NCBI GenBank assembly: GCA_965228735.1 | Contig: OZ245838.1 | Span: 5,824,001-5,888,000, forward strand | From: Planctomycetota bacterium | Lineage (GTDB): Bacteria > Planctomycetota > UBA1135 > UBA2386 | Length of the DNA: 64,000 bases | Reading direction: 5' to 3' | Shown here: positions 1 through 64,000 of the stretch, piece after piece | Layout: every line of letters begins with the position of its first letter | Numbering within the stretch: the stretch's first letter is position 1 | Notes under the pieces: generated by a model | Seen by the model: only the letters and a program-made list of their open reading frames with translations | What the model was told of the DNA's origin: nothing | Databases searched by the model: none | Position numbers and translations under genes: made by a program

Positions 1-146
1 TCCGCGACATGCGGCGGTCGGCCGAGCGGCAGGCGATCATGCAGGCGCTCGAGAAGGCCGACGGTGACAAGCTCGCCGCGGCGGCTGCGCTCGGCATGTC
101 GCGCAGCACGTTCTATCGCCGGCTCAAGGACCTGGGCGTCTCCTGA
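1..146 (+). CDS. C-terminal fragment (Fis-type HTH) of a probable sigma54-dependent NtrC-family activator; truncated by the window start
   Basis: Frame from nt 3 reads RDMRRSAERQAIMQALEKADGDKLAAAAALGMSRSTFYRRLKDLGVS* (TGA 144-146), the classic HTH_8 tail. Confidence 0.8.
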   Translation, partial: RDMRRSAERQAIMQALEKADGDKLAAAAALGMSRSTFYRRLKDLGVS

Positions 147-177
147 GTCGGCCGCCTGTGTCCGCTGTCTGGGTCGG

Positions 178-2856
178 TCAGTCGCGACCGCGCCGAACCG
201 GAATGCCAGCGGCCGCGTCGCCGTCGTCCTTCGGGCCGTCGACGCCGTCTGCGGCCGGAATCTCGGGCGGCGCGATCAACGGCAGCTCGCACGTCAGCCG
301 GTCCGAACCCGCCGGGATCTCGAGCTCGGCCTCGCAGAGCGGCGGCAGCGAGTGACGGTCGCGATCGGTGCGCATGTGGCGCACCGCGCTGCGGGCGTAG
401 AACGCGGCGGTCCCCGGTGGCAGTGCGAGCGTCAGCGTCTCGCTGTCGGTCGGCCACAGGATGCCGTTGCCGCTGTCGTACTGCCGGTTGCCGAGGCGTG
501 CCGCGTCCGCCCCGGTCGGGGCGAACCGAACCTCGATCCGGTCGAACGCCGCCGGCTCGTCGACGCCCGCGAGCGTGGTCAGCTCGAGGTCTACGCGCGT
601 GAGGTCGAGCTCGACATCGACCTCGTGGGTCGCCGCGGTGTCGACCTCGGTCCGTTCGGTCGCGCGGTGCAGCGTGATCCCGCTGCGGAAATCGACGACG
701 TGCAGCCAGTAGAGCCCGGGGCCGACGCGGATGTCGAATGCGCCATCGCGGCCGACGAACGAGCGCGGGCCCGCGAACCGCGAGTTGTACTGGATCGTCG
801 GCGCGCGGCCGTTGCGACCGGGCTCGGCGATCACGAGGAGGTGTTCGAACGCCGTCGTCGCGCGCGCGAACGTCACCCGGCCGTGGAGGCGGCCCGGGCG
901 GTCGGCGCTGCAGTCGAACTCGCGTTCGATGCCGGCCGGTCGCACCCGGAACGGTTCGATCGGCAGGTAGAGATCGTCGCCGAGCCGCGGCTTCGACGGC
1001 AGGCGCAGAACGATCTCGTGGTTGCCGAGCGGGACACCGTCGAAGCGGAACTCGTTGTCGTCGCCGAGCGTCTGCTGGCGAGGATCGCCGGCGTTGCTGC
1101 GGATGCCGCCGAGGAGGCGGGCGCCCGACGTCGCGAACGCCATGCGCGGCATCGGATTCAGCATCACGCTCGCGCCGCTGCCGACTTCGATGCCGGTCAG
1201 GCGGCCGGCGACGCGTGCGCCCGTCGGCAGCGTCAAGGTCACATCAGCGCGCTGCTCGGCCGCGGCGAGTTCGACGTGTTGCGGCTCGCCGCGCGGGTGG
1301 GACGGGTGGCGGACCTCGATGCGCCACCGCCCTTCGCCGAGGCCGGGCAACGTGAAGCTGCCGTCGGGTCCCGAGCGGACGGCGTCCTGCGGCTCGGTCT
1401 CCGGGTAGCTCGAGCGGTTGGCGGGCGGATCGAAGCGGGCCCAGATCAGCGCGCCCGCGACCGGCGTGTCGCTGTCGACGATCCGCACGACGCCGCGCAC
1501 GGTCGCTTCCGGATGCAGCTCGACCGTCACGGGCTCGTCCGCATCCGTCGGCGCCCCCGGGTCGGCGTCGCCCTCGCGCGCGGTCGGCCGCGGCACGTCC
1601 GCGACGGTCGCCGGCGCCATCCCGGCGGCGATGACGCGCAGGACGCCGTAGTTGGCCTTCGAGAGCGCCGGCAGTTCGGCCTCGCCGCTCTCGGTCGGGG
1701 TGGCGGCGTCGAGCAGCTGGCGCAGGCGATGTTCGCGGTAGCCGGTGCTGCCGACGTTGAACTTCTGCCACAGGCAGACGGCGGTGAAGCGTTCGACCGC
1801 GGTGCCGTCCGCGGCGCGCACGGCCCGGACGCGGAGCTTCGGCGCGTCGTCCGCCTCGGCCGGCGGCAGCAGCAACTCGAGGTTGGCTTGCGGGCCGCGC
1901 AGCACGCGCGAGCGAATCTCGCGTGGCGCATCGGCGCCGGCGTGGTGGCGCGCCACCAGGCGCCAGCGGCAGTCGCGGTCGAGCGGGAGCCGGAAGCTGC
2001 CGTCCGGGCCGGTCCGGACCTGGTCGCCGTTGCTGCGGAGCTCGTACGTCGCGACCACCGTCGCGCCCGCGACGCTGCTGCCGTCCTGCTCGAGCACGCG
2101 CCCCGCGATCCAACCCGTGCTGCGCAACTCGATCTCGAGCGGCGCGCCGATCGCGACGGGCTCGCGCCAGGTCCGTTCGTAGCCGGGCCTCGACAGCTCG
2201 AGGCGCACGCCGTTGCCCAGCGCGCACGGCAGATCGAAGATCCCGCCCGCGGTCGAGGTGGTCGCGCAGAAGAAGCCGTGCCGTGGGCCGACGCGAAACC
2301 GTGTCGCGCTCTCGAGCAGATCGGTGGCGACGACGCGGACGCCGGCGAGCGGGTTGCCCGCAGGATCCCGAACGCGCCCGAACATCCGGCTGCCCGCCGG
2401 CAACACGATGTCCCCGAGGTCGGGGGTCTGCCGTTCGACGGGGCGCAGCACCGCGGCGCGGCCGCGCTGGGCGACGTGGATCGCGAAGCCGGCGGTCGCC
2501 GCGTCCGCAGCGGGAAACGCGACCGTGAAGCGCCCGGCGTCGTCGGACGTCGCGAGCGGTGCACGCAGCGTCGCGTCGGTCGCGATCGTGCGGTCCGTGC
2601 CGAGCTGGATCGCGGCGCCCGCGAGCGGCGTGCCGTCGGGGGCGACGACCCGGCCCTGCCAGGCCGCAGCGCCCGCGTTCTGATTCGCCGCCGGCTGCTG
2701 GGTCGGCAATCCGCCGCCGAGTCCGATCCCGAGCGCCAATGCGGCGACGCGGATTCGGGTGGCCCGGCGGGGCCAGGACGGCCGGCGTTGGCGCGGCGGT
2801 TCCGCGGCGGCAGTCCTCGGTCCAGCGCTTCGTCGAACGTTCACAACCGCGACCAT
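178..2856 (-). CDS. Secreted protein with repeated carboxypeptidase-regulatory-like (prealbumin-like) domains
   Basis: Hydrophobic signal-like segment followed by repeated GRV(V/R)D..G.P.AGA.V...TD..G.F units; start ATG 2856 or GTG 2844. Confidence 0.75.
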   Translation of the reverse strand: MVAVVNVRRSAGPRTAAAEPPRQRRPSWPRRATRIRVAALALGIGLGGGLPTQQPAANQNAGAAAWQGRVVAPDGTPLAGAAIQLGTDRTIATDATLRAPLATSDDAGRFTVAFPAADAATAGFAIHVAQRGRAAVLRPVERQTPDLGDIVLPAGSRMFGRVRDPAGNPLAGVRVVATDLLESATRFRVGPRHGFFCATTSTAGGIFDLPCALGNGVRLELSRPGYERTWREPVAIGAPLEIELRSTGWIAGRVLEQDGSSVAGATVVATYELRSNGDQVRTGPDGSFRLPLDRDCRWRLVARHHAGADAPREIRSRVLRGPQANLELLLPPAEADDAPKLRVRAVRAADGTAVERFTAVCLWQKFNVGSTGYREHRLRQLLDAATPTESGEAELPALSKANYGVLRVIAAGMAPATVADVPRPTAREGDADPGAPTDADEPVTVELHPEATVRGVVRIVDSDTPVAGALIWARFDPPANRSSYPETEPQDAVRSGPDGSFTLPGLGEGRWRIEVRHPSHPRGEPQHVELAAAEQRADVTLTLPTGARVAGRLTGIEVGSGASVMLNPMPRMAFATSGARLLGGIRSNAGDPRQQTLGDDNEFRFDGVPLGNHEIVLRLPSKPRLGDDLYLPIEPFRVRPAGIEREFDCSADRPGRLHGRVTFARATTAFEHLLVIAEPGRNGRAPTIQYNSRFAGPRSFVGRDGAFDIRVGPGLYWLHVVDFRSGITLHRATERTEVDTAATHEVDVELDLTRVDLELTTLAGVDEPAAFDRIEVRFAPTGADAARLGNRQYDSGNGILWPTDSETLTLALPPGTAAFYARSAVRHMRTDRDRHSLPPLCEAELEIPAGSDRLTCELPLIAPPEIPAADGVDGPKDDGDAAAGIPVRRGRD

Positions 2857-2956
2857 ACGGGGGAATCCGCGACTCGGCCAAGGCCGTCCGCGCGGCGTCG
2901 GGTCGGCGGATTTGCTCCTGGCCGTCAGGAATCGAGCGTTACCATTCTCCGCACCC

Positions 2957-4531
2957 ATGCACCCGAGAACCAGCATCCACCGCACCTCCGTCACGTCGAT
3001 CCTCGCCGTTGCACTCGTCACGGCCGCCGGCTGCAGCAGCGGCGGTGGCGGGGACAGCACGCCGCCCGCCCCGACCCCGACGCTCGCGTTCGGCGCGCCG
3101 ACGATCACGCCGACCGGCGGCGCCGGTGGTGGTCGGAACGCGCTGACGGATCTCAACGGCGATGGCGTCATCGACTTCGTGGTGGTGAACGGACCGCTCG
3201 CGAACGTGTCGGTCCTCGCGGGTCAGCCCGATGGCAAGGTGGGGGTCGGCGCGACGGTGCCGGCACCGCAGCTCGTCGCGGCGACGGCGTTCGCCGACGT
3301 CGACGGCGATCGGATCGTCGACCTCATCGCTGCGAGCGGCGCGCTCGCCGAGGCCGTGTTCGCGAAGGGTCGTGGCGACGGCACGTTCGAAGCGGGGGCC
3401 GCGATCACGTTGCCGTGGGCGGTGAACGAACTGGCGGTCGCCGACTGGAACCGCGACGGCAACGCCGACCTGCTCGCGGCCAGCGCGGATGCGGGCGAGG
3501 TCGCGCTGCTCCGAGGCAATGGCGCCGGCGTGTTCGGCGGCGCCGTCATCGCGAGTCTGCCCTACGTGCCCACGCAGATGGTCATCGCCGACATGAACCG
3601 CGACACGCTGCCCGACGTGATCGTGACCGGCGTCGGCGCGGTCTCGATCGAGGTGCTGCGGAACGACGGTGTCGGTGGATTCCTGCCGGCCGTGAGCACG
3701 CCGGTCAGCGGCCGGGCCGGCACGTTCGTGTGCTGCGATCTCGATCGCGACACGCTGCCCGACCTCGTCGCGCTCGACGGCAGCGGCCTCGCCGTGACCG
3801 TGTATCGCGGCGTGTTCGGCGCGAGCTTCGTCGAAGGGATGCGGCTCGGGATCGATCAGACCGCGGTCACGGGCCTCGCGCTCGGTGACCTGGACGGCGA
3901 CGGCGTGCTCGACCTTGCGGCGGCGGCGGGGACGCGCGTTCTCGTGGCCTACGGGACGGACCTCGCGGAGTTCACCGGCGTCGAAGAGGCGTGGTCCGGG
4001 GCGGAGCCGATCAGCTCGGTGGCCGTCGTCGACTTCGCCGGCACGGGTTTCGCGGACATCGTCGCGGTCGTCGGCGGTGATCGCGTCGCGCAGCTCAGCA
4101 ACCCGCGGTTGATGCCGGTCGGGCTCGCGGGCTACGGCGTCGGCACCCCGGACTGTCGCGGTCGGATCGGCATGTGGGCGAACGGCGTGCCGCAGATCGG
4201 CAACGCCGACTTCGCCTACACCGCGACGAACGCGCCGGCGGATGCGCTCGGCGTGTTCATGCAGGGTGGCCCGGCCGACGTTCTGGGCAGCAACACGCTC
4301 GGCAACGGCGTGCTGTTCCACATCGGGTTCGACCTGTTGATCACGCGGCTGGTCTTCAGCGACCAGCTCGGCAACGCCTACATCGCGGATCCGCTGCCCG
4401 CCGAGGCGGGGCTCGTCGGTCTGCCGATCCACACGCAGACGCTGTGGTTGACCGACCTGGCGACCACGTGCACGACCGCGGCGACCAACCTCGCGAGCTC
4501 GCGGGGCATGACGGCCACGATCCAGCAATGA
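2957..4531 (+). CDS. FG-GAP/VCBS repeat lipoprotein with an unnamed C-terminal domain
   Basis: Lipobox TAAGC; multiple D(L/W/M)N.DG..D(L/F) repeats (DLNGDGVID, DWNRDGNAD, DMNRDTLPD, DLDGDGVLD). Confidence 0.85.
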   Translation: MHPRTSIHRTSVTSILAVALVTAAGCSSGGGGDSTPPAPTPTLAFGAPTITPTGGAGGGRNALTDLNGDGVIDFVVVNGPLANVSVLAGQPDGKVGVGATVPAPQLVAATAFADVDGDRIVDLIAASGALAEAVFAKGRGDGTFEAGAAITLPWAVNELAVADWNRDGNADLLAASADAGEVALLRGNGAGVFGGAVIASLPYVPTQMVIADMNRDTLPDVIVTGVGAVSIEVLRNDGVGGFLPAVSTPVSGRAGTFVCCDLDRDTLPDLVALDGSGLAVTVYRGVFGASFVEGMRLGIDQTAVTGLALGDLDGDGVLDLAAAAGTRVLVAYGTDLAEFTGVEEAWSGAEPISSVAVVDFAGTGFADIVAVVGGDRVAQLSNPRLMPVGLAGYGVGTPDCRGRIGMWANGVPQIGNADFAYTATNAPADALGVFMQGGPADVLGSNTLGNGVLFHIGFDLLITRLVFSDQLGNAYIADPLPAEAGLVGLPIHTQTLWLTDLATTCTTAATNLASSRGMTATIQQ

Positions 4532-6009
4532 GGGTCTGGCTGCCGCCGGCGCTCGGCGCGCTGCTCGCCGGCTGTGCGGCCGCGCCGGCGAGCTTCGAGG
4601 GCGTCGATCGCGATCGCATCGCGCGCGCCGCCGGGGAGCTGACCGCGTTGCCCGAGCTCGCGGGTGGGCGGGTCGGGGTCGTCGTCATGGATGCTGCGTC
4701 GGGCGAGGTGCTCGCGGAGCACATGGCCGACCGCGGGTTCGCGACCGCGTCCAACATGAAGCTCGTGAGCAGCGCCGTCGCGCTGTGGACCCTCGGCGCC
4801 GAGTACCAGGCGCGCACCGAGTTGCTGCAGCTCGGCAGCATCGACGACGGCGTGCTCGTCGGCGACCTGCTGCTGCTGGGGCGCGGGGATCCGACGTTGC
4901 CGGTCGGCGCCCTGACCGAGTTCGCGGCCGCCGTGCGGGATGCCGGGATCTCGCGGGTCGCGGGGCGGGTGCGGGCCGACGGCAGCTGGCTCGGGGACGA
5001 ACGGCGCGGTCGCGGCTGGCAGTGGGACTACCTCGACGCGGGGTATGCGGCGCCGTTCAGCGCGTTGTGTCTGAACGGCAACTGCGTGCGCGTGACGGTT
5101 CATCCGGGCAACGACGGGCGGCGACTGCAGGTGCTGCGGGAGCCGCGTGCCGAGCCCGCGCCGCACGTCGATCTCGAACTGCTGCCGGCGGGGAGCAGGA
5201 CGCGGATCCGGGTGGCCCGGGAACTCGGCAGCGATCGCATCACGATCACCGGCGAGATGGCGCGCGACAGCAAGCCGGTCGTCGACGCCGTCGCCGTGCG
5301 GGATCCGGAGGCGTTTGCGGCGGCGGCGTTGCGGCAGGCGCTCGTCGATGCCGGGATCGAGGTCGCGGACGGTTCGGCGCTCGCGATCGCCGACGCGGAG
5401 CGCATGACGCGCCGTGTGCTCGCGACCCGGCAGGCTCCGGCTCTCGCGGCGATCGTGCAGCCGTTGCTCGAGAGCAGCGACAACCTCTACGCCGAGGTCG
5501 CCTGGCGCACGGCGGCGCGGGAGGCGGGGCGCGAGCGCACGACGACGGGTGCCGCGCGGCACACGGCCGAGTTCTTCCGCCGCATCGGCATCGATCCGAC
5601 CGGCGCGGTGTTCGCCGACGGATCGGGGTTGTCGCGTCGCAATCTCGTGCAGCCGCGGCAACTCGCCGGAATGCTGCGTTGGATCGATCGGGAGGCGCCG
5701 TTCCGCGCCGAGTTCGTCGCCGGACTGCCGGTCGCGGGCGAGAGCGGCACGTTGCGGCGCCGGTTTCGCAGCCAGCCGAGTCGCGCGCGCGGGCGGGTGC
5801 GGGCGAAGACCGGGTTCATCTCCCGCGTCGTTGCGCTCTCCGGTTACGTCGAGCGTCCCGCCCCGGATGCCGCCCCGCTCGTCTTCGTCGCGCTGGTGAA
5901 CGACTTCACCTGCTCGTCCCAGGCCGCGAAGGACGCGGTCGACACGTTCGTCGAGGAGCTGGCCGCGAGCGTCGGGTGGTCGGAGCCAGCGCAGCCGGCG
6001 ACGGGGTAG
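4528..6009 (+). CDS. dacB: D-alanyl-D-alanine carboxypeptidase/endopeptidase (PBP4, peptidase S13)
   Basis: ASNMK (SxxK), SDN (SxN), DGSGLSR and AKTG motifs; lipobox LAGC; ATGA overlap with the upstream gene. Confidence 0.9.
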   Translation: MRVWLPPALGALLAGCAAAPASFEGVDRDRIARAAGELTALPELAGGRVGVVVMDAASGEVLAEHMADRGFATASNMKLVSSAVALWTLGAEYQARTELLQLGSIDDGVLVGDLLLLGRGDPTLPVGALTEFAAAVRDAGISRVAGRVRADGSWLGDERRGRGWQWDYLDAGYAAPFSALCLNGNCVRVTVHPGNDGRRLQVLREPRAEPAPHVDLELLPAGSRTRIRVARELGSDRITITGEMARDSKPVVDAVAVRDPEAFAAAALRQALVDAGIEVADGSALAIADAERMTRRVLATRQAPALAAIVQPLLESSDNLYAEVAWRTAAREAGRERTTTGAARHTAEFFRRIGIDPTGAVFADGSGLSRRNLVQPRQLAGMLRWIDREAPFRAEFVAGLPVAGESGTLRRRFRSQPSRARGRVRAKTGFISRVVALSGYVERPAPDAAPLVFVALVNDFTCSSQAAKDAVDTFVEELAASVGWSEPAQPATG

Positions 6010-6011
6010 GG

Positions 6012-6836
6012 CTACAGCGAGACCGTGAGCCCGAGCTGGAAGCCGTCGATCACGAGGTCGGCGTAGTAGTCGACCATGTCGACGCCGCCGCGCGCCGTGA
6101 GTTCGGAGTAGCGATAGCCCGCGAAGAACGTGACATCCCGCAGCGGGATCGCGTAGCTCGCGCGCAGTTCGAGATCCTGCCCGATGTCGCGATAGTCGCC
6201 GCGCACGCGCAGGTGCGGCGAGATCGCGTACTCGGCCTGGAACGCGAGGTCCTGCCATTCGGCCCGGAAGCGCGCGGCGATCGACAGGTTCTGGCCCGCG
6301 ACCGGCACGTTCTGCCGCCGCGCGAGGTCGTCGGTGAACATCCGCATCGTGAGGTCGCGGTAGGCGAACTCGCCGCCGGCGCCGAAGCGCAGTCGCAGAT
6401 CCTCGTCCTTGTAGGTCGTGGTCTGGTCGATCAGCGGGTGCAGGTAGCTGATGCGCAGCTCGTCCATCTGCGCTTCCATGCGGACGAGGTCGTCCTCGAG
6501 CAGCATGCCCCAGTCGGCGCCGAGGACGCCGTTCTTGGAGGTCTGCATGTCGAGGCGGTAGTAGTCGACGCGCAGCCCGCCGAAGCCGTCGCCGACCGCG
6601 GCGCGGAACCCGACGTCGTCCTCGTGCGTGTCCATGCCGAACAGGGCGAGGCGTTGGTAGGGGTTGCTCTGCACCGGCGCGCCGCCGCCCGGATCGGTCT
6701 CGACCGTCGTCTTGCCGCGCAGCTGGTAGATCGCGTAGTAGGGCGACAGGGTGACGCGCGGTTCTTCGAAGACGGAGGACGCGCAGCCCGACAGAGTCAT
6801 CGCCATGACGGTCAGGCCGAGTGCTGGTCCACGCAT
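6012..6836 (-). CDS. Putative outer-membrane beta-barrel lipoprotein
   Basis: Lipobox LSGC; alternating amphipathic beta-strands; C-terminal FQLGLTVSL beta-signal-like end. Confidence 0.6.
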   Translation of the reverse strand: MRGPALGLTVMAMTLSGCASSVFEEPRVTLSPYYAIYQLRGKTTVETDPGGGAPVQSNPYQRLALFGMDTHEDDVGFRAAVGDGFGGLRVDYYRLDMQTSKNGVLGADWGMLLEDDLVRMEAQMDELRISYLHPLIDQTTTYKDEDLRLRFGAGGEFAYRDLTMRMFTDDLARRQNVPVAGQNLSIAARFRAEWQDLAFQAEYAISPHLRVRGDYRDIGQDLELRASYAIPLRDVTFFAGYRYSELTARGGVDMVDYYADLVIDGFQLGLTVSL

Positions 6837-6882
6837 GCCCGAAAGGTAGCCCACGTGCCGGCCGTTTCGTAGGCTCTGGTCG

Positions 6883-7584
6883 ATGACGCAAGGCTTCCTC
6901 GAGCGCGACTTCCTCGCCTACGAACGCCACCGGCAGGATGACCCCGAGTACAACGGCCTGCGCCTCAGCGTGCGCCGCAAGCTCAAGGGGATCATCGACG
7001 GCACCGCGAAAGCGGCGAAAGCAGCCGGCGTGACGCTCAGCGCCCAGGCCGGGTTGCACCATCCGTACACGTTCAACAGCTACCGCGTCCGCGAGCAGCG
7101 GGCCTACCTCTGCCGGGGCCCCAAGGAGCGCAAGAAGCTCGCCTCGTTCTTCGGCGAGGCGCTCGGCAAGGACGCCGAGACGCACTACATCCAGACCGTG
7201 CTCGAGGCCTGCCTCGACGATCAGATCCTCGAGGCCGCGCTGCGGATCCACCCGCAGGCGTGGTGGGACGGCGAGAACCTCAAGAAGCAGCTGCAAAACG
7301 ACGACGCGGCGCTGCAGCAGTTCTGCGAACGGCTGCGCGCGCTGCCGCCGGGCTTCAACCTCAAGCTGCACGACTGGCGCAAGGATCACTGGTGCGCCGG
7401 CATCAAGCCGGGCGACGTCAAGGAGCTCATGACGCACTACACGCCGGGCGAACATTGGCTGCACGTCCAGCGCCAGCTGCCGAAGGAGGACGCGGTCGAG
7501 ATGGGCCCCGAGACGGCAACCTGGGTCGAGACCAGCCTGATCGCGCTGCTGCCGACCTACCAGTCGATCCTCTGGACGCCGTGA
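6883..7584 (+). CDS. Hypothetical cytoplasmic protein (possibly DUF1054/YktB-like)
   Basis: Host-like GC3 codon usage and globular sequence; family resemblance is weak. Confidence 0.6.
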   Translation: MTQGFLERDFLAYERHRQDDPEYNGLRLSVRRKLKGIIDGTAKAAKAAGVTLSAQAGLHHPYTFNSYRVREQRAYLCRGPKERKKLASFFGEALGKDAETHYIQTVLEACLDDQILEAALRIHPQAWWDGENLKKQLQNDDAALQQFCERLRALPPGFNLKLHDWRKDHWCAGIKPGDVKELMTHYTPGEHWLHVQRQLPKEDAVEMGPETATWVETSLIALLPTYQSILWTP

Positions 7585-7589
7585 AGCCC

Positions 7590-7612
7590 TGCGTACGCAG
7601 GTTCCGTACGCA
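7590..7612. terminator. Hairpin between convergent genes, possible bidirectional terminator
   Basis: tgcgtacg-caggttc-cgtacgca, an 8-bp inverted repeat in the 31-bp gap. Confidence 0.45.
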
Positions 7613-7615
7613 TGG

Positions 7616-8866
7616 TCACCGGCTGGGGTAGTTCTCTTTCACCCAGTCGCCCCAGCGCTGGTCGAACGTGAGGGTCGAGAGGTTGTAGGCGTCCTTGATC
7701 GCGTCGCGCGTGGCGCCGACGAGGTCGGTCTGGTCCGGGAACCAGTTCTCGTCGACGCGGCCCTTCACGGCGAAGACGAACTTCTTGAACTTCTCGGGCC
7801 CCTTGCTGATCAGGAAGTCCATGCGTGACCAGATCGCGCAGTGGTCGTCGAACTCGATCTGTCCGAAGTTGCGCCACTGGATGACCTCGGCGAACGGCTT
7901 GTAGTCCTTGCCGCCGGCCGCGACCATCCCGCGCACGTAGGGCGCCCAGTTCCACTTCGTGTTCTGCAGCGCCGCGCCGCCTTCCTGCTGGTCGAAGCTC
8001 GGCCAGCGCGGGCTCACGCGCCGGCTCCAGTAGTGTCCGAAGCCCTCGCGGATCCAGACCGGCAGGTCGTAGGTGTAGTAGCGGAAGCCGTCGAGCAGCA
8101 GCTGTGCGGTGTTGAAGATCACCGCCGCGTGCATCGCGGTGTCGTGCTTGAGGCGACCGTCGTCGCACTCCTCGGCGACGCACAACATCAGCGACCCGTT
8201 CTCCTTGAAGTGCCACCGCTGCGGGAACTTCGTGTTGCGGCCGATGAACGTGTTGAGGTAGAGCTCGTGCGTCGCGAGCTTCTCGAACATGAGGATGTTG
8301 TACTTGTCCTTCATGCCGAGGAACGGACCCATGCCCATGTAGATCGCGCCGGGTTGCCGGATGATCTTGTCGGCGGCCGCGGGGAAGTCCTCGTCCTTGA
8401 CGCCGAACAGCGCCTGGACCTCGGCGTAGTGCGTCTCGAGCCGATGCGCGAACAGGTGCGCGCGCAACCACGGGTCGAGTCGGCGCGTCTTCGGGTTGAT
8501 GCCCGGCAGCTTCTTCTTCAGCTCGGTGAGCTCGGCGCGGATCTTCTTGCGCGTCTTGGCGTCGGTCGGCACCGACCACTGCGGCAGCGCGCAGCCGATG
8601 CGGAAGTGCGCCGTCTCGATCCAGAGGATCTGCACGTACTGCAGCTTGTCCTCGATGTCGGTCGTCATCGTCGCGCGATCCGCGATGCCGCCGACCTGGA
8701 ACGGGCCGAACGAGACGTAGCCGGCCTTGTCGAGCGCCTTCTGCTCGTTCTTGGTGTACGGGTCGATCTTCCACTTGGGCGTCTTGTCGCGCTGCGCGGC
8801 GGCGGGCGTCGCCAGCAACGCCATCGAGAACGCGAGGAACGCCAGGATCGACGGTCGCAGAGTCAC
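7616..8866 (-). CDS. Secreted hypothetical protein with a degenerate zincin/peptidase MA-like fold
   Basis: Signal peptide (…ALLATPAAA-Q); LPVWIREGFGHY motif; HExxH replaced by FNTAQ; GTG start 8866. Confidence 0.7.
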   Translation of the reverse strand: MTLRPSILAFLAFSMALLATPAAAQRDKTPKWKIDPYTKNEQKALDKAGYVSFGPFQVGGIADRATMTTDIEDKLQYVQILWIETAHFRIGCALPQWSVPTDAKTRKKIRAELTELKKKLPGINPKTRRLDPWLRAHLFAHRLETHYAEVQALFGVKDEDFPAAADKIIRQPGAIYMGMGPFLGMKDKYNILMFEKLATHELYLNTFIGRNTKFPQRWHFKENGSLMLCVAEECDDGRLKHDTAMHAAVIFNTAQLLLDGFRYYTYDLPVWIREGFGHYWSRRVSPRWPSFDQQEGGAALQNTKWNWAPYVRGMVAAGGKDYKPFAEVIQWRNFGQIEFDDHCAIWSRMDFLISKGPEKFKKFVFAVKGRVDENWFPDQTDLVGATRDAIKDAYNLSTLTFDQRWGDWVKENYPSR

Positions 8867-8874
8867 AGCACGTC

Positions 8875-9774
8875 TCACAGTTTGCCCTTCCACTTCTTCG
8901 CTTCGTTGATGACCTGGAACACGCTGAGTTTCTCGAGCGGCTTCTCGCCGTGGATCACGCGCAGCGCGTTCACGGCCTCCTTCTTGACCGCGTGCTGACT
9001 CGCGTCGAGGTAACCCTTGAGGATCATGTGGTGATTCTCGTTCGCGAGGTAGCGCGCGAGCCGCAGGCCGGCCATTTGATCCGCCGCGGAACGCTTCGCG
9101 ATCAGCTCGAACACGACGTTGCCGCTCGCCGGCGAACGGATCGGGGTGAGCGACGTCGCGACGAGGTCGCCGACCTGTTCCCAGTGCGTCTTGCTGTACT
9201 CGAGCACCGACTCGACCTGCGTGAGGTCGCCGAGTGCGAGCGCGCCGAGCGCGCCGTAGAACGCGATCTCCGGCTCCTTGTCCTTCTTGGCTGCGGTCTG
9301 CAGCACGGTGAGCAGGCTGCGATCGCGGAACTCGCACAGCCGCCGGACGACGTAGCGCCGCAGCTCGACGCTCGGCTTCTTCAGCTCGCGCGCGAGCAGC
9401 GCCGAGTGCCGCGCGTCGACGATCTCGTCGAGCACCGAGAACAGGTGCTCGTTGATGTTCTCCGCGCGGTCCGTCACGCGCTGCATCAGCCGCGGCGCAG
9501 CGCCTTCGCCGAGCTTGATCAGCACCGCCCGGGCGCCGTCGTGCAGCTCGGCCTTCGGCTTGCGAAACTGCTTCAGCGTCGCGGTCAGGCGGCGTGACTC
9601 GGCCGTCTTCAGCTCGGGCCACTCGGTGAGCTTCGGCGGCTCCTGGGCCTTGCCGTCGCCTTCGCCCTGGGCGCTGACGGGTGCGGTGGCGAACACCGTG
9701 AGCAGCGCCGCGAGTGCTCGGCAGCTGACTCCGGCGCGAACTCCGGTCCGAATCGACTTCGACGTCATGGTCAC
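8875..9774 (-). CDS. Secreted HEAT-repeat protein
   Basis: Signal peptide (…TAPVSA-Q); alpha-helical repeats such as VKKEAVNALRVI; GTGA overlap with the upstream gene. Confidence 0.7.
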   Translation of the reverse strand: MTMTSKSIRTGVRAGVSCRALAALLTVFATAPVSAQGEGDGKAQEPPKLTEWPELKTAESRRLTATLKQFRKPKAELHDGARAVLIKLGEGAAPRLMQRVTDRAENINEHLFSVLDEIVDARHSALLARELKKPSVELRRYVVRRLCEFRDRSLLTVLQTAAKKDKEPEIAFYGALGALALGDLTQVESVLEYSKTHWEQVGDLVATSLTPIRSPASGNVVFELIAKRSAADQMAGLRLARYLANENHHMILKGYLDASQHAVKKEAVNALRVIHGEKPLEKLSVFQVINEAKKWKGKL

Positions 9775-10529
9775 TGTCCTTGTTCCTTGGCTGGCCGCGG
9801 CCGCTCGCACCACGTCGGCAGCGCATCGCGAAAGTCCGGGTGCACGTAGGTCACCTTGTCCTTGATGCGCGCCTTCTCGGCCGCGTGCCATTCGTTCCAC
9901 GCGCCGACGGTGTGATGGAAGAAGCCGACCTGCGTGGCTTCGACGAGGTCTTCGCCGGCGACCGGCACCTCGGTGTACTCGTGGGTCGCGGCCAGCACGA
10001 ACCCGCGCGGCACGGCCAGCGGCTTGCTGACGCTGCCTTCGTTCATGCGATTGAACAGGTGGGCGGCGACCGGGATCGCGGGCTGCAGGCGCGTGTACTT
10101 CCGGCGTTCCTGCACCTCGAGGTTGCCGCCCTGCTGGGCCTGTTCGAGCTCGTAGACGTTGGTCAGCACCCCGCTGGCTTCGGTCGCCTCCCGAAGCAGC
10201 TGCGCGCGCTCCTCGGGAAACGCGCGTTCCGCGAGCCGCAGCGGGATCACGTGCTGCTCGAGCACGGCCTGCACGATCGTCTTCCTCCCCGCCATCGGAT
10301 ACGCGATGCGCAAGAAGTCGGCCCACTCGTCGACCTCGGCGAACGTGAACTCCATGCCGTCGAGGCGCAGGACGACGTCGGTCGGCTTCGGCCCGCTCGG
10401 GCCGGGCGCCGGCTTGCTGCCGCCGCACCCGGGGATCGGCAGCAGCGGCAGCGCGGCGAGGACCGCGAGCACGAGGAGCGGCACGCCGAAGCGGATGGTC
10501 GGCAGGCGGTCGGTCGATCGATCAGGCAT
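9771..10529 (-). CDS. Hypothetical lipoprotein with weak parvulin/PpiC-like resemblance
   Basis: Lipobox IPGC; LFNRMNEGSVSKPLAVPRGFVL resembles the parvulin G.VS.P....G.H segment. Confidence 0.6.
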   Translation of the reverse strand: MPDRSTDRLPTIRFGVPLLVLAVLAALPLLPIPGCGGSKPAPGPSGPKPTDVVLRLDGMEFTFAEVDEWADFLRIAYPMAGRKTIVQAVLEQHVIPLRLAERAFPEERAQLLREATEASGVLTNVYELEQAQQGGNLEVQERRKYTRLQPAIPVAAHLFNRMNEGSVSKPLAVPRGFVLAATHEYTEVPVAGEDLVEATQVGFFHHTVGAWNEWHAAEKARIKDKVTYVHPDFRDALPTWCERPRPAKEQGQ

Positions 10530-11217
10530 CGTTCGCGGGCGAATCGAGCCGGGCCAGGAACTTGCAGACCGGGCCCGTCAGGAAGCGATAGGTGGCGTAG
10601 AGGTTGTCAGCGAGGCGCGGCAACTCGGGGATCTGGGTCGCGCCGGCGAAGCTGCCGGTGTTCTCGATCCAGACCGAGCGGGGGTCCTGGGGCCACGACT
10701 CTACGCGCACATGATAGGTCTCCTGGCCGCCGTCGTGGGGCGGAAAGACGAATCGGGCGCCGAGCGACTGCAGCGGCCGGCCGATCGCCTCCCACGAGTC
10801 GGGCGGTGGCGCGAGCAGGCGCTGCTGCAGGAACGACCCGCCGTCCTTGAAGTGCCGGGGTTGGATCAGGGAGCGCACGATGATCTGCTGCGCGACGGTG
10901 GCCTGGATGCCGAGGGTCGAGAACGCGGTCTTGCTCACGTTCACGAGCCGCGTCGCGAACGATTCGACGGTCGTCGCGCGCAGCTCTTCCCGCAGCACGA
11001 GCCGGTCCGGACCGAACGTTGCCATCGAGATCTGGCCCGGTGCCTGCGGCATGTTCGACAGGTGGATGCCGTCGGGTGCGATCTGGAAATTCTGGTAGGC
11101 GAGCTCCGGCTGCCGGAACAGGGAGTTGTGGACGGTCTGCAGCAGGTCCGCCCGCAGCTGCTGCGGCGGGTAGAGGACTTCGGCGCAGAACGCGATGCTG
11201 CGAGGGTCGTAGGTCAT
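10522..11217 (-). CDS. Hypothetical cytoplasmic protein (possibly TIGR04255-like)
   Basis: ATG 11217 (MTYDPRSIAFCAEVLYPP); first gene of a tightly packed 4-gene run. Confidence 0.65.
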   Translation of the reverse strand: MTYDPRSIAFCAEVLYPPQQLRADLLQTVHNSLFRQPELAYQNFQIAPDGIHLSNMPQAPGQISMATFGPDRLVLREELRATTVESFATRLVNVSKTAFSTLGIQATVAQQIIVRSLIQPRHFKDGGSFLQQRLLAPPPDSWEAIGRPLQSLGARFVFPPHDGGQETYHVRVESWPQDPRSVWIENTGSFAGATQIPELPRLADNLYATYRFLTGPVCKFLARLDSPANDA

Positions 11218-11447
11218 TGCGGGAGCTCGTGATGATGGGGGCGCCGGGCCGACCGGAGCTGCGCCCCGAGGGGGGCTCGGGGCGCGATCGGGCGGTGTGG
11301 CCGGAGGTTGCTTTCCGAAGGTCGCAATCTGGGGCAACGAATCGGGAGGAATATCCCCGGGGCCTCGTTTCAGTGGGCCGCTGGGATACTCTCCCTGGCC
11401 GCGCTTTCCAGCCGAATCAGCTTCCCCTTCTACTCGTGAATCCGAAG

Positions 11448-13043
11448 ATGAATCCCGTTTTCGCCCTGTCTGCCGGCCTGTTGCTCGGCACCATCGCCGT
11501 CGCGCAGGACTCCGACGCCATCAAGTCGCTCCGGCGCGAGGTCAACAGCCTGCAGGAGCAGCTGATCGAGGAGCGCGCCAAGCTCCTGACCAATGTGAAG
11601 GTCAACGGCGTCGCCCTCGACCCCAAGGACGTGATGCGCGAGGCGGTCTACCTCACGGGCGGCAAGCTCGTCGAGGCCAAGGTCGCCGACTTCTTCATCC
11701 TCGAGGAGATGGCCAAGCAGATCGATTCGGGCCGCCGTCAGCCGGAGGAGTTCCTCGTCAAGGACGAGGATGTGATGGAGCAGCTCGCGCCGATGAAGGC
11801 CGAGTTCGAGACCAAGAATCCCGGCGTCGATTTCTGGACGGTCGTGCGTTCCCAGTTCGGCCTCAACAAGGAGACGTTCCTCGAGCAGCGCAAGCAGTCG
11901 ATCCTGTTCGACCGCGTGTTCTTCCCGGGCTCGCCGAGCAACTGGCCGGACATCACCAAGGAAGCGATCAAGTCGCAGACGCAGAGTGATCAGGGTCCGA
12001 AGTTCATCGAGCAGCTCGAGAAGGCGACCGAGGGCACCGACGAGAACGGCAACCCGAAGAAGCTGCCCGAGTTCTGGGTCAACATGATGCGCCAGTTCGT
12101 GCAGAAGGGTCTGCGCAACTGGAGTGACATCCAGTACGCGTCGCACGGCCTGCCGGCCGAGACCGTCCTGCGCGTCAACGACTTCGAGTGGTCGACCGAG
12201 CAGGCCTTCGAGTTCGTCAAGAAGGGCATGTTCGTGCAGGACCTCGAGCGCGCGATCCAGGAGGTCGCGGTGCGCGAGGCGCTGCGGCAGGAGCTCGTCG
12301 ACAAGGGCGCCTACGTCAGCGACGAGGAGTTCCACAACCGCTACGAGGAATACCGGCAGCCCTACGACACGACGCCGTTCACCGTCGAGGTCATCGCGAC
12401 GCGCTTCAAGGGCTACCCGTGCCTCGAGGCGTTCCGCTCGCGCTGGCGCCTGATCACGTCGTTCTCGGACATGATCAAGGACGAGATGACGACGGAGAAC
12501 CTGCAGGCGCACGCCGACAAGCACGCAGCGTTCTTCGCGGACGGCCAGGTCAGCATCGACATCATCCCGTTCCAGGCCCGCGACCCGAAGACGGGGGCCT
12601 GGCAGCCCAACGGCATGGCCGAGGCCAAGAAGCGCGCCCAGGTGGTCTTCGATCAGCTCGCGAGCAAGGAACTGAAGTTCGACGAAGCGATCGACAAGCA
12701 CGGCGAGTTCTTCAGCAACGACGAGAAGCGCGGCCGCCTCGGCTTCCTGCCGCTCAACCAACTCAAGCAGCAGCTCCGCGAGAGCGAATACACCCAGCTG
12801 CTCGACGGCTTCTCCGCGAGCTACTACCTGTTCTTCGACGCCGAGGCCGGCAAGACGCACGGTCCGATCCAGGGCGCCGACGGCTACTTCATCGCGCGCG
12901 TCAACTCGCGCACGCCGCCGCGCCGCAAGGTCAACGTCGAGAGCGAGAAGGAGCGCGAGCTCGTGACCGAGGACTACATCAACCACCGGTTCTTCCAGTG
13001 GGCGGCCGAGGTCATCGGCAAGGCTCAGTTCGGCAACCAGTAG
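11448..13043 (+). CDS. Periplasmic SurA/parvulin-type peptidyl-prolyl isomerase chaperone
   Basis: Signal peptide; AKKRAQ…FDEAIDKHGE…RGRLG…GPIQGADGYFIARV rotamase pattern; strong codon bias. Confidence 0.7.
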   Translation: MNPVFALSAGLLLGTIAVAQDSDAIKSLRREVNSLQEQLIEERAKLLTNVKVNGVALDPKDVMREAVYLTGGKLVEAKVADFFILEEMAKQIDSGRRQPEEFLVKDEDVMEQLAPMKAEFETKNPGVDFWTVVRSQFGLNKETFLEQRKQSILFDRVFFPGSPSNWPDITKEAIKSQTQSDQGPKFIEQLEKATEGTDENGNPKKLPEFWVNMMRQFVQKGLRNWSDIQYASHGLPAETVLRVNDFEWSTEQAFEFVKKGMFVQDLERAIQEVAVREALRQELVDKGAYVSDEEFHNRYEEYRQPYDTTPFTVEVIATRFKGYPCLEAFRSRWRLITSFSDMIKDEMTTENLQAHADKHAAFFADGQVSIDIIPFQARDPKTGAWQPNGMAEAKKRAQVVFDQLASKELKFDEAIDKHGEFFSNDEKRGRLGFLPLNQLKQQLRESEYTQLLDGFSASYYLFFDAEAGKTHGPIQGADGYFIARVNSRTPPRRKVNVESEKERELVTEDYINHRFFQWAAEVIGKAQFGNQ

Positions 13044-13150
13044 TTGGTAGCCAGTAGAGCTCGCGCCAGCGAGCCGGCGGCCGTTACGGAGTCGCCGGAC
13101 CCAGGACCCCGCCCAGCGATTCCATCGCGCGGCGGGGTCCTGGCGTTAGG

Positions 13151-15088
13151 ATGCGCCGCGTGACAGGTCAGGCAGGCGGTGGCGGCGCAGGGCGCCCGGA
13201 CGACGGCAGCGTGCGAGCGCTGCTGTCGCGGCTCTGGCAGGCGATCCTCACGCACCGCGCGATGGTCGCCGGCATGGTGGCGTTCGCCGTTCTCGAGACG
13301 ATCTTCACCAAGTTCCCGCTCGTGCTCATCAAGCCGTTGATGGGCGAGCTGGCGAGCGGTGGCGAGCAGCCGGCGAAGCTGATCCCGGACCCGTGGCTCT
13401 CGCCGCTCCTCCCCGGGTCGGATAAGGACCTGACCGAACAGGTCACGGACGACTTCAACGCGTGGTTCCGCGACTTCGCGCAGGACTTCGTGCAGTTCTT
13501 CGGCGTCGGCTTCGAGAGCGAGAGCATGAACGTCGTCATCGCGTGCGGCCTCGTCGCGATGATCTGCGGCGTGTTCGGCGCCGTGACGATCTACTTCGTG
13601 CAGACGATCTCGCGGTTCTTCGCCGTGCGCGTGATCGCCGGCTTGCGGATCGAGCTCGCGGATCACTTCCTGCGGTTGCCGCTGCGGTTCTACGGTCGGC
13701 AGCGCATGGGCGAGATGATCAGCAAGGTCACGAACGACACGCAGGTCATGCAGCGCTCGTTCGAGCTCGCGGCCGATCACATCGTCGTCGACCCGCTCAT
13801 GATCGCCGGCAACTTCGCGATCCTCGCCTACTTCGTGCCGCAGGCCATCTGGGTGCTGCTGATCATGGTCCCGCTGATGGCGATCCCGATGTATCGCCAG
13901 GGCCGCAAGGTGCAGAAGCGCAGCAGCAAGAGCCTCGCGGCGATGGGGGAGGCGACCGAATCGCTGAATCAGATCCTGACCGGCATCCGCACCGTCAAGG
14001 CGTTCCAGCTCGAGGATCAGCGGCTGGGCGACTACGAACGCAACACCGCGACGTTCCTGGAGCGAACGCGCCGCATGCTGCGGGCGAAGGGACGGTCGAT
14101 CGCGCAGACGTTCGTCGGCTACCAGATCGGGTTCGCGGTCCTGCTCGGCCTGCTCGGTTACGTCGTGCTCGTCGATCGCAGCATCGACTTCACCGACATC
14201 GGCGTCGCGCTCGTGCCGCTGTCCACGACGTATCAGCACGTCAAGCGCATGACGCGGTCGTACCACGTGCTCATGGAGTCGGCCGGCGCGCTGCAGGGCA
14301 TCGAAGCGATCCTGCAGTCCGAGCGGGACGTCAACCAGCACGGCGGCAAGCCGATCGACACTGTGCGCGGGCGCGTCGAGCTCGAGGACGTGTGGTTCGG
14401 CTATGGCGACGAATCGGTGCTGCGCGGCGTGTCGCTCGCGGTCGAGGCGGGGCAGACCGTCGCGTTCGTCGGCCCGTCCGGTGCCGGCAAGTCGACGCTC
14501 ATGGATCTCCTCATGCGGTTCCACGACCCGAGCCGCGGCGTCGTGCGCATCGACGGGATGGACCTGCGCGAGGTCCGGCTCGCGGATTTCCGTGCGCAGA
14601 CCGCGGTCGTGAGCCAGCAGCCGTTCCTGTTCAACACGACGATCCGCGAGAACATCGCGTGCGGTCGCCCCGGCGCGAGCCAGAGCGAGATCGAGGACGC
14701 CGCGCGTGCGGCCAACATCCACGAGTTCATCGCGGGCCTGCCCGGGGGCTACGACACCCAGGCCGGCGAACGCGGCAGCAACCTCAGCGGCGGTCAGATG
14801 CAACGGATCACGATCGCGCGCGCGATCCTGCGCGATCCCGCGATCCTGTTCCTCGACGAGGCGACGTCGGCGCTCGACTCCGAGAGCGAAGAACTCGTGC
14901 AGCGCGCGCTCGACGGCCTGCGTCGGGGCCGCACGTCGTTCGTGATCGCCCACCGGCTGTCCTCGATCGTCGACGCCGATGTCATCGTCGTGCTCGACCG
15001 GGGCAAGGTCGTCGAGTCCGGCTCGCACCAGGAGCTCCTCGCCCGCGAAGGCGCCTACAAGCGCATGCACGACCTGCAGACGGCCTGA
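13151..15088 (+). CDS. ABC transporter permease/ATP-binding fusion (MsbA-like exporter)
   Basis: N-terminal TM domain; GPSGAGKS, LSGGQ, LFLDEATSALD and IAHRLS motifs; alternative start GTG 13160. Confidence 0.9.
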   Translation: MRRVTGQAGGGGAGRPDDGSVRALLSRLWQAILTHRAMVAGMVAFAVLETIFTKFPLVLIKPLMGELASGGEQPAKLIPDPWLSPLLPGSDKDLTEQVTDDFNAWFRDFAQDFVQFFGVGFESESMNVVIACGLVAMICGVFGAVTIYFVQTISRFFAVRVIAGLRIELADHFLRLPLRFYGRQRMGEMISKVTNDTQVMQRSFELAADHIVVDPLMIAGNFAILAYFVPQAIWVLLIMVPLMAIPMYRQGRKVQKRSSKSLAAMGEATESLNQILTGIRTVKAFQLEDQRLGDYERNTATFLERTRRMLRAKGRSIAQTFVGYQIGFAVLLGLLGYVVLVDRSIDFTDIGVALVPLSTTYQHVKRMTRSYHVLMESAGALQGIEAILQSERDVNQHGGKPIDTVRGRVELEDVWFGYGDESVLRGVSLAVEAGQTVAFVGPSGAGKSTLMDLLMRFHDPSRGVVRIDGMDLREVRLADFRAQTAVVSQQPFLFNTTIRENIACGRPGASQSEIEDAARAANIHEFIAGLPGGYDTQAGERGSNLSGGQMQRITIARAILRDPAILFLDEATSALDSESEELVQRALDGLRRGRTSFVIAHRLSSIVDADVIVVLDRGKVVESGSHQELLAREGAYKRMHDLQTA

Positions 15089-15090
15089 GG

Positions 15091-16494
15091 ATGCCGAACT
15101 CGGTATCCTCGCCCGTCATGTCGAACGTGCGCACGCCGGGGGTCGCCCTGTTGATCTCGTTGCTCGTCGGAACGGTCGGGCTGCGGGCCCAGGAATCGAC
15201 GCCGGGGCACCTGGAGCAACGTCTGGCCGGGCTCGCGATGTCCTACACGGACTGGGTGTTGCTGCGTGACATCTGCGACAAGGCCGCGCGCGACCGCGAA
15301 GCCGCGCTGCCGATCGTGACCCGGGCGGTCGCGACGGCGCGCGAGAGCGGGGACCCGCGGTACCACGTCCGCGTCCTCGGCGTGCTCGCGCGCATCGACG
15401 ACGCCGGTCTAGAGCAGCTGCGGGCGATCATCGCCGGCGACCAGGTCGGGACGGCAGCCGTGGCGGCGCGGGTCCTCGGGCGGTGCGGTCGCGCGGATGC
15501 GGCGCTGGGGCTGTCGCTGCGCGAGGCTCTCGAGGCCGAGCAGCGCCCGTGGGTGGCATCCGCGATCGCGCTCGCCGCTGCCGACGCGGGTGCGACGAGC
15601 GTGGCGCCCGCGATCCAGGCCCGTCTGCGCGCAGGCGACCTGCCGAAGGAGGTCGCGCTGTGGTTCGCGAGCGCGCTCGCCATCGTGCGCAAACCCCCGC
15701 TTCGAACGATCGACGGCTGGCTCCGTTCGGACTCGGCGCTCGCGGATGCCGGCGTTCTCGCCACGCGCTGGCACGGTCGCCAGCGTCGGTTCGAGGAGCT
15801 GTTGCTCGATCGAATGGCGACGGTCGAGGGCGACGCACGGGATTGGGTCGCGCAGTCGTTGGGCGTGTGTGGCGGCGAGTCGGCGAAGCGCGTGCTGCGC
15901 GAGAGCTACATCGCGGACTCGGAGAGCGACGGCGGGGCGGTCATCGTGTCGAGCAACGTCGATGCGCGCCTGCTCGCGCTGGCGAGGCTCGGCGAGCCGG
16001 TGGCGCGGAGGTGGTTGGCCAAGGCGGTCGAAGGCGACTTCCGATCGGCCACCGCGAGCCCGTCGTTCGAGCTCCTCACGCCCGAGACGGCGCGGCTCGC
16101 GGAGCTCTACGGCAAGTGGCGTTGCCCGGGCTCGACCGCGGCGTTGGCGGCCCGCCTCGCCGGGGCCCGCGGCCACGCAACGTCGCGGGCGTACGCCGCG
16201 CGTGGACTCTGCTGGCAGCGTGACGTTCGCGGGCTGTCGGCCTCGGCGGATCTGCTCGTCACACCGAAGCTCTCGACCCTCGAGCGCGGCTTGGGAATGG
16301 CGCTGACCAAAGCCCAGGCGAACCTGCACGAGTTCGTCGCCAACGCCGACCGGCCGGACTACGTCGTCGTCGATGACGACGAAGCGGCGGCCGCGAAGGT
16401 CGGTCGCGCCTGGCGGACCTGGCTCGAAGAGAACGCGGACGCGATCGAATGGCGCGAACCGTTGCCTGGCGACGACCTCATCGTCTGGCGCTGA
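15091..16494 (+). CDS. Secreted HEAT-repeat-like protein
   Basis: Signal-like ALLISLLVGTVGLRAQ; Ala/Leu/Arg helical repeats (AARVLG, VAQSLG, LLALARLG); start 15091 or 15118. Confidence 0.65.
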   Translation: MPNSVSSPVMSNVRTPGVALLISLLVGTVGLRAQESTPGHLEQRLAGLAMSYTDWVLLRDICDKAARDREAALPIVTRAVATARESGDPRYHVRVLGVLARIDDAGLEQLRAIIAGDQVGTAAVAARVLGRCGRADAALGLSLREALEAEQRPWVASAIALAAADAGATSVAPAIQARLRAGDLPKEVALWFASALAIVRKPPLRTIDGWLRSDSALADAGVLATRWHGRQRRFEELLLDRMATVEGDARDWVAQSLGVCGGESAKRVLRESYIADSESDGGAVIVSSNVDARLLALARLGEPVARRWLAKAVEGDFRSATASPSFELLTPETARLAELYGKWRCPGSTAALAARLAGARGHATSRAYAARGLCWQRDVRGLSASADLLVTPKLSTLERGLGMALTKAQANLHEFVANADRPDYVVVDDDEAAAAKVGRAWRTWLEENADAIEWREPLPGDDLIVWR

Positions 16495-16529
16495 CGCCGG
16501 CCCGGCGAGGAACCCCGCAAGCTGACGAC

Positions 16530-17228
16530 GTGGGCGCGATACTCCAACGATCGGAGCGACCGGCGAGCCCGGCCGAGCTCGCCGAGGCGCGGCGCCGGAT
16601 CTCCGGTGCGGGCAGCCTCGGGTGCGCGGCGCTGTTCTCCGTCGGCATCGTGACCGCGGGCGTGCATCTCGGTTCGCAGTGGAGCGAAGTCGGCGCCTGG
16701 ATCGTGGGGTCACTCGTCGCCGTGATCGTGACGTTCGCGCTCGTCGGCTCGGCCCGTTCCGCCGCGCGGCTCAACGCCCGCGTGCGCGCCGACGTGGCGG
16801 CCGGCAAGGTCGAACTCCTCGATCTCTTCGACGCCGAGCCGGTGAACGTGCAGCCCACACGTTCGGCCGTGTCGCCCGGCCTGCTGTTCGACCTCGACGG
16901 CGGCCGCTGTCTGGTCCTCGTCGGCCAGTGGCTGACGGCGCCCGAGACCTACGGCGGCAGCTACGTCGAACGGTCCGCCGATGCGGAGACGGACGGCGAG
17001 TCGGAGGCCTATCCCGTGAGTGCGCCCCCGTACGCGTTCCCGACGAGCGAGTTCACCGTGATTCGCCTGCCGCGGTCCGGTCAGGTGCTGCGCATCGAGC
17101 GCCGCGGCGAGTATCGCCGGCCCGGCCCGGCGCGGGAGCTCGACCTCACGCCGATCGGCGACATGCCGAGTCGGGTGATCGATTGCCCGGTGAGCGGGAT
17201 CGAGGAGCACCTGCGGCGCGTTCGCTGA
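16530..17228 (+). CDS. Hypothetical membrane protein (2 TM plus soluble domain)
   Basis: Two hydrophobic segments and host-like codon usage; GTG start inferred. Confidence 0.6.
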   Translation: MGAILQRSERPASPAELAEARRRISGAGSLGCAALFSVGIVTAGVHLGSQWSEVGAWIVGSLVAVIVTFALVGSARSAARLNARVRADVAAGKVELLDLFDAEPVNVQPTRSAVSPGLLFDLDGGRCLVLVGQWLTAPETYGGSYVERSADAETDGESEAYPVSAPPYAFPTSEFTVIRLPRSGQVLRIERRGEYRRPGPARELDLTPIGDMPSRVIDCPVSGIEEHLRRVR

Positions 17229-17250
17229 ACCCGCAGAGAATGACGAGCCC

Positions 17251-17538
17251 ATGAGCCATCCCCGCCGGTCCCCCGCCGAGCTCTTCGCGCGCGGCAGCTC
17301 GTTCCGGATCTGCGCGGAGCTGCACGTGTGGCCGCCGCTCGCGACGATGAACGCGTTCCTGCAGTGCGAGGTCGACGACGTCGAGCCGGATGGCGAGCTG
17401 CGGTGGTCGGCGTTCGAGCTCGGGGATGTCGACTACGACGCGGCGGTCCGCGCGGTCGATCCGCGCGGCGTGATCGACGCGCTGGGTGTGCCGTCCGGAG
17501 ACTGGCGGGCGTGGTTCCTCGTCGCGGTCGGCCGCTAG
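17251..17538 (+). CDS. Small hypothetical protein
   Basis: 95-aa ORF with plausible composition that fills the gap in a + strand run. Confidence 0.5.
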   Translation: MSHPRRSPAELFARGSSFRICAELHVWPPLATMNAFLQCEVDDVEPDGELRWSAFELGDVDYDAAVRAVDPRGVIDALGVPSGDWRAWFLVAVGR

Positions 17539-17698
17539 CGTTCCGGTCGTGGCTCGCGCTGAGGCGCTCGTCCGCGGGGTGGGCCGAGGCTCTCCCGGGG
17601 GCCCGCAGGGTTACCTCGCCGGCTCGCTGGACTAACGCTCATGGACAATTCCGAAGGGGTGTCGTCCGGCTCGAGGTCGGGCGGCGCACGAGGTTCGA

Positions 17699-18142
17699 AT
17701 GCTTGCCAATCCGGTCGTCATCCCGGTCTACGCCGATCCGGTCGTGTGGATCATCGGAGTGCTCGGGCTGGTCGTCGAGATCGCGCTCGTGGCGCGGCTC
17801 GTCGCCCTGGGTCGACTGCGCGGCAGTCGCGTCACGGACATCATCGTGCTGCTCAACCTCGTGACGTGGGTCACGTTCCTGGTCGCCGTCGATCAGCTGG
17901 TCGCGCCGGCGAGCGACAACGCGATCCGGGTCCTCGTCGGCCTCGAGCTCGGCGTCGTCGTGATCGAAGCGGCCGCGCTTCGCGTTCTGACGCATCGTCG
18001 CTGGCCCGAGACGGTCGGCCCGTTCCGGCGACTCGGCCTCGGTGGCGCGTTCGCCGTGTCGCTGCTGGGCAACATCGTGTCGATTGCGGTCAGCAGCGCG
18101 TTGCCGCTGTCGATCTGGGGGATCCGCTCGTTGTTGGCGTGA
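17699..18142 (+). CDS. Hypothetical 4-TM membrane protein
   Basis: Hydrophobic helices with VVE…, N, IE…, N.VS pattern. Confidence 0.65.
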   Translation: MLANPVVIPVYADPVVWIIGVLGLVVEIALVARLVALGRLRGSRVTDIIVLLNLVTWVTFLVAVDQLVAPASDNAIRVLVGLELGVVVIEAAALRVLTHRRWPETVGPFRRLGLGGAFAVSLLGNIVSIAVSSALPLSIWGIRSLLA

Positions 18143-18205
18143 AGCTCCGAGGTCGGGTGCCCGCACCGAGGGTTTTGGGGGCGACAGAGTATCGTGACGA
18201 CCAGC

Positions 18206-18424
18206 ATGAGTGACCGCTTCGAGTACCGCGTCGTGCACTTCAACGCCGAGCGTTGGACCGTGTCCGGGCTGCCGAACGACCTCAACGAGTTGTTCGACGA
18301 GTATGGCTCGCAGGGCTGGGAACTCGTCGGCACCGAAGCGGTTCAGCGGGCCTCGTTGTTCCTGTGGGGTGGGTCGAGGACCGTCGGCGTCGTCGCGTTC
18401 TTCAAGCGGCGCCTCGCGCCGTAG
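18206..18424 (+). CDS. DUF4177-domain small protein
   Basis: FEYRVV…LNELFDEYGSQGWELV…FFKR matches the family pattern. Confidence 0.8.
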   Translation: MSDRFEYRVVHFNAERWTVSGLPNDLNELFDEYGSQGWELVGTEAVQRASLFLWGGSRTVGVVAFFKRRLAP

Positions 18425-18456
18425 TCTGCCGCGGCAGCCGCCTGCAGCCGAACGCC

Positions 18457-18729
18457 ATGAGCAACTCCCATCACGAACATCGCGACGACGAGCCGGATCG
18501 GTTCGAGCCCGACGAACAGCCGAAATCGATGCTGCGGGAACTCGGCGAGGGCGCAGTGCAGGAGGCGCGGTTCTCGTTCCGATTCGCGCTCGTCATGGCT
18601 CTGGTCGGCGGCGTCGTTCTCGGGGGGCTGGGGCTCTGGAACTTCGGCACGCCGGGGCTGTTGATCGGCGGCGGGGCCGGCGCGGTTGCCGGCGGCGCGG
18701 TGGGGCTGTGGGCGTGGTTCAACGCCTAG
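18457..18729 (+). CDS. Small membrane protein (glycine-rich TM hairpin)
   Basis: Acidic N-terminus followed by two Gly-rich hydrophobic helices. Confidence 0.6.
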   Translation: MSNSHHEHRDDEPDRFEPDEQPKSMLRELGEGAVQEARFSFRFALVMALVGGVVLGGLGLWNFGTPGLLIGGGAGAVAGGAVGLWAWFNA

Positions 18730-18868
18730 ACGGAAGCGGTTGGCGGAAACGCGCGACGAACCCGGGCTCGGCCCCGATTCGCCTCGGCGGCCAGCCGGCA
18801 CCGGCGGTAACGTAGGCCTCCTGGCGTTCACGCTCCCGACGCCAGCAGCCCCGCCTCCGAGGTCCACG

Positions 18869-19912
18869 ATGCGAACCCTCCTCTCCCTCTCCGCCCTCCT
18901 CGTCGCCCCCGCGTTCACGGTCTCCTCCGCGCTCGCCCAGACCACGATCGCGCTGTCCACGGGCGCGCCCGTCGCCGTGATGACGAACGAAGCCGGTGCG
19001 AACGCGACGTTCGACGGCGTCGCGCAGGGCACGGCGATCACGGGGTGGCCCAACAACGTCGCGATCTCGACGAGCCAATACCCGAACGGCAAGTCGCTCT
19101 ACGCGTCGACGAGCATCTACGCGACGCAGCCGTACCAGGGCGGCATCGGGTTCAACTTCTTCGAGCGCGCCGCGGTGCGCGGGGCGCCGGCCGACGTCGC
19201 GGGCACGAGCGCGTCCGCGACCGCGACCGGGGCGACCGTCGCGCCGCACGAAGTGCTCGCGACCTACTCGGCGACCCCGGGCACGGTCGGTGTCATCCGG
19301 GTCTCCTACCAGAACAACCCGGCGCAGGGCGGCGTCGTGGTCGCGACGGTCGACATCGACGACGACGGCACGCTCGAGTTCAACCAGTCGACGGGCGGGG
19401 TCGCGAACATTCCCTACACGTTCGGCCCGAGCGGTCAGGTCACGGTGCGCGTGACGAGCGAGTGTCACATCAACGGCGTCGGCGTCGGTACCCACAACTA
19501 CTGCTGGGCCGACATCTGGGTCGGCTTCCGGCCGGACCTCACGGCGACGTGCACGCTGACGAACTACGGTCAGGGTTGCGGCGGCGTCGCGGCGGTCGGC
19601 AGCGAGCAGATCAACGCCGGCAACCGAACGATCACGATCGCCGGCTCGGGTTGTTTCCCGGGGGACCCGGTGATCGTCGCGAGCGGTTCACAGCAGATCA
19701 ATCTGCCGCTCCTGCTCGGCTGCTCGCTCCTGAGCAACGCCGAGGGCGTCACGCTCGTGACCGCGGATGCCGCCGGTGACGCGAGCGCGAGCTGGGTGAT
19801 CCCGGTGACGGTCATCGGCACGACCTTTGTTCAGATGCTGCCGATCACGACGCAGAATCAGGCACTCGTGATCAGTGCCAGCAACGGCGTCGAGATCGAC
19901 TGCTTCCTGTAG
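18869..19912 (+). CDS. Secreted beta-rich protein with an unnamed C-terminal domain
   Basis: Signal peptide MRTLLSLSALL…SALA-Q; Thr/Gly-rich; C-terminal NYGQGCG…VQ…ASNGVEI. Confidence 0.75.
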   Translation: MRTLLSLSALLVAPAFTVSSALAQTTIALSTGAPVAVMTNEAGANATFDGVAQGTAITGWPNNVAISTSQYPNGKSLYASTSIYATQPYQGGIGFNFFERAAVRGAPADVAGTSASATATGATVAPHEVLATYSATPGTVGVIRVSYQNNPAQGGVVVATVDIDDDGTLEFNQSTGGVANIPYTFGPSGQVTVRVTSECHINGVGVGTHNYCWADIWVGFRPDLTATCTLTNYGQGCGGVAAVGSEQINAGNRTITIAGSGCFPGDPVIVASGSQQINLPLLLGCSLLSNAEGVTLVTADAAGDASASWVIPVTVIGTTFVQMLPITTQNQALVISASNGVEIDCFL

Positions 19913-19929
19913 CGCGCCGGGAGGCGACC

Positions 19930-20151
19930 ATGAACGAGCAGACGCCGCGCGACGACGAGCAGGAACGCAAGAGCCGGCAGGCCACGTCGATGGGTTCCGG
20001 CGTCGCGATCGGCGTCGGGATCGGGGTGGCGCTGGGCGTCGCGCTCGACAACATCGCGATCGGGATCGCGATCGGTGCGGGTGTCGGCGTCGCGCTGGGA
20101 GCGGGTGGGGCCGCTGCCGCTCAGGGCAGGAGCAAGGGTGACGGGAGTTGA
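19930..20151 (+). CDS. Small glycine-zipper membrane protein
   Basis: GGAGG RBS upstream; GxxxG repeats GVAIGVGIGVALGVALDNIAIGIAIG. Confidence 0.75.
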   Translation: MNEQTPRDDEQERKSRQATSMGSGVAIGVGIGVALGVALDNIAIGIAIGAGVGVALGAGGAAAAQGRSKGDGS

Positions 20152-20157
20152 CGAGCG

Positions 20158-21303
20158 TCAGGCGCTCGCCTCGTCCTCGTCGTCGTAGAGCCCGAGCGCG
20201 TCGTTGAGCACGGCGGCGATCCACTTCAGCTCCTGCTCGTCGCGGCCCGTCCACAGCCCGAGGCGTTCGTCGCCGGCGTGGATCGCGAGCTGCGGCACGG
20301 GCGAGTTGTTGACCCGCATCGTGCTCGCCTCGACGTCGATGAGATCGATATCGCCGGCCTTCCACTCGTGCGTCTTGGTGCCGAACAGGTTGGTCCGCTT
20401 GATCGCGAGCTTGTCGTGGATCACGCCGATGAGGGCGCGCCGGCGTCCCATGTTGATCGCGATGGTCAGCACGACGCCGCCGACGAGCCAGAACGGGATC
20501 AGGATGAGCAGCGCGAGCCAGCCGTCGCCGTCCTCGCCGATCGCGTCGGCGCCGAGCAGGCCGATCGTCATGAGCGCGATGAAGACCGTCCAGACGGTGC
20601 CGAAGATGAACAGACCCTTCGAGCCGCGCACGAGGCCGGCCGGCGGCAGCGTGAGCATCAGGCCGACATCGTTGCGTTCGAGGACCGCCTTGCTGCTGCG
20701 CGGTTGTTCGACGAGCGCTCGCTTGATCCGGCGGCGCCGCGTCTGCTTCGGCGCCTCGACCTCGATCGGGGTGTCCTCGGTGTCGAGGCCGAGATACGGG
20801 GCGAAGTCGCGCGCCGCTTCCTCGAGCACTTCGACTCTGTGCGCGAGCGCCAGGTAGAAGTCCTTGCCGGACTCGAACTCGCCGACGAGGTGGCCGAAGC
20901 CGTGCAGCGGTCGATTGTTCGACTCCATCTGCGCTTCGAGGACGCGCAGTCGCTTCAGGCCTTGTAGCGGGCGCTTGCGGGTCCACCAGAACGGGCCGCC
21001 ACGTTCGCGCGCGTAGATGATGCCGTGATCCACGCGGATCTCGCTGCGGCCGAACTTCGCGAAGCAGCCGAAGACCATGAGCATCGCGCCGACGAGCGAG
21101 AAGCCGACGGACATGAACATGTCGAACGAATCGAACACGAGCACGGCCGTCCACGGTCCCGCGATCGCGAGGAAGCCGAACCCGAGGAACATGCCGCCGA
21201 CGAACCCGAGGCCGGGGACGTTGCGTTTCGGCATCACCATCGTCGCGCCGTCCCCGAGCGGCGCCGGTGTGACGCCGGGTCCGCCCATCGTGCCAGTAGC
21301 CAT
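20158..21303 (-). CDS. Hypothetical membrane protein with two internally repeated TM-hairpin/PH-like modules
   Basis: Two units, each with 2 TM helices followed by a beta-rich segment; start uncertain. Confidence 0.65.
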   Translation of the reverse strand: MATGTMGGPGVTPAPLGDGATMVMPKRNVPGLGFVGGMFLGFGFLAIAGPWTAVLVFDSFDMFMSVGFSLVGAMLMVFGCFAKFGRSEIRVDHGIIYARERGGPFWWTRKRPLQGLKRLRVLEAQMESNNRPLHGFGHLVGEFESGKDFYLALAHRVEVLEEAARDFAPYLGLDTEDTPIEVEAPKQTRRRRIKRALVEQPRSSKAVLERNDVGLMLTLPPAGLVRGSKGLFIFGTVWTVFIALMTIGLLGADAIGEDGDGWLALLILIPFWLVGGVVLTIAINMGRRRALIGVIHDKLAIKRTNLFGTKTHEWKAGDIDLIDVEASTMRVNNSPVPQLAIHAGDERLGLWTGRDEQELKWIAAVLNDALGLYDDEDEASA

Positions 21304-21369
21304 GATCCGATCGAACCCGCGGGCCGCGGTCGCGGCAACTCGCCCGTGAGGTTTCTCTCGCGGCGACCT

Positions 21370-21930
21370 ATGCTGGCTTCGCCGATGACTCCGACCGCCC
21401 GACTCTCTCTGGCAGCTCTCGCGCTGACCGCGCTGTGCGCCGGCTGCGCGACGACCGACCCCGAGTTGCCCGTCAACGCGATCGCGCACGAGGCGATCAC
21501 GCCGCTCGCGTTCCTCTCCGGGCGCTGGCTCAGCGTCAACTCGAACGACACCGTCAACGAGGAGCACTGGATGCCGCCGCGCGGGCGATTCCTGCTCGGC
21601 ACGTTTCGGCAGATCCGGCTCGACGGCAAGTGCGCATTCGTCGAGCTGAGCCAGATCTCGCTCGCTGACGACGGTGAGATCGTGCTGCGGCTGCGGCACC
21701 TCCATCGGAACCTCGAGGTGCCCGAGAAGCGCAAGGATGCGAACGTGTTCCGCCTCGTCGCGCTCACCGCCGATCGCGTTGAGTTCGTGGGCACGGGCGA
21801 CGCCGAGGGCGTCAGCAGCGTCGTCTACGAACGGCGAGGGGCCGATGAACTCGTCCAGACGATCTCGTTCGACCCGCAGAAGTCGAAGGAGAAGCCGTTC
21901 GTGTCCGTGTATCGCCGCGCGGGCGACTGA
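21370..21930 (+). CDS. DUF6265-like lipoprotein
   Basis: Lipobox CAGC; LAFLSGRW…EEHW.PP.G…LRLRH pattern; start 21370 or 21385. Confidence 0.7.
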   Translation: MLASPMTPTARLSLAALALTALCAGCATTDPELPVNAIAHEAITPLAFLSGRWLSVNSNDTVNEEHWMPPRGRFLLGTFRQIRLDGKCAFVELSQISLADDGEIVLRLRHLHRNLEVPEKRKDANVFRLVALTADRVEFVGTGDAEGVSSVVYERRGADELVQTISFDPQKSKEKPFVSVYRRAGD

Positions 21931-21980
21931 CCGGGCAACGCACGGTTGCAAACTGGCGGGAGGCGCGCAGACTCAGCGGC

Positions 21981-22559
21981 GTGGCCCATAGCTATGCGTA
22001 TCCGCGGCCCGCGGTCACGGTCGACACGGTGCTCGCGACGGTCGGCGATCGGGGCGATCTGCGGGTCCTGCTCATCGAACGAGCGCGGCCGCCGTTCGCC
22101 GGCTCCTGGGCGCTGCCCGGTGGGTTCGTCGATCAGCACGAGGATCTCGAGGTCGCAGCGAGGCGCGAGATGCTCGAGGAGACGCATCTGCAGCTCGGTC
22201 CGATGGTGCAGCTCGGAGCCTATGGCACGCCGCACCGCGATCCGCGCGGTCACACCGTCGGGGTCGCGTACCTGGCGCTCTGCGGGCCGGGCGATGCCCG
22301 AGGTCAGGCGGGTGACGATGCCGCGGACTGCCGGTGGTTCGGCCTGCGGCGACCGCCGAAGCTCGCGTTCGATCACGGGTTGATCCTGCGCGACGCGCGC
22401 GCCGAGTTCGTGCGGCTCGCGGCGGACGAGGACGGGTTTCGGAAGACGTTCTGTGGGCGGCGGCGGCCGCAGTGGCTCGCCGACGTGCGGCAGGCGGCGC
22501 TCGCGCTCGGGCCCGCCGGCGAGCCGAAGCGAGTTCGGAAGAGGAGGCAGAGCCGATGA
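21981..22559 (+). CDS. NUDIX hydrolase (ADP-ribose pyrophosphatase-like)
   Basis: WALPGGFV…EDLEVAARREMLEET Nudix box; RDPR, AGDDA and LAFDH motifs. Confidence 0.9.
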   Translation: MAHSYAYPRPAVTVDTVLATVGDRGDLRVLLIERARPPFAGSWALPGGFVDQHEDLEVAARREMLEETHLQLGPMVQLGAYGTPHRDPRGHTVGVAYLALCGPGDARGQAGDDAADCRWFGLRRPPKLAFDHGLILRDARAEFVRLAADEDGFRKTFCGRRRPQWLADVRQAALALGPAGEPKRVRKRRQSR

Positions 22560-23632
22560 CAGCAGCCGTGTCGACGTCCGATCGGGCCCGCGCCGACATC
22601 GACTTCGAAGCCGCCATGCACGAGGTCGAGAACAACCTCGAGGTGCGGCGGCTCATGGTCGTCCTGAGCAACGTGCTCACGCCCGCGTGCGTGATGGCGG
22701 TGACCGACGCGATGTCCGGGGCCGACCCGACGCCCGCGCTCGCGTGGCTGCCGCCGCTCGTGCTGCCGATCTGCGGCGGGCTGCTGCTCGCTGGCGGTGT
22801 GCTCGTGACCGGCGTCGTCGCGCGTTGTCACTTCGGACTCGTCATCAACGGCACCAAGATGCGCAAGGTCGAGACCGGCAGGCTCGATCTGCAGGCGCTC
22901 AACTGGCTCGGCGTCGCGACCAACTTCCTCGCGCTCACCGCGTTGTCGGCCGCGCTCGGGGCGGTCAGCCTCGTCGCGGGCCTCGGCGTGGTCGACTGGT
23001 GGTGGCCCTGGGCCGCGGGCGCTGCGACGTTCGCGTTGCTCATGCTCTGGCTGCCCGTGACGCACGTGCGGGCCAATCGTCGGTGCCGGCAACTCGACGC
23101 GGATTGGCAGCACGGCACCCCGTCGCGCCAGCTCGGCATCGAGCACGCGCGCAAGTCGCTCGACAGCACGACCGCGGACATCGCCGTCATCGTCGTCATG
23201 GCGGTCGCGCTGTTCGTCGGGGTCTTCAACGCGCTGACCAACGTCGGCGCCGTTCCCGATGACCTCGGCGTCGAGCCCTCGCCGGCGGCGATCAAGTCGC
23301 TGGCGCCCGTGGTGCTGCTCACGTTCGTGCTCGTTTCGCTGCTGTTGTCGAGCCGGATCCTCGTGCGCCTGCGCATCGCGTTCGGGCACCACGCGGCTCG
23401 CCTCGCGAAGCTGCGGGAGGAACAGGATCCGACGGCGCTCGTGTTCCGCCTGCCGGAGCGCACCTATCTGCTCTACCTCATCGTGCTCGCGCTCGCGGTC
23501 GCCACGGCGATCATGCTCGGCTGGGAACGTGGCGGTCGCACGATCGGCCTCTCGGCGGGCGGCGTGATGCTCGTCGCGGGTGCCGTCTGGTATCCGATGG
23601 TCCTGCGCGGCGCGCGGCGCGCTAGTCTGTGA
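22556..23632 (+). CDS. Multi-pass membrane protein of unknown function
   Basis: About 8 hydrophobic helices; ATGA overlap with the NUDIX gene. Confidence 0.7.
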
Positions 23633-24066
23633 TGGTGCTACAGCCCTTTCATCTGGCGTTCCCGGTCACCGATCTCGCGGCGGCGCGGTCGTTCTATGGC
23701 GAATTGCTCGGCTGTCCCGAAGGGCGGTCGAGTGCCGGCTGGGTCGACTTCGACCTCTTCGGCCACCAGATCGTCGCGCATCGCGTCAGCGAAGCCGCGT
23801 TGCCGCGCCGCGAGCGCAACCCCGTCGACGGCGAGCAGGTGCCCGTGCCGCACTTCGGCGTCGTGCTCGCATGGGAGCAGTGGGAAGAACTCGCGACGCG
23901 GTTGCGCGAGCGCGCCGTGGACTTCGTGATCGAGCCAACGGTGCGGTTCGCCGGCCAGCACGGCGAGCAGGCGACGATGTTCTTCCTCGACCCGTTCGGC
24001 AACGCGCTCGAGTTCAAGGCCATGCGGCACCCCGAGCAACTGTTCGAGCCGACCCCAGGCCCTTAG
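23629..24066 (+). CDS. VOC/glyoxalase family protein
   Basis: [10 protein letters not shown]…FYG.LLGC.EGRS…HFGV…[18 protein letters not shown]. Confidence 0.9.
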
Positions 24067-24548
24067 GCGGGGCCGACGAGCGCGACCGCGGTCGCGCGCA
24101 ACGATTCCCCGCGACCGATCGGGCCGACCTTCTCGCCGGTCTTGCCCTTGATGTTCACCCGGTCGACGTCGGCGCCGAACAGCTCGGCGATGCGCTCGCG
24201 CATCACGACGCGGTGGCGCTGCAGCTTCGGCACGTTCGTCTCGAGCACGACGTCGATCGACCAGACGCACAGTCGCAGGGCCCGAACGCGCTGCATCGCC
24301 GCCGCGCAGAAGTCCGAGCTCGCCCGGTCCTTGTTCTCCTCGGCCTGATCCGAGAACAGGCTGCCGAGATCATCGAGCCCGCACGCGCCGAGCACGGCGT
24401 CCGTCACCGCGTGCAGCACCGCGTCGCCGTCGCTGTGCCCGACGGGCCCGACGGGCGAGTCGATCTCGACGCCACCGAGCACGCACCGGCGCCCTTCCTC
24501 GAGCCGATGCACGTCGATCCCGAGACCGATGCGAGGATGATCATTCAT
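24063..24548 (-). CDS. ispF: 2-C-methyl-D-erythritol 2,4-cyclodiphosphate synthase
   Basis: [24 protein letters not shown] and VNIKGKTGE motifs. Confidence 0.93.
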
Positions 24549-24610
24549 GCCGCCAGCGTAGACCGTGGCCGTACCGAACCCGTTTCAAATCCGCCACGCC
24601 CCTGGCGCGG

Positions 24611-24762
24611 CGCTACCGTACGGAACCAGGTTCATGCTGCCGGCCGCAGGTGAGGTTCACGCTACCGTACGGAACCAGGTTCATGCTGCCGGCCGCAGGT
24701 GCGCTGCCTTGCGGGCGGCGTTCCGGCGGCCGGCAGCATGAACCTGGTTCCGTACGGTAGCG
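24611..24762. repeat. REP/BIME-like cluster: two direct 42-bp copies plus one inverted 37-bp copy
   Basis: cgctaccgtacggaaccaggttcatgctgccggccgcaggtg at 24611-24652 and 24660-24701; reverse-complement copy at 24726-24762. Confidence 0.85.
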
Positions 24763-24787
24763 CAGGATGAACCGCGTACCGTATCGG

Positions 24788-25501
24788 TCAGTCGGTCAGG
24801 CCGGCGGCCAGGATCGCGGCGGCCAGGGGGAGGTCTTCGGGGCGCGTGATCTTGAGGTTGGTGGGGCGGCCGGGGACGACGGCGACGGGTTCGCCGAGGT
24901 GTTCGACGAGGCTGACGTCGTCGGTGCCCGAGAACTGCGTCGCGCGCGCGTGGTCGAACGCGCGGTGCAGCAGGTCGCGGCGCACGATCTGCGGGGTCTG
25001 GGCCTGCCAGATTCCGGCCCGGTCGACGGTCTGCAGGATCATGTCGTCGTCGACCTTCTTGAGCGTGTCCGCGGCCGGCACGGCGAGCAGCGCGGCGCCG
25101 GTCGCGCGGGCGGCGTCGATGCATTCGCGCGTCGCGGCGATCGGCAGCAGCGCGCGCGCCGCGTCGTGGATGAGAACGAGTTCCTCCGCGGCCGGGGGGC
25201 CATCGTCGGCCAGCGCCGCGAGGCCGTTCTGCATCGACGCCTGCCGCGAGTCACCGCCGATCGCGAAGCGCACGTCGCCGAGCGCGGTCAGGCGATCGCG
25301 CCACGGGGCGATGAGTTCGTCGTCGGTCGCACCGGTCACGATCACGAGCCGATTGCCGGCGCGAAAGTCGGTCGCGCGCGCGAGGCGTTCGGCCGAGTGC
25401 AGCAGCAGCGGCTTGTCCTCGAGCTGCAGATACGCCTTGGGCACCGGGCCGCCGAAGCGCGTTCCGCGTCCGGCGGCGAGCAGCAAACACGCGACCTTCA
25501 C
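24788..25501 (-). CDS. ispD: 2-C-methyl-D-erythritol 4-phosphate cytidylyltransferase
   Basis: LLAAGRGTRFG, GGDSRQAS, LIHDAAR, QTPQ, TDD and NLKITRPEDL motifs; start GTG 25501 (or 25513). Confidence 0.93.
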   Translation of the reverse strand: MKVACLLLAAGRGTRFGGPVPKAYLQLEDKPLLLHSAERLARATDFRAGNRLVIVTGATDDELIAPWRDRLTALGDVRFAIGGDSRQASMQNGLAALADDGPPAAEELVLIHDAARALLPIAATRECIDAARATGAALLAVPAADTLKKVDDDMILQTVDRAGIWQAQTPQIVRRDLLHRAFDHARATQFSGTDDVSLVEHLGEPVAVVPGRPTNLKITRPEDLPLAAAILAAGLTD

Positions 25502-25526
25502 GGCGCGAGACACTACACTCCGGCGC

Positions 25527-26117
25527 GTGGCGGTGGTGCGGATTCTGGGTATCGACCCGGGGACTACGTGTGTGGGCTACGCGTGTCTCGAGATCGCGCT
25601 GGCCTCGCCGCGGGCAGCCGGCGCAGCACCCCTCGCCCTGCGCGCGAGCAACGTGCGCGCGGCCGACACCAGTAGCGGCGATGCGCGCGTCGTGGATTGC
25701 GGCGTCCTGCGCCTCGGCGCCCGCGGCACGCCGTTGACGGATCGGCTGTTTGCACTCGACCGCGAGTTCGCACGGCTCGTCGACGCGCACGGTCCCGACG
25801 AGGTCGCCCTGGAAGAGGCGTTCTACGGCAAGAGCGTGCAGGCGGCGCTGCGCATCGGCGAGGCGCGCGGCGTGATCCTGGCCGGGGCGGCGCGCGCGGC
25901 GATGACCGTGCATCAGTTCGCGCCCGCCCGGATCAAGCGCTGCGTCACGGGGCGCGGGAACGCGACCAAGGAGGTCGTGGCCGCGATGGTCTCGCGGCTC
26001 GTCCGCTTGCCGTCCGATGTGGCCGAACTGCCGCGCGACGCGACCGACGCGGTCGGGATCGCGCTCACGCGGATCGAGCAGCGTCGGTCGCCGCTGCTCG
26101 GCTCCGACGCGGGCTGA
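25527..26117 (+). CDS. ruvC: Holliday junction resolvase RuvC
   Basis: RILGIDPG, ALEEAFYGK, GEARGV, IKR.VTG.GNATK and DATDA motifs; start GTG 25527 or 25536. Confidence 0.92.
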   Translation: MAVVRILGIDPGTTCVGYACLEIALASPRAAGAAPLALRASNVRAADTSSGDARVVDCGVLRLGARGTPLTDRLFALDREFARLVDAHGPDEVALEEAFYGKSVQAALRIGEARGVILAGAARAAMTVHQFAPARIKRCVTGRGNATKEVVAAMVSRLVRLPSDVAELPRDATDAVGIALTRIEQRRSPLLGSDAG

Positions 26118-26120
26118 AGC

Positions 26121-26160
26121 CGGCGTTTCGATCGCGCCGTAGCCCGGGCGCGAAACGCCG
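26121..26160 (+). terminator. GC-rich hairpin downstream of ruvC
   Basis: cggcgtttcg (26121-26130) and cgaaacgccg (26151-26160) are perfect inverted arms; no U-tract. Confidence 0.4.
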
Positions 26161-26171
26161 CGGCGCGCCCG

Positions 26172-26200
26172 TTGCAACTCGTCATGCGGTGAGCCATAAT
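26172..26200 (+). promoter_or_regulatory. Sigma70-type promoter for the 26336-31064 gene run
   Basis: TTGCAA-N17-CATAAT in a locally AT-richer intergenic stretch. Confidence 0.6.
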
Positions 26201-26335
26201 CCGCCAGCGGTTAGTGAGGATCGTTCCTGATATCGTGGAACGGCGGCAACGTCTGGCTCCGCCCAGACCGCCCGCCCGGTCCGGCGCTCAGCGTGAGCGC
26301 CGCGGGGGATCCTCTCACCCTATGGAGGAACGGGC

Positions 26336-27628
26336 ATGATTCGCCGTTCGGTGTTGCCCGATTCTCGCGATCGGCTCTGGCCGGTCTTCGCCGCCCGACT
26401 CGACGCGATCGAACACGGCCTCACGCTGGTGCTCGAAGGGCTCGATTGTTCCAGCGGCCAGCACGGCGTCGCCGACGGCCTCGCGCGCGACGGCGCCGGC
26501 GCGCCCGTGCTCGTGCTCGTCGCGACGCCCGGCGATTCGCTGCTCTTGCCGCGCGTCGTGTCCGCCGCGGAGTTCCTCGGCCGCGTCGGCGACGCGCTCG
26601 TCACGGCGGTGCCCGAGGGCAACTTCTGCCGCGGCACGCTGGCGCGGGTTCTCGTCGTCGGGACCGATGCCGCGACGACGGCGCTGCACGCGCTCGTCGC
26701 GCTCGGCCTGCCGCGCGTCGAGGTCTGTCGGCTCGAGCCGTTCCGGCTGGCCGGGACCGAGCGCTTCGCGATCACGTGGTTGACCGGGGACGGGGCCACG
26801 GCAGTTCGCAGCGGCGAGGTTGCCGCGTCCGGCGAGACCGCCGGCTCGCGCGCCCGCGCTGCCGGCGAACGGGCATCTGGCCAACCGCGATCGTCGACCA
26901 CATCGGTCGAAGGCGAACGCTTCGAGGCTTCGCTTCGCGCCGATCAACGCGCGTTGTGGCAGGTGCTCGTGAAGATCTGCGAGCGCCTCGACGACGGCGT
27001 CTGCATCGAGCGCGACGGTCTGCTCCGGCGCATCACGTGGCAGGGCCGGCTCCTCGGCCGCGTTGCGAGCCTCGACAGCACGCTGCGGGCGACCGCGGCC
27101 GACGGCACCGAACACACCGTTCTGTCCAAGGGCGACGTCCGCGCGTTCGCCGACCGGCTCATGCGGCGTTACGCCGAGCTCGCCGGTCTGTGCGCGGCCG
27201 TCGACACCGCGTCGACCTCGGCGGCCGCTCGGTCTGCCGACGCTCGCTCTTCGAGTGCTGGGTCTTCGAGTGCTGGGTCTTCGAATGCTGCGGCGATCGG
27301 CGCGCAGGCGTCGCCGGGCCATTCGGCAGGCGATCACGGCGCCACCAAGGGCGCTGCGGTCGTGGCGACCGACCCGCAGGCAGAACTTCTCGCCGCTTCC
27401 CCGACTGATCCCATCTCGCACCCCGAACGCGCGATCCGAGCTGCCGGCGACGCTGGCCGCCCGGGTGACGACAACGGGCGGGATCGACTTCGATCGTCCG
27501 AGCGCAGCACCCTGCGCGCGGCGGTCTCCGAGGCCCTGCTCTCCCCCGAGGAGTTCGCGGCCTTGGCCGAACCTCAGCAAACCGCTGACCCCCAGACGGG
27601 AGCCCCGCCGCCGCAGCCGCCCGACTGA
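26336..27628 (+). CDS. Hypothetical protein: degenerate NucS/PD-(D/E)xK-like N-terminal domain, DUF5655-like domain and low-complexity tail
   Basis: GGAGG RBS; IEHGLTLV…ADGLARDGAGAPVLVLV; second domain LWQVLVKICERLDDGV. Confidence 0.6.
   Translation: MIRRSVLPDSRDRLWPVFAARLDAIEHGLTLVLEGLDCSSGQHGVADGLARDGAGAPVLVLVATPGDSLLLPRVVSAAEFLGRVGDALVTAVPEGNFCRGTLARVLVVGTDAATTALHALVALGLPRVEVCRLEPFRLAGTERFAITWLTGDGATAVRSGEVAASGETAGSRARAAGERASGQPRSSTTSVEGERFEASLRADQRALWQVLVKICERLDDGVCIERDGLLRRITWQGRLLGRVASLDSTLRATAADGTEHTVLSKGDVRAFADRLMRRYAELAGLCAAVDTASTSAAARSADARSSSAGSSSAGSSNAAAIGAQASPGHSAGDHGATKGAAVVATDPQAELLAASPTDPISHPERAIRAAGDAGRPGDDNGRDRLRSSERSTLRAAVSEALLSPEEFAALAEPQQTADPQTGAPPPQPPD
27248..27292 (+). 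repeat. 15-bp tandem repeat x3 inside a CDS (SSSAG units)
   Basis: tcttcgagtgctggg x2 followed by tcttcgaatgctgcg. Confidence 0.85.
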
Positions 27629-27663
27629 CGCGACTGCGCGGCGCGGCTGGTGCAACCTGCGAG

Positions 27664-28575
27664 GTGCACGTGGAACGCAACTGGCACGCCGGCAACCCCC
27701 GACGCGGACTCCTCCATCGGCTCTTTCGACGCGGTGGCGGCCGGGTCCCGCAGCCGCATCGCGAAGCCTCGGTGCTCACGTTCGCGAGCGGCAAGGGCGG
27801 CACGGGCAAGACCTTCTTGTCCACGAGCGTCGCGATCGCGGCCCATCGGCAGGGTCGCCGTGTCGTCGTCGTCGACTGTGACTTCGGGCTCGCGAACGCG
27901 CACCTGCTGTTCGGCGTGCAACCGACCTGCACGCTCAAGAACGTGCTCGACGGCGGCGCGTCCATCGACTGCGCGCTGACGCCGACGCCGTATGGCCCGC
28001 ATCTGCTCGCGGGCGGCTCCGGCATCGCCAGCATGTGCGAGCTCGATCCCGAGCACATGGTCATCGTCGCGCGCGCGATGGATTGGCTCGTGCGCAACTT
28101 CGATCTCGTGATCGTCGACTCGCCCGCGGGACTGTCGCCGCAGGCGCTCGTGATGGCCCTCGCGGCGACCCACGTCGTCGTCGTGACCAATCCGGAGATC
28201 GCGGCGCTCACCGATGCGTACGCGCTGATCAAGTGCCTCTCGAAACAGCCGCGCTGCCCGAGCATGCACGTCGCGGTGAATCGCGTTCTCGAGCCGGGCC
28301 TCGGCACGATGACGTTCGATCGATTGGCGGAAGTTGCCCGGCGGTTCTCGGGGTGCTCGCTGCACTACGTGGGGGAGGTCCCCGACGACCCGGCCGTGAC
28401 GCATCGGCGGCTCGGTCAGGAACCGTTGCTCGTCTCGCATCCCGAATGCCTCACATCCCGCGCGATCGACGCGATGCTCGACGCCATGACGGCGCAGATG
28501 AGCGGCCTCGCGGCGGCGATGGTCACGGGCGACGGCGTGGACGAGCGGATGACGAGCCAGCTGGCGCGCTGGTAG
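27664..28575 (+). CDS. FlhG/FleN-like MinD/ParA-family ATPase
   Basis: FASGKGGTGKT deviant Walker A; VDCDFGLAN, LAGGSG, DSPAGLS and TNPEIAALTDAYALIK motifs. Confidence 0.88.
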   Translation: MHVERNWHAGNPRRGLLHRLFRRGGGRVPQPHREASVLTFASGKGGTGKTFLSTSVAIAAHRQGRRVVVVDCDFGLANAHLLFGVQPTCTLKNVLDGGASIDCALTPTPYGPHLLAGGSGIASMCELDPEHMVIVARAMDWLVRNFDLVIVDSPAGLSPQALVMALAATHVVVVTNPEIAALTDAYALIKCLSKQPRCPSMHVAVNRVLEPGLGTMTFDRLAEVARRFSGCSLHYVGEVPDDPAVTHRRLGQEPLLVSHPECLTSRAIDAMLDAMTAQMSGLAAAMVTGDGVDERMTSQLARW

Positions 28576-28621
28576 CGGGTGACGGCGGGGTCGCCGGGGG
28601 CGACGACCACGGGGTCGCTGC

Positions 28622-28657
28622 CACGGGGAACGACACGGGGAACGACACGGGGAGCGA
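28622..28657 (+). repeat. 12-bp tandem repeat x3
   Basis: cacggggaacga x2 followed by cacggggagcga. Confidence 0.8.
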
Positions 28658-28658
28658 C

Positions 28659-28997
28659 GTGGGGGGCGTCGGTGCCGGGCTGGTCGGGCGCCGCGGGCTG
28701 CTGTTCCGGATCTGGATGGTCGTGACGCTCGGGCTGCTCGTCCGCGCCTTCGCCGGTGGTGTGCTCGGCGCGGATCCGGCGCGCCGCCTCGCGGTCGTCG
28801 AGATCAAGATCGACCTCAACGGCGCCGACCTGTTCGAGTTGCAGGCGTTGCCCGGGGTCGGTCGGACCCGGGCCGAGGCGATCATCCTCCACCGCATCCG
28901 GCACGGGCCGTTCCGGGCGCTCGCTGACCTCGATGCCGTGGACGGCTTCGGGGCGGCGAGCGTCGCGCGCCTCCGGGGGCTTACGGTGCCGCCATGA
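28659..28997 (+). CDS. comEA: ComEA-like helix-hairpin-helix DNA-binding protein
   Basis: TM segment then IDLNGA…LQALPGVG…AEAII..R…GPF….DL..V.GFG; start uncertain (28659 or 28716). Confidence 0.75.
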   Translation: MGGVGAGLVGRRGLLFRIWMVVTLGLLVRAFAGGVLGADPARRLAVVEIKIDLNGADLFELQALPGVGRTRAEAIILHRIRHGPFRALADLDAVDGFGAASVARLRGLTVPP

Positions 28998-29101
28998 TCG
29001 GGTGCGGCGGTGTGCCGGCAACGGCTGGGGCAGGCCTTTGGCGGGTCGTCGCGCAGACTCCTATGCGCCGATGCCGGTTCGGGTTAGGCTCTCCCGCCAG
29101 C

Positions 29102-30040
29102 ATGGAAGGCGTTGCCGATGCCGCGCTAGATCCCGTTCGACGGGCGCTCGCAGAAGACCTGGGTCGGGTCGATCTCGACCTGGCTGCGGACGTGACCACG
29201 CGACTGGCGTTGCCCGGTGTCGGTCGCGGGCGTGCCGTCATGGTCAGCAAGGCCACGGGTGTGTTGGCCGGCCTGGACTGCGCGACCGAGGCCTTTCGCC
29301 TGCTCGATCCCGAGGCCGTGATCGCCACGCGGCGCAGCGACGGGGACGCGGTCGAGCCGGGCGACGAGGTGCTGACGGTCGACGCCGAGGTCCACGCGTT
29401 GCTCGTGGCCGAGCGCACGGCCCTCAACTTCGTGCAGCGGCTCTCCGGTGTCGCGACGTTGACGCGCCGCTTCGTCGACGCGGTCGCGGGCACCGGGGCG
29501 CGCATCCTCGACACCCGCAAGACCACACCGGGGCTGCGTGACCTCGAGAAGCGCGCGGTCGTCGCCGGTGGCGGCGAGAACCACCGCATCGGGCTGTTCG
29601 ATCAGGTCTTGCTCAAGGAGAACCACTTCGCCCTCGCGGGCGTGGGGGCGACCGGTCTGACGTTCGAGGACGTCGTCCGGCGCTGCTCCGGCACCGACGC
29701 TCCGGAGGCGCCCGTGATCGCCGAGGCCCGGACGGTCGACGAGGCCGTTGCCGCGGTGCGCGGCGGCGCCGAGGTCGTGCTGCTCGACAATTTCGCGCCG
29801 GGTCAGCTGCTGCGGGCTGCCGTCGCAGCCGTGCATGCGGCAGCGCACGAACTGTCGCGCCGCGTCGAGACCGAGGCGTCGGGCGGGATCCGGCTCGACA
29901 CCGTGCGCGCGTTCGCCGAGTCGGGCGTCGATCGCATCTCGGTCGGCGCGCTGACGCATTCGGCGCCCGCCCTGGACCTGTCGCTCCTCGTGACCGGGAC
30001 CGAGTCCGATGCGGCCCGGACGAAAGGGGGCGGCGCGTGA
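29102..30040 (+). CDS. nadC: Nicotinate-nucleotide diphosphorylase (carboxylating)
   Basis: ERTALN, DTRKTTPGLR, NHR.GL.D..LLKENH, LLDN, EASGGI and ISVGALTHS motifs. Confidence 0.95.
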   Translation: MEGVADAALDPVRRALAEDLGRVDLDLAADVTTRLALPGVGRGRAVMVSKATGVLAGLDCATEAFRLLDPEAVIATRRSDGDAVEPGDEVLTVDAEVHALLVAERTALNFVQRLSGVATLTRRFVDAVAGTGARILDTRKTTPGLRDLEKRAVVAGGGENHRIGLFDQVLLKENHFALAGVGATGLTFEDVVRRCSGTDAPEAPVIAEARTVDEAVAAVRGGAEVVLLDNFAPGQLLRAAVAAVHAAAHELSRRVETEASGGIRLDTVRAFAESGVDRISVGALTHSAPALDLSLLVTGTESDAARTKGGGA

Positions 30041-30462
30041 GTCACGAATTGACCTTCCTGCCCGAGCCGGGCGTGCTGCGCCAGGTGCGCGAGGACGTGC
30101 GGCAGGCCGCGGCGAAGCTCGGCGCCGAAGAACGGGTGTGCGACACCGCCGCGCTCGTCGTCGACGAACTGGTGAACAACGCGATCGAGCACGGCGTCGC
30201 CTACCGCCGGCACGGCCACGAACTCGAGGTGCGCGTGCTGCCGGCGTCGAGCGGCATCGAGCTCGTGTTCCACGACCCCGAGATGCCGGCGCAGGAAGTG
30301 ACCGACCTCGCCGCGGCGCTCGCCGTCGCGAACGACATGCCGTCGCTCGAGAACGAGCGCGGCCGTGGCCTGTTCCTCATGTCGATCTACCTGTCGGGTC
30401 TCAAGGTCGAGGCCGACAGCCGTGGCGGCATGTCGCTGCGCGGCGTGATCGAGAACGCATGA
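30037..30462 (+). CDS. RsbW-like anti-sigma factor / HATPase_c_2 protein
   Basis: LVVDELVNNAIEHG and ERGRGLFLM motifs. Confidence 0.8.
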   Translation: MSHELTFLPEPGVLRQVREDVRQAAAKLGAEERVCDTAALVVDELVNNAIEHGVAYRRHGHELEVRVLPASSGIELVFHDPEMPAQEVTDLAAALAVANDMPSLENERGRGLFLMSIYLSGLKVEADSRGGMSLRGVIENA

Positions 30463-31064
30463 GCGATCGCGCGCCCGCCCGGGTCGCCGACGCTGGCGAC
30501 GGTCGGGAGGCAGACGCCGGCCGCGCAACTCCGGAGCGCGATGCCCCCGGCTGGGCCCGCAGCCTCGGCGTGAGCCTCCTCGACCTCGCGTTGCGGGTGC
30601 CGTTCGCCATCCGCATCACGTTGCCGTTCGGAATCATGGCGGTGCTGTGGTTCTCCTCCTCCCGCAAGCCGGGTGGGCCGGCGCTGAGCGTGGCCTGGTC
30701 GTTCGTGCACAACAGCGCCCACGTCGTCGCGTTCTTCGGACTCGCCGGCGCCTGGCTCCTGGCCCTGCTCGCGCGTGACCGTTCGGCGCCCGTGCCCGAG
30801 CGACGCATCGTTCGGGCCCGAGCCGCGACGTTCGTCGCCGCGCTGAGCTTGGCGATCGGCTACGGCATCGTCGACGAACTGCACCAGAGCTACGTCCCGG
30901 GTCGCGACAGCTCCGTCTACGACGTGGTCTCGGACGCCTGCGGCGCGGTGCTCGCGGCGCTGTTCGTGTTCTGGCTCGTGCGCGGCCGCAGGAGCGCGCT
31001 GATCGGCCTGTTGCTGACCGCTCTGGCCGCGCTGGCCGGAGTGTCCGCGGCGACGTTCCTGTAG
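30459..31064 (+). CDS. VanZ-family membrane protein
   Basis: NSAHVVAF and YGIVDELHQSYVPGRDSS..D…D motifs. Confidence 0.85.
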   Translation: MSDRAPARVADAGDGREADAGRATPERDAPGWARSLGVSLLDLALRVPFAIRITLPFGIMAVLWFSSSRKPGGPALSVAWSFVHNSAHVVAFFGLAGAWLLALLARDRSAPVPERRIVRARAATFVAALSLAIGYGIVDELHQSYVPGRDSSVYDVVSDACGAVLAALFVFWLVRGRRSALIGLLLTALAALAGVSAATFL

Positions 31065-31137
31065 GGATCGCAGCGGGAGTCCAGGATTCGTGAATCCGAT
31101 CGGGCTGCTCGCGCGTGATTGTAGTGAGACGGACCCG

Positions 31138-33993
31138 ATGACCCCGCTGGAGCAGGAACTGCTGAACCATGCAGCGTCGCTGCGTGCTCTTGCGCTGGCA
31201 CTCGTCGGCGCCGATGGCGCGGATGACCTCGTGCAGGAAACGGCGCTGCATGCCTTGCGCAGTCGGCCGCGATCGGGTGGGCTCGGCGGCTACTTCGCGA
31301 CGATTCTGCGTCGCCTCGCGAGCACCTCTCGACGCCGCGAACGCCAACGCCGGTTGCGCGAGGCGGTGACGGGCGGGCCGGCCGAGACGCTCGGGCCCGA
31401 GGCAGCTGCGGTTCGGGGCGAAGTGCTCGAACGACTGACGGCGGCGCTCATGGCGCTGCCGCCGCACTACCGCGACGCGCTGTTGCACCGTTACTTCCAG
31501 GATCGCCTGCCCGGCGAGATTGCGGCGGAAACCGGTTTGCCGATCGCCACGGTCAAGACCCGGCTACGGCGCGCGCTCGTGCTGCTCCGACAGTCGTTGG
31601 ACGAGGTGGATCCGGGCGGCTGGCGCTCGTCGTTGACGGCCGCGGTCGGTGCGATCCCGGTGGGGCAAGCACCAGCGAGGTTCCTGTTCATGCACACATT
31701 CACGAAACCGATCGCCGCTGGCCTCGTGTTGATCGCGCTCGGTGCGCTCTGGTTCTCGCTGTCGTCGTCCGGGGCGCCGAGCCCGTCGCCAGCTGCGGTG
31801 GGTCAGTCCGCATCCTTGTCCGCCACGGCGCCATCCGTCGAGCCGATCGGCTCCGAATCAACGGTCGAGCGCGAGTTGCGGCGCGATGACGCAGCCGTCG
31901 CGACCACGCCGACGACCGGCTCCGTTCGCATCCGCGTGCGCTACGAACGCGACGGGGCGCCGGCGTCGGGGTTGGGTATCCAGCTGCGCGGTGCAGGAGC
32001 AGGGCACCGGCTGGAGCCGCGCGGCACGACGGACGAACGCGGCGAGTTCGCCTTCGACCGCGTGCCGCCCGGTCGGTTCACGTTGACGACGGTGTGTGCA
32101 CATCCGCCCATTTCGGTGACGGTCGAGGCGGGGCGCCAGGTGCAAGTCGAGTATCGCATCGAAGCCGGCGTGCGCGTTCGCGGCCTCGTCGTTGACCCTG
32201 ACGGCATTCCCGTGCCGGGCGCGAACATCGAGCACGTGCCGTACACCCGGACGGACTGCGATCCCACGGTCGTCGCGCAGACGGATGCGAACGGCGCATT
32301 CACGGTTCGTGACCTGCCGTCGCCATGCTTGGTCGGCGCGCGGGCCAACGGGTTCGTCGCCTCGCGGCTGAGTTTCGTCGAAGGCAACGCCGGCACCGGT
32401 GTCGAACTGCGGCTGGAACTGGCGCGTGGTGGTGGTGCCGTCGCGGGCATCGTCGTCGATGAGACCGGTCAGCCGATCGCGGATGCCTCGGTAGCGATCG
32501 GCGGAGGCGACGTCACCGGCTTCTCACCGGGTGGCGACTTCGGTCGGCCCGGGCCGGCCGTCGTGCGAACGGCGCAAGACGGGCGGTTCGTCGCCCTCGG
32601 GTTGCCGCCGGGGCCGCAGCCCGTGCAGGTCGTGGCCGCCGCGCACGCGAGTCAGCGCACGGTGTGCGATGTCGTGGAGTATACGACCGTGCCGCTACGG
32701 ATCGTGATGGCGGCAGAGGCCCTCATCCATGGTCTCGTTCTCGGCGATGACGGCACGCCGGTCGAAGGCGCTCGAGTTCGCGTTGGCGATCGCCGGGCGC
32801 TCGATTTCGTTCAGGCACGGTCGGATGCCGCCGGTCGGTTCGCGGTGCGCGGGCTCGGTCCGGGACGCCACACCGTGAACTGTTGGCATGCGGCGAAAGG
32901 CAAGGCCGAGGTCCAACTCGTCGCAGGGCACGACGACGCAGCGATCCAGACGGTTCGGTTGAGTCGCGGAGTCGTTCGCACGGGAACGGTCACGGATGAA
33001 CACGGTGAACCGTTGGCGGGCATCACGATCCGGGGACTCGTCCTGGTCGAACCGGCGTGGAGTCGACTCACGCGTTCGGATGCCGATGGCCGCTTCGAGT
33101 TCTCGTCCTGCCCGGTCGACCGCAGCTTTCACGTGCACGCGAGCGGCGAGGGGTTCGTGCAGGCGCGCCGCTACGGCATCGAACCTGGCGGTGAGCCGAT
33201 CGCGATCGTGATGCGCCGCGAGCCGCCGGCCACGGCATCCGTCGTCGGAACCGTGCACGGGTCCGGCGGGGCTCCGTTGCCCGACGTGAGTGTCGCATTC
33301 CAATCGCGAACACCCGGGCGAGCCGTGCATGCGGTCACTGACGCCGAAGGCCGATTCGCATCGGAGCGGATCGTTCCGGGCAACTGGCGCGTAGCACTCT
33401 CGCATCCCGGCCATCCGAAGTGGCGGAGCTCGAGGCGGGAGCTCGGGGCGAACGAAGTCTGGGATCTGGGCGTCGTGCAGCTGCCGCTGACTGGTCGTGC
33501 GCACGTGACGGTTCGCGGCGCACACGAGGCCGAGGGCCTGCATCTGCGTATCGTCGAACGGGCAACGGGCTGCCCGAGCACGCTGACCGAGCGAGCCGAA
33601 GGGTTCGATTCGGGTCGGCTCGCTCCGGGTCGTCACGATCTCTTCCTGATGGGCGGTGCGTGCGCGTTGCAGTCCGTGCCGTTCACCGTGACGGCGGGCG
33701 AGACGACGAACGTGGAGGTCCGGACGACGCCGGGTGTCGTGCAGACCGTCGAATGTGACACGCGGGCGATCGACAACCTGGCCGGGCTGTCCGTTCTGGT
33801 CGATCGCGACGGCGTTCGCGTGGGGCGGGGATGGGCGCCGATCGAGCGCGGCGTCGCGCGCTCGGAGCTTCGCTTGGCGCCTGGGAAGTACTCGATCGAG
33901 TTCGTCGTTCCGTGGCTCGATACCATCGTCGCGGCGGGTGAGGTGACCGTCGCCGACGGCGTCCCTGGCACCGCGAGATGGACGGCGCGTTGA
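31138..33993 (+). CDS. ECF sigma-70 factor fused via a TM helix to carboxypeptidase-regulatory-like repeats
   Basis: Sigma2 ADDLVQET; sigma4 LP..YRDALL.RY…EIA..TG.P..TVKTRLRRA; TM IAAGLVLIALGALWF; repeated G.VVD..G.P..GA. Confidence 0.88.
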   Translation: MTPLEQELLNHAASLRALALALVGADGADDLVQETALHALRSRPRSGGLGGYFATILRRLASTSRRRERQRRLREAVTGGPAETLGPEAAAVRGEVLERLTAALMALPPHYRDALLHRYFQDRLPGEIAAETGLPIATVKTRLRRALVLLRQSLDEVDPGGWRSSLTAAVGAIPVGQAPARFLFMHTFTKPIAAGLVLIALGALWFSLSSSGAPSPSPAAVGQSASLSATAPSVEPIGSESTVERELRRDDAAVATTPTTGSVRIRVRYERDGAPASGLGIQLRGAGAGHRLEPRGTTDERGEFAFDRVPPGRFTLTTVCAHPPISVTVEAGRQVQVEYRIEAGVRVRGLVVDPDGIPVPGANIEHVPYTRTDCDPTVVAQTDANGAFTVRDLPSPCLVGARANGFVASRLSFVEGNAGTGVELRLELARGGGAVAGIVVDETGQPIADASVAIGGGDVTGFSPGGDFGRPGPAVVRTAQDGRFVALGLPPGPQPVQVVAAAHASQRTVCDVVEYTTVPLRIVMAAEALIHGLVLGDDGTPVEGARVRVGDRRALDFVQARSDAAGRFAVRGLGPGRHTVNCWHAAKGKAEVQLVAGHDDAAIQTVRLSRGVVRTGTVTDEHGEPLAGITIRGLVLVEPAWSRLTRSDADGRFEFSSCPVDRSFHVHASGEGFVQARRYGIEPGGEPIAIVMRREPPATASVVGTVHGSGGAPLPDVSVAFQSRTPGRAVHAVTDAEGRFASERIVPGNWRVALSHPGHPKWRSSRRELGANEVWDLGVVQLPLTGRAHVTVRGAHEAEGLHLRIVERATGCPSTLTERAEGFDSGRLAPGRHDLFLMGGACALQSVPFTVTAGETTNVEVRTTPGVVQTVECDTRAIDNLAGLSVLVDRDGVRVGRGWAPIERGVARSELRLAPGKYSIEFVVPWLDTIVAAGEVTVADGVPGTARWTAR

Positions 33994-34209
33994 TTCGCCT
34001 CAGAACGGGAGGTTGTCTGCAACGCCAGCCGCGCGTTCGCGCTGTGTCCTCGCAGCGAGACAGCAGCGGTCGCCCTGGCGTTCGAAAGCGACGCGCTGGC
34101 GAGACAGAGTCGGGCGCCCTCGAACGGGATCGCGTCGCGGGTGAGCCGTGGACGCGAGACCGGGGATCCGTGCAACGCGCGGCACGACTTTCGCGCTGAG
34201 GGGATCGCT

Positions 34210-34872
34210 ATGAAGCGATTCCCGTTGTTCCTCGTGGCGACCACTCTGTTGGTTACCGTCTCCGCATCTGCTCAGCGCGGTTCGCGCTCCGAGCGCAACG
34301 TGCGCGGGGGAGTCGCGGCTTCCCGTCACGTTGGCAACCACAATGTCTCGCCGGCTTCGCGGTCGGTTGCGCAGCGCGCGGCCACATCGAGGCAGACTGT
34401 CCGCGCGGGTAGTCGGGTCGTGTCCAACAACGCCGAGCTGCGTCGCGGTTCGCGGTCGTCGGCGCGCACTTCGGGGCGTTCCGAACGGTCGCAGCGCGGG
34501 GCGGCGCCTGGCGTCCGACTCGAGACGACTTCACGTGGTTTCGAACGCGGTCGCTCGCACGGCTATCGCAACGGTCGCGGTGTGATCGGCTTCGAACGTG
34601 GGCGTATCGAACGCGGCGTGCGCGGGCGTGGCCACGGCCACCAGCGCGTGTTCCGTCGCGGCTTCGGCTGGGGCTACTGGCAGGTCCGCACCGAGCGCGT
34701 GCTCGTCGAGGCCGGCCACTGGCACCGGCAGCACGTGCCCGCGGTCTACGGCTGGCTCTACGACTCTTGTGGCAACCGCTACTGGGGCATCGTGACGCCC
34801 GCCTGTTGGGAGCGCGTGTGGTGCCCGCCGCGGTACGAGAACCGCAGCTGCCGGGTCTGGGTCCGCTGCTGA
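34210..34872 (+). CDS. Secreted Arg/Ser-rich protein with a Trp/Cys-rich C-terminal beta-hairpin region
   Basis: Signal peptide MKRFPLFLVATTLLVTVSASA-Q; GHW…VPAVY and WERVWCPPRY repeats. Confidence 0.65.
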   Translation: MKRFPLFLVATTLLVTVSASAQRGSRSERNVRGGVAASRHVGNHNVSPASRSVAQRAATSRQTVRAGSRVVSNNAELRRGSRSSARTSGRSERSQRGAAPGVRLETTSRGFERGRSHGYRNGRGVIGFERGRIERGVRGRGHGHQRVFRRGFGWGYWQVRTERVLVEAGHWHRQHVPAVYGWLYDSCGNRYWGIVTPACWERVWCPPRYENRSCRVWVRC

Positions 34873-34895
34873 AACGGCAACGACGACCGCACCTG

Positions 34896-34928
34896 CTGAC
34901 CCGGGGCCGCACCCGCGGCCCCGGTCAG
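34896..34928 (+). terminator. Strong hairpin, probable terminator
   Basis: ctgac(c)cggggccgc-accc-gcggccccggtcag. Confidence 0.5.
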
Positions 34929-34968
34929 AACGTGGCAGAATCGGCGTTCATTGGTTAGACAGGGGTCA

Positions 34969-36405
34969 ATGACCGACCAGGGTGAACGCTTCGACCACCC
35001 GCTGATCGAACGCTACAGCAGCCGCGAGATGGCGGCGCTCTTCTCGCCGCGCGCGCGGCACGGCGCCTGGCGCGACCTCTGGATCGCGCTCGCGAAAGCG
35101 CAGCACGCGGCCGGCTTGCCGGTGACCGCGGAGCAGATCGCGCAGCTCGAGGACAAGCGCGACGAGTTCGACTTCGCGCGCGTTCGGGAGATCGAGAAAG
35201 AGCTGCGCCACGACGTGATGGCGCACGTCACGCACTACGGCGAGCTCGCGCCGCTCGCCAAGCCGATCATCCACCTCGGCGCGACGAGCTGCTTCGTCAC
35301 CGACAACGGCGACCTCGTGCTCTACCGCGAAGCGCTGCGGCTCGTCGAGCAACGCCTCGCCGCGTGCGTGCGCGCGCTCGCCGACTTCGCCAAGGAATGG
35401 CGCAGTGAGCCGTGCCTCGGCTACACCCACTTCCAGGTCGCGCAGCCCGTCACGGTCGGCAAGCGCGCGTGTCTGTGGGCGCAGGATCTCGCGATGGACC
35501 TCGACGAGATCCGTCGCATCATCGAGTGGCTGCCGTTCCGCGGCGTCAAGGGCACGACCGGCACGCAGGCGACGTTCCTCACGCTCGCCGGCGGCGATCA
35601 CGAACGCGTCGCCAAGGTCGATGCCGCGGTGCGCGATGCGATGGGGTTCGAGCGCACGATCGCCGTCAGCGGTCAGACCTATACGCGCAAGATCGACTGG
35701 ACGATCCACCAGGCATTGTCCGGCATCGCGCAGTCCGCAGCGAAGTTCGGCAACGACCTGCGCCTCTTGTCGCACGAGGGCGAGATCGAAGAACCGAGCG
35801 AGAAGAAGCAGATCGGCAGCTCGGCGATGGCCTACAAGAAGAACCCGATGCGCAGCGAGCGCGTCTGCGCCCTCGCGCGCTACGTGATCGAAGCCGCGGG
35901 CACGAGCGCGCACACGGCCGCGACGCAGTGGCTCGAACGCACGCTCGACGACTCCGCCGTGCGCCGCATCGCGATCCCCGAGAGTTTTCTCGCGATCGAC
36001 GGCATCCTCATGCTCGTCGAGAACGTCGCGCGCGGTCTCGTGGTCTACCCGAAGGTCATCCGCAAGAAGCTGAACGCGCAGCTGCCGTTCCTCGCGACCG
36101 AGGAGATCCTCATGGCCGGCGTGCAGCAGGGCGGCGATCGTCAAGAACTGCACGAGCGGGTTCGCGTGCACAGCCGGGCGGCGGCCCACGCGATCAAGGC
36201 GGAAGGCAAGGACAACCCGCTGATGGACCTGATCATGGCCGACCCGGCGTTCGCCGCGATCAAGGACGACCTCCCGAGCCTGCTCGACCCGAGCCGCTTC
36301 GTCGGGCGGGCGCCGGAGCAGGTCGATGCGTTCTTGCAGAACGAGGTCGAACCGCGGCTCGCCGGCGGCGCTGGTGCTGGCGTGCGGAGCGAGGTCCGGG
36401 TGTAG
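34969..36405 (+). CDS. purB: Adenylosuccinate lyase
   Basis: RHDVMAH, IHLGATS, GYTHFQ.AQP.TVGKR and GSSAMAYKKNPMRSE signature. Confidence 0.95.
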   Translation: MTDQGERFDHPLIERYSSREMAALFSPRARHGAWRDLWIALAKAQHAAGLPVTAEQIAQLEDKRDEFDFARVREIEKELRHDVMAHVTHYGELAPLAKPIIHLGATSCFVTDNGDLVLYREALRLVEQRLAACVRALADFAKEWRSEPCLGYTHFQVAQPVTVGKRACLWAQDLAMDLDEIRRIIEWLPFRGVKGTTGTQATFLTLAGGDHERVAKVDAAVRDAMGFERTIAVSGQTYTRKIDWTIHQALSGIAQSAAKFGNDLRLLSHEGEIEEPSEKKQIGSSAMAYKKNPMRSERVCALARYVIEAAGTSAHTAATQWLERTLDDSAVRRIAIPESFLAIDGILMLVENVARGLVVYPKVIRKKLNAQLPFLATEEILMAGVQQGGDRQELHERVRVHSRAAAHAIKAEGKDNPLMDLIMADPAFAAIKDDLPSLLDPSRFVGRAPEQVDAFLQNEVEPRLAGGAGAGVRSEVRV

Positions 36406-36473
36406 CGCCGGCGCGGGCGGTCCGGAGAGCAGGCCATGCCCGGACCGAGCGCGCCAGGAGTCTACGGGTGATA

Positions 36474-36610
36474 TGCCAATGTGGCGCTCCACGCCATCGG
36501 CATGTCAACATGGCACGATCGGACGGCTGGTGCTTTGGTTGTGCATGGATCGTAAGTAGCTATAGCAAGGTATCTAACGCTTAGTGTGGGGGGGCGGCAC
36601 GGAAGTCGCA
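36474..36610 (+). promoter_or_regulatory. Sigma54 (-24/-12) promoter of clpB with an IHF-like site and two palindromic enhancer-like sites
   Basis: cGGCACGGAAGTcGCA at 36595-36610 (GG-N10-GC); TATCTAACGCTTA at 36571-36583; TGCCA-N3-TGGCG at 36474 and TGTCA-N3-TGGCA at 36503. Confidence 0.65.
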
Positions 36611-36630
36611 CATGGAAGGCCATGGTTGCG

Positions 36631-39267
36631 ATGGAGAAACTGACCCAGAAGTCCCAGGAGGCCCTCCAGCTGGCCCAGACCAAGGCCGTCACCTTCGGTC
36701 ACCAGCAGGTCGATGTCGGCCACCTTCTCACGGCGCTCGTCGAGCCGGCCGACGGTCTCGTCGCGCGGCTGCTGCAGCGCATGCAGGTTCCCGCCGACGT
36801 GCTGCAGGGCGCGGTCGAGGCCGAGCTGCGCAAGGCGCCGAAGGTCTCCGGACCGGGCTTCGAGGCCGACAAGATCTACCTGACGCAGGAGCTCGCGGCG
36901 GTGCTGACCGCGGCCGAGCAGCGCGCGGGCAAGATGCGCGACGAGTACGTCTCCGTCGAGCACCTGTTCCTCGCGATTCTCGGCTCGGCCAAGAACGGGC
37001 TCGCGGACGTCTTCAAGTCGTTCGCGCTCGACGAGGGCCGGTTCCTCAACGCGCTGAAGGAGGTGCGCGGCAATCAACGCGTGCAGAGCAACAACCCCGA
37101 GGCGACCTACGAGGCGCTCGAGCGCTACGGCCGCGACCTCGTGGAGCTCTGCAAGGCCGGCAAGATGGACCCGGTGATCGGCCGCGACGAGGAGATCCGG
37201 CGCGTGATCCGCATCCTCTCGCGCAAGACCAAGAACAACCCCGTGCTCATCGGCGAACCCGGCGTCGGCAAGACCGCGATCGCCGAGGGGCTCGCGCAAC
37301 GCATCGTGCGCGGTGACGTGCCCGAGGGCCTCAAGGACCGGACGGTGTTCGCGCTCGACATGGGCAGCCTCGTCGCCGGCGCGAAGTACCGCGGTGAGTT
37401 CGAGGAGCGCTTGAAGGCCGTGCTCAACGAGGTGACGCAGAGCGAGGGCCGCATCCTGCTCTTCATCGACGAGCTGCACACGATCGTCGGCGCCGGCAAG
37501 GCCGACGGTGCGATGGACGCGGGGAACATGCTCAAGCCGATGCTCGCGCGCGGCGAACTGCACTGCATCGGCGCGACGACGCTCGACGAGTATCGCCAGC
37601 ACATCGAGAAGGACGCGGCGCTCGAGCGGCGCTTCCAGCCCGTCGTCGTCGATCAGCCGACGGTCGAGGACACCGTGTCGATCCTGCGCGGCCTGCGCGA
37701 GCGCTTCGAGGTGCACCACGGCGTCAAGATCCAGGACGCGGCGCTCGTCAACGCGACGGTGCTGTCGCACCGCTACATCACGGACCGATTCCTGCCGGAC
37801 AAGGCGATCGACCTCGTCGACGAGGCCTGCGCGATGATCCGCACGGAGATCGACTCGCTGCCGACGGAGCTCGACGCGGTGTCGCGCCGGCTGATGCAGC
37901 TCGAGATCGAGGAGACCGCGCTGAGCAAGGAGAAGGACGCCGCGAGCAAGCAGCGGCTCAAGGAGCTCAAGAAGCAGATCCAGGAGCTGCGCGGGCAGGC
38001 CGACGCCCTGCGCGCGCAGTACGAGAGCGAGAAGCAGTCGATCGGCAAGGTCCGAGAGCTGCGCGAGCGGCTCGAGTCGCTGCGGCAGCAGCAGCAGGAC
38101 GCCGAGCGGCGCTACGACATGGACAAGGCCGCCGAGCTCAAGTACGGCGCGATTCCGACGGCCGAGAAGGAGCTCGCGGCCGAGGAGGAGCGCATGGCGG
38201 AGGCCGACGCCGAAGGTGCTGGCAGTGGCCATGGCCGGCTGCTGCGCGAGGAGGTCACGGGCGACGAGATCGCGCAGATCGTCGCGCGCTGGACGGGCAT
38301 CCCGGTCACGCGCCTCGTCGAGGGTGAGCGCGAGAAGCTGCTCAAGCTCGACGAGGTGCTGCACGAGCGCGTGATCGGCCAGGACGAGGCGGTCCAGGCC
38401 GTCGCCGACGCGGTGATTCGCGCACGCAGCGGCATCAAGGATCCGCGGCGACCGATCGGCTCGTTCTTGTTCCTCGGGCCGACGGGTGTCGGCAAGACGG
38501 AGCTCGCGAAGACACTCGCGGAGGCGCTGTTCGACAGCGAGGACAACATCGTGCGCATCGACATGTCCGAGTACATGGAGAAGCACGCGGTCAGCCGTCT
38601 CATCGGCGCGCCGCCGGGCTACGTCGGCTACGACGAGGGCGGGCAGCTCACCGAGGCGGTGCGGCGCAAGCCGTACTCGGTCGTGCTGTTCGACGAGATC
38701 GAGAAGGCGCACCCCGACGTGTTCCACGTGCTGCTGCAGGTGCTCGACGACGGGCGCGTGACGGACAGCCAGGGGCGGACGGTCGACTTCAAGAACACCG
38801 TGGTGATCATGACGTCCAACATCGGCGCGCCGCTCCTGCTCGAGGGCATCACCGCGGACGGTTCGATCAAGGACGCGGCGCGCGATCAGGTGATGGCCGA
38901 GTTGCGGCGTCACTTCCGGCCGGAGCTGCTCAACCGCATCGACGACACTGTGCTGTTCAAGCCGCTGCAGACCGACGAGATCCGCAAGATCGTCGACCTG
39001 CTGCTCGTGGACCTTCGGAAGCGCCTCGCGGATCGCCGCATCACGCTCGACGTGACGGACGAGGCCAAGGCGTTCCTCGGCTACCACGGCTACGACCCGG
39101 TCTACGGCGCGCGGCCGCTCAAGCGGTTCCTGCAGAAGGAGCTCGAGACGCGCCTCGGTCGCCGACTCATCGCCGGCGACATCGCCGACGGCAGCACCGT
39201 GCAGGTCGACATCACCGATGGTGAACTCGTGATCGACAGCGCGAGTGTGCCCGACGGCACGGCGTAG
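36631..39267 (+). CDS. clpB: ATP-dependent disaggregase ClpB
   Basis: [12 protein letters not shown]; two AAA modules ([16 protein letters not shown]); coiled-coil M domain; [13 protein letters not shown]; alternative start 36622. Confidence 0.97.
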
Positions 39268-39885
39268 TCAGTCGGTCTTGCCGCGCTCGCGCTCGAGCTG
39301 CTCGAGCTTCATCGTGAGCGCGGCGCGCGCGCGTGACAGCAGCATGCGCGTCGCGGCCTCGGTGCGATCGATCTCGGCCGCGACCTCTTCGATCGGGCGT
39401 TGGGCGAACACGAGTTGCTCGATCACCTCGCGATGTTCTTCGCGGACCTCGTGCAGCGCGCGGTAGACGAGCTCGACGTCCTCGACCTTCTGCAGGTCGG
39501 AGAGCGGTGACGACACCGTGCGCAGATAGGCGATCGTCAGCGCGTTGAGCTCCGTCGTGCGGCTCGGTGGCTTGCGCTTCTTGGCCGTGAGGTGGCGGTG
39601 CTGTTGGCGCGCGGAGTTCTCGATGATCGTCGTGACCCAGGCCGAGAATTCGCGAATGGTGCTGCCCTGGAACTTGCCGATGCCGCGCACGACCTCGACG
39701 TAGGCGTCCTGCAGCACGTCCGACACGCGGGTGCGGCCACGCAGGGCGGTGCCGACGCGGCGTTCCGCATCCGCGCGGAACTGATGCTCGAGGCGGGTCA
39801 GAAGACGGTCGAGGGCCGCGCTGTCGCCGGCGCGCGCGGCGTCGAGATCGGCCGCGAATGCCTTGTCATCGTTCCAATCCGTCAT
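39268..39885 (-). CDS. ECF sigma-70 factor of the planctomycete kinase-associated type
   Basis: ARAGDSAALDRL, SDVLQDA, FQGSTIREFSAW and EEVAAEIDRTEAATRMLLSRAR motifs. Confidence 0.88.
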   Translation of the reverse strand: MTDWNDDKAFAADLDAARAGDSAALDRLLTRLEHQFRADAERRVGTALRGRTRVSDVLQDAYVEVVRGIGKFQGSTIREFSAWVTTIIENSARQQHRHLTAKKRKPPSRTTELNALTIAYLRTVSSPLSDLQKVEDVELVYRALHEVREEHREVIEQLVFAQRPIEEVAAEIDRTEAATRMLLSRARAALTMKLEQLERERGKTD

Positions 39886-40055
39886 GGCGCCACTCGGTTT
39901 TCGGAGCGTCGGTTTCGCCGTAAGTTACAACATGCGAAGGGGTTCGTGCCGGGCGGGCCCGCGCGTTGCCAGCAATCTCGGCAAATATGCGTTATCACCA
40001 TAGGGCGATCGCACCTTGTCGTCACTCGCCAATGACGGCCTGCCTACCCCGAAAC

Positions 40056-41189
40056 ATGAGCTACACCCGCAATCGGTTCGCCTCTCTCGCCGTTTTCCTG
40101 CTCCTCGCGCTCGGTGCCGCGAAGTCGCTGACTGCGCAGGTCCCGATCCTGTTCCCGGATCTGGCGATCAACCCGGTTGGGACCATCACCGGCACCGACG
40201 GCAAGGTGACGTTCAACCTCACGCAGCCGACGGGTTCGAAGCACGCCCTGCTCGTTTGCTACATCAACGTGACCGGCGAGGGGCAGTGGCCGGAGTTGAT
40301 TCGCGCCGCGATCCAGGCAGCCAATCACGCGAACATCGTGCAAGACGGCGGCGGGTCCTACACGGACTCCATCGCCGGCGTGGACGCGGATGCGCAAGCC
40401 GGCACCTATACCATACCGCCGAACATCATCGCGGAGGCCGTCGCGGAAGTGAACTGGGCCACCAACTCGATCCAGGATTGGGCCAAGCCGTTCAACGGAA
40501 CGATGGCGTGGCCGACGAACACCACGTCGACGACCCACTGGCCGACGAGCAACTGGCCGACCTCGTGCAGCACGATGCGATGGTCGACGCTCGGAACGGG
40601 GGTCAACTACGAGTTCGACGTCGGCGAGCTCATGGAGGCCTGCCTCGCTCGACAGATCGGCTACCACCTCGACAAGCCGATCACGCACCACGACGTCACG
40701 AGCCGCGTCGCGTCCGTGATGAAGCAGGCCAACGTGAAGTCGGCCGGCTTCGACCTCAATGCCATCGTCGTCGAGCTGCAGGATCCGCCCGGTGACACGC
40801 CGACGACGCCCGTCATCAAGCTGTCGCGCAGCCGCAAGATCAAGATCCAGGACCCCTCGCATGGCGGCGATCGCGACTTCTTCCACTTCGATCACATCTA
40901 TCCCATCACCGACTACTGCGAGCTGTTGCTCGACAGCGGCATGGGGTCGAACGTCCAGGTGCCGCAGGGTGACTACTGGCTCTACTATCCGGTGGACGGC
41001 GGCTACGAGACGATCCAGCTCGAGTTCACGGTGATCCAGGGCAACCACGCCTATCGCTGCCCGATCCTGCCGGCCGATGCGATCAGCGGTGAGATCATGG
41101 TCTACGACCACCTCAACCTGACGATCGCTCCGCTTGCTGGGCCGCAGGGCAAGTCCTGGATCTACGAGTACGAAGTGCTCAACAACTAG
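40056..41189 (+). CDS. Secreted hypothetical protein
   Basis: Signal peptide ending SLTA-Q; host-like codon usage; short WPT repeats. Confidence 0.75.
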   Translation: MSYTRNRFASLAVFLLLALGAAKSLTAQVPILFPDLAINPVGTITGTDGKVTFNLTQPTGSKHALLVCYINVTGEGQWPELIRAAIQAANHANIVQDGGGSYTDSIAGVDADAQAGTYTIPPNIIAEAVAEVNWATNSIQDWAKPFNGTMAWPTNTTSTTHWPTSNWPTSCSTMRWSTLGTGVNYEFDVGELMEACLARQIGYHLDKPITHHDVTSRVASVMKQANVKSAGFDLNAIVVELQDPPGDTPTTPVIKLSRSRKIKIQDPSHGGDRDFFHFDHIYPITDYCELLLDSGMGSNVQVPQGDYWLYYPVDGGYETIQLEFTVIQGNHAYRCPILPADAISGEIMVYDHLNLTIAPLAGPQGKSWIYEYEVLNN

Positions 41190-41201
41190 CCGGCCTGCTC
41201 C

Positions 41202-44051
41202 ATGACCAAGCGGCCGGAGACGGACGACGACATCGTCGAAGACATCCTCGGGCGCTGGTTCGACCTGCAGCTGGCCGGCGAAGCGCCGGACCTCGACGAG
41301 CTCTGTGCGGAAGCGCCGCACCTGCGTGAGCGGGTGCGGGGCCTGCTCGAGCGGCAGCAGGAGCTGATCGGTCCCGCGCCCGCGGAATCGCAAGAACGCG
41401 ATCGTCCGTCCGGTCGCCCTGCGGTCGGGCCGCTCCCCATGGACCGGCTCGGCGGCTTCGAGCTCAAGTCGCGCATCGGTTCGGGCGGCATGGGCGATGT
41501 CTACCTCGCGCGTGAGGTCGAGCTCGACCGCATCGTCGCCCTCAAGGTGTTGCGTCGCGAGTTCTGCGACGATCCGCTGCGGCGGCTCCGATTCCGCCGC
41601 GAAGCGCAGCTGACCGCGGCGCTCGACCACCCGGACATCGTGCCGATCTACGGCACGGGGGAGGACGCGGGACACGTCTTCCTCGTGATGAAGCACCTGC
41701 CGGGGACGACGCTCGATCGCGCGATCGGGCTCGCGCCGCGGCGTCTCGCGCGGATCGGTGCGCGCGTCGCGCACGCGCTGCACGCGGCCCACGAGGTCGG
41801 CATCGTGCACCGCGACGTCAAGCCGGGGAACGTCCAGGTCGATGGCCTCGACGCGGACGGCAGAAGCGACGACGTCTGGGTGCTCGACTTCGGCCTCGCG
41901 CGCGGGCGCGTTGATCTCACGCTGACGACCGAAGGGCAGGCACCGGGGACGATGGCCTACATGCCGCCCGAGCAGCTGCGCGGCGACAGCAGCGGCGTCG
42001 ACCCGCGCTGCGACATCTATTCGCTCGGCGCGACGCTCTACCAGTGCATCGCGGGACGGCCGCCGTTCGACGGCGACCGCCCGGAGCAGATCGTGCGTCG
42101 CGCGCTGCTGCACGAACCGGCGCCGCTCGAGCTCGCGCCCGTCGATCGCGACCTCGCGACGATCATCATGCGCGCGCTCGAGAAGGACCCGGGGCGGCGC
42201 TTCGCGTCCGCGGCCGAGTTCGCTGCGGACCTGGAGCGATACGTGGCCGGCGAGCCGATCCACTCGCGGCCACCGAGCACGTTGACGCGGTTCGTCAAAC
42301 TCGCGCGGCGGCATCGGGTCGTCGCGTCGGCGTTGGCCGCCGCGCTGCTGGTGGCTGTCGTCCTGGTCCCGCAGCTCGTTGCCAACGCGTGGCAGCGCGC
42401 GGCCGAGCTCGACCGGCGTTTCGAGTTCGTCGAGACGACGCTCGCCGGCGGGCTCCCGGCCGTGGCGTTCGGGAGATTGCTCGAGCTCGAGAGTTCCGCG
42501 GCCGCCGAGGACGCGCGGTTCGGAGCGCTGCAGTCAGAGGCCAGGGCGACGCTCGCGCGCGACGCGCTGCTCGATCGCATCCTGCTCGATGCAGTGCATT
42601 TCACGGTGCCGGCGGATGGCGAGTTCGTGGCGGCCATGGCCGATTTGCCGGACAACGTGCGCGGCCAGGAGCTCACGGCGGTCGCGTTGGCGTTTCTCGA
42701 GTACGGTCAGGGCAATCTCGGGAGGGCCACGGAAGAACTCGGCAGGCTCGCCGGCACGGGTGCGATGCCCCGTTTCGTCGCGGTATTCGAAGCGCTGCTG
42801 GGGGGGCGGGATCCGGTTGCTGCAATCGCGAACACCGACGTCGGCGCCATGCCCGTCGAGGACCACGTATTCGCCGCTGCCGTGTTGCGAAACGCGGACG
42901 CGTCGTCGGGAGCGATGGAGGCCGAGATCCGGGCTGCGTTCGAGCTCGACCCTGCATCGCCGCGAGCCCGGTTGATGGTGGCGGTGTGGCACATCGTGCA
43001 GGGCGAGGCTGCGCGGGCTCGCGAGACGCTGCTCATGCTCTGGGACGATCGGCGGCCGCGACCGGAGTTGCATTGCGAGATCGCGAGTCTCGCGCTCATC
43101 GACTACGAGACTCGATTGGCCGCCGAACAGATCGAGCGGGCCGAGTCTGCGCTGCTGGCCACGGGACGCCGGCCCGCCCAGAACGCCCCGTTGGCGCGCG
43201 TGCGGATCCGACTGCACACGAAGCGTGGTGAGTTCGATCAGGCGGTGGCCCTGCTCGCGGCAACACGCGAACGGCTCGGGGACGATGAGTGGCTACACGG
43301 TTGCGACGTCGAGATCGCGCTCGGTCAGGAGGATTGGGGCGCGGCACGGCAACGTGCACTGCGGATGGCCGCCGTGGCGAAGGCGCCGTGGAATCGACGC
43401 CGCGCCGAGGCCGTGCTGTTGCAGATCGCCGTGGCCACATGGGGGGAGGCCCCCGATGAGGAGTCGGGTCGGGCGCTCGTCGAGCGCGCCAGGGACCTCG
43501 CGGACTCCGCCGACAAGGCCGGCCACCGATGGGCGGGCGCCATTGCACAGCTCGCGATCTTCGACGTTGGCAAGAAGATGGCTGGCGAGTTGCTCGTGGC
43601 CGATCCCGCCGAGGCACTGCGCTGGGAACATGAGTACTGGCGGGCGTTGCTGGCCGCGTTCGAGTTCGACGACGGCAACGCCGGGGCGACGATCGAAGCC
43701 GGGATCTACCTGCTCGACCGGCTCGCCGACCGCGAGCGTGATCCGGCCGCGGAGTTGTGGCTCGGTGATACGGTACGGCAGGCACGGCAACGTGCCGTGA
43801 GGCTGTCCGAGAGCGCGTACCGGGGCGAGCGGACCATCGAGTTTGCGGATCACCTGCTGCTCGCGGTCCTGGGGGCCCGGTTGTCCGCCGAGGTCGAGGA
43901 CGACGCGGCGGCGAAACGAGCCGGTGCGATCGCCGCGGCGTTGCTCGGGCGGCCCGGGGTCGAAGTCGATCCGCAGATCACGTCGATCCTGGATCAGGCC
44001 CGCGAGAAGCTCGGGCTGACGAAGTGGCCGGCGCCGGCCGACCATCGGTGA
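41202..44051 (+). CDS. Ser/Thr protein kinase with TM segment and TPR-like C-terminal region
   Basis: GSGGMG, VALK, HRDVKPGN, DFG, GT.AYM.PEQ and DIYSLG motifs; TM VVASALAAALLVAVVLV. Confidence 0.93.
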   Translation: MTKRPETDDDIVEDILGRWFDLQLAGEAPDLDELCAEAPHLRERVRGLLERQQELIGPAPAESQERDRPSGRPAVGPLPMDRLGGFELKSRIGSGGMGDVYLAREVELDRIVALKVLRREFCDDPLRRLRFRREAQLTAALDHPDIVPIYGTGEDAGHVFLVMKHLPGTTLDRAIGLAPRRLARIGARVAHALHAAHEVGIVHRDVKPGNVQVDGLDADGRSDDVWVLDFGLARGRVDLTLTTEGQAPGTMAYMPPEQLRGDSSGVDPRCDIYSLGATLYQCIAGRPPFDGDRPEQIVRRALLHEPAPLELAPVDRDLATIIMRALEKDPGRRFASAAEFAADLERYVAGEPIHSRPPSTLTRFVKLARRHRVVASALAAALLVAVVLVPQLVANAWQRAAELDRRFEFVETTLAGGLPAVAFGRLLELESSAAAEDARFGALQSEARATLARDALLDRILLDAVHFTVPADGEFVAAMADLPDNVRGQELTAVALAFLEYGQGNLGRATEELGRLAGTGAMPRFVAVFEALLGGRDPVAAIANTDVGAMPVEDHVFAAAVLRNADASSGAMEAEIRAAFELDPASPRARLMVAVWHIVQGEAARARETLLMLWDDRRPRPELHCEIASLALIDYETRLAAEQIERAESALLATGRRPAQNAPLARVRIRLHTKRGEFDQAVALLAATRERLGDDEWLHGCDVEIALGQEDWGAARQRALRMAAVAKAPWNRRRAEAVLLQIAVATWGEAPDEESGRALVERARDLADSADKAGHRWAGAIAQLAIFDVGKKMAGELLVADPAEALRWEHEYWRALLAAFEFDDGNAGATIEAGIYLLDRLADRERDPAAELWLGDTVRQARQRAVRLSESAYRGERTIEFADHLLLAVLGARLSAEVEDDAAAKRAGAIAAALLGRPGVEVDPQITSILDQAREKLGLTKWPAPADHR

Positions 44052-44064
44052 CCCGTAGGTCGAT

Positions 44065-45057
44065 CTACTCCTTCTCGAGCGACCCGATCACCACGCGCGC
44101 CCACTCGACCGGCCGCAGCGTCCCCGTCGCCTGCAGTCGCAGCCGCACGTTCACGTCCCGATTCCCCGGATGCACCGCCGCCACGCTCGCGACGCCGACG
44201 GTGATCGGCGCAGGCGGGATGCCGCGGGTGACGACCATGCTCGCTTCGAGGGCGCGTTCGCCGTAGGCGGTGACCTCGATCGGGAAGACGCAGTGTTCGC
44301 CCTTGCCGATCGGGGTCGGGTGCGGCCAGACGCGCGTGCCGTCGACGCCGAAGTTCATCTCGATGCCCTTCGTGAAGTTCAGGGCCGCGGTCAGCAGGCT
44401 CGGCTTCTGGACGGCGCGCTCGAGCAACGGGGCGAGGGGTTCGGCGCCGAGCACGAGCTCGATGATCGTGCGGATCGCGAACATCGAGATCAGCGCGCGG
44501 CGGCGCTCGGCGGTGGGTATGGCGAAGACTTTGGCGAACCGCTCGTCTGGCGTGAGGTCGGGCGTCGCCAGCGCGATCTCCGCCATCGGCCCGAAGCCCA
44601 CGCCGAGCACTTCGGCCGGCAGGGCGCTCGTCTTCGATTCGCCGACGACGTTGCCACTCGCATCAGTGACGAGCAGATGGCAGGTCACGGCGCCGTGCAG
44701 CTCGATCTCGAGCGGCGGTCCGCCCGTATCGGGCGTGAACGTCGCCGTGCCGGTGGCGCTCTTGTCGAGGGCCGCGATCGCCGTGCGGACGAACCACGTC
44801 TCCGGCGGTTTCTCGGGTTCGTGGATCGTCAGCGAGTAGACGGCGCAGTCGCCGAGCTTGGGCTCCTGGCTCGGCGGCGCGCTGCTGTCGACCAGGAGCT
44901 CGGCGGGCACGTCGATCGCCGGGCTGTCGTGCAGCGGGTCGAGCGGCTGCGGGTCGAACGGCGGCGGCGGTGAACTGGTGCAGGCCGCCAATGCCAACAC
45001 CGGCGCGATGACGGCGGCGGACTGGATGGCACCGATGCGCAGGTGGAGGCCGACCAT
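44065..45057 (-). CDS. Hypothetical lipoprotein
   Basis: Lipobox LAAC followed by a Pro-rich linker; start uncertain. Confidence 0.6.
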   Translation of the reverse strand: MVGLHLRIGAIQSAAVIAPVLALAACTSSPPPPFDPQPLDPLHDSPAIDVPAELLVDSSAPPSQEPKLGDCAVYSLTIHEPEKPPETWFVRTAIAALDKSATGTATFTPDTGGPPLEIELHGAVTCHLLVTDASGNVVGESKTSALPAEVLGVGFGPMAEIALATPDLTPDERFAKVFAIPTAERRRALISMFAIRTIIELVLGAEPLAPLLERAVQKPSLLTAALNFTKGIEMNFGVDGTRVWPHPTPIGKGEHCVFPIEVTAYGERALEASMVVTRGIPPAPITVGVASVAAVHPGNRDVNVRLRLQATGTLRPVEWARVVIGSLEKE

Positions 45058-45260
45058 GAGCGGAACGCTACCGAACTCGACGCGCCCGTCGCGCGTGCGC
45101 CGAGAAATACGACCGGACGCCCGCGGCCCCACGACCGCGGTCCAGGGGCCGATCTGCGGTCTCTTGGGCCGCTTCTCGCTCTTCCTTGGACACCGCTGAA
45201 ATCGTGGCGGTCGCACGGGTGCGCTGCCGCCTCCAGGGTTGAACCCGATCCAGGCACCCC

Positions 45261-46337
45261 ATGTCCGAGCCCGCCGCCCCCCGAATCGTCCGCTTCGTCC
45301 TCCTTGCCATCGCGCTCTGGTGCGCGCTGCAGCCGTTCCTGCCCGGTCAGACCTTGCCCGAGCGCTGGAACCGCGCGGCGGACTGGGGGCTGCAGGCGAC
45401 GCCCGGCAACCCGTGGGCGGACAGCCAGGGCAACGTGATGTGGTCGGCGCACCATCGCCGCGGCGGCATGTCGTTCGGTCAGTCGACGACCCTCGATCCC
45501 GCGTGGCAGGGCTGGGTCTCCGGCGGTGCCGCGATCTACTCCGGCGTCGCGCCGATCTACCAGAACGGCCTGGTGCACGAGTGCTACTACAATGTCCTCT
45601 GGGCGCGGCACCATCTGATCACGCCCGTCGTCGAGTTCCGGAACGTGACGGCGCAGGCCTTCGACCTCGCGATCGGTGGTCACCTCACGGTGTCGTGGAC
45701 CGGTCCGCAGGGGATCGCGCACGACACGCCGGTGACCGTGCAGCTGCAGCTCTACGACACCGGCACCGCGACGAACAGCTTCCTGGTCGACACGGTCGTC
45801 AACAAGCCGACGCCGGGCGGGACACCCGAGAGCCTCGCGTTCCCCGTCAACATCCCGGCGTTCACGTTCCACCCGCAGAGCCGGATCCTGATCACCGTGG
45901 TCGGCCAGAACTACAGCACGGGCACGAGCTGGATCATCCTGACCGACAAGAACCTCGACTACGTGCGGAGCGTCACCGCGACCGAGGTCGTGCGGCAGGC
46001 GACGCCGCCGAACCCGCTGACCCTGCTGCCCGGTGTGACGAGCCGCCCGCTGCTCGGGTCGACGTGGGATCCCGTGATCGGCAACGCGCCGAGCAACGGT
46101 ACCTTCGATCTGCTCGCGCTGGGCTTCGTGCCGCTGCATCAACCGACGCCGGTCGGCATCGCGCTGTGCGATCCGGTCGCGGTCGAGGTCGCGCTGTCGG
46201 GCACGCCGTTCGCCGTGGACTTCCCGCTGGAATACACGTTCCTCGGCCTGCCGCTGTGCACGCAGGGCGCGAGCCTGACGAGCGCGTCGACGATGTCGTT
46301 GAGCAACGCGCTCGATATCACGCTCGGCGATCTGTGA
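45261..46337 (+). CDS. Secreted beta-rich protein with an unnamed C-terminal domain
   Basis: Signal-like N-terminus; C-terminal RPLLG…NAP…LGLPLCTQG…LSNALDITLG. Confidence 0.75.
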   Translation: MSEPAAPRIVRFVLLAIALWCALQPFLPGQTLPERWNRAADWGLQATPGNPWADSQGNVMWSAHHRRGGMSFGQSTTLDPAWQGWVSGGAAIYSGVAPIYQNGLVHECYYNVLWARHHLITPVVEFRNVTAQAFDLAIGGHLTVSWTGPQGIAHDTPVTVQLQLYDTGTATNSFLVDTVVNKPTPGGTPESLAFPVNIPAFTFHPQSRILITVVGQNYSTGTSWIILTDKNLDYVRSVTATEVVRQATPPNPLTLLPGVTSRPLLGSTWDPVIGNAPSNGTFDLLALGFVPLHQPTPVGIALCDPVAVEVALSGTPFAVDFPLEYTFLGLPLCTQGASLTSASTMSLSNALDITLGDL

Positions 46338-47484
46338 CGCGGCGGCGGCGGCGGATCCTGTCGATCAGGCAGAGCAGGAAGCCGGCGCCGAGCACGCCGT
46401 AGAACCACTGCCACATCGAGAAGTTCCACGGCAGCGACAGCCGGGGTTCGCGAGCGTCCGCTGTGGCGAGCAGCGCCTGCAGGGCCGCGTCCGAGCGCAC
46501 GTCCTCGCCACGTGCGATCGCGGCGGCTTCGAGTTCCTGGAACGCGGCGAGCCAGCGGTCCGCGCTCGCGCGCTGCTCCGCGTAGAACGATTCGGAGGGC
46601 GGCACGTTGCCCTGGGAGACGTGAGTCTCCGCTTCGCGTTGGTGCGCCACGATGTTGGCGCAGGACTTGCGCAGGACATCGGACGCCGGGTGGCCGCGCT
46701 CGATCGCGTGGCGGAACGACCACCACGCCAGATGCAGGTGCTCCTTCATGAGGAACAGCTCGCCGAGTGTTCGATAGAGCTCCGGGCCCTCGATCCCGCC
46801 GAAGCGCAGCATGCCAGAGGCGGCCTCATAGGCCTCGTTCCAGTCGAGCTCGCGATCGTTCCGCCACGGACTGGTATCGAGACCCTGCTCCGCCACCACG
46901 AACCAGTAGATGCTCTTGCCAGGCCTCGGTTGGTAGTTCGCATGCCGCAGGAAACTCGTGCTCGACCACAGCGTCGGGTCTCTCTTCGCCGCCGCGATGT
47001 ACTCGATCAACTCGATCTGATACCGCTCGCGCCCGAAGTGCGCGTCCGGGTTGATCGCGACGGCGCGCCGCAGTTCGACGAGCCCCTCGTCGAACCTGCC
47101 GGCGTGGGCGAGGAACGTGCCGAGGTTGGCGTGATACCGATACCGGTGCTCGTCGTCGGGCGTGTTCGTGAGCGCTTTCTGCTTTCGCGCCATCACCGCG
47201 ATCGCGGCGTCACGATCGCCGAGGCGCTCGTGCGCGACGGCGAGGTCGTCGAGTTCGGCCAGCGTCAGCTCGCGTTCGCCGCCGAGCCGCTCGAGCCGTT
47301 CGCGGTAGTACGCGTCCGAGTGCCGGTGCCAGCGCCCGGTGACGAGGTCGAACGCCTCGGGCAGTCCGCGCAGCTCGGACTCGAGCGTGTCGCTGTCCCA
47401 GATGCACGGCAGCAAGGCGGCCGGCGCGAGCACCAAGGCGAACGCGAACGACCGCGCCCCTGACCCGACGGCGCCGCCGCTCAT
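46318..47484 (-). CDS. Exported TPR protein with a C-terminal TM anchor
   Basis: Signal then CIWDSDTL; TPR-like YRYHANLGTFL…AVAINPDAHFGRE; C-terminal hydrophobic helix plus Arg cluster; ATGA overlap with the upstream gene. Confidence 0.75.
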   Translation of the reverse strand: MSGGAVGSGARSFAFALVLAPAALLPCIWDSDTLESELRGLPEAFDLVTGRWHRHSDAYYRERLERLGGERELTLAELDDLAVAHERLGDRDAAIAVMARKQKALTNTPDDEHRYRYHANLGTFLAHAGRFDEGLVELRRAVAINPDAHFGRERYQIELIEYIAAAKRDPTLWSSTSFLRHANYQPRPGKSIYWFVVAEQGLDTSPWRNDRELDWNEAYEAASGMLRFGGIEGPELYRTLGELFLMKEHLHLAWWSFRHAIERGHPASDVLRKSCANIVAHQREAETHVSQGNVPPSESFYAEQRASADRWLAAFQELEAAAIARGEDVRSDAALQALLATADAREPRLSLPWNFSMWQWFYGVLGAGFLLCLIDRIRRRRRVTDRRA

Positions 47485-48629
47485 CGGGCGTAGAGCCACA
47501 CGAAGCCGTGCGTCTTGATCTTCTGCCCGGAGGTCTGCCACGTGACGTCACCGACGAGCAGGTCGGGCCGGCGGTTGCCGTTCCAGTCGCAGACGTGGAC
47601 CTTGACGCGTTGGCCGCACGGCTTCTCCGGGCGCGTGCCATCAGCGGCGCGCTTGCCGTATGCCGGCTGCGCCACGAGCAGCCCGGCCTCGGCGTAGCGC
47701 GGCCGACCGCCCTTGCGCCCGACGTTGCGATACCAGTGTACCGCGCCGTGTTCGCTGCCGACGACGAGGTCGATGCGGCCGTCGCCGTTCCAGTCGGCGT
47801 GGTGCGCGTTGCTGCCCTCGATGACCGTGCCCTTCTCGGTCTTCAGCGGCTGGAACTCGGTGGACCACTGCGGCTCGCTGCGCGTCCCGACGTTCTCGAT
47901 CACGAGCACGGGATCGCTGCGCGCGCCGACGACGAGGTCGAGGTCGTCGTCCTCGTCCATGTCGACGAGCTCGGGCACGACCGAGTACTCGGGCAGGATG
48001 ATCGCCTTGCCGTCGACGTTCTGCAGGTGCTCACGCTTGCCGAAACGCGGGAGGCCGGTGCTCGCCGACGTGGCGGCCGCGGCCGTCGTCGTCGAAGCGT
48101 CCGCGGGACCATTGGCGGCGAGACCGCGGAACAGATACAGCTGCCCCGTGTACGACCCCGTGACGATGTCGAGGATGCCGTCGTGGTCGTAGTCCACGAA
48201 CTGTGGACAGAACGAGAGGCATCAAGTGATCGGGACGGCGGCGTCCTCGCCGTTCGCCTGCAGGTAGGAGAAGCTCGCGAACTTCGGCCTCTTCGCGGAG
48301 CCGACGTTGCGGTAGATCCGCACCTTGCCGTTGGCGAAGCGGCCGGCCTTCTTCCAGCCTTCCGCGAGCTCGTCGGGCAGCTCGGCGTTGTCGAACTTGC
48401 CCGTGCCGAACTCGCCGACGAGCAGGTCGCGCAGGCCGTCGCCGTCGAAGTCGAAGAAGTACGGCGCGGCGTGGCCCGTCGTCACGTCGATCGGTTCGCC
48501 GGCGGCCTCGAGCAGGACCGGATTGCTGAGTTCGGGGCGCTGGCTCCCGCGTTGAGCCGGGGCTGGACTCATCAGGAGCGAGAGGACGAGCGCGCCGGCG
48601 CTCGCGGTAGCAACAGCAGGTCGTGCCAT
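47481..48629 (-). CDS. Secreted FG-GAP repeat protein with an in-frame UGA at codon 136, candidate selenoprotein (382 aa if read through)
   Basis: ORFs 48222-48629 and 47481-48197 share a frame; junction reads VPIT*CLSFCPQFVDYDHDGILDIVTG; five FG-GAP-like blades span the UGA. Confidence 0.75.
48187..48215 (-). promoter_or_regulatory. Candidate bacterial SECIS element
   Basis: mRNA UGA-UGCCUC-UCGU-UCU-GUCCAC-AGUUC-GUGGAC-U-ACGA: 6-bp upper stem, 5-nt loop with G at position 2, loop 19 nt from the UGA. Confidence 0.6.
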
Positions 48630-48821
48630 CGAGGTCTCCGAGGGGTCGGGTCGCCGAGCGTGGGGGCAGCCGGGTGACCCGGAGAGCCCGGGTTTCGGCC
48701 GCCGTGAGCGACCGGCGCAGTGTAGCGCGGCGGGCGGGGCGCGGGGGCTCGACGGCCCGATGCTCGAAGCCGGCACCTCAGAGCCGTAGGATTCGGAGCC
48801 CTGATCAGGAGTCCACTACCA

Positions 48822-50453
48822 GTGTCCAACGCCAGCTTCGAAGTCCCCGTCCCGCAGAACGAACCGATCACGCCGTACGCGCCCGGCACGGCCCCGCGCG
48901 TCGCCCTCGAGGCGGAGCTCGAACGCATGGCCGGCGAGGTGACGGACATCCCGATGATCATCGGCGGCAAGGAGATCGCGACGGGCGACACGCACGACGT
49001 CGTGATGCCGCACGATCACGGCCACGTGCTCGGCAAGTGTCACCACGGCAGCTCGGATGCGGTCGATCAGGCGGCCAAGGCCTGCAAGGCGGCCGAACGC
49101 GAGTGGCAGAACACGCCGTGGGAGCACCGCGCGACCGTGTTCCTCAAGGCCGCCGACCTGCTCGCCGGCCCGTGGCGCGATCGCATCAACGCGTCGACGA
49201 TGCTGGGCCAGAGCAAGAACGCGTTCCAGTCGGAGATCGACGCGGCGTGCGAGCTCATCGACTTCTGGCGCTTCAACGTGCACTACATGCGCGAGATCTA
49301 CAGCGAGCAGCCGCAGAGCGCGCCGGGCATGTGGAACCGCCTCGAACAGCGCGGCCTCGAGGGCTTCGTGTTCGCGATCACGCCGTTCAACTTCAGCTCG
49401 ATCGCGGGCAACCTGCCGACCTCCGCCGCGCTGATGGGCACGACGTCGATCTGGAAGCCGTCGTCGACCGCGGCGCTGTCGGGCTACTGGCTCATGAAGC
49501 TGCTCGAAGAGGCCGGGCTGCCGCCGGGCGTCGTCAACTTCGTGCCGGGTCGCGGCCCGGACATCGGCACGCCGGCGCTCGCGCACCCCGATCTCGCGGG
49601 GGTGCACTTCACGGGTTCGACGGGCACGTTCCAGACGATCTGGGAGTCGGTCGGCAAGAACATCCGCAACTACAAGTGCTACCCGCGCATCGTGGGCGAG
49701 ACGGGCGGCAAGGACTTCGTGTTCGCCCATCCGTCGGCGCACGTGCCGGCGCTCGTGACCGCGCTCGTGCGCGGCGCGTTCGAGTACCAGGGCCAGAAGT
49801 GCTCGGCCGCGAGCCGCGCCTACATCCCGAAGTCGATCTGGGGTGACGTCAAGGATCGCCTCGTCGCCGAGGTCGCGCAGATCAAGATGGGCGACGTCCG
49901 CGACTTCTCCAACTTCATGAACGCGGTCATCGACGAGCGCGCGTTCGACAAGATCGGCAGCTACATCGACGAGGCCAAGAACGCGAGCGATGCCGAGGTC
50001 ATCGCGGGCGGCGAGTTCGACAAGAGCAGCGGCTACTTCATCCAGCCGACCGTCGTGGAGACGACCAATCCGAACTTCAAGACGATGGTCGAGGAGATCT
50101 TCGGCCCGGTGCTCACCATCTACGTCTACGACGACGACAAGCTCGACGAGACGTTGACGCTGTGCGACACCGCGTCGCCGTACGCGCTGACCGGCGCGAT
50201 CTTCTCGCAGGATCGCTACGCGGCCGTGAAGATGAGCAAGGCGCTCGAGCACACGGCCGGCAACTTCTACTTCAACGACAAGCCGACGGGCGCGGTCGTC
50301 GGCCAGCAGCCGTTCGGCGGCGGACGCGCGTCCGGCACCAACGACAAGGCCGGCAGCAAGCTCAACCTGCTGCGCTGGTGCTCGGCGCGCACGATCAAGG
50401 AGACGTTCGTGCCGCCGACCGACTGGCGCTACCCGTTCATGGGGAACGCGTAG
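48822..50453 (+). CDS. pruA: L-glutamate gamma-semialdehyde (P5C) dehydrogenase
   Basis: EIDAACELIDFWRFN, ITPFNF, FTGS, GETGGKDF, FEYQGQKCSA, EEIFGP and GGRASGTNDKAGS motifs; AGGAG RBS. Confidence 0.95.
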   Translation: MSNASFEVPVPQNEPITPYAPGTAPRVALEAELERMAGEVTDIPMIIGGKEIATGDTHDVVMPHDHGHVLGKCHHGSSDAVDQAAKACKAAEREWQNTPWEHRATVFLKAADLLAGPWRDRINASTMLGQSKNAFQSEIDAACELIDFWRFNVHYMREIYSEQPQSAPGMWNRLEQRGLEGFVFAITPFNFSSIAGNLPTSAALMGTTSIWKPSSTAALSGYWLMKLLEEAGLPPGVVNFVPGRGPDIGTPALAHPDLAGVHFTGSTGTFQTIWESVGKNIRNYKCYPRIVGETGGKDFVFAHPSAHVPALVTALVRGAFEYQGQKCSAASRAYIPKSIWGDVKDRLVAEVAQIKMGDVRDFSNFMNAVIDERAFDKIGSYIDEAKNASDAEVIAGGEFDKSSGYFIQPTVVETTNPNFKTMVEEIFGPVLTIYVYDDDKLDETLTLCDTASPYALTGAIFSQDRYAAVKMSKALEHTAGNFYFNDKPTGAVVGQQPFGGGRASGTNDKAGSKLNLLRWCSARTIKETFVPPTDWRYPFMGNA

Positions 50454-50455
50454 TC

Positions 50456-50941
50456 GTGTCGCGCGCACTGCTCCTCCTGGCGGTGCTGCCGGCGCTGCTG
50501 CTCGGGTGTGTCACCGCATGGCGCGTGAGTCTCGAGGTCAGTGACCCGTTGAACCCAGTCATGCGCTACCTCTCGGCCAACGTGCTGAGCATGGTCTGGA
50601 TGTTCGTGCTGCCCGCGTTGCTCTTGCGGAGCAAGCTGTCGCTCGGCAAGGCGCTGCTCGTCGCCTTCGTGTTCTTCCTGCTGGTTCGGCTGCCGATCGG
50701 CGCCGTCTACTACCTGGCCTGGGAAGGGCAGTGGACGGTCGAGGCAACCGGGGAGCCGACCCGCTACGTGACCGACATCCGCAACGACTCCAGCGGAGAG
50801 CCGTCGCCGAATCTCATCGTGATCCTGACGACGTTCTTCCCGATCGCGTTCGGCCTGGTGTTCACGTTCGTGCTCTGGAGCCTCTACTGGGCGGTTGCGT
50901 TCCGCGGGAAGCGACCTTTCATGCGCGGAGATGCCGCGTGA
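50456..50941 (+). CDS. Hypothetical membrane protein
   Basis: Four hydrophobic helices; GTG start 2 nt after the pruA stop. Confidence 0.65.
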   Translation: MSRALLLLAVLPALLLGCVTAWRVSLEVSDPLNPVMRYLSANVLSMVWMFVLPALLLRSKLSLGKALLVAFVFFLLVRLPIGAVYYLAWEGQWTVEATGEPTRYVTDIRNDSSGEPSPNLIVILTTFFPIAFGLVFTFVLWSLYWAVAFRGKRPFMRGDAA

Positions 50942-50985
50942 GACAATCGGACCGGGTTCGGTACGTTCACGTCGTGGCGAGGTGG

Positions 50986-52509
50986 ATGACTCGCCTCGGT
51001 GTTGCCGTCGCGGTCTCGGTGGTGGGGCTTGCGGCGCAAGACGGCGCGACCAAGCGCGCGCTGCGCGCCGCCGTCGCCGACCTCGACGTGCAGCCCGAGA
51101 CCGGCGTGGCCGCGGTGACCGCGGTCGAGGCCTATGCGAGCTTCGATACCCGGCGGGCGGCCGACACGTTGCTGGATCTCGCGAGTGATCTCGGCAAGCG
51201 GATCACGCCGATCGTGGAGGATCGCCGCAAGGCGCTGTTCGGTGACGGCGGCAGCGGCCGGATGAAGCGGTCGCGGTACGAACTGCAGAACCTGACCGAC
51301 ACCCTCGAGGCGATCGCGCGCGTGCTCGAGGGTTTCGATTCGACCGATGCGCTGCGGGAGATGCTCGAACGGGTGACCGATCGCGGGCACACGTTGCCGC
51401 TGTGGTTGCGGCTGCGGCTTGCCGCTGCGGTGGCCCGGCTGCCGGAGGGCGAGCTCGATTGGCGGCCTGACCCGCGGAAGCGGCGCAAGGACGACACGCT
51501 GATCGCGGTGCTCACCGCCGTCGCGGCATTGGGCCCGCGGATCGCCGAGGGTGGGGCCGCGGAATGGCTCGTGCAGCAGCTGAGCAACGACAACCCCGAC
51601 GTGCGCAGCGTCGCGGCGCGTGCGCTCGGTGGCCTCGCGTGGCCGGGCGCGGTCGAGCCGCTGATCGCACGGATCGACGTCGAAGACCCCGGTGTGCGTG
51701 AAGCCGTGCTCGATGCGCTCGTCGTGTTGACCGGCGAATGGCCGGGTGACAACGGCGGCTCGTGGCGCGCGTGGCTCGCCGCCGAGGGTGAGCACGTGCT
51801 GTCCGGCAGGCGCGAACTGGGCAAGGGCGACGCGCAGCTGCGGCGGCAGGGCGAGGGCCAGGGCGGCACGTCGGCCGGGTCGTACTTCGGCATCGCGCAG
51901 ACGGGCGCGTCGATCCTCTACGTGATCGACAACTCGCTGTCGATGAAGGCCAAGGTCGAGCAGGTCGGGACGGGCGAGGCCAAGACGCGGTGGGAGGTCT
52001 GCAAGCGCGAGCTTCGCGGTGCGCTGCAGCGGCTCGCGCCGAGCACCCGGTTCAACATCGTGTCGTTCGCGAACAAGGCACGCGCGTTCGAACAGCACAT
52101 GCTCACCGCGGAGCCGGACACGGTTGCGCGTGCCATCGAGTGGGTGGATGCGCTCGATCTCGAGTTCCAGACCAACGTGTTCGACGCGCTCGAGCTGGCC
52201 TTCGCGATTGCCGGCCGTGGTATCGACGACCGCTATTACCAGAGCGAGGTGGACACGATCTTCTTCCTGTCCGACGGCGCGCCGACGATCCCCAACCTCG
52301 ACAAGCGCGGCATCCGTCGCGACGACGCCGAACGCATCCTCCTTGCCGTGCGCCGTTGGAACGCGCTGCGGCGCGTGACGATTCACGCGGTCGGCATCGG
52401 GTTGCGGAATCGCAGGCAGGCCTACGACGACCAGGGGCGCATGCGGCCCACGGCGTTCCTGCAGCGCCTCGCCGCGCAGAACGGCGGCCGCTACCGGCTG
52501 CACCGATAG
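50986..52509 (+). CDS. Secreted HEAT-repeat plus vWA-domain protein
   Basis: HEAT (VRSVAARALG, VREAVLDALVVLTG); MIDAS DNSLS…TN…FFLSDG; LQRLAAQNGG; start 50986 or 50938. Confidence 0.85.
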   Translation: MTRLGVAVAVSVVGLAAQDGATKRALRAAVADLDVQPETGVAAVTAVEAYASFDTRRAADTLLDLASDLGKRITPIVEDRRKALFGDGGSGRMKRSRYELQNLTDTLEAIARVLEGFDSTDALREMLERVTDRGHTLPLWLRLRLAAAVARLPEGELDWRPDPRKRRKDDTLIAVLTAVAALGPRIAEGGAAEWLVQQLSNDNPDVRSVAARALGGLAWPGAVEPLIARIDVEDPGVREAVLDALVVLTGEWPGDNGGSWRAWLAAEGEHVLSGRRELGKGDAQLRRQGEGQGGTSAGSYFGIAQTGASILYVIDNSLSMKAKVEQVGTGEAKTRWEVCKRELRGALQRLAPSTRFNIVSFANKARAFEQHMLTAEPDTVARAIEWVDALDLEFQTNVFDALELAFAIAGRGIDDRYYQSEVDTIFFLSDGAPTIPNLDKRGIRRDDAERILLAVRRWNALRRVTIHAVGIGLRNRRQAYDDQGRMRPTAFLQRLAAQNGGRYRLHR

Positions 52510-52528
52510 CGCCGCCGGGTCGGCAGGT

Positions 52529-55378
52529 TCAGCGGCCGAACGTCGCGCGCGCCGTCTTGCCGCGCTGGATCTCGACGAACTGCGGTTGGGCGTCCTCGGA
52601 GGCGCCGAGGCCTTTGAGCTCGACGCGCCAGCGGCCGGGCAGCAGACCGTCGATCGTCGTTCGGCTGCGCCGCAGCATGGCGTCGCGGGCGCGCGGGTCC
52701 TTGCCGTCTGCGGGCGCGGGCCCGGCCCATGTCGCGCGGGCCGCGAGGGCGCCGCGCACGCCGACGGCGCTCACGCTCACGCGGCCGCCGCCGCGCAGGA
52801 CGATCTCGACGCCATCCCGCGTCGTGCCGGCGGGGATCGGCTCGATCGTCGTGTTGCCCGTCACGTGCAGCCTGGCCTCGGCCTGGATCGCGAGTGCCAT
52901 GCCAGGTCGCACGCCGCGCAGCTCGAAGTTGCCGTCGCCGTCGGTGCGGATCGGTTCGCTCCCGCCGCCGCCGAAGAGGCTCGTGAGCATGCCGCGCGCG
53001 TCACCCATCTGGGTTGCGACGTCCAGCGTTTCGGGGCTGGCCGGCAGGGCGGCGATCGATGCGCGCGCGATCGGCTCACCGCGATCGTCGACGACGCGGC
53101 CCTTCACGATCGTCAGCTGCAGCGGCACGTTCACCTGATTGTCGCCCTCGACGACGGTGACGGGCTGCGTCGCCGGCATCGCGAGGTCGTCGTGGCGCAC
53201 GACGAGCCGGTACTCGCCGATATCGATTGCCTGGATCTCGAACCAGCCGTCGACGTCGGACTCGTCCGTCTGGGATGTGCCACCGAGGAACTGGCCGACG
53301 GTCGCCTCGATCATCTGCGAGGCCATCTCGCGCGCCGCGCTCTCCTCGTCGTCGAGCCCGGCCGGCAGCAACTGGATCTGCGCGCGATCGAGCGGTCGGC
53401 CGTTCATCGTTACGGTGCCCGTGAGTCGGCCGCGCAGCGGTTCCGTGAGCACGAGCTCCGCGCTGCCGCCTTCCTGCACGAGGACGGTTTCGCCAGTGCC
53501 GGTCTCCATCAGGCCCTGGAGCTGGATCCGCAGGCCGCCCTCGTCACCCGCGTCGGTGCCGAGCAGCCGGAACTGATGCTCGCCGGGCGTCAGGCCGGTG
53601 AACGCGCGCTCTCCGGCGGCGTTCGTGCGCGCTGTGTCCTTGTCGCCCGCGACGGGACCCTGGCGCTCGACGACGGCGTTGGCGAGGGTGTTGCCGTGGC
53701 CGTCACGCGTGCGCACCGTCACAGCGCCGCCGCGTCGCAGTCGCACGGTGATCGGCTGCTCCCCGGCGGGTTGCAGGGAGAACGGCTCGGAGCTCGCGAG
53801 CGCATAGTCTTCGGCCCGGACGATCACGTGCGCCTGGCCCTCGAACACCGGCGTGATGCGGCAGTGACCGTTCTCGTCGGTGACGGTCTTCTTCTGCCCG
53901 CCGGGATCGTCGAGGTCGATGTTGGGGCCGGCCGGTGTTGCCACGTTGGTGCGGGCGGAGAACGACACCGAACCCGAGCGTTCGCTCGCCTCGCCGTCGT
54001 CGTCACCCGGTGGCTCGAAGCTCTCGAGTTCGACCTCGGCGCCGGCGATTGGCTGGCCCGTCGCGGCGTCGATGACTTCGGTCACGACGATCGGGGCCTC
54101 GGCGAGGCTCGCGGTCCCGAGGTCGATCACCCCCGTGCGGTTGCCGTCGATGTCGCGACGGATCCACCGCTTCTTGCCCTCCGCGCGGATCTCGAGTGCG
54201 AGTGTCGTCGACTCGGCGCTCGTGACCTCGAACTCGGACACCTCCACGATGCCGCCGGGGAACTCCTCCTGTGGGATCGGGCGCAGGGCCGGGACGGGCA
54301 CCGACAGGCCGAGCACCGAGAGCTCACGCACCGTGCCCGCACTCACCGTGAGGTGCTCGATCGGCGCGTTCGTGCGCGCGTCGATGACGCGGACCGTCAC
54401 GATCGTCGGTTCGCGCCACATGAGTTCCACGCCCTGCGTGCCGGCCGCGAACTCGGCGACGATCGTCGTCTTGCGCCACTGTCCGAGCTCGACGTCGTCA
54501 GGGATGTCGCCGCCCGATGCCCACGCGCCGGGGTCCGAGTCGCCCTGCATCTGCGCGGCCCAGACGCGGTAGCTGCTGGCCGGGTCGAGCCCGTGCAGCT
54601 CGAAGCGCGCCTCCTCGTCGAGCGCGGAGTTGCGCGCGCCGATCGGGATGCCGAGGGCGTCGACGAGACCGCCGAGGTCAATGACCGCGCCGGCCATCGC
54701 GTTGCCGATGCCGCCCTCGATGCGCTTGCAGAACACGCGCACGTTCGCGGCGTCCGGCGGCCCGCCGAGGACCCGGCCCGTGATCGACACCCCGTCGCGC
54801 AGCGTGATGACGATGCCGCCTTTGTCCGCGGTCGCGTTGCCGTTCGTGCCGCCGCGCGGGTGGCGGGCGTGCGTCGCGATCAGCCGATAGTCGCCGCCCT
54901 CGCGGCGCTGCATCCGGATCGCGAACGTGCCGTCGTCGGCGGTCCGCACGCCGTTGCCGGCTCCTGCCATCATGTCGTCGAGCCCCCCGATCCGGAACGG
55001 CAGCTGCTCGGCGCGTTCGTCGGCGAGCACCACGCGCGCCTTCGCGAGGCCTTCGCCGCGGGCGTCGACGACGCGGCCGCGCAGCCATGGGCCGGCCGGT
55101 TCGGGTTCGTCGTCGGCGGCTCCCGGGTCCTCGGCCGCGCCGTCGGAGGCCGTGCCGCTCGGACTCGGCGCCGCTTGCCGTTCGACGGCGGCGGCGGGGG
55201 CCGCGTTCCCCTGGCTCGACTGCGCTGCATCGCCGGCCGCTGCACCGGCTGTCGTCGACTGCCCTGCCGGCGCGTCGGGTCGGATCCCGACGTCGTCCGA
55301 CCCGAGCCAAAGCCATGCCAGCAGACCGGCGGCGAGCACGATGAGCAGGACGGCGAGCAGGGCGATGGGGGGCTTCAT
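52529..55378 (-). CDS. Membrane-anchored protein with repeated carboxypeptidase-regulatory-like domains
   Basis: N-terminal TM; Ala/Pro linker; repeated GRVVD..GEP.A…TD.DG.F units. Confidence 0.8.
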   Translation of the reverse strand: MKPPIALLAVLLIVLAAGLLAWLWLGSDDVGIRPDAPAGQSTTAGAAAGDAAQSSQGNAAPAAAVERQAAPSPSGTASDGAAEDPGAADDEPEPAGPWLRGRVVDARGEGLAKARVVLADERAEQLPFRIGGLDDMMAGAGNGVRTADDGTFAIRMQRREGGDYRLIATHARHPRGGTNGNATADKGGIVITLRDGVSITGRVLGGPPDAANVRVFCKRIEGGIGNAMAGAVIDLGGLVDALGIPIGARNSALDEEARFELHGLDPASSYRVWAAQMQGDSDPGAWASGGDIPDDVELGQWRKTTIVAEFAAGTQGVELMWREPTIVTVRVIDARTNAPIEHLTVSAGTVRELSVLGLSVPVPALRPIPQEEFPGGIVEVSEFEVTSAESTTLALEIRAEGKKRWIRRDIDGNRTGVIDLGTASLAEAPIVVTEVIDAATGQPIAGAEVELESFEPPGDDDGEASERSGSVSFSARTNVATPAGPNIDLDDPGGQKKTVTDENGHCRITPVFEGQAHVIVRAEDYALASSEPFSLQPAGEQPITVRLRRGGAVTVRTRDGHGNTLANAVVERQGPVAGDKDTARTNAAGERAFTGLTPGEHQFRLLGTDAGDEGGLRIQLQGLMETGTGETVLVQEGGSAELVLTEPLRGRLTGTVTMNGRPLDRAQIQLLPAGLDDEESAAREMASQMIEATVGQFLGGTSQTDESDVDGWFEIQAIDIGEYRLVVRHDDLAMPATQPVTVVEGDNQVNVPLQLTIVKGRVVDDRGEPIARASIAALPASPETLDVATQMGDARGMLTSLFGGGGSEPIRTDGDGNFELRGVRPGMALAIQAEARLHVTGNTTIEPIPAGTTRDGVEIVLRGGGRVSVSAVGVRGALAARATWAGPAPADGKDPRARDAMLRRSRTTIDGLLPGRWRVELKGLGASEDAQPQFVEIQRGKTARATFGR

Positions 55379-55453
55379 CGTCACGCTGTGGCCCGGTCCC
55401 GAGGGTGGCCTGTCGCTGCCAGGCGACTTTTCCGGCAGCGAACGGGTCGTGCG

Positions 55454-56203
55454 TTACGTCGCCGCAGTCAGCTCGAGCCGGGCGACGAGCGGCAGATGAT
55501 CCGACGCCGCGCGGGCGCGCTTGTCACGGGGGCGTTCGAGGGCCAGCAGCTCGAGGTCGCCGCGGAGCCAGAGCGAGTCGAGCGCCCGCACCGGGGCCCA
55601 CGCCGGGAACGTGCGCGGCGCGCGGGCGGGGCCGGTGAACCCGGCCGGCGCGAGCAGGCGGCGGCCGAGCGAGCCGTACACGTCGTTGAAGTCGCCCGCG
55701 ACGATCGTCGGCGTGGACCTGCGGATCGCGCGCATGGGTTCGGAGGCCAGCAACAGCTCGAGTTGCTTCCGGCGTTCGCGTTCGGCGAGGCCGAGATGCA
55801 GGTTGAACGCGTGCAGCGTGCGGTGGTGGCCGTCACCGGCGTCGACGCGCAGCTCGGCATGCAGCACCGAACGGGCCTTCTTGCGCGGCAACGTGACGTC
55901 GATGTTCTCGGTATTCGTGATTCGCGCGCTGCTCAGGATCGCGTTGCCGTACTCACCGCGGCGTTTGCCGAAGCGCACGTTCACGAAGTAGCTCTTGTGC
56001 GGCAGCCCGAGCGCTTCCTGCAGCACGTCGACCTGGGCTTCACCGCGGTAGTGCGTGCCGTTCTGCGCGACCTCCTGCAGCAGGACGACGTCGGGTTCGG
56101 CTGCCGCGATCACTGCGGCGATGCGCGCCGGGTCGTAGCGCCGATCCAGGCCGCCGATGCACTTGTGAACGTTCCAGGTGACGACGGTCAGCCGTGACAA
56201 CAC
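55454..56203 (-). CDS. Endonuclease/exonuclease/phosphatase (EEP) family protein
   Basis: VTWNVHK, DVVLLQEV, YGNAILS, AGDFND, LD and ASDHLPL motifs. Confidence 0.9.
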   Translation of the reverse strand: MLSRLTVVTWNVHKCIGGLDRRYDPARIAAVIAAAEPDVVLLQEVAQNGTHYRGEAQVDVLQEALGLPHKSYFVNVRFGKRRGEYGNAILSSARITNTENIDVTLPRKKARSVLHAELRVDAGDGHHRTLHAFNLHLGLAERERRKQLELLLASEPMRAIRRSTPTIVAGDFNDVYGSLGRRLLAPAGFTGPARAPRTFPAWAPVRALDSLWLRGDLELLALERPRDKRARAASDHLPLVARLELTAAT

Positions 56204-56847
56204 GAGTCTCCCATTGAGCTGGCGACGCCGCGCCACACCAGCGCGACCACGGCCAACAGCATGGCGACTCGTTGTACGATTCTCACGGTCCGAGGACCGA
56301 AGCGCTGCGCGATTCGGCCGGCCTGACTCTGGGCGAGCAGCAGCAGCGGCAGCGAACCGACGGCGAACCCGCCCATGACCGAGGCGCCCGCGACGGGAGA
56401 TCCGGCCAGGCTCGCGCCCGCGAACGCGGACCACAGGAGCCCGCACGGCAGCAGCGGCGTGATCGCGCCGAGCAGCAGCGCGCGCAGGCCGGGGGAGAAG
56501 CGGCGCGCCTGGGCGTTCAACGCCGGCACGACTCGCCGCAGCCCCGGGACGTTGAGCGCGCCGCGTTCGCCGAAGCACAGCAGCACGAGGATGCCGGCGG
56601 CGAGCACGAACGCGACGATGCTCGCGGGTCGTGCGAGCGTGTCGGCGCCGAGCGCTGCGCCGAGTCCGCCGAGCGCGAAGCCGACGAGCGCGTACGCGGC
56701 GGTCCGGCCTACGTGATACGACGCCATGCCCACGGCCGATCCGCCGGTCGCAGAGCCGTGGATCAACAGCGCGAGCGGCCCGCACATGCACGCGCAGTGC
56801 AGCGAGTTCGCGAAGCCGAACACGAAGCTGTCGAGCAGGCTGTCCAT
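56188..56847 (-). CDS. DsbD_2/TauE-SafE-like membrane protein, probable cbb3 oxidase biogenesis factor
   Basis: SLHCACMCGPL, YHVGR…Y and LLPCGL motifs; divergent from ccoI. Confidence 0.85.
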   Translation of the reverse strand: MDSLLDSFVFGFANSLHCACMCGPLALLIHGSATGGSAVGMASYHVGRTAAYALVGFALGGLGAALGADTLARPASIVAFVLAAGILVLLCFGERGALNVPGLRRVVPALNAQARRFSPGLRALLLGAITPLLPCGLLWSAFAGASLAGSPVAGASVMGGFAVGSLPLLLLAQSQAGRIAQRFGPRTVRIVQRVAMLLAVVALVWRGVASSMGDSCCHG

Positions 56848-57027
56848 CGTCGAGACCTGGACCGCAACCGCCGCTGCCGTGCGTGAGTTTCGCGATTGTC
56901 GATTCGTGGCGCGCGACGTTCGCACTATGGCCACCTTCGCCGTTGCGCTCGGCGTAGGGCGTCGCATTCTCGTCGAAGAATCGCAGGCGCGACGAAACTC
57001 CGCGGGCGCAGTTGCCATTGCGGGAGC

Positions 57028-59427
57028 ATGAAGCGCGATCCGCTGGTCTCTCATCGAGAGCAGCAGTCGCCCCTCCGCGACGCGGAGCGAGCGACCTCGC
57101 GGGGGAAAGGCTCGGCCCGATGTACGCACTGTGGCCTACCCGTGCCTGCCGAACGGCGTAGTTCGACGTTCTGCTGCGCGGGCTGCGAGACCGTCCATGC
57201 GCTGCTCGTCGGCGAGGGCCTCGAGCGCTTCTACGAGCTCGGGGGCAGTGCGAGCGGCGCCGTGGGCGACGTGCCGCGCGTGCCGGCGTTCGACTGGCTC
57301 CCGAGTGCGGAGCTGGCGGCCGCCGGTGACGCCGAGCCGGCCGAACTGCGCCTCGTGCTCGACATCCAGGGCATCCGCTGCGCCGCGTGCGTCTGGCTCC
57401 TGCGGGCGCTGTGGGATCGGTTGCCCGGCGCGCGGGACCTGCGGATCGATGCGTCGCTCGGGCGGGCGACCCTGACCTACGAACGCGCCGCCGGTACCGC
57501 GGCGGCGTTCCTGCCGGTCGCCGCGCGCTTCGGCTACCTGCTGGCGCCGGCGAGTCGACGGGCCGAACGCAGCGGTGGCCTGATGCTGCGCCTCGGCATC
57601 ACGGCGGCGATCGCGATGAACGCGATGATCCTCGCCGTCAGCCTCTACTTCGGTCTCGATACCGCGACCACGGCGTCCGAGGTCACGCTGCGCACGATCT
57701 TCGAGAACGTGCTGTTCGCACTCGCGACGGTCAGCGTGATCGTCGGTGGCCCGGTGTTCTTCCGCGCGGCGTGGGCCGGCGTGCGGGTCGGGGTCGTGCA
57801 CATGGACCTGCCGATCTCACTCGGGATCGCGCTCGCGTACTCGGGTTCGGTGTTCGCGCACCTGGCCGGCGGCGAGGCCTACTTCGACGCGGTCGCGATC
57901 TTCATCGCGCTGATGCTCGGTGGCCGGTTCCTGCAGGAGCGGACCCTGGCCAGGAGCCGGGACCAGGTGCTCGCGGACGATGGGGCGGATCACCTGCGCA
58001 GTCGCGTCGTGCGCCCCGGCGGCGAGCTCGATCTCGTGCCGGTCAAGGAGGTGAACCGCGGCGACGAGCTGGTCTTCGCCCCCGGCGATCTCGTGCCCGT
58101 GCGGGCGCGGCTGATCGCCGGCTCGCCCGCGGCGTTCTCGCTCGACTGGATCAACGGCGAGAGCGAGCCGCGCGCCTACGAGGACGGGGACGAGGTGCCG
58201 GCCGGGGCGTTCCAGGCCGGGCGCACCGCCGTGCGCGCGATCGCCATGGCGGACTACGTCGACTCCGGGCTCGCCGACCTGCTGAGCCATGGTCCCGTCG
58301 ATCGCGAGGACACGCGCGGCAAGGTCCGGTTCTGGGAACGGCTCAACCGGTTCTACGCCGTGGGCGTGCTCGCGGTCGCTGGCCTGGCCGCGATCCTCTG
58401 GGCGTTCGTCGACCCCGCGCGCATCCTGCCCGTCGTCGTCTCCGTGCTCGTGGTGACGTGCCCGTGCGCGCTCGGGATCGCGACGCCGCTGGCGTTCCAC
58501 CTGACGGTCGCGGGTCTGCGCCGGGCCGGAGTCTTCGTGCGCACGCGCAGCCTGCTCGACAAGGTCCGGGCCGTGCGCCACGTCGTGTTCGACAAGACCG
58601 GCACGCTGACGCACGGTGGGCTGCGGGCGACGGTGGTCATGCTGCCGGCCGGGCGCGACCTCGAGGTGCTCGCCACGATGACGGCCTCGAGCAATCACCC
58701 CGTCAGCGCGGCCGTGCTCGCGGCCCTCCCGGAGCGGCCGTTTCGCTCCGACCTGACGGTGCGTGAGCGCATCGGTCAGCACCTGGAGTGCGAGGTCGAT
58801 GGGCGCGCGTATCGACTGGCCGGCGGGGAGTTCACCCTCGACGGGGTCCTCGTCGGGCGCTTCGAACTCGCCGAGGACTATCGCACCGGTGCGGCCGAGG
58901 AGATCGCGTGGCTGCAGGCGCAGGGCTTCGCGGTTCACCTGCTGTCGGGCGACCGGATCGACCGCACGCAGGCGGCCGCCGCGCAGCTCGGCATTCCGGT
59001 GGCACAGGCGCGGGGCGGCATGAGCCCGGGAGCCAAGGCCGCGGCGATTCGCGCGCTCGACGACGGCGACACGCTGATGCTCGGCGATGGCCTCAACGAT
59101 TCTCCCGCGTTCGACGCGGCGTTCTGCGCGGGCACACCGGCGATGGATCGTCCGGTGCTGCCGGCGCGCGCGGACTTCTGCTTCCGGGGTGAGCGCAGCG
59201 GCTCCGTCCGCGCCGTCGTGTCGGCGGCGGCTCGCCATGCGCACGTCGTCCGCACCAACCTGACCATGGCGGTCGTCTACAACGCGAGTGCCGTGACCCT
59301 GTGCTTCCTCGGCCTCATGAGCCCCGCACTCTGTGCCGTGCTCATGCCGGCCAGTTCGGTCGCCCTCGTGCTGCACACCAGCCTGCGGGCCGGGTCGGCC
59401 AGGTCGGACGCCGGGAGCGCCAGATGA
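57028..59427 (+). CDS. ccoI: Cu-translocating P1B-type ATPase (CcoI/FixI)
   Basis: CTHCG…FCCAGC N-terminal domain; CAAC HMA; CPC, DKTGT, GDGLND, YN and MPASS motifs; upstream of ccoS/ccoN. Confidence 0.88.
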   Translation: MKRDPLVSHREQQSPLRDAERATSRGKGSARCTHCGLPVPAERRSSTFCCAGCETVHALLVGEGLERFYELGGSASGAVGDVPRVPAFDWLPSAELAAAGDAEPAELRLVLDIQGIRCAACVWLLRALWDRLPGARDLRIDASLGRATLTYERAAGTAAAFLPVAARFGYLLAPASRRAERSGGLMLRLGITAAIAMNAMILAVSLYFGLDTATTASEVTLRTIFENVLFALATVSVIVGGPVFFRAAWAGVRVGVVHMDLPISLGIALAYSGSVFAHLAGGEAYFDAVAIFIALMLGGRFLQERTLARSRDQVLADDGADHLRSRVVRPGGELDLVPVKEVNRGDELVFAPGDLVPVRARLIAGSPAAFSLDWINGESEPRAYEDGDEVPAGAFQAGRTAVRAIAMADYVDSGLADLLSHGPVDREDTRGKVRFWERLNRFYAVGVLAVAGLAAILWAFVDPARILPVVVSVLVVTCPCALGIATPLAFHLTVAGLRRAGVFVRTRSLLDKVRAVRHVVFDKTGTLTHGGLRATVVMLPAGRDLEVLATMTASSNHPVSAAVLAALPERPFRSDLTVRERIGQHLECEVDGRAYRLAGGEFTLDGVLVGRFELAEDYRTGAAEEIAWLQAQGFAVHLLSGDRIDRTQAAAAQLGIPVAQARGGMSPGAKAAAIRALDDGDTLMLGDGLNDSPAFDAAFCAGTPAMDRPVLPARADFCFRGERSGSVRAVVSAAARHAHVVRTNLTMAVVYNASAVTLCFLGLMSPALCAVLMPASSVALVLHTSLRAGSARSDAGSAR

Positions 59428-59627
59428 CCGTCGTGATGCTGCTGTTGCTCTGCAGCCTGGTCCTCGTCGGTGGCGCGATCGTGCTGTTCGTCTTCTCGGC
59501 GAAGCAGGGCGACTGCCACGAAGCCGAACGCATCTGTCTGCTGCCGCTCGATGACGACGAGCGCCCGGCCGGCGACCCCTCCTCTTCAAACTCCACCCAC
59601 CTCTCTCCCGAGGATTCCCATGACTGA
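59424..59627 (+). CDS. ccoS: cbb3-type oxidase maturation protein CcoS
   Basis: Short TM protein ending ...KQG.......LLPLDDD, located between ccoI and ccoN. Confidence 0.8.
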   Translation: MTVVMLLLLCSLVLVGGAIVLFVFSAKQGDCHEAERICLLPLDDDERPAGDPSSSNSTHLSPEDSHD

Positions 59628-61992
59628 CTCCACCGTCACCGAGACCCGCCGCATCGTCTACGACGATGGCGCGGTGCGCGGCTTCGTCTGGGCCAGCGTG
59701 TTCTGGGGCCTGGTCGGCCTGCTGGTCGGCCTCGTCATCGCGCTGCAGCTCAGCTTCCCACAGCTCAACTTCGACACCTCGTTCCTGACCTTCGGGCGCC
59801 TGCGGCCGCTGCACACCAACGCGGTCATCTTCGCGCTGGTCGGCAACATGATGTTCGCGGGCATCTACTACAGCTCGCAGCGTCTGCTCAAGACCCGCAT
59901 GGCGTCGGACCTGCTCACCAAGGTCCACCTCTGGGGCTGGCAGCTGATCATCCTCGGCGCGGCGATCACGCTGCCGCTCGGGATAACGCAGAGCAAGGAG
60001 TACGCGGAGCTCGAGTGGTTCCTCGACCTGCTCGTCGTCGTGGTGTGGGTCGCGTTCGCGATCAACTACTTCTGGACCCTCAAGATCCGGAACGAGAAGA
60101 ACCTCTACGTCGCGATCTGGTTCTACATCTCGACGATCCTGACGATCGCCGTCCTCTACATCGTCAACAACCTGGCGCTGCCGGTCACGGGGACGAAGAG
60201 CTACGGCGTCTTCAGCGGCGCGCAGGACGCGTTGACGCAGTGGTGGTACGGCCACAACGCGGTCGCGTTCTTCCTGACGACGCCGATCCTCGGGATCATG
60301 TACTACTTCCTGCCGAAGGCGGCAGGGCGGCCGGTGTTCTCCTACCGGCTGTCGATCGTGCACTTCTGGGCCCTGGTGTTCATCTACATCTGGGCCGGCC
60401 CGCACCACCTGCTCAACACCGCGCTGCCCGACTGGGCGCAGTCGCTCGGCATGCTGTTCAGCCTCATGCTGTGGGCGCCGTCGTGGGGCGGCATGCTCAA
60501 CGGGCTGCTGACGCTGCGTGGCGCGTGGCACAAGGTGCGCACGGATCCCGTCCTCAAGTTCTTCGTCGCCGGCGTGACGTTCTACGGCATGGCGACGTTC
60601 GAGGGCCCGCTGCTGTCGATCAAGGCCGTCAGCGCGCTCGGTCACTACACCGACTGGATCATCGGCCACGTCCACAGCGGCGCGCTCGGCTGGAACGGCT
60701 TCATGGCCGCCGGCATGTTCTACTGGCTCGTCCCCAGACTGTTCGGGACCAAGCTCTACAGCACCAAGCTCGCCGACTACCACTTCTGGCTCGGCATGAT
60801 CGGCATCCTGCTCTACGTCGCGTCGATGTGGGTCAGCGGCATCAGCCAGGGCTTGATGTGGCGCGCCGAGTCGACGGAGGGCGTGCTCCAGTACACCAAC
60901 TGGAGCGAGATCATCAGCAGCCAGCAGTTCATGTTTTACGTCCGCAGCATCGGCGGCGGCATGTTCCTCGTGGGCTGGCTCATGATGGTGATCAACCTGA
61001 TCTTCACCGCCATGAGCGGCAAGAAGACGGACGTCGAGGTCGAGGTCACGGTGATGCGGCCGGTGACGGTTGCCGAAGCCCAGCCGTCGATGGCGCTAAT
61101 CAGGAGCAAGCCCGTCGTCGTCACGGTGATCGGCATGCTCGCCGCGACGATGTTCGCGATGCCCAACATCGGGCTCGCCGTCGTCGGTCTGATCCTGATC
61201 GTCGCGATCGTGGCCTACGTGGCCATGATGCTGTTCCACACGACGGGCAAGGGCAAGCACGGCTGGCACGAGCAGATCGAGAAGCGCCCGCTCGCGTTCT
61301 CCGTGCTGACGCTCTTCGCGATCCTCGTCGGCGGCGTCTACGAGCTCGTGCCGGGCCTCGTCGCCGACAAGGAGGTCCCGCTCGCCGCCAACGGCAAGCG
61401 CACGGTCGAGCCCTACACGGCGCTCGAGCTCACGGGGCGCGACATCTACGTGCGCGAGGGTTGCTACGTCTGCCACTCGCAGATGATCCGGCCGTTCCGC
61501 ACGGAGGTGCTGCGCTACAAGCACTCGGATCCCCAGTACATGAACGGCCCGAGCCGGCTCGAGGAGTCGATGTGGGACCACCCGTTCCAGTGGGGCAGCA
61601 AGCGCACGGGGCCGGACCTCGCGCGGGTCGGGCCGAAGTACGGCGCGAGCTGGCACTGGAACCACATGTACGAACCGCGCGTGGTCTACGAGACGTCGAT
61701 CATGCCGGCCTACCCGTGGCTGTACGACGCGGTCACCGATCCGGCGATCGCCGCGGACAAGATGAGCGTGCTGCAACGGCTCGGCGTGCCCTACACGGAC
61801 GCGCAGATCCAGAGCGCCGAGGCCGACTATGCGGCGCAGGCCGACAAGGTCGTGAAGGAGCTCGCGGCGGCGCAGATCGAAGCCGAAGGTGACAAGGAGA
61901 TCATCGCGCTGATCGCCTACCTCTTGCGGCTCGGCCGCAACCTCTTGCCTGCGAACGACGCGCAGCAGGCCGCCATCGACGGAGGCAACTAG
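59620..61992 (+). CDS. ccoNO: Fused cbb3-type cytochrome c oxidase subunit I/II (CcoN-CcoO)
   Basis: GRLRPLHTN, QWWYGHNAV, WAGPHH, IGHVH; then GRDIYVREGCYVCHSQMIRP and WGSKRTGPDL. Confidence 0.95.
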   Translation: MTDSTVTETRRIVYDDGAVRGFVWASVFWGLVGLLVGLVIALQLSFPQLNFDTSFLTFGRLRPLHTNAVIFALVGNMMFAGIYYSSQRLLKTRMASDLLTKVHLWGWQLIILGAAITLPLGITQSKEYAELEWFLDLLVVVVWVAFAINYFWTLKIRNEKNLYVAIWFYISTILTIAVLYIVNNLALPVTGTKSYGVFSGAQDALTQWWYGHNAVAFFLTTPILGIMYYFLPKAAGRPVFSYRLSIVHFWALVFIYIWAGPHHLLNTALPDWAQSLGMLFSLMLWAPSWGGMLNGLLTLRGAWHKVRTDPVLKFFVAGVTFYGMATFEGPLLSIKAVSALGHYTDWIIGHVHSGALGWNGFMAAGMFYWLVPRLFGTKLYSTKLADYHFWLGMIGILLYVASMWVSGISQGLMWRAESTEGVLQYTNWSEIISSQQFMFYVRSIGGGMFLVGWLMMVINLIFTAMSGKKTDVEVEVTVMRPVTVAEAQPSMALIRSKPVVVTVIGMLAATMFAMPNIGLAVVGLILIVAIVAYVAMMLFHTTGKGKHGWHEQIEKRPLAFSVLTLFAILVGGVYELVPGLVADKEVPLAANGKRTVEPYTALELTGRDIYVREGCYVCHSQMIRPFRTEVLRYKHSDPQYMNGPSRLEESMWDHPFQWGSKRTGPDLARVGPKYGASWHWNHMYEPRVVYETSIMPAYPWLYDAVTDPAIAADKMSVLQRLGVPYTDAQIQSAEADYAAQADKVVKELAAAQIEAEGDKEIIALIAYLLRLGRNLLPANDAQQAAIDGGN

Positions 61993-61993
61993 G

Positions 61994-62176
61994 ATGTTCA
62001 AGGAGTTCTTCAGCGGCGGGTCGCTGTTCGACCTGCCACTCATCGCGATGGCGATCTTCATCGCGTTCTTCCTCGCCGTGCTCGTGCGCGTGCTGCAGAA
62101 GAGCCGGCGCCCGCAGTACGACCACATGGCGTCCCTGCCCCTGGGCGATGACGAAGGCGAAGGAGGCCGGTCATGA
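61994..62176 (+). CDS. ccoQ: cbb3-type oxidase subunit CcoQ
   Basis: Single TM followed by YDHMASLPL. Confidence 0.8.
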   Translation: MFKEFFSGGSLFDLPLIAMAIFIAFFLAVLVRVLQKSRRPQYDHMASLPLGDDEGEGGRS

Positions 62177-62769
62177 GCAGCGCCGACGTTCGCGAACACA
62201 CGTTCGACGGGATCGAGGAGTTCGACAACCGGCTGCCCAACTGGTGGCTGTGGACGTTCTACCTCGCCTGCATCTTCTCCGTGGGCTACTGGGTTCACTA
62301 CCACACGCTCGGCACGGGCGCGCAGCCCGAGCAGGCGTACGCGGCCGAGCAGGCGCGGGTCGCCGCGATCCTCGAGCAGCGCGCGGCCAACAACCCCGTG
62401 ACGCGCGAGAGCCTGATCGAGATGGTCGGCAACGCCGACATCGTGAGCAAAGGGCGCGAGATCTTCCAGGACGCCAACAACTGTGCGCAGTGTCACGCGG
62501 CCAACGGCGCCGGCAAGGAAGGCCTCGGGCCCAACCTCACGGACGAGTACTGGGTCTACGGCAACGATCCGATGACGATCTACGAGACGATCCTCAAGGG
62601 TCGCAACCCCGATCCGGAGAAGGGCTTCGTCGGCGGCATGCTCGCCCACGAGTTCCGCGGTCGGCAGTTCGTGCTGCGCGCGACGGTCTACGTGCTGTCG
62701 ATCATGAACACGAACGTGCCCGGTCGGCCCCCGGAGGCGAACGCGAAGAAGATGGAGCGGCCGTTCTGA
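62173..62769 (+). CDS. ccoP: cbb3-type oxidase subunit III, single-haem CcoP
   Basis: HTFDGIEEFDNRLPNWW; one CAQCH; GPNLTDEYW. Confidence 0.9.
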   Translation: MSSADVREHTFDGIEEFDNRLPNWWLWTFYLACIFSVGYWVHYHTLGTGAQPEQAYAAEQARVAAILEQRAANNPVTRESLIEMVGNADIVSKGREIFQDANNCAQCHAANGAGKEGLGPNLTDEYWVYGNDPMTIYETILKGRNPDPEKGFVGGMLAHEFRGRQFVLRATVYVLSIMNTNVPGRPPEANAKKMERPF

Positions 62770-62794
62770 CCCGATCGGCGTCGCCGCAGACCAC

Positions 62795-64000
62795 GTGACC
62801 ACCGAAAGCACCGACAAGTCCAAGGTCGTCAAGGGGCGCGCGCCCGTGCGCCGCCCCGACGTCGACACGCTGTTCAGCATCAACGCGGACGGCTCGCGCA
62901 ACGTCATCCACCCGGCCGACGTCAAGGGCCGCTTCCAATGGCGCAAGCACGCCATGTGGTACGTGATGCTCGCGATCTACGTCGCGGTGCCGTGGCTCGA
63001 GATCGGCGGCCATCCGGTGCTCCTGTTCGATATCGAGCGCCGGCACTTCTTCCTGCTCGGGCAGGCGTTCAACGCGCAGGACGTCTGGTTCGCGTTCTTC
63101 TTCATCTCCGGGCTGGGCTTCGGGCTGTTCGTCGTCGCGGCGCTCTTCGGACGTGTGTGGTGTGGCTATGCCTGTCCGCAGACCGTGTTCCTCGAAGGGT
63201 TGTTCCGCCGGATCGAGCGCTGGATCGAGGGGCCGGCGGCAGCGCGGGCCAAGCTGGACAAGGCGCCGATGAGCCCGCAGAAGGCGCTGCGCCGCGGTGC
63301 GAAGATGGTCGTCTTCTTCGGGCTCGCCGCGGCGATCACGCATTCGTTCCTCGGCTACTTCATGCCCGTGCGCGACGTCGTCGCGGCGATGACGTCGTCG
63401 CCGGCGGAGAATCCGATCGCGTTCACGTTCATCGCGATCTCGACGGTGATCCTGTTCGTGAACTTCACCTGGTTCCGCGAGCAGCTTTGCATTGCGATCT
63501 GCCCGTACGGCCGGCTGCAGGGCGCGCTCTACGACGTCGACACCGTGGTCGTCGGCTACGACGGCAAGCGCGGCGAGCCGCGCGGGAGTGCCGGCACGGT
63601 CGGGGCGGGTGACTGCGTCGACTGCTACCGCTGCGTCGCGGTCTGCCCGACGGGAATCGACATCCGCAACGGCACCCAGCTCGAGTGCGTCGGCTGCGCC
63701 AACTGCATCGACGCGTGCGATGCGGTGATGGACAAGCTCGAGCGGCCGCGCGGGCTCGTCCGCTACGACAGCCAACGCGGATTCGAGACGGGTGTGCGGC
63801 GGTTCTTTCGCGGCCGGGTGGCGTTCTACGGCGTCCTGATGCTGCTCGGCGTCGGCGCGTTCGCGCTGGCCACGACGGCGCGGCGACCGTTCGACGCCAA
63901 CCTCGTGCGGGCCCGCGGCACGACCTACGTGATCGAGAACGGCCGCATCCACAACACGTTCGACCTGCACCTCGTCAACAAGCGGACGGCCGATCGGCGC
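62795..64000 (+). CDS. ccoG: cbb3 accessory ferredoxin-type protein CcoG/FixG, truncated at the window end
   Basis: Translated by hand (absent from the ORF track): GRVWCGYACPQT, CPYGRLQ, GDCVDCYRCVAVCPTGIDIRNG.QLECVGCANCIDACD. Confidence 0.92.
   Translation, partial: MTTESTDKSKVVKGRAPVRRPDVDTLFSINADGSRNVIHPADVKGRFQWRKHAMWYVMLAIYVAVPWLEIGGHPVLLFDIERRHFFLLGQAFNAQDVWFAFFFISGLGFGLFVVAALFGRVWCGYACPQTVFLEGLFRRIERWIEGPAAARAKLDKAPMSPQKALRRGAKMVVFFGLAAAITHSFLGYFMPVRDVVAAMTSSPAENPIAFTFIAISTVILFVNFTWFREQLCIAICPYGRLQGALYDVDTVVVGYDGKRGEPRGSAGTVGAGDCVDCYRCVAVCPTGIDIRNGTQLECVGCANCIDACDAVMDKLERPRGLVRYDSQRGFETGVRRFFRGRVAFYGVLMLLGVGAFALATTARRPFDANLVRARGTTYVIENGRIHNTFDLHLVNKRTADRR

Follow-up and report, generated by a model that had tools for sequence, protein, structure and literature searches.

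A probable selenocysteine on a predicted five-bladed FG-GAP propeller from a Planctomycetota bacterium

The FG-GAP propellers of integrin alpha chains and PVL-type lectins have seven blades. The N-terminal domain of DsbD (nDsbD) is an electron hub of the periplasm. According to PMC13188914, the bulk of the bacterial selenoproteins catalogued so far are enzymes that have a thioredoxin fold or a metal cofactor. The SelB- and bSECIS-dependent genes described there combine an in-frame UGA, a hairpin inside the reading frame, homologues with cysteine and a host that has the selenocysteine (Sec) machinery, and the locus described here shares these traits. In that paper, the bSECIS criteria are a loop of 3-9 nt, an upper stem of 4-16 bp, a G within the first two loop positions, a position 16-37 nt from the UGA and a minimum free energy of at most -7.5. 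Two other systems come close in function or architecture. In mammalian thioredoxin reductase, vicinal Cys-Sec chemistry proceeds by selenolate-thiol/selenenylsulfide cycling (PMC10298544), and in Epsilonproteobacteria the DsbB-type protein DsbI carries a periplasmic beta-propeller of unknown role (PMC4460558).

The locus lies in a 64,000-nt stretch of contig OZ245838.1 (the window). On the minus strand, positions 47481-48629 form a single frame of 382 residues with one internal stop, the TGA at 48224-48222 (codon 136), which is the sole interruption of an FG-GAP gene of 382 codons. Its surroundings read AVPIT*CLSFCPQFVD, with Cys137 and Cys141 downstream of the TGA. An earlier note, made from the sequence, had taken two seemingly separate ORFs for one frame with a lone TGA, and translation of the region agrees. 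The features are as follows.

47481..48629, minus strand: full gene, 382 codons plus stop, five-repeat FG-GAP protein with presumed Sec136 (translation, Pfam, model)
48636..48639, minus strand: RBS-like GGAG, 6 nt upstream of the ATG at 48629 (sequence)
48555..48629, minus strand: likely signal peptide covering residues 1-25 (residues 5-24 as hydrophobic core; A-P-A ahead of the presumed cleavage site; low pLDDT)
48222..48224, minus strand: in-frame TGA, codon 136, presumed selenocysteine (frame, homologues, conserved TGA)
48219..48221, minus strand: Cys137, vicinal partner of Sec136 (132-sequence alignment)
48187..48215, minus strand: bSECIS-type hairpin with a variable lower stem (folding, covariation, bSECIS model of PMC13188914)
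48208-48203 paired with 48197-48192, minus strand: upper stem of the hairpin
48202-48198, minus strand: hairpin loop AGUUC, beginning 19 nt past the UGA, with G at loop position 2
48195..48197, minus strand: GTG, false start of the downstream half, inside the SECIS stem and blade 2 (homologue starts)
48045..48107, minus strand: Ala/Thr/Ser-rich insert, residues 175-195 (not in other aligned members; lower model confidence)
46318..47484, minus strand: next gene, TPR-like, its start overlapping the stop (ATGA) (sequence, Pfam search)

FG-GAP motifs of the form Dx[DN]x[DN] occur five times, beginning at residues 60, 146, 223, 279 and 348, and the Pfam models FG-GAP_3 and FG-GAP (PF01839/PF13517) score above their cut-offs, at 74.9 and 36.6 bits. 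The DxDxDG loops are expected to bind Ca2+. As the earlier note had proposed, the upstream part begins with a likely signal peptide, assigned from the hydrophobic residues 5-24, and the protein is probably exported. The TPR-like gene is probably co-translated with the propeller gene; it was rejected as a fixed partner because tblastn gave no match to it in the related loci L008-L063. A search between positions 46000 and 49000 of the window gave neither a promoter-like site nor a terminator beyond chance expectation.

One reading of the TGA is that of a true stop, produced by a pseudogene, a sequencing error or a pair of separately translated genes. The earlier note had listed both sequencing error and independently translated halves as outcomes that would count against a selenoprotein. 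Contigs from three studies (one per sequencing run), which may be the source of this DNA, span the whole gene and are identical to it letter for letter; a fourth run has no coverage of the site. In a protein search, codon 136 was analysed in the best 120 of 1849 matches. All 67 of these that span the site have Cys at this position, and the remaining 53 start exactly at the false GTG, so that the downstream half is stored as a separate protein. These 53 entries speak for two genes at first sight, and they also bear out the prediction that standard pipelines would split the gene: the GTG at 48197 falls within blade 2, as the note had said, and within the hairpin stem as well. Relatives hold both halves in one frame, and a break at the TGA would cut the propeller within blade 2.

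The TGA itself is widely conserved. Among nine loci in named genomes, six are family members, five from Planctomycetota or unclassified metagenome-assembled genomes and one from a Fimbriimonadaceae; TGA stands at codon 136 in 6/6, and selA was found in all five of the six that were checked. Two paralogues in the host likewise have TGA-Cys, together with the hairpin core seen here. In a survey of the phylum, 83 of 401 genomes gave a match and 73 of the 401 a row with one TGA, located at the same codon in 31/31 inspected of these 73 genomes; at the level of inspected phylum loci, TGA was at codon 136 in 28 of 29. The ten matching genomes without a TGA row comprise two with Cys-Cys members (G344 and G375), four with a more distant FG-GAP family that lacks the site and four with partial matches. 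Across loci L008-L142, TGA is in register at 54 distinct sites, and true Cys codons (TGT or TGC) occur in the DNA of four (L032, L051, L067 and L070). At five further sites the TGA comes one codon earlier with the hairpin kept; the next residue is Gly or Ala in L076, L077, L092 and L096, and L099 is for this reason not among the four true Cys sites. A class of 36 other rows, four of which are shifted Sec sites and the rest other blades or more distant FG-GAP proteins, stands outside the counts of Sec and Cys sites in register.

Of the 132 aligned sequences, 131 have Sec or Cys at position 136, in keeping with the expectation that Sec would align with Cys or a conserved UGA. Cys137 is present in 37/37 Sec forms, 66/67 close Cys forms and 19/28 distant Cys forms, being absent from the other nine. 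The U-C-x3-C motif of the earlier note was only partly upheld: the UGA is followed by Cys137, which is conserved, and by a Cys four residues on, which is no feature of the family, as Cys141 occurs in just 11/37 Sec forms and 10/67 close Cys forms. We therefore rejected the longer motif and reduced it to U-C. His53, Ser159, Tyr160 and Arg341 are well kept in the same alignment, and E73 and E293 vary. In a tree of 99 sequences, for which every second close Cys form was omitted, Sec and Cys forms are interleaved with at least 10 switches; because the root is a midpoint root, no direction of change is claimed.

Directly behind the UGA, the mRNA folds as UCGU...GUCCAC-AGUUC-GUGGAC-U-ACGA, as described in the earlier note, with -12.2 kcal/mol over the 42 nt past the UGA. 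The hairpin lies within all four bSECIS criteria (5-nt loop, 6 bp, G2, 19 nt, -12.2 kcal/mol). Taken alone it is modestly above chance, with z-scores of -1.7 (42 nt), -2.5 (50 nt), -0.8 (80 nt) and -1.7 (116 nt), and such a hairpin is by itself weak evidence in a GC-rich genome, a point in favour of a true stop. A loose hairpin rule was passed by 1650 of 6077 filtered TGA sites of the host, and since it does not discriminate, the hairpin was not taken as stand-alone evidence. The weight rests instead on its conservation and covariation. When 32 distinct TGA sites are compared, 96.4% of the 192 cells of the six-pair stem are paired, and 11 cells are altered on both sides in a compensatory manner, mainly from A-U to G-C, the main covariation being from Pro CCA/Val GTG to Pro CCG/Ala GCG. 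None of 500 shuffles reached this pairing, a test inflated by the relatedness of the sites, and slid registers gave 29-42%. At least five of six pairs together with a G at loop position 1 or 2 were found at 50 of 54 distinct Sec sites vs 0 of 4 true Cys sites, where two to four of the six pairs form. The stem Pro codon is CCA at 38/54 Sec sites vs 4.4% of Pro codons in long host ORFs; TGT makes up 14.2% of Cys codons there, so both codons are atypical for this host, as had been noted. The hairpin is under selection.

Since many families and two paralogues have a TGA at this codon, where it alternates only with Cys, and since the hairpin is retained only in TGA forms, we consider a true stop very improbable. 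The Sec machinery, whose presence in the host the earlier note had left to be checked, was found: selA, selB, selD and tRNA-Sec all score above curated cut-offs, and the selD gene contains an in-frame TGA of its own (motif SGSG*AAK). Many frames of the host that, read by eye, resemble TlpA, peroxiredoxins or deiodinases also have TGA at the catalytic Cys. Across the phylum, selA is present in 72 of the 73 TGA-row genomes vs 218 of the 328 others, counts that draw on 290 positives among 401 genomes in which kin are not independent. The exception, G063 (90% complete, 410 contigs), has selB, and neither selA nor tRNA-Sec was found in it. Of the two genomes with Cys-Cys members, G344 gave no selA, selB or tRNA-Sec, and G375 has the Cys form despite Sec machinery in the genome. 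A changed genetic code, with UGA read as Trp, Gly or Cys and not as Sec, would also keep the frame open. Nothing in its favour was found within this analysis, and it is opposed by the complete Sec machinery, by the TGA that terminates the propeller gene and many other host genes, and by the position of in-frame TGAs of the host at the catalytic Cys of thioredoxin-like, peroxiredoxin and SelD proteins; we give it practically no chance. The gene thus presents the feature set of a bacterial selenoprotein gene, namely a frame conserved on both sides, Cys homologues, a bSECIS element and the Sec machinery. Judged from sequence, UGA 136 is very likely decoded as selenocysteine, and the SelB and tRNA-Sec of the host would do so by way of the hairpin.

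To place the Sec residue in a structure, we turned to models. AlphaFold2, run with 64 sequences, gave a model with pLDDT 89.7 and pTM 0.87 that predicts a five-bladed propeller, in agreement with the exported beta-propeller proposed earlier. The best matches from VIA-align are the five-bladed GH62, GH159 and GH43 enzymes (Z 17-13, rmsd ~4 A, 4-13% identity), with Z up to 17 over ~255 aligned residues. Foldseek returned integrins, lectins, CRTAC1 and Tc subunits at TM 0.2-0.42. A PDB sequence search gave only weak integrin matches (integrin alpha-IIb), and the ESM Atlas only generically named FG-GAP clusters. The Tc toxin B subunit is a large multidomain protein with SpvB and a repeat shell. 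It was rejected as a relative, the TcdB_toxin_midN match (PF12256, 27 bits) to the 382-aa protein coming from the repeats only and the TM being ~0.3 on the query. The U136-C137 pair is part of the loop that links strands 132-134 and 143-145, which corresponds in register to the 'FG' of each repeat. From this repeat register, and not from coordinates, the pair would sit before the first strand of blade 2 and face the central pocket.

Fusions of relatives suggest what the pair may do. Among the close Cys forms 48 of 67, and among the Sec loci 5 of 36, carry a C-terminal QxCx(3-6)C domain, which Pfam assigns to DsbD_N (PF11412); its Cys pair is invariant in 53/53 rows aligned for the domain. In L009 the protein is fused also to a peroxiredoxin of the BCP type, in which another in-frame TGA occupies the catalytic Cys position (TPG*T), and in L051 a DsbD_N gene follows the Cys form. 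The DsbD of the host has two N-terminal domains of the DsbD_N kind and, within its thioredoxin motif UxxC, an in-frame TGA. Because relatives are fused to DsbD_N with its invariant Cys pair, and one to a Sec-peroxiredoxin, an envelope redox role is the most likely, and we favour with some confidence an exported thiol-redox catalyst on the DsbD pathway of the cell envelope. Sec136-Cys137 would then be a redox centre fed by this pathway: selenolate 136 could reduce an oxidised substrate in the envelope, be it a disulfide, a sulfenic acid or a peroxide, and close a vicinal selenenylsulfide with Cys137, which an N-terminal domain of DsbD would re-reduce, in cis in the fused relatives and in trans in the host.

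Several observations count against the redox role. The window protein has no DsbD_N domain, few Sec loci have one, and a paralogue that is fused to a methyltransferase does not point to redox. The 77 flanking ORFs from 49 loci show no conserved neighbourhood, with thiol-redox genes only sporadic. Some members are without the second Cys, which means that a vicinal cycle is not possible throughout the family. A model of a fused relative has a disordered linker between the domains and a pTM of 0.70, vs 0.87 for the propeller alone; it thus shows no fixed docking of propeller and DsbD_N. A search for longer proteins gave nine matches, with one clear family member and no new redox fusion.

The earlier note had left redox and metal binding at Sec136-Cys137/Cys141 side by side; the fusions strengthen the redox side, and the Cys141 part of the site falls away. 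A selenoprotein that binds a soft metal or metalloid (Cu, Hg, Ag, As) through Sec136-Cys137, as an envelope scavenger or carrier, would use DsbD_N merely to keep its ligands reduced, so the fusion is compatible with it too. Adjacent Cys/Sec motifs occur in the catalogued, metal-related SaoL, HgcA, MbdU and CopZ-like selenoproteins (PMC13188914), and the conserved His53 and Arg341 could complete a site. We consider this function unlikely, as no metal-resistance or transport neighbour recurs in the flanking ORFs, single-Sec members exist and the peroxiredoxin fusion indicates thiol redox. Sec136 might also serve, without redox chemistry, as a nucleophile or ligand in a pocket resembling that of a five-bladed glycoside hydrolase or FG-GAP lectin, with algal or envelope polymers as targets. 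Five-bladed GH62, GH159 and GH43 enzymes are indeed the top fold matches (Z 14-17), FG-GAP lectins are among the Foldseek matches, and export is probable and the fusion partners varied. With their low identity and rmsd, no GH family match in Pfam, variable acids outside the Ca-loops (E73 and E293) and an invariant DsbD_N Cys pair that stays unexplained, we rate such a pocket as less likely again than metal binding. The thiol-redox catalyst therefore remains our preferred reading.

The family has implications beyond this locus. Sec would here be placed on a predicted five-bladed propeller, a scaffold new for this residue, and it pinpoints a functional residue in a large family so far labelled 'FG-GAP repeat protein'. 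The family is widespread, given the in-frame TGA matches in 73 of the 401 sampled phylum genomes, and gene callers systematically mis-split it, so both halves are mis-annotated in protein databases. Since there are many natural Cys forms, its function can be tested without Sec expression. The DsbD_N fusions connect the family to envelope redox biology, and the host seems unusually rich in exported selenoproteins. It is conceivable, although we regard the full proposal as doubtful, that these proteins form a new-scaffold selenoenzyme class, in which the pocket of a five-bladed FG-GAP propeller of the Ca2+ type houses a Sec-Cys redox centre. Such a propeller would be the last member of an envelope electron chain that relies largely on selenium (Sec-DsbD, Sec-TlpA, Sec-peroxiredoxin, Sec-propeller), would occur in almost one in five of the phylum genomes sampled, and would reduce substrates beyond the reach of thioredoxin folds.

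How new the family is can be judged against existing catalogues. Table 1 of PMC13188914, in the part of the paper accessible to us, has 119 selenoprotein families and no FG-GAP, VCBS or propeller entry, which agrees with the earlier statement that the fold is not among the classical selenoprotein families; its motifs include C-U pairs and no U-C pair, unlike the U-C of the present family. NCBIfam of June 2026 holds no selenoprotein model for the family. FG-GAP, VCBS or propeller terms do not occur in the main text of PMC13188914, PMC13326102 and PMC12013277, and 'propeller' and 'repeat' are absent from PMC2398784 and PMC9312934. A literature search, in titles and abstracts, found no report of a selenoprotein with FG-GAP, VCBS or propeller, nor any among papers on Planctomycete selenoproteins. 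A supposed NHL-repeat selenoprotein of marine surveys was set aside, no such term being present in PMC2398784, PMC9312934 or PMC13188914. The selenoprotein family is uncatalogued relative to the 119-family table and NCBIfam.

With FG-GAP proteins (PF01839, PF13517; integrin alpha, PVL-type lectins, CRTAC1) the protein shares DxDxDG repeats above Pfam cut-offs. It differs from them in its five repeats, in TM values of only 0.2-0.42 and in the conserved Sec/Cys-Cys site. From the integrin-alpha and PVL-lectin propellers it is set apart by its five motifs and by best fold matches that are five-bladed, and from CRTAC1/ASPIC-UnbV by the absence of a UnbV_ASPIC Pfam match, both in the protein itself and in 30 relatives. 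The five-bladed GH62, GH43, GH32 and GH159 have the same overall predicted fold; compared by fold search, Pfam profile and family alignment, the protein departs from them in its 4-13% identity, the absence of a Pfam match and the lack of an invariant acid outside the Ca-loops. In mammalian thioredoxin reductase (PMC10298544), too, Sec stands next to a Cys with which it can form a selenenylsulfide, a capacity we infer for the protein here, whereas the U-C order is reversed, the pair sits in an internal propeller loop, and there is neither a flavin domain nor homology. With DsbD (PF11412) and DsbI the likeness is one of architecture, relatives carrying DsbD_N with its Cys pair and DsbI joining a propeller to a Dsb component. 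Going by the description in PMC4460558, the difference from DsbI is that here the propeller is of the FG-GAP type, has no DsbB/DsbD membrane domain, and would itself bear the redox residue.

The host genome appears, from its coding frames, very rich in candidate selenoproteins. About 30 of the 152 high-coding TGA sites found in a whole-genome scan of G000 resemble selenoproteins when judged by eye, including several TlpA-like frames with a WUGPC motif, three GHPLGCTU frames, peroxiredoxins, and deiodinase-like, MsrA, glutaredoxin, rhodanese, AhpD and HMA-like frames. The propeller gene itself has two paralogues in this genome (the pair L018 and L020). Both show TGA-Cys and share its hairpin core, and in the first of them, a fusion, a SAM-methyltransferase domain precedes the propeller.

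Host paralogues of the propeller gene
G000:C1:406817, (-) strand: paralogue 1, TGA-Cys, hairpin core
G000:C1:3065085, (+) strand: paralogue 2, TGA-Cys, hairpin core

In the window, the start of a TPR-like gene overlaps the stop of the propeller gene; for this neighbour, neither a host paralogue nor a match in the related loci was found. The genes further away we take, from their translations, to be as listed.

Neighbouring genes in the window
46318-47484, (-) strand: TPR-like gene with hydrophobic ends
39268-39885, (-) strand: presumably an ECF-sigma-like gene
39966-41189, (+) strand: unannotated ORF, presumably exported
41202-44051, (+) strand: presumably a Ser/Thr kinase gene

Relatives of the propeller differ in TGA position and in fusion partners. 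In five variant members (L076, L077, L092, L096 and L099) the TGA lies one codon upstream with the hairpin retained, and in four of these the adjacent Cys is replaced by Gly or Ala. Cys-form propeller domains occur in fusions with a BlaR1/WD40 protein (P0225), a kinase/FGE-sulfatase protein (P0242) and an outer-membrane-efflux-like stretch (P0255). The relative at L009:3881-6205 (+), which joins a Sec-propeller, DsbD_N and a BCP-type peroxiredoxin and has another in-frame TGA in the peroxiredoxin part, is probably a double selenoprotein.

Across the phylum, selA was detected in 290 of 401 genomes, with only 1 of 20 positive in family f7. Genome G063, 90% complete, has two selB-like matches above cut-off on a single contig (G063:C294), and neither selA nor tRNA-Sec was found in it.

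Two host candidates carry DsbD_N-type domains.

Host candidates with DsbD_N-type domains
L143:183-2732 (G000:C1:4263499), (-) strand: DsbD, two DsbD_N-like domains, in-frame TGA in the UxxC motif of the C-terminal thioredoxin
L144:272-2227 (G000:C1:5150736), (+) strand: 652-aa protein, in-frame TGA in a U-M-C motif, C-terminal DsbD_N domain

A DsbD selenoprotein combining two DsbD_N-like domains with a UxxC thioredoxin has no entry in the accessible part of the 2026 table of prokaryotic selenoprotein families (Table 1 of PMC13188914). The 652-aa protein, which is probably exported and gave no match in an NCBIfam search, is possibly a further uncatalogued selenoprotein linked to DsbD_N.
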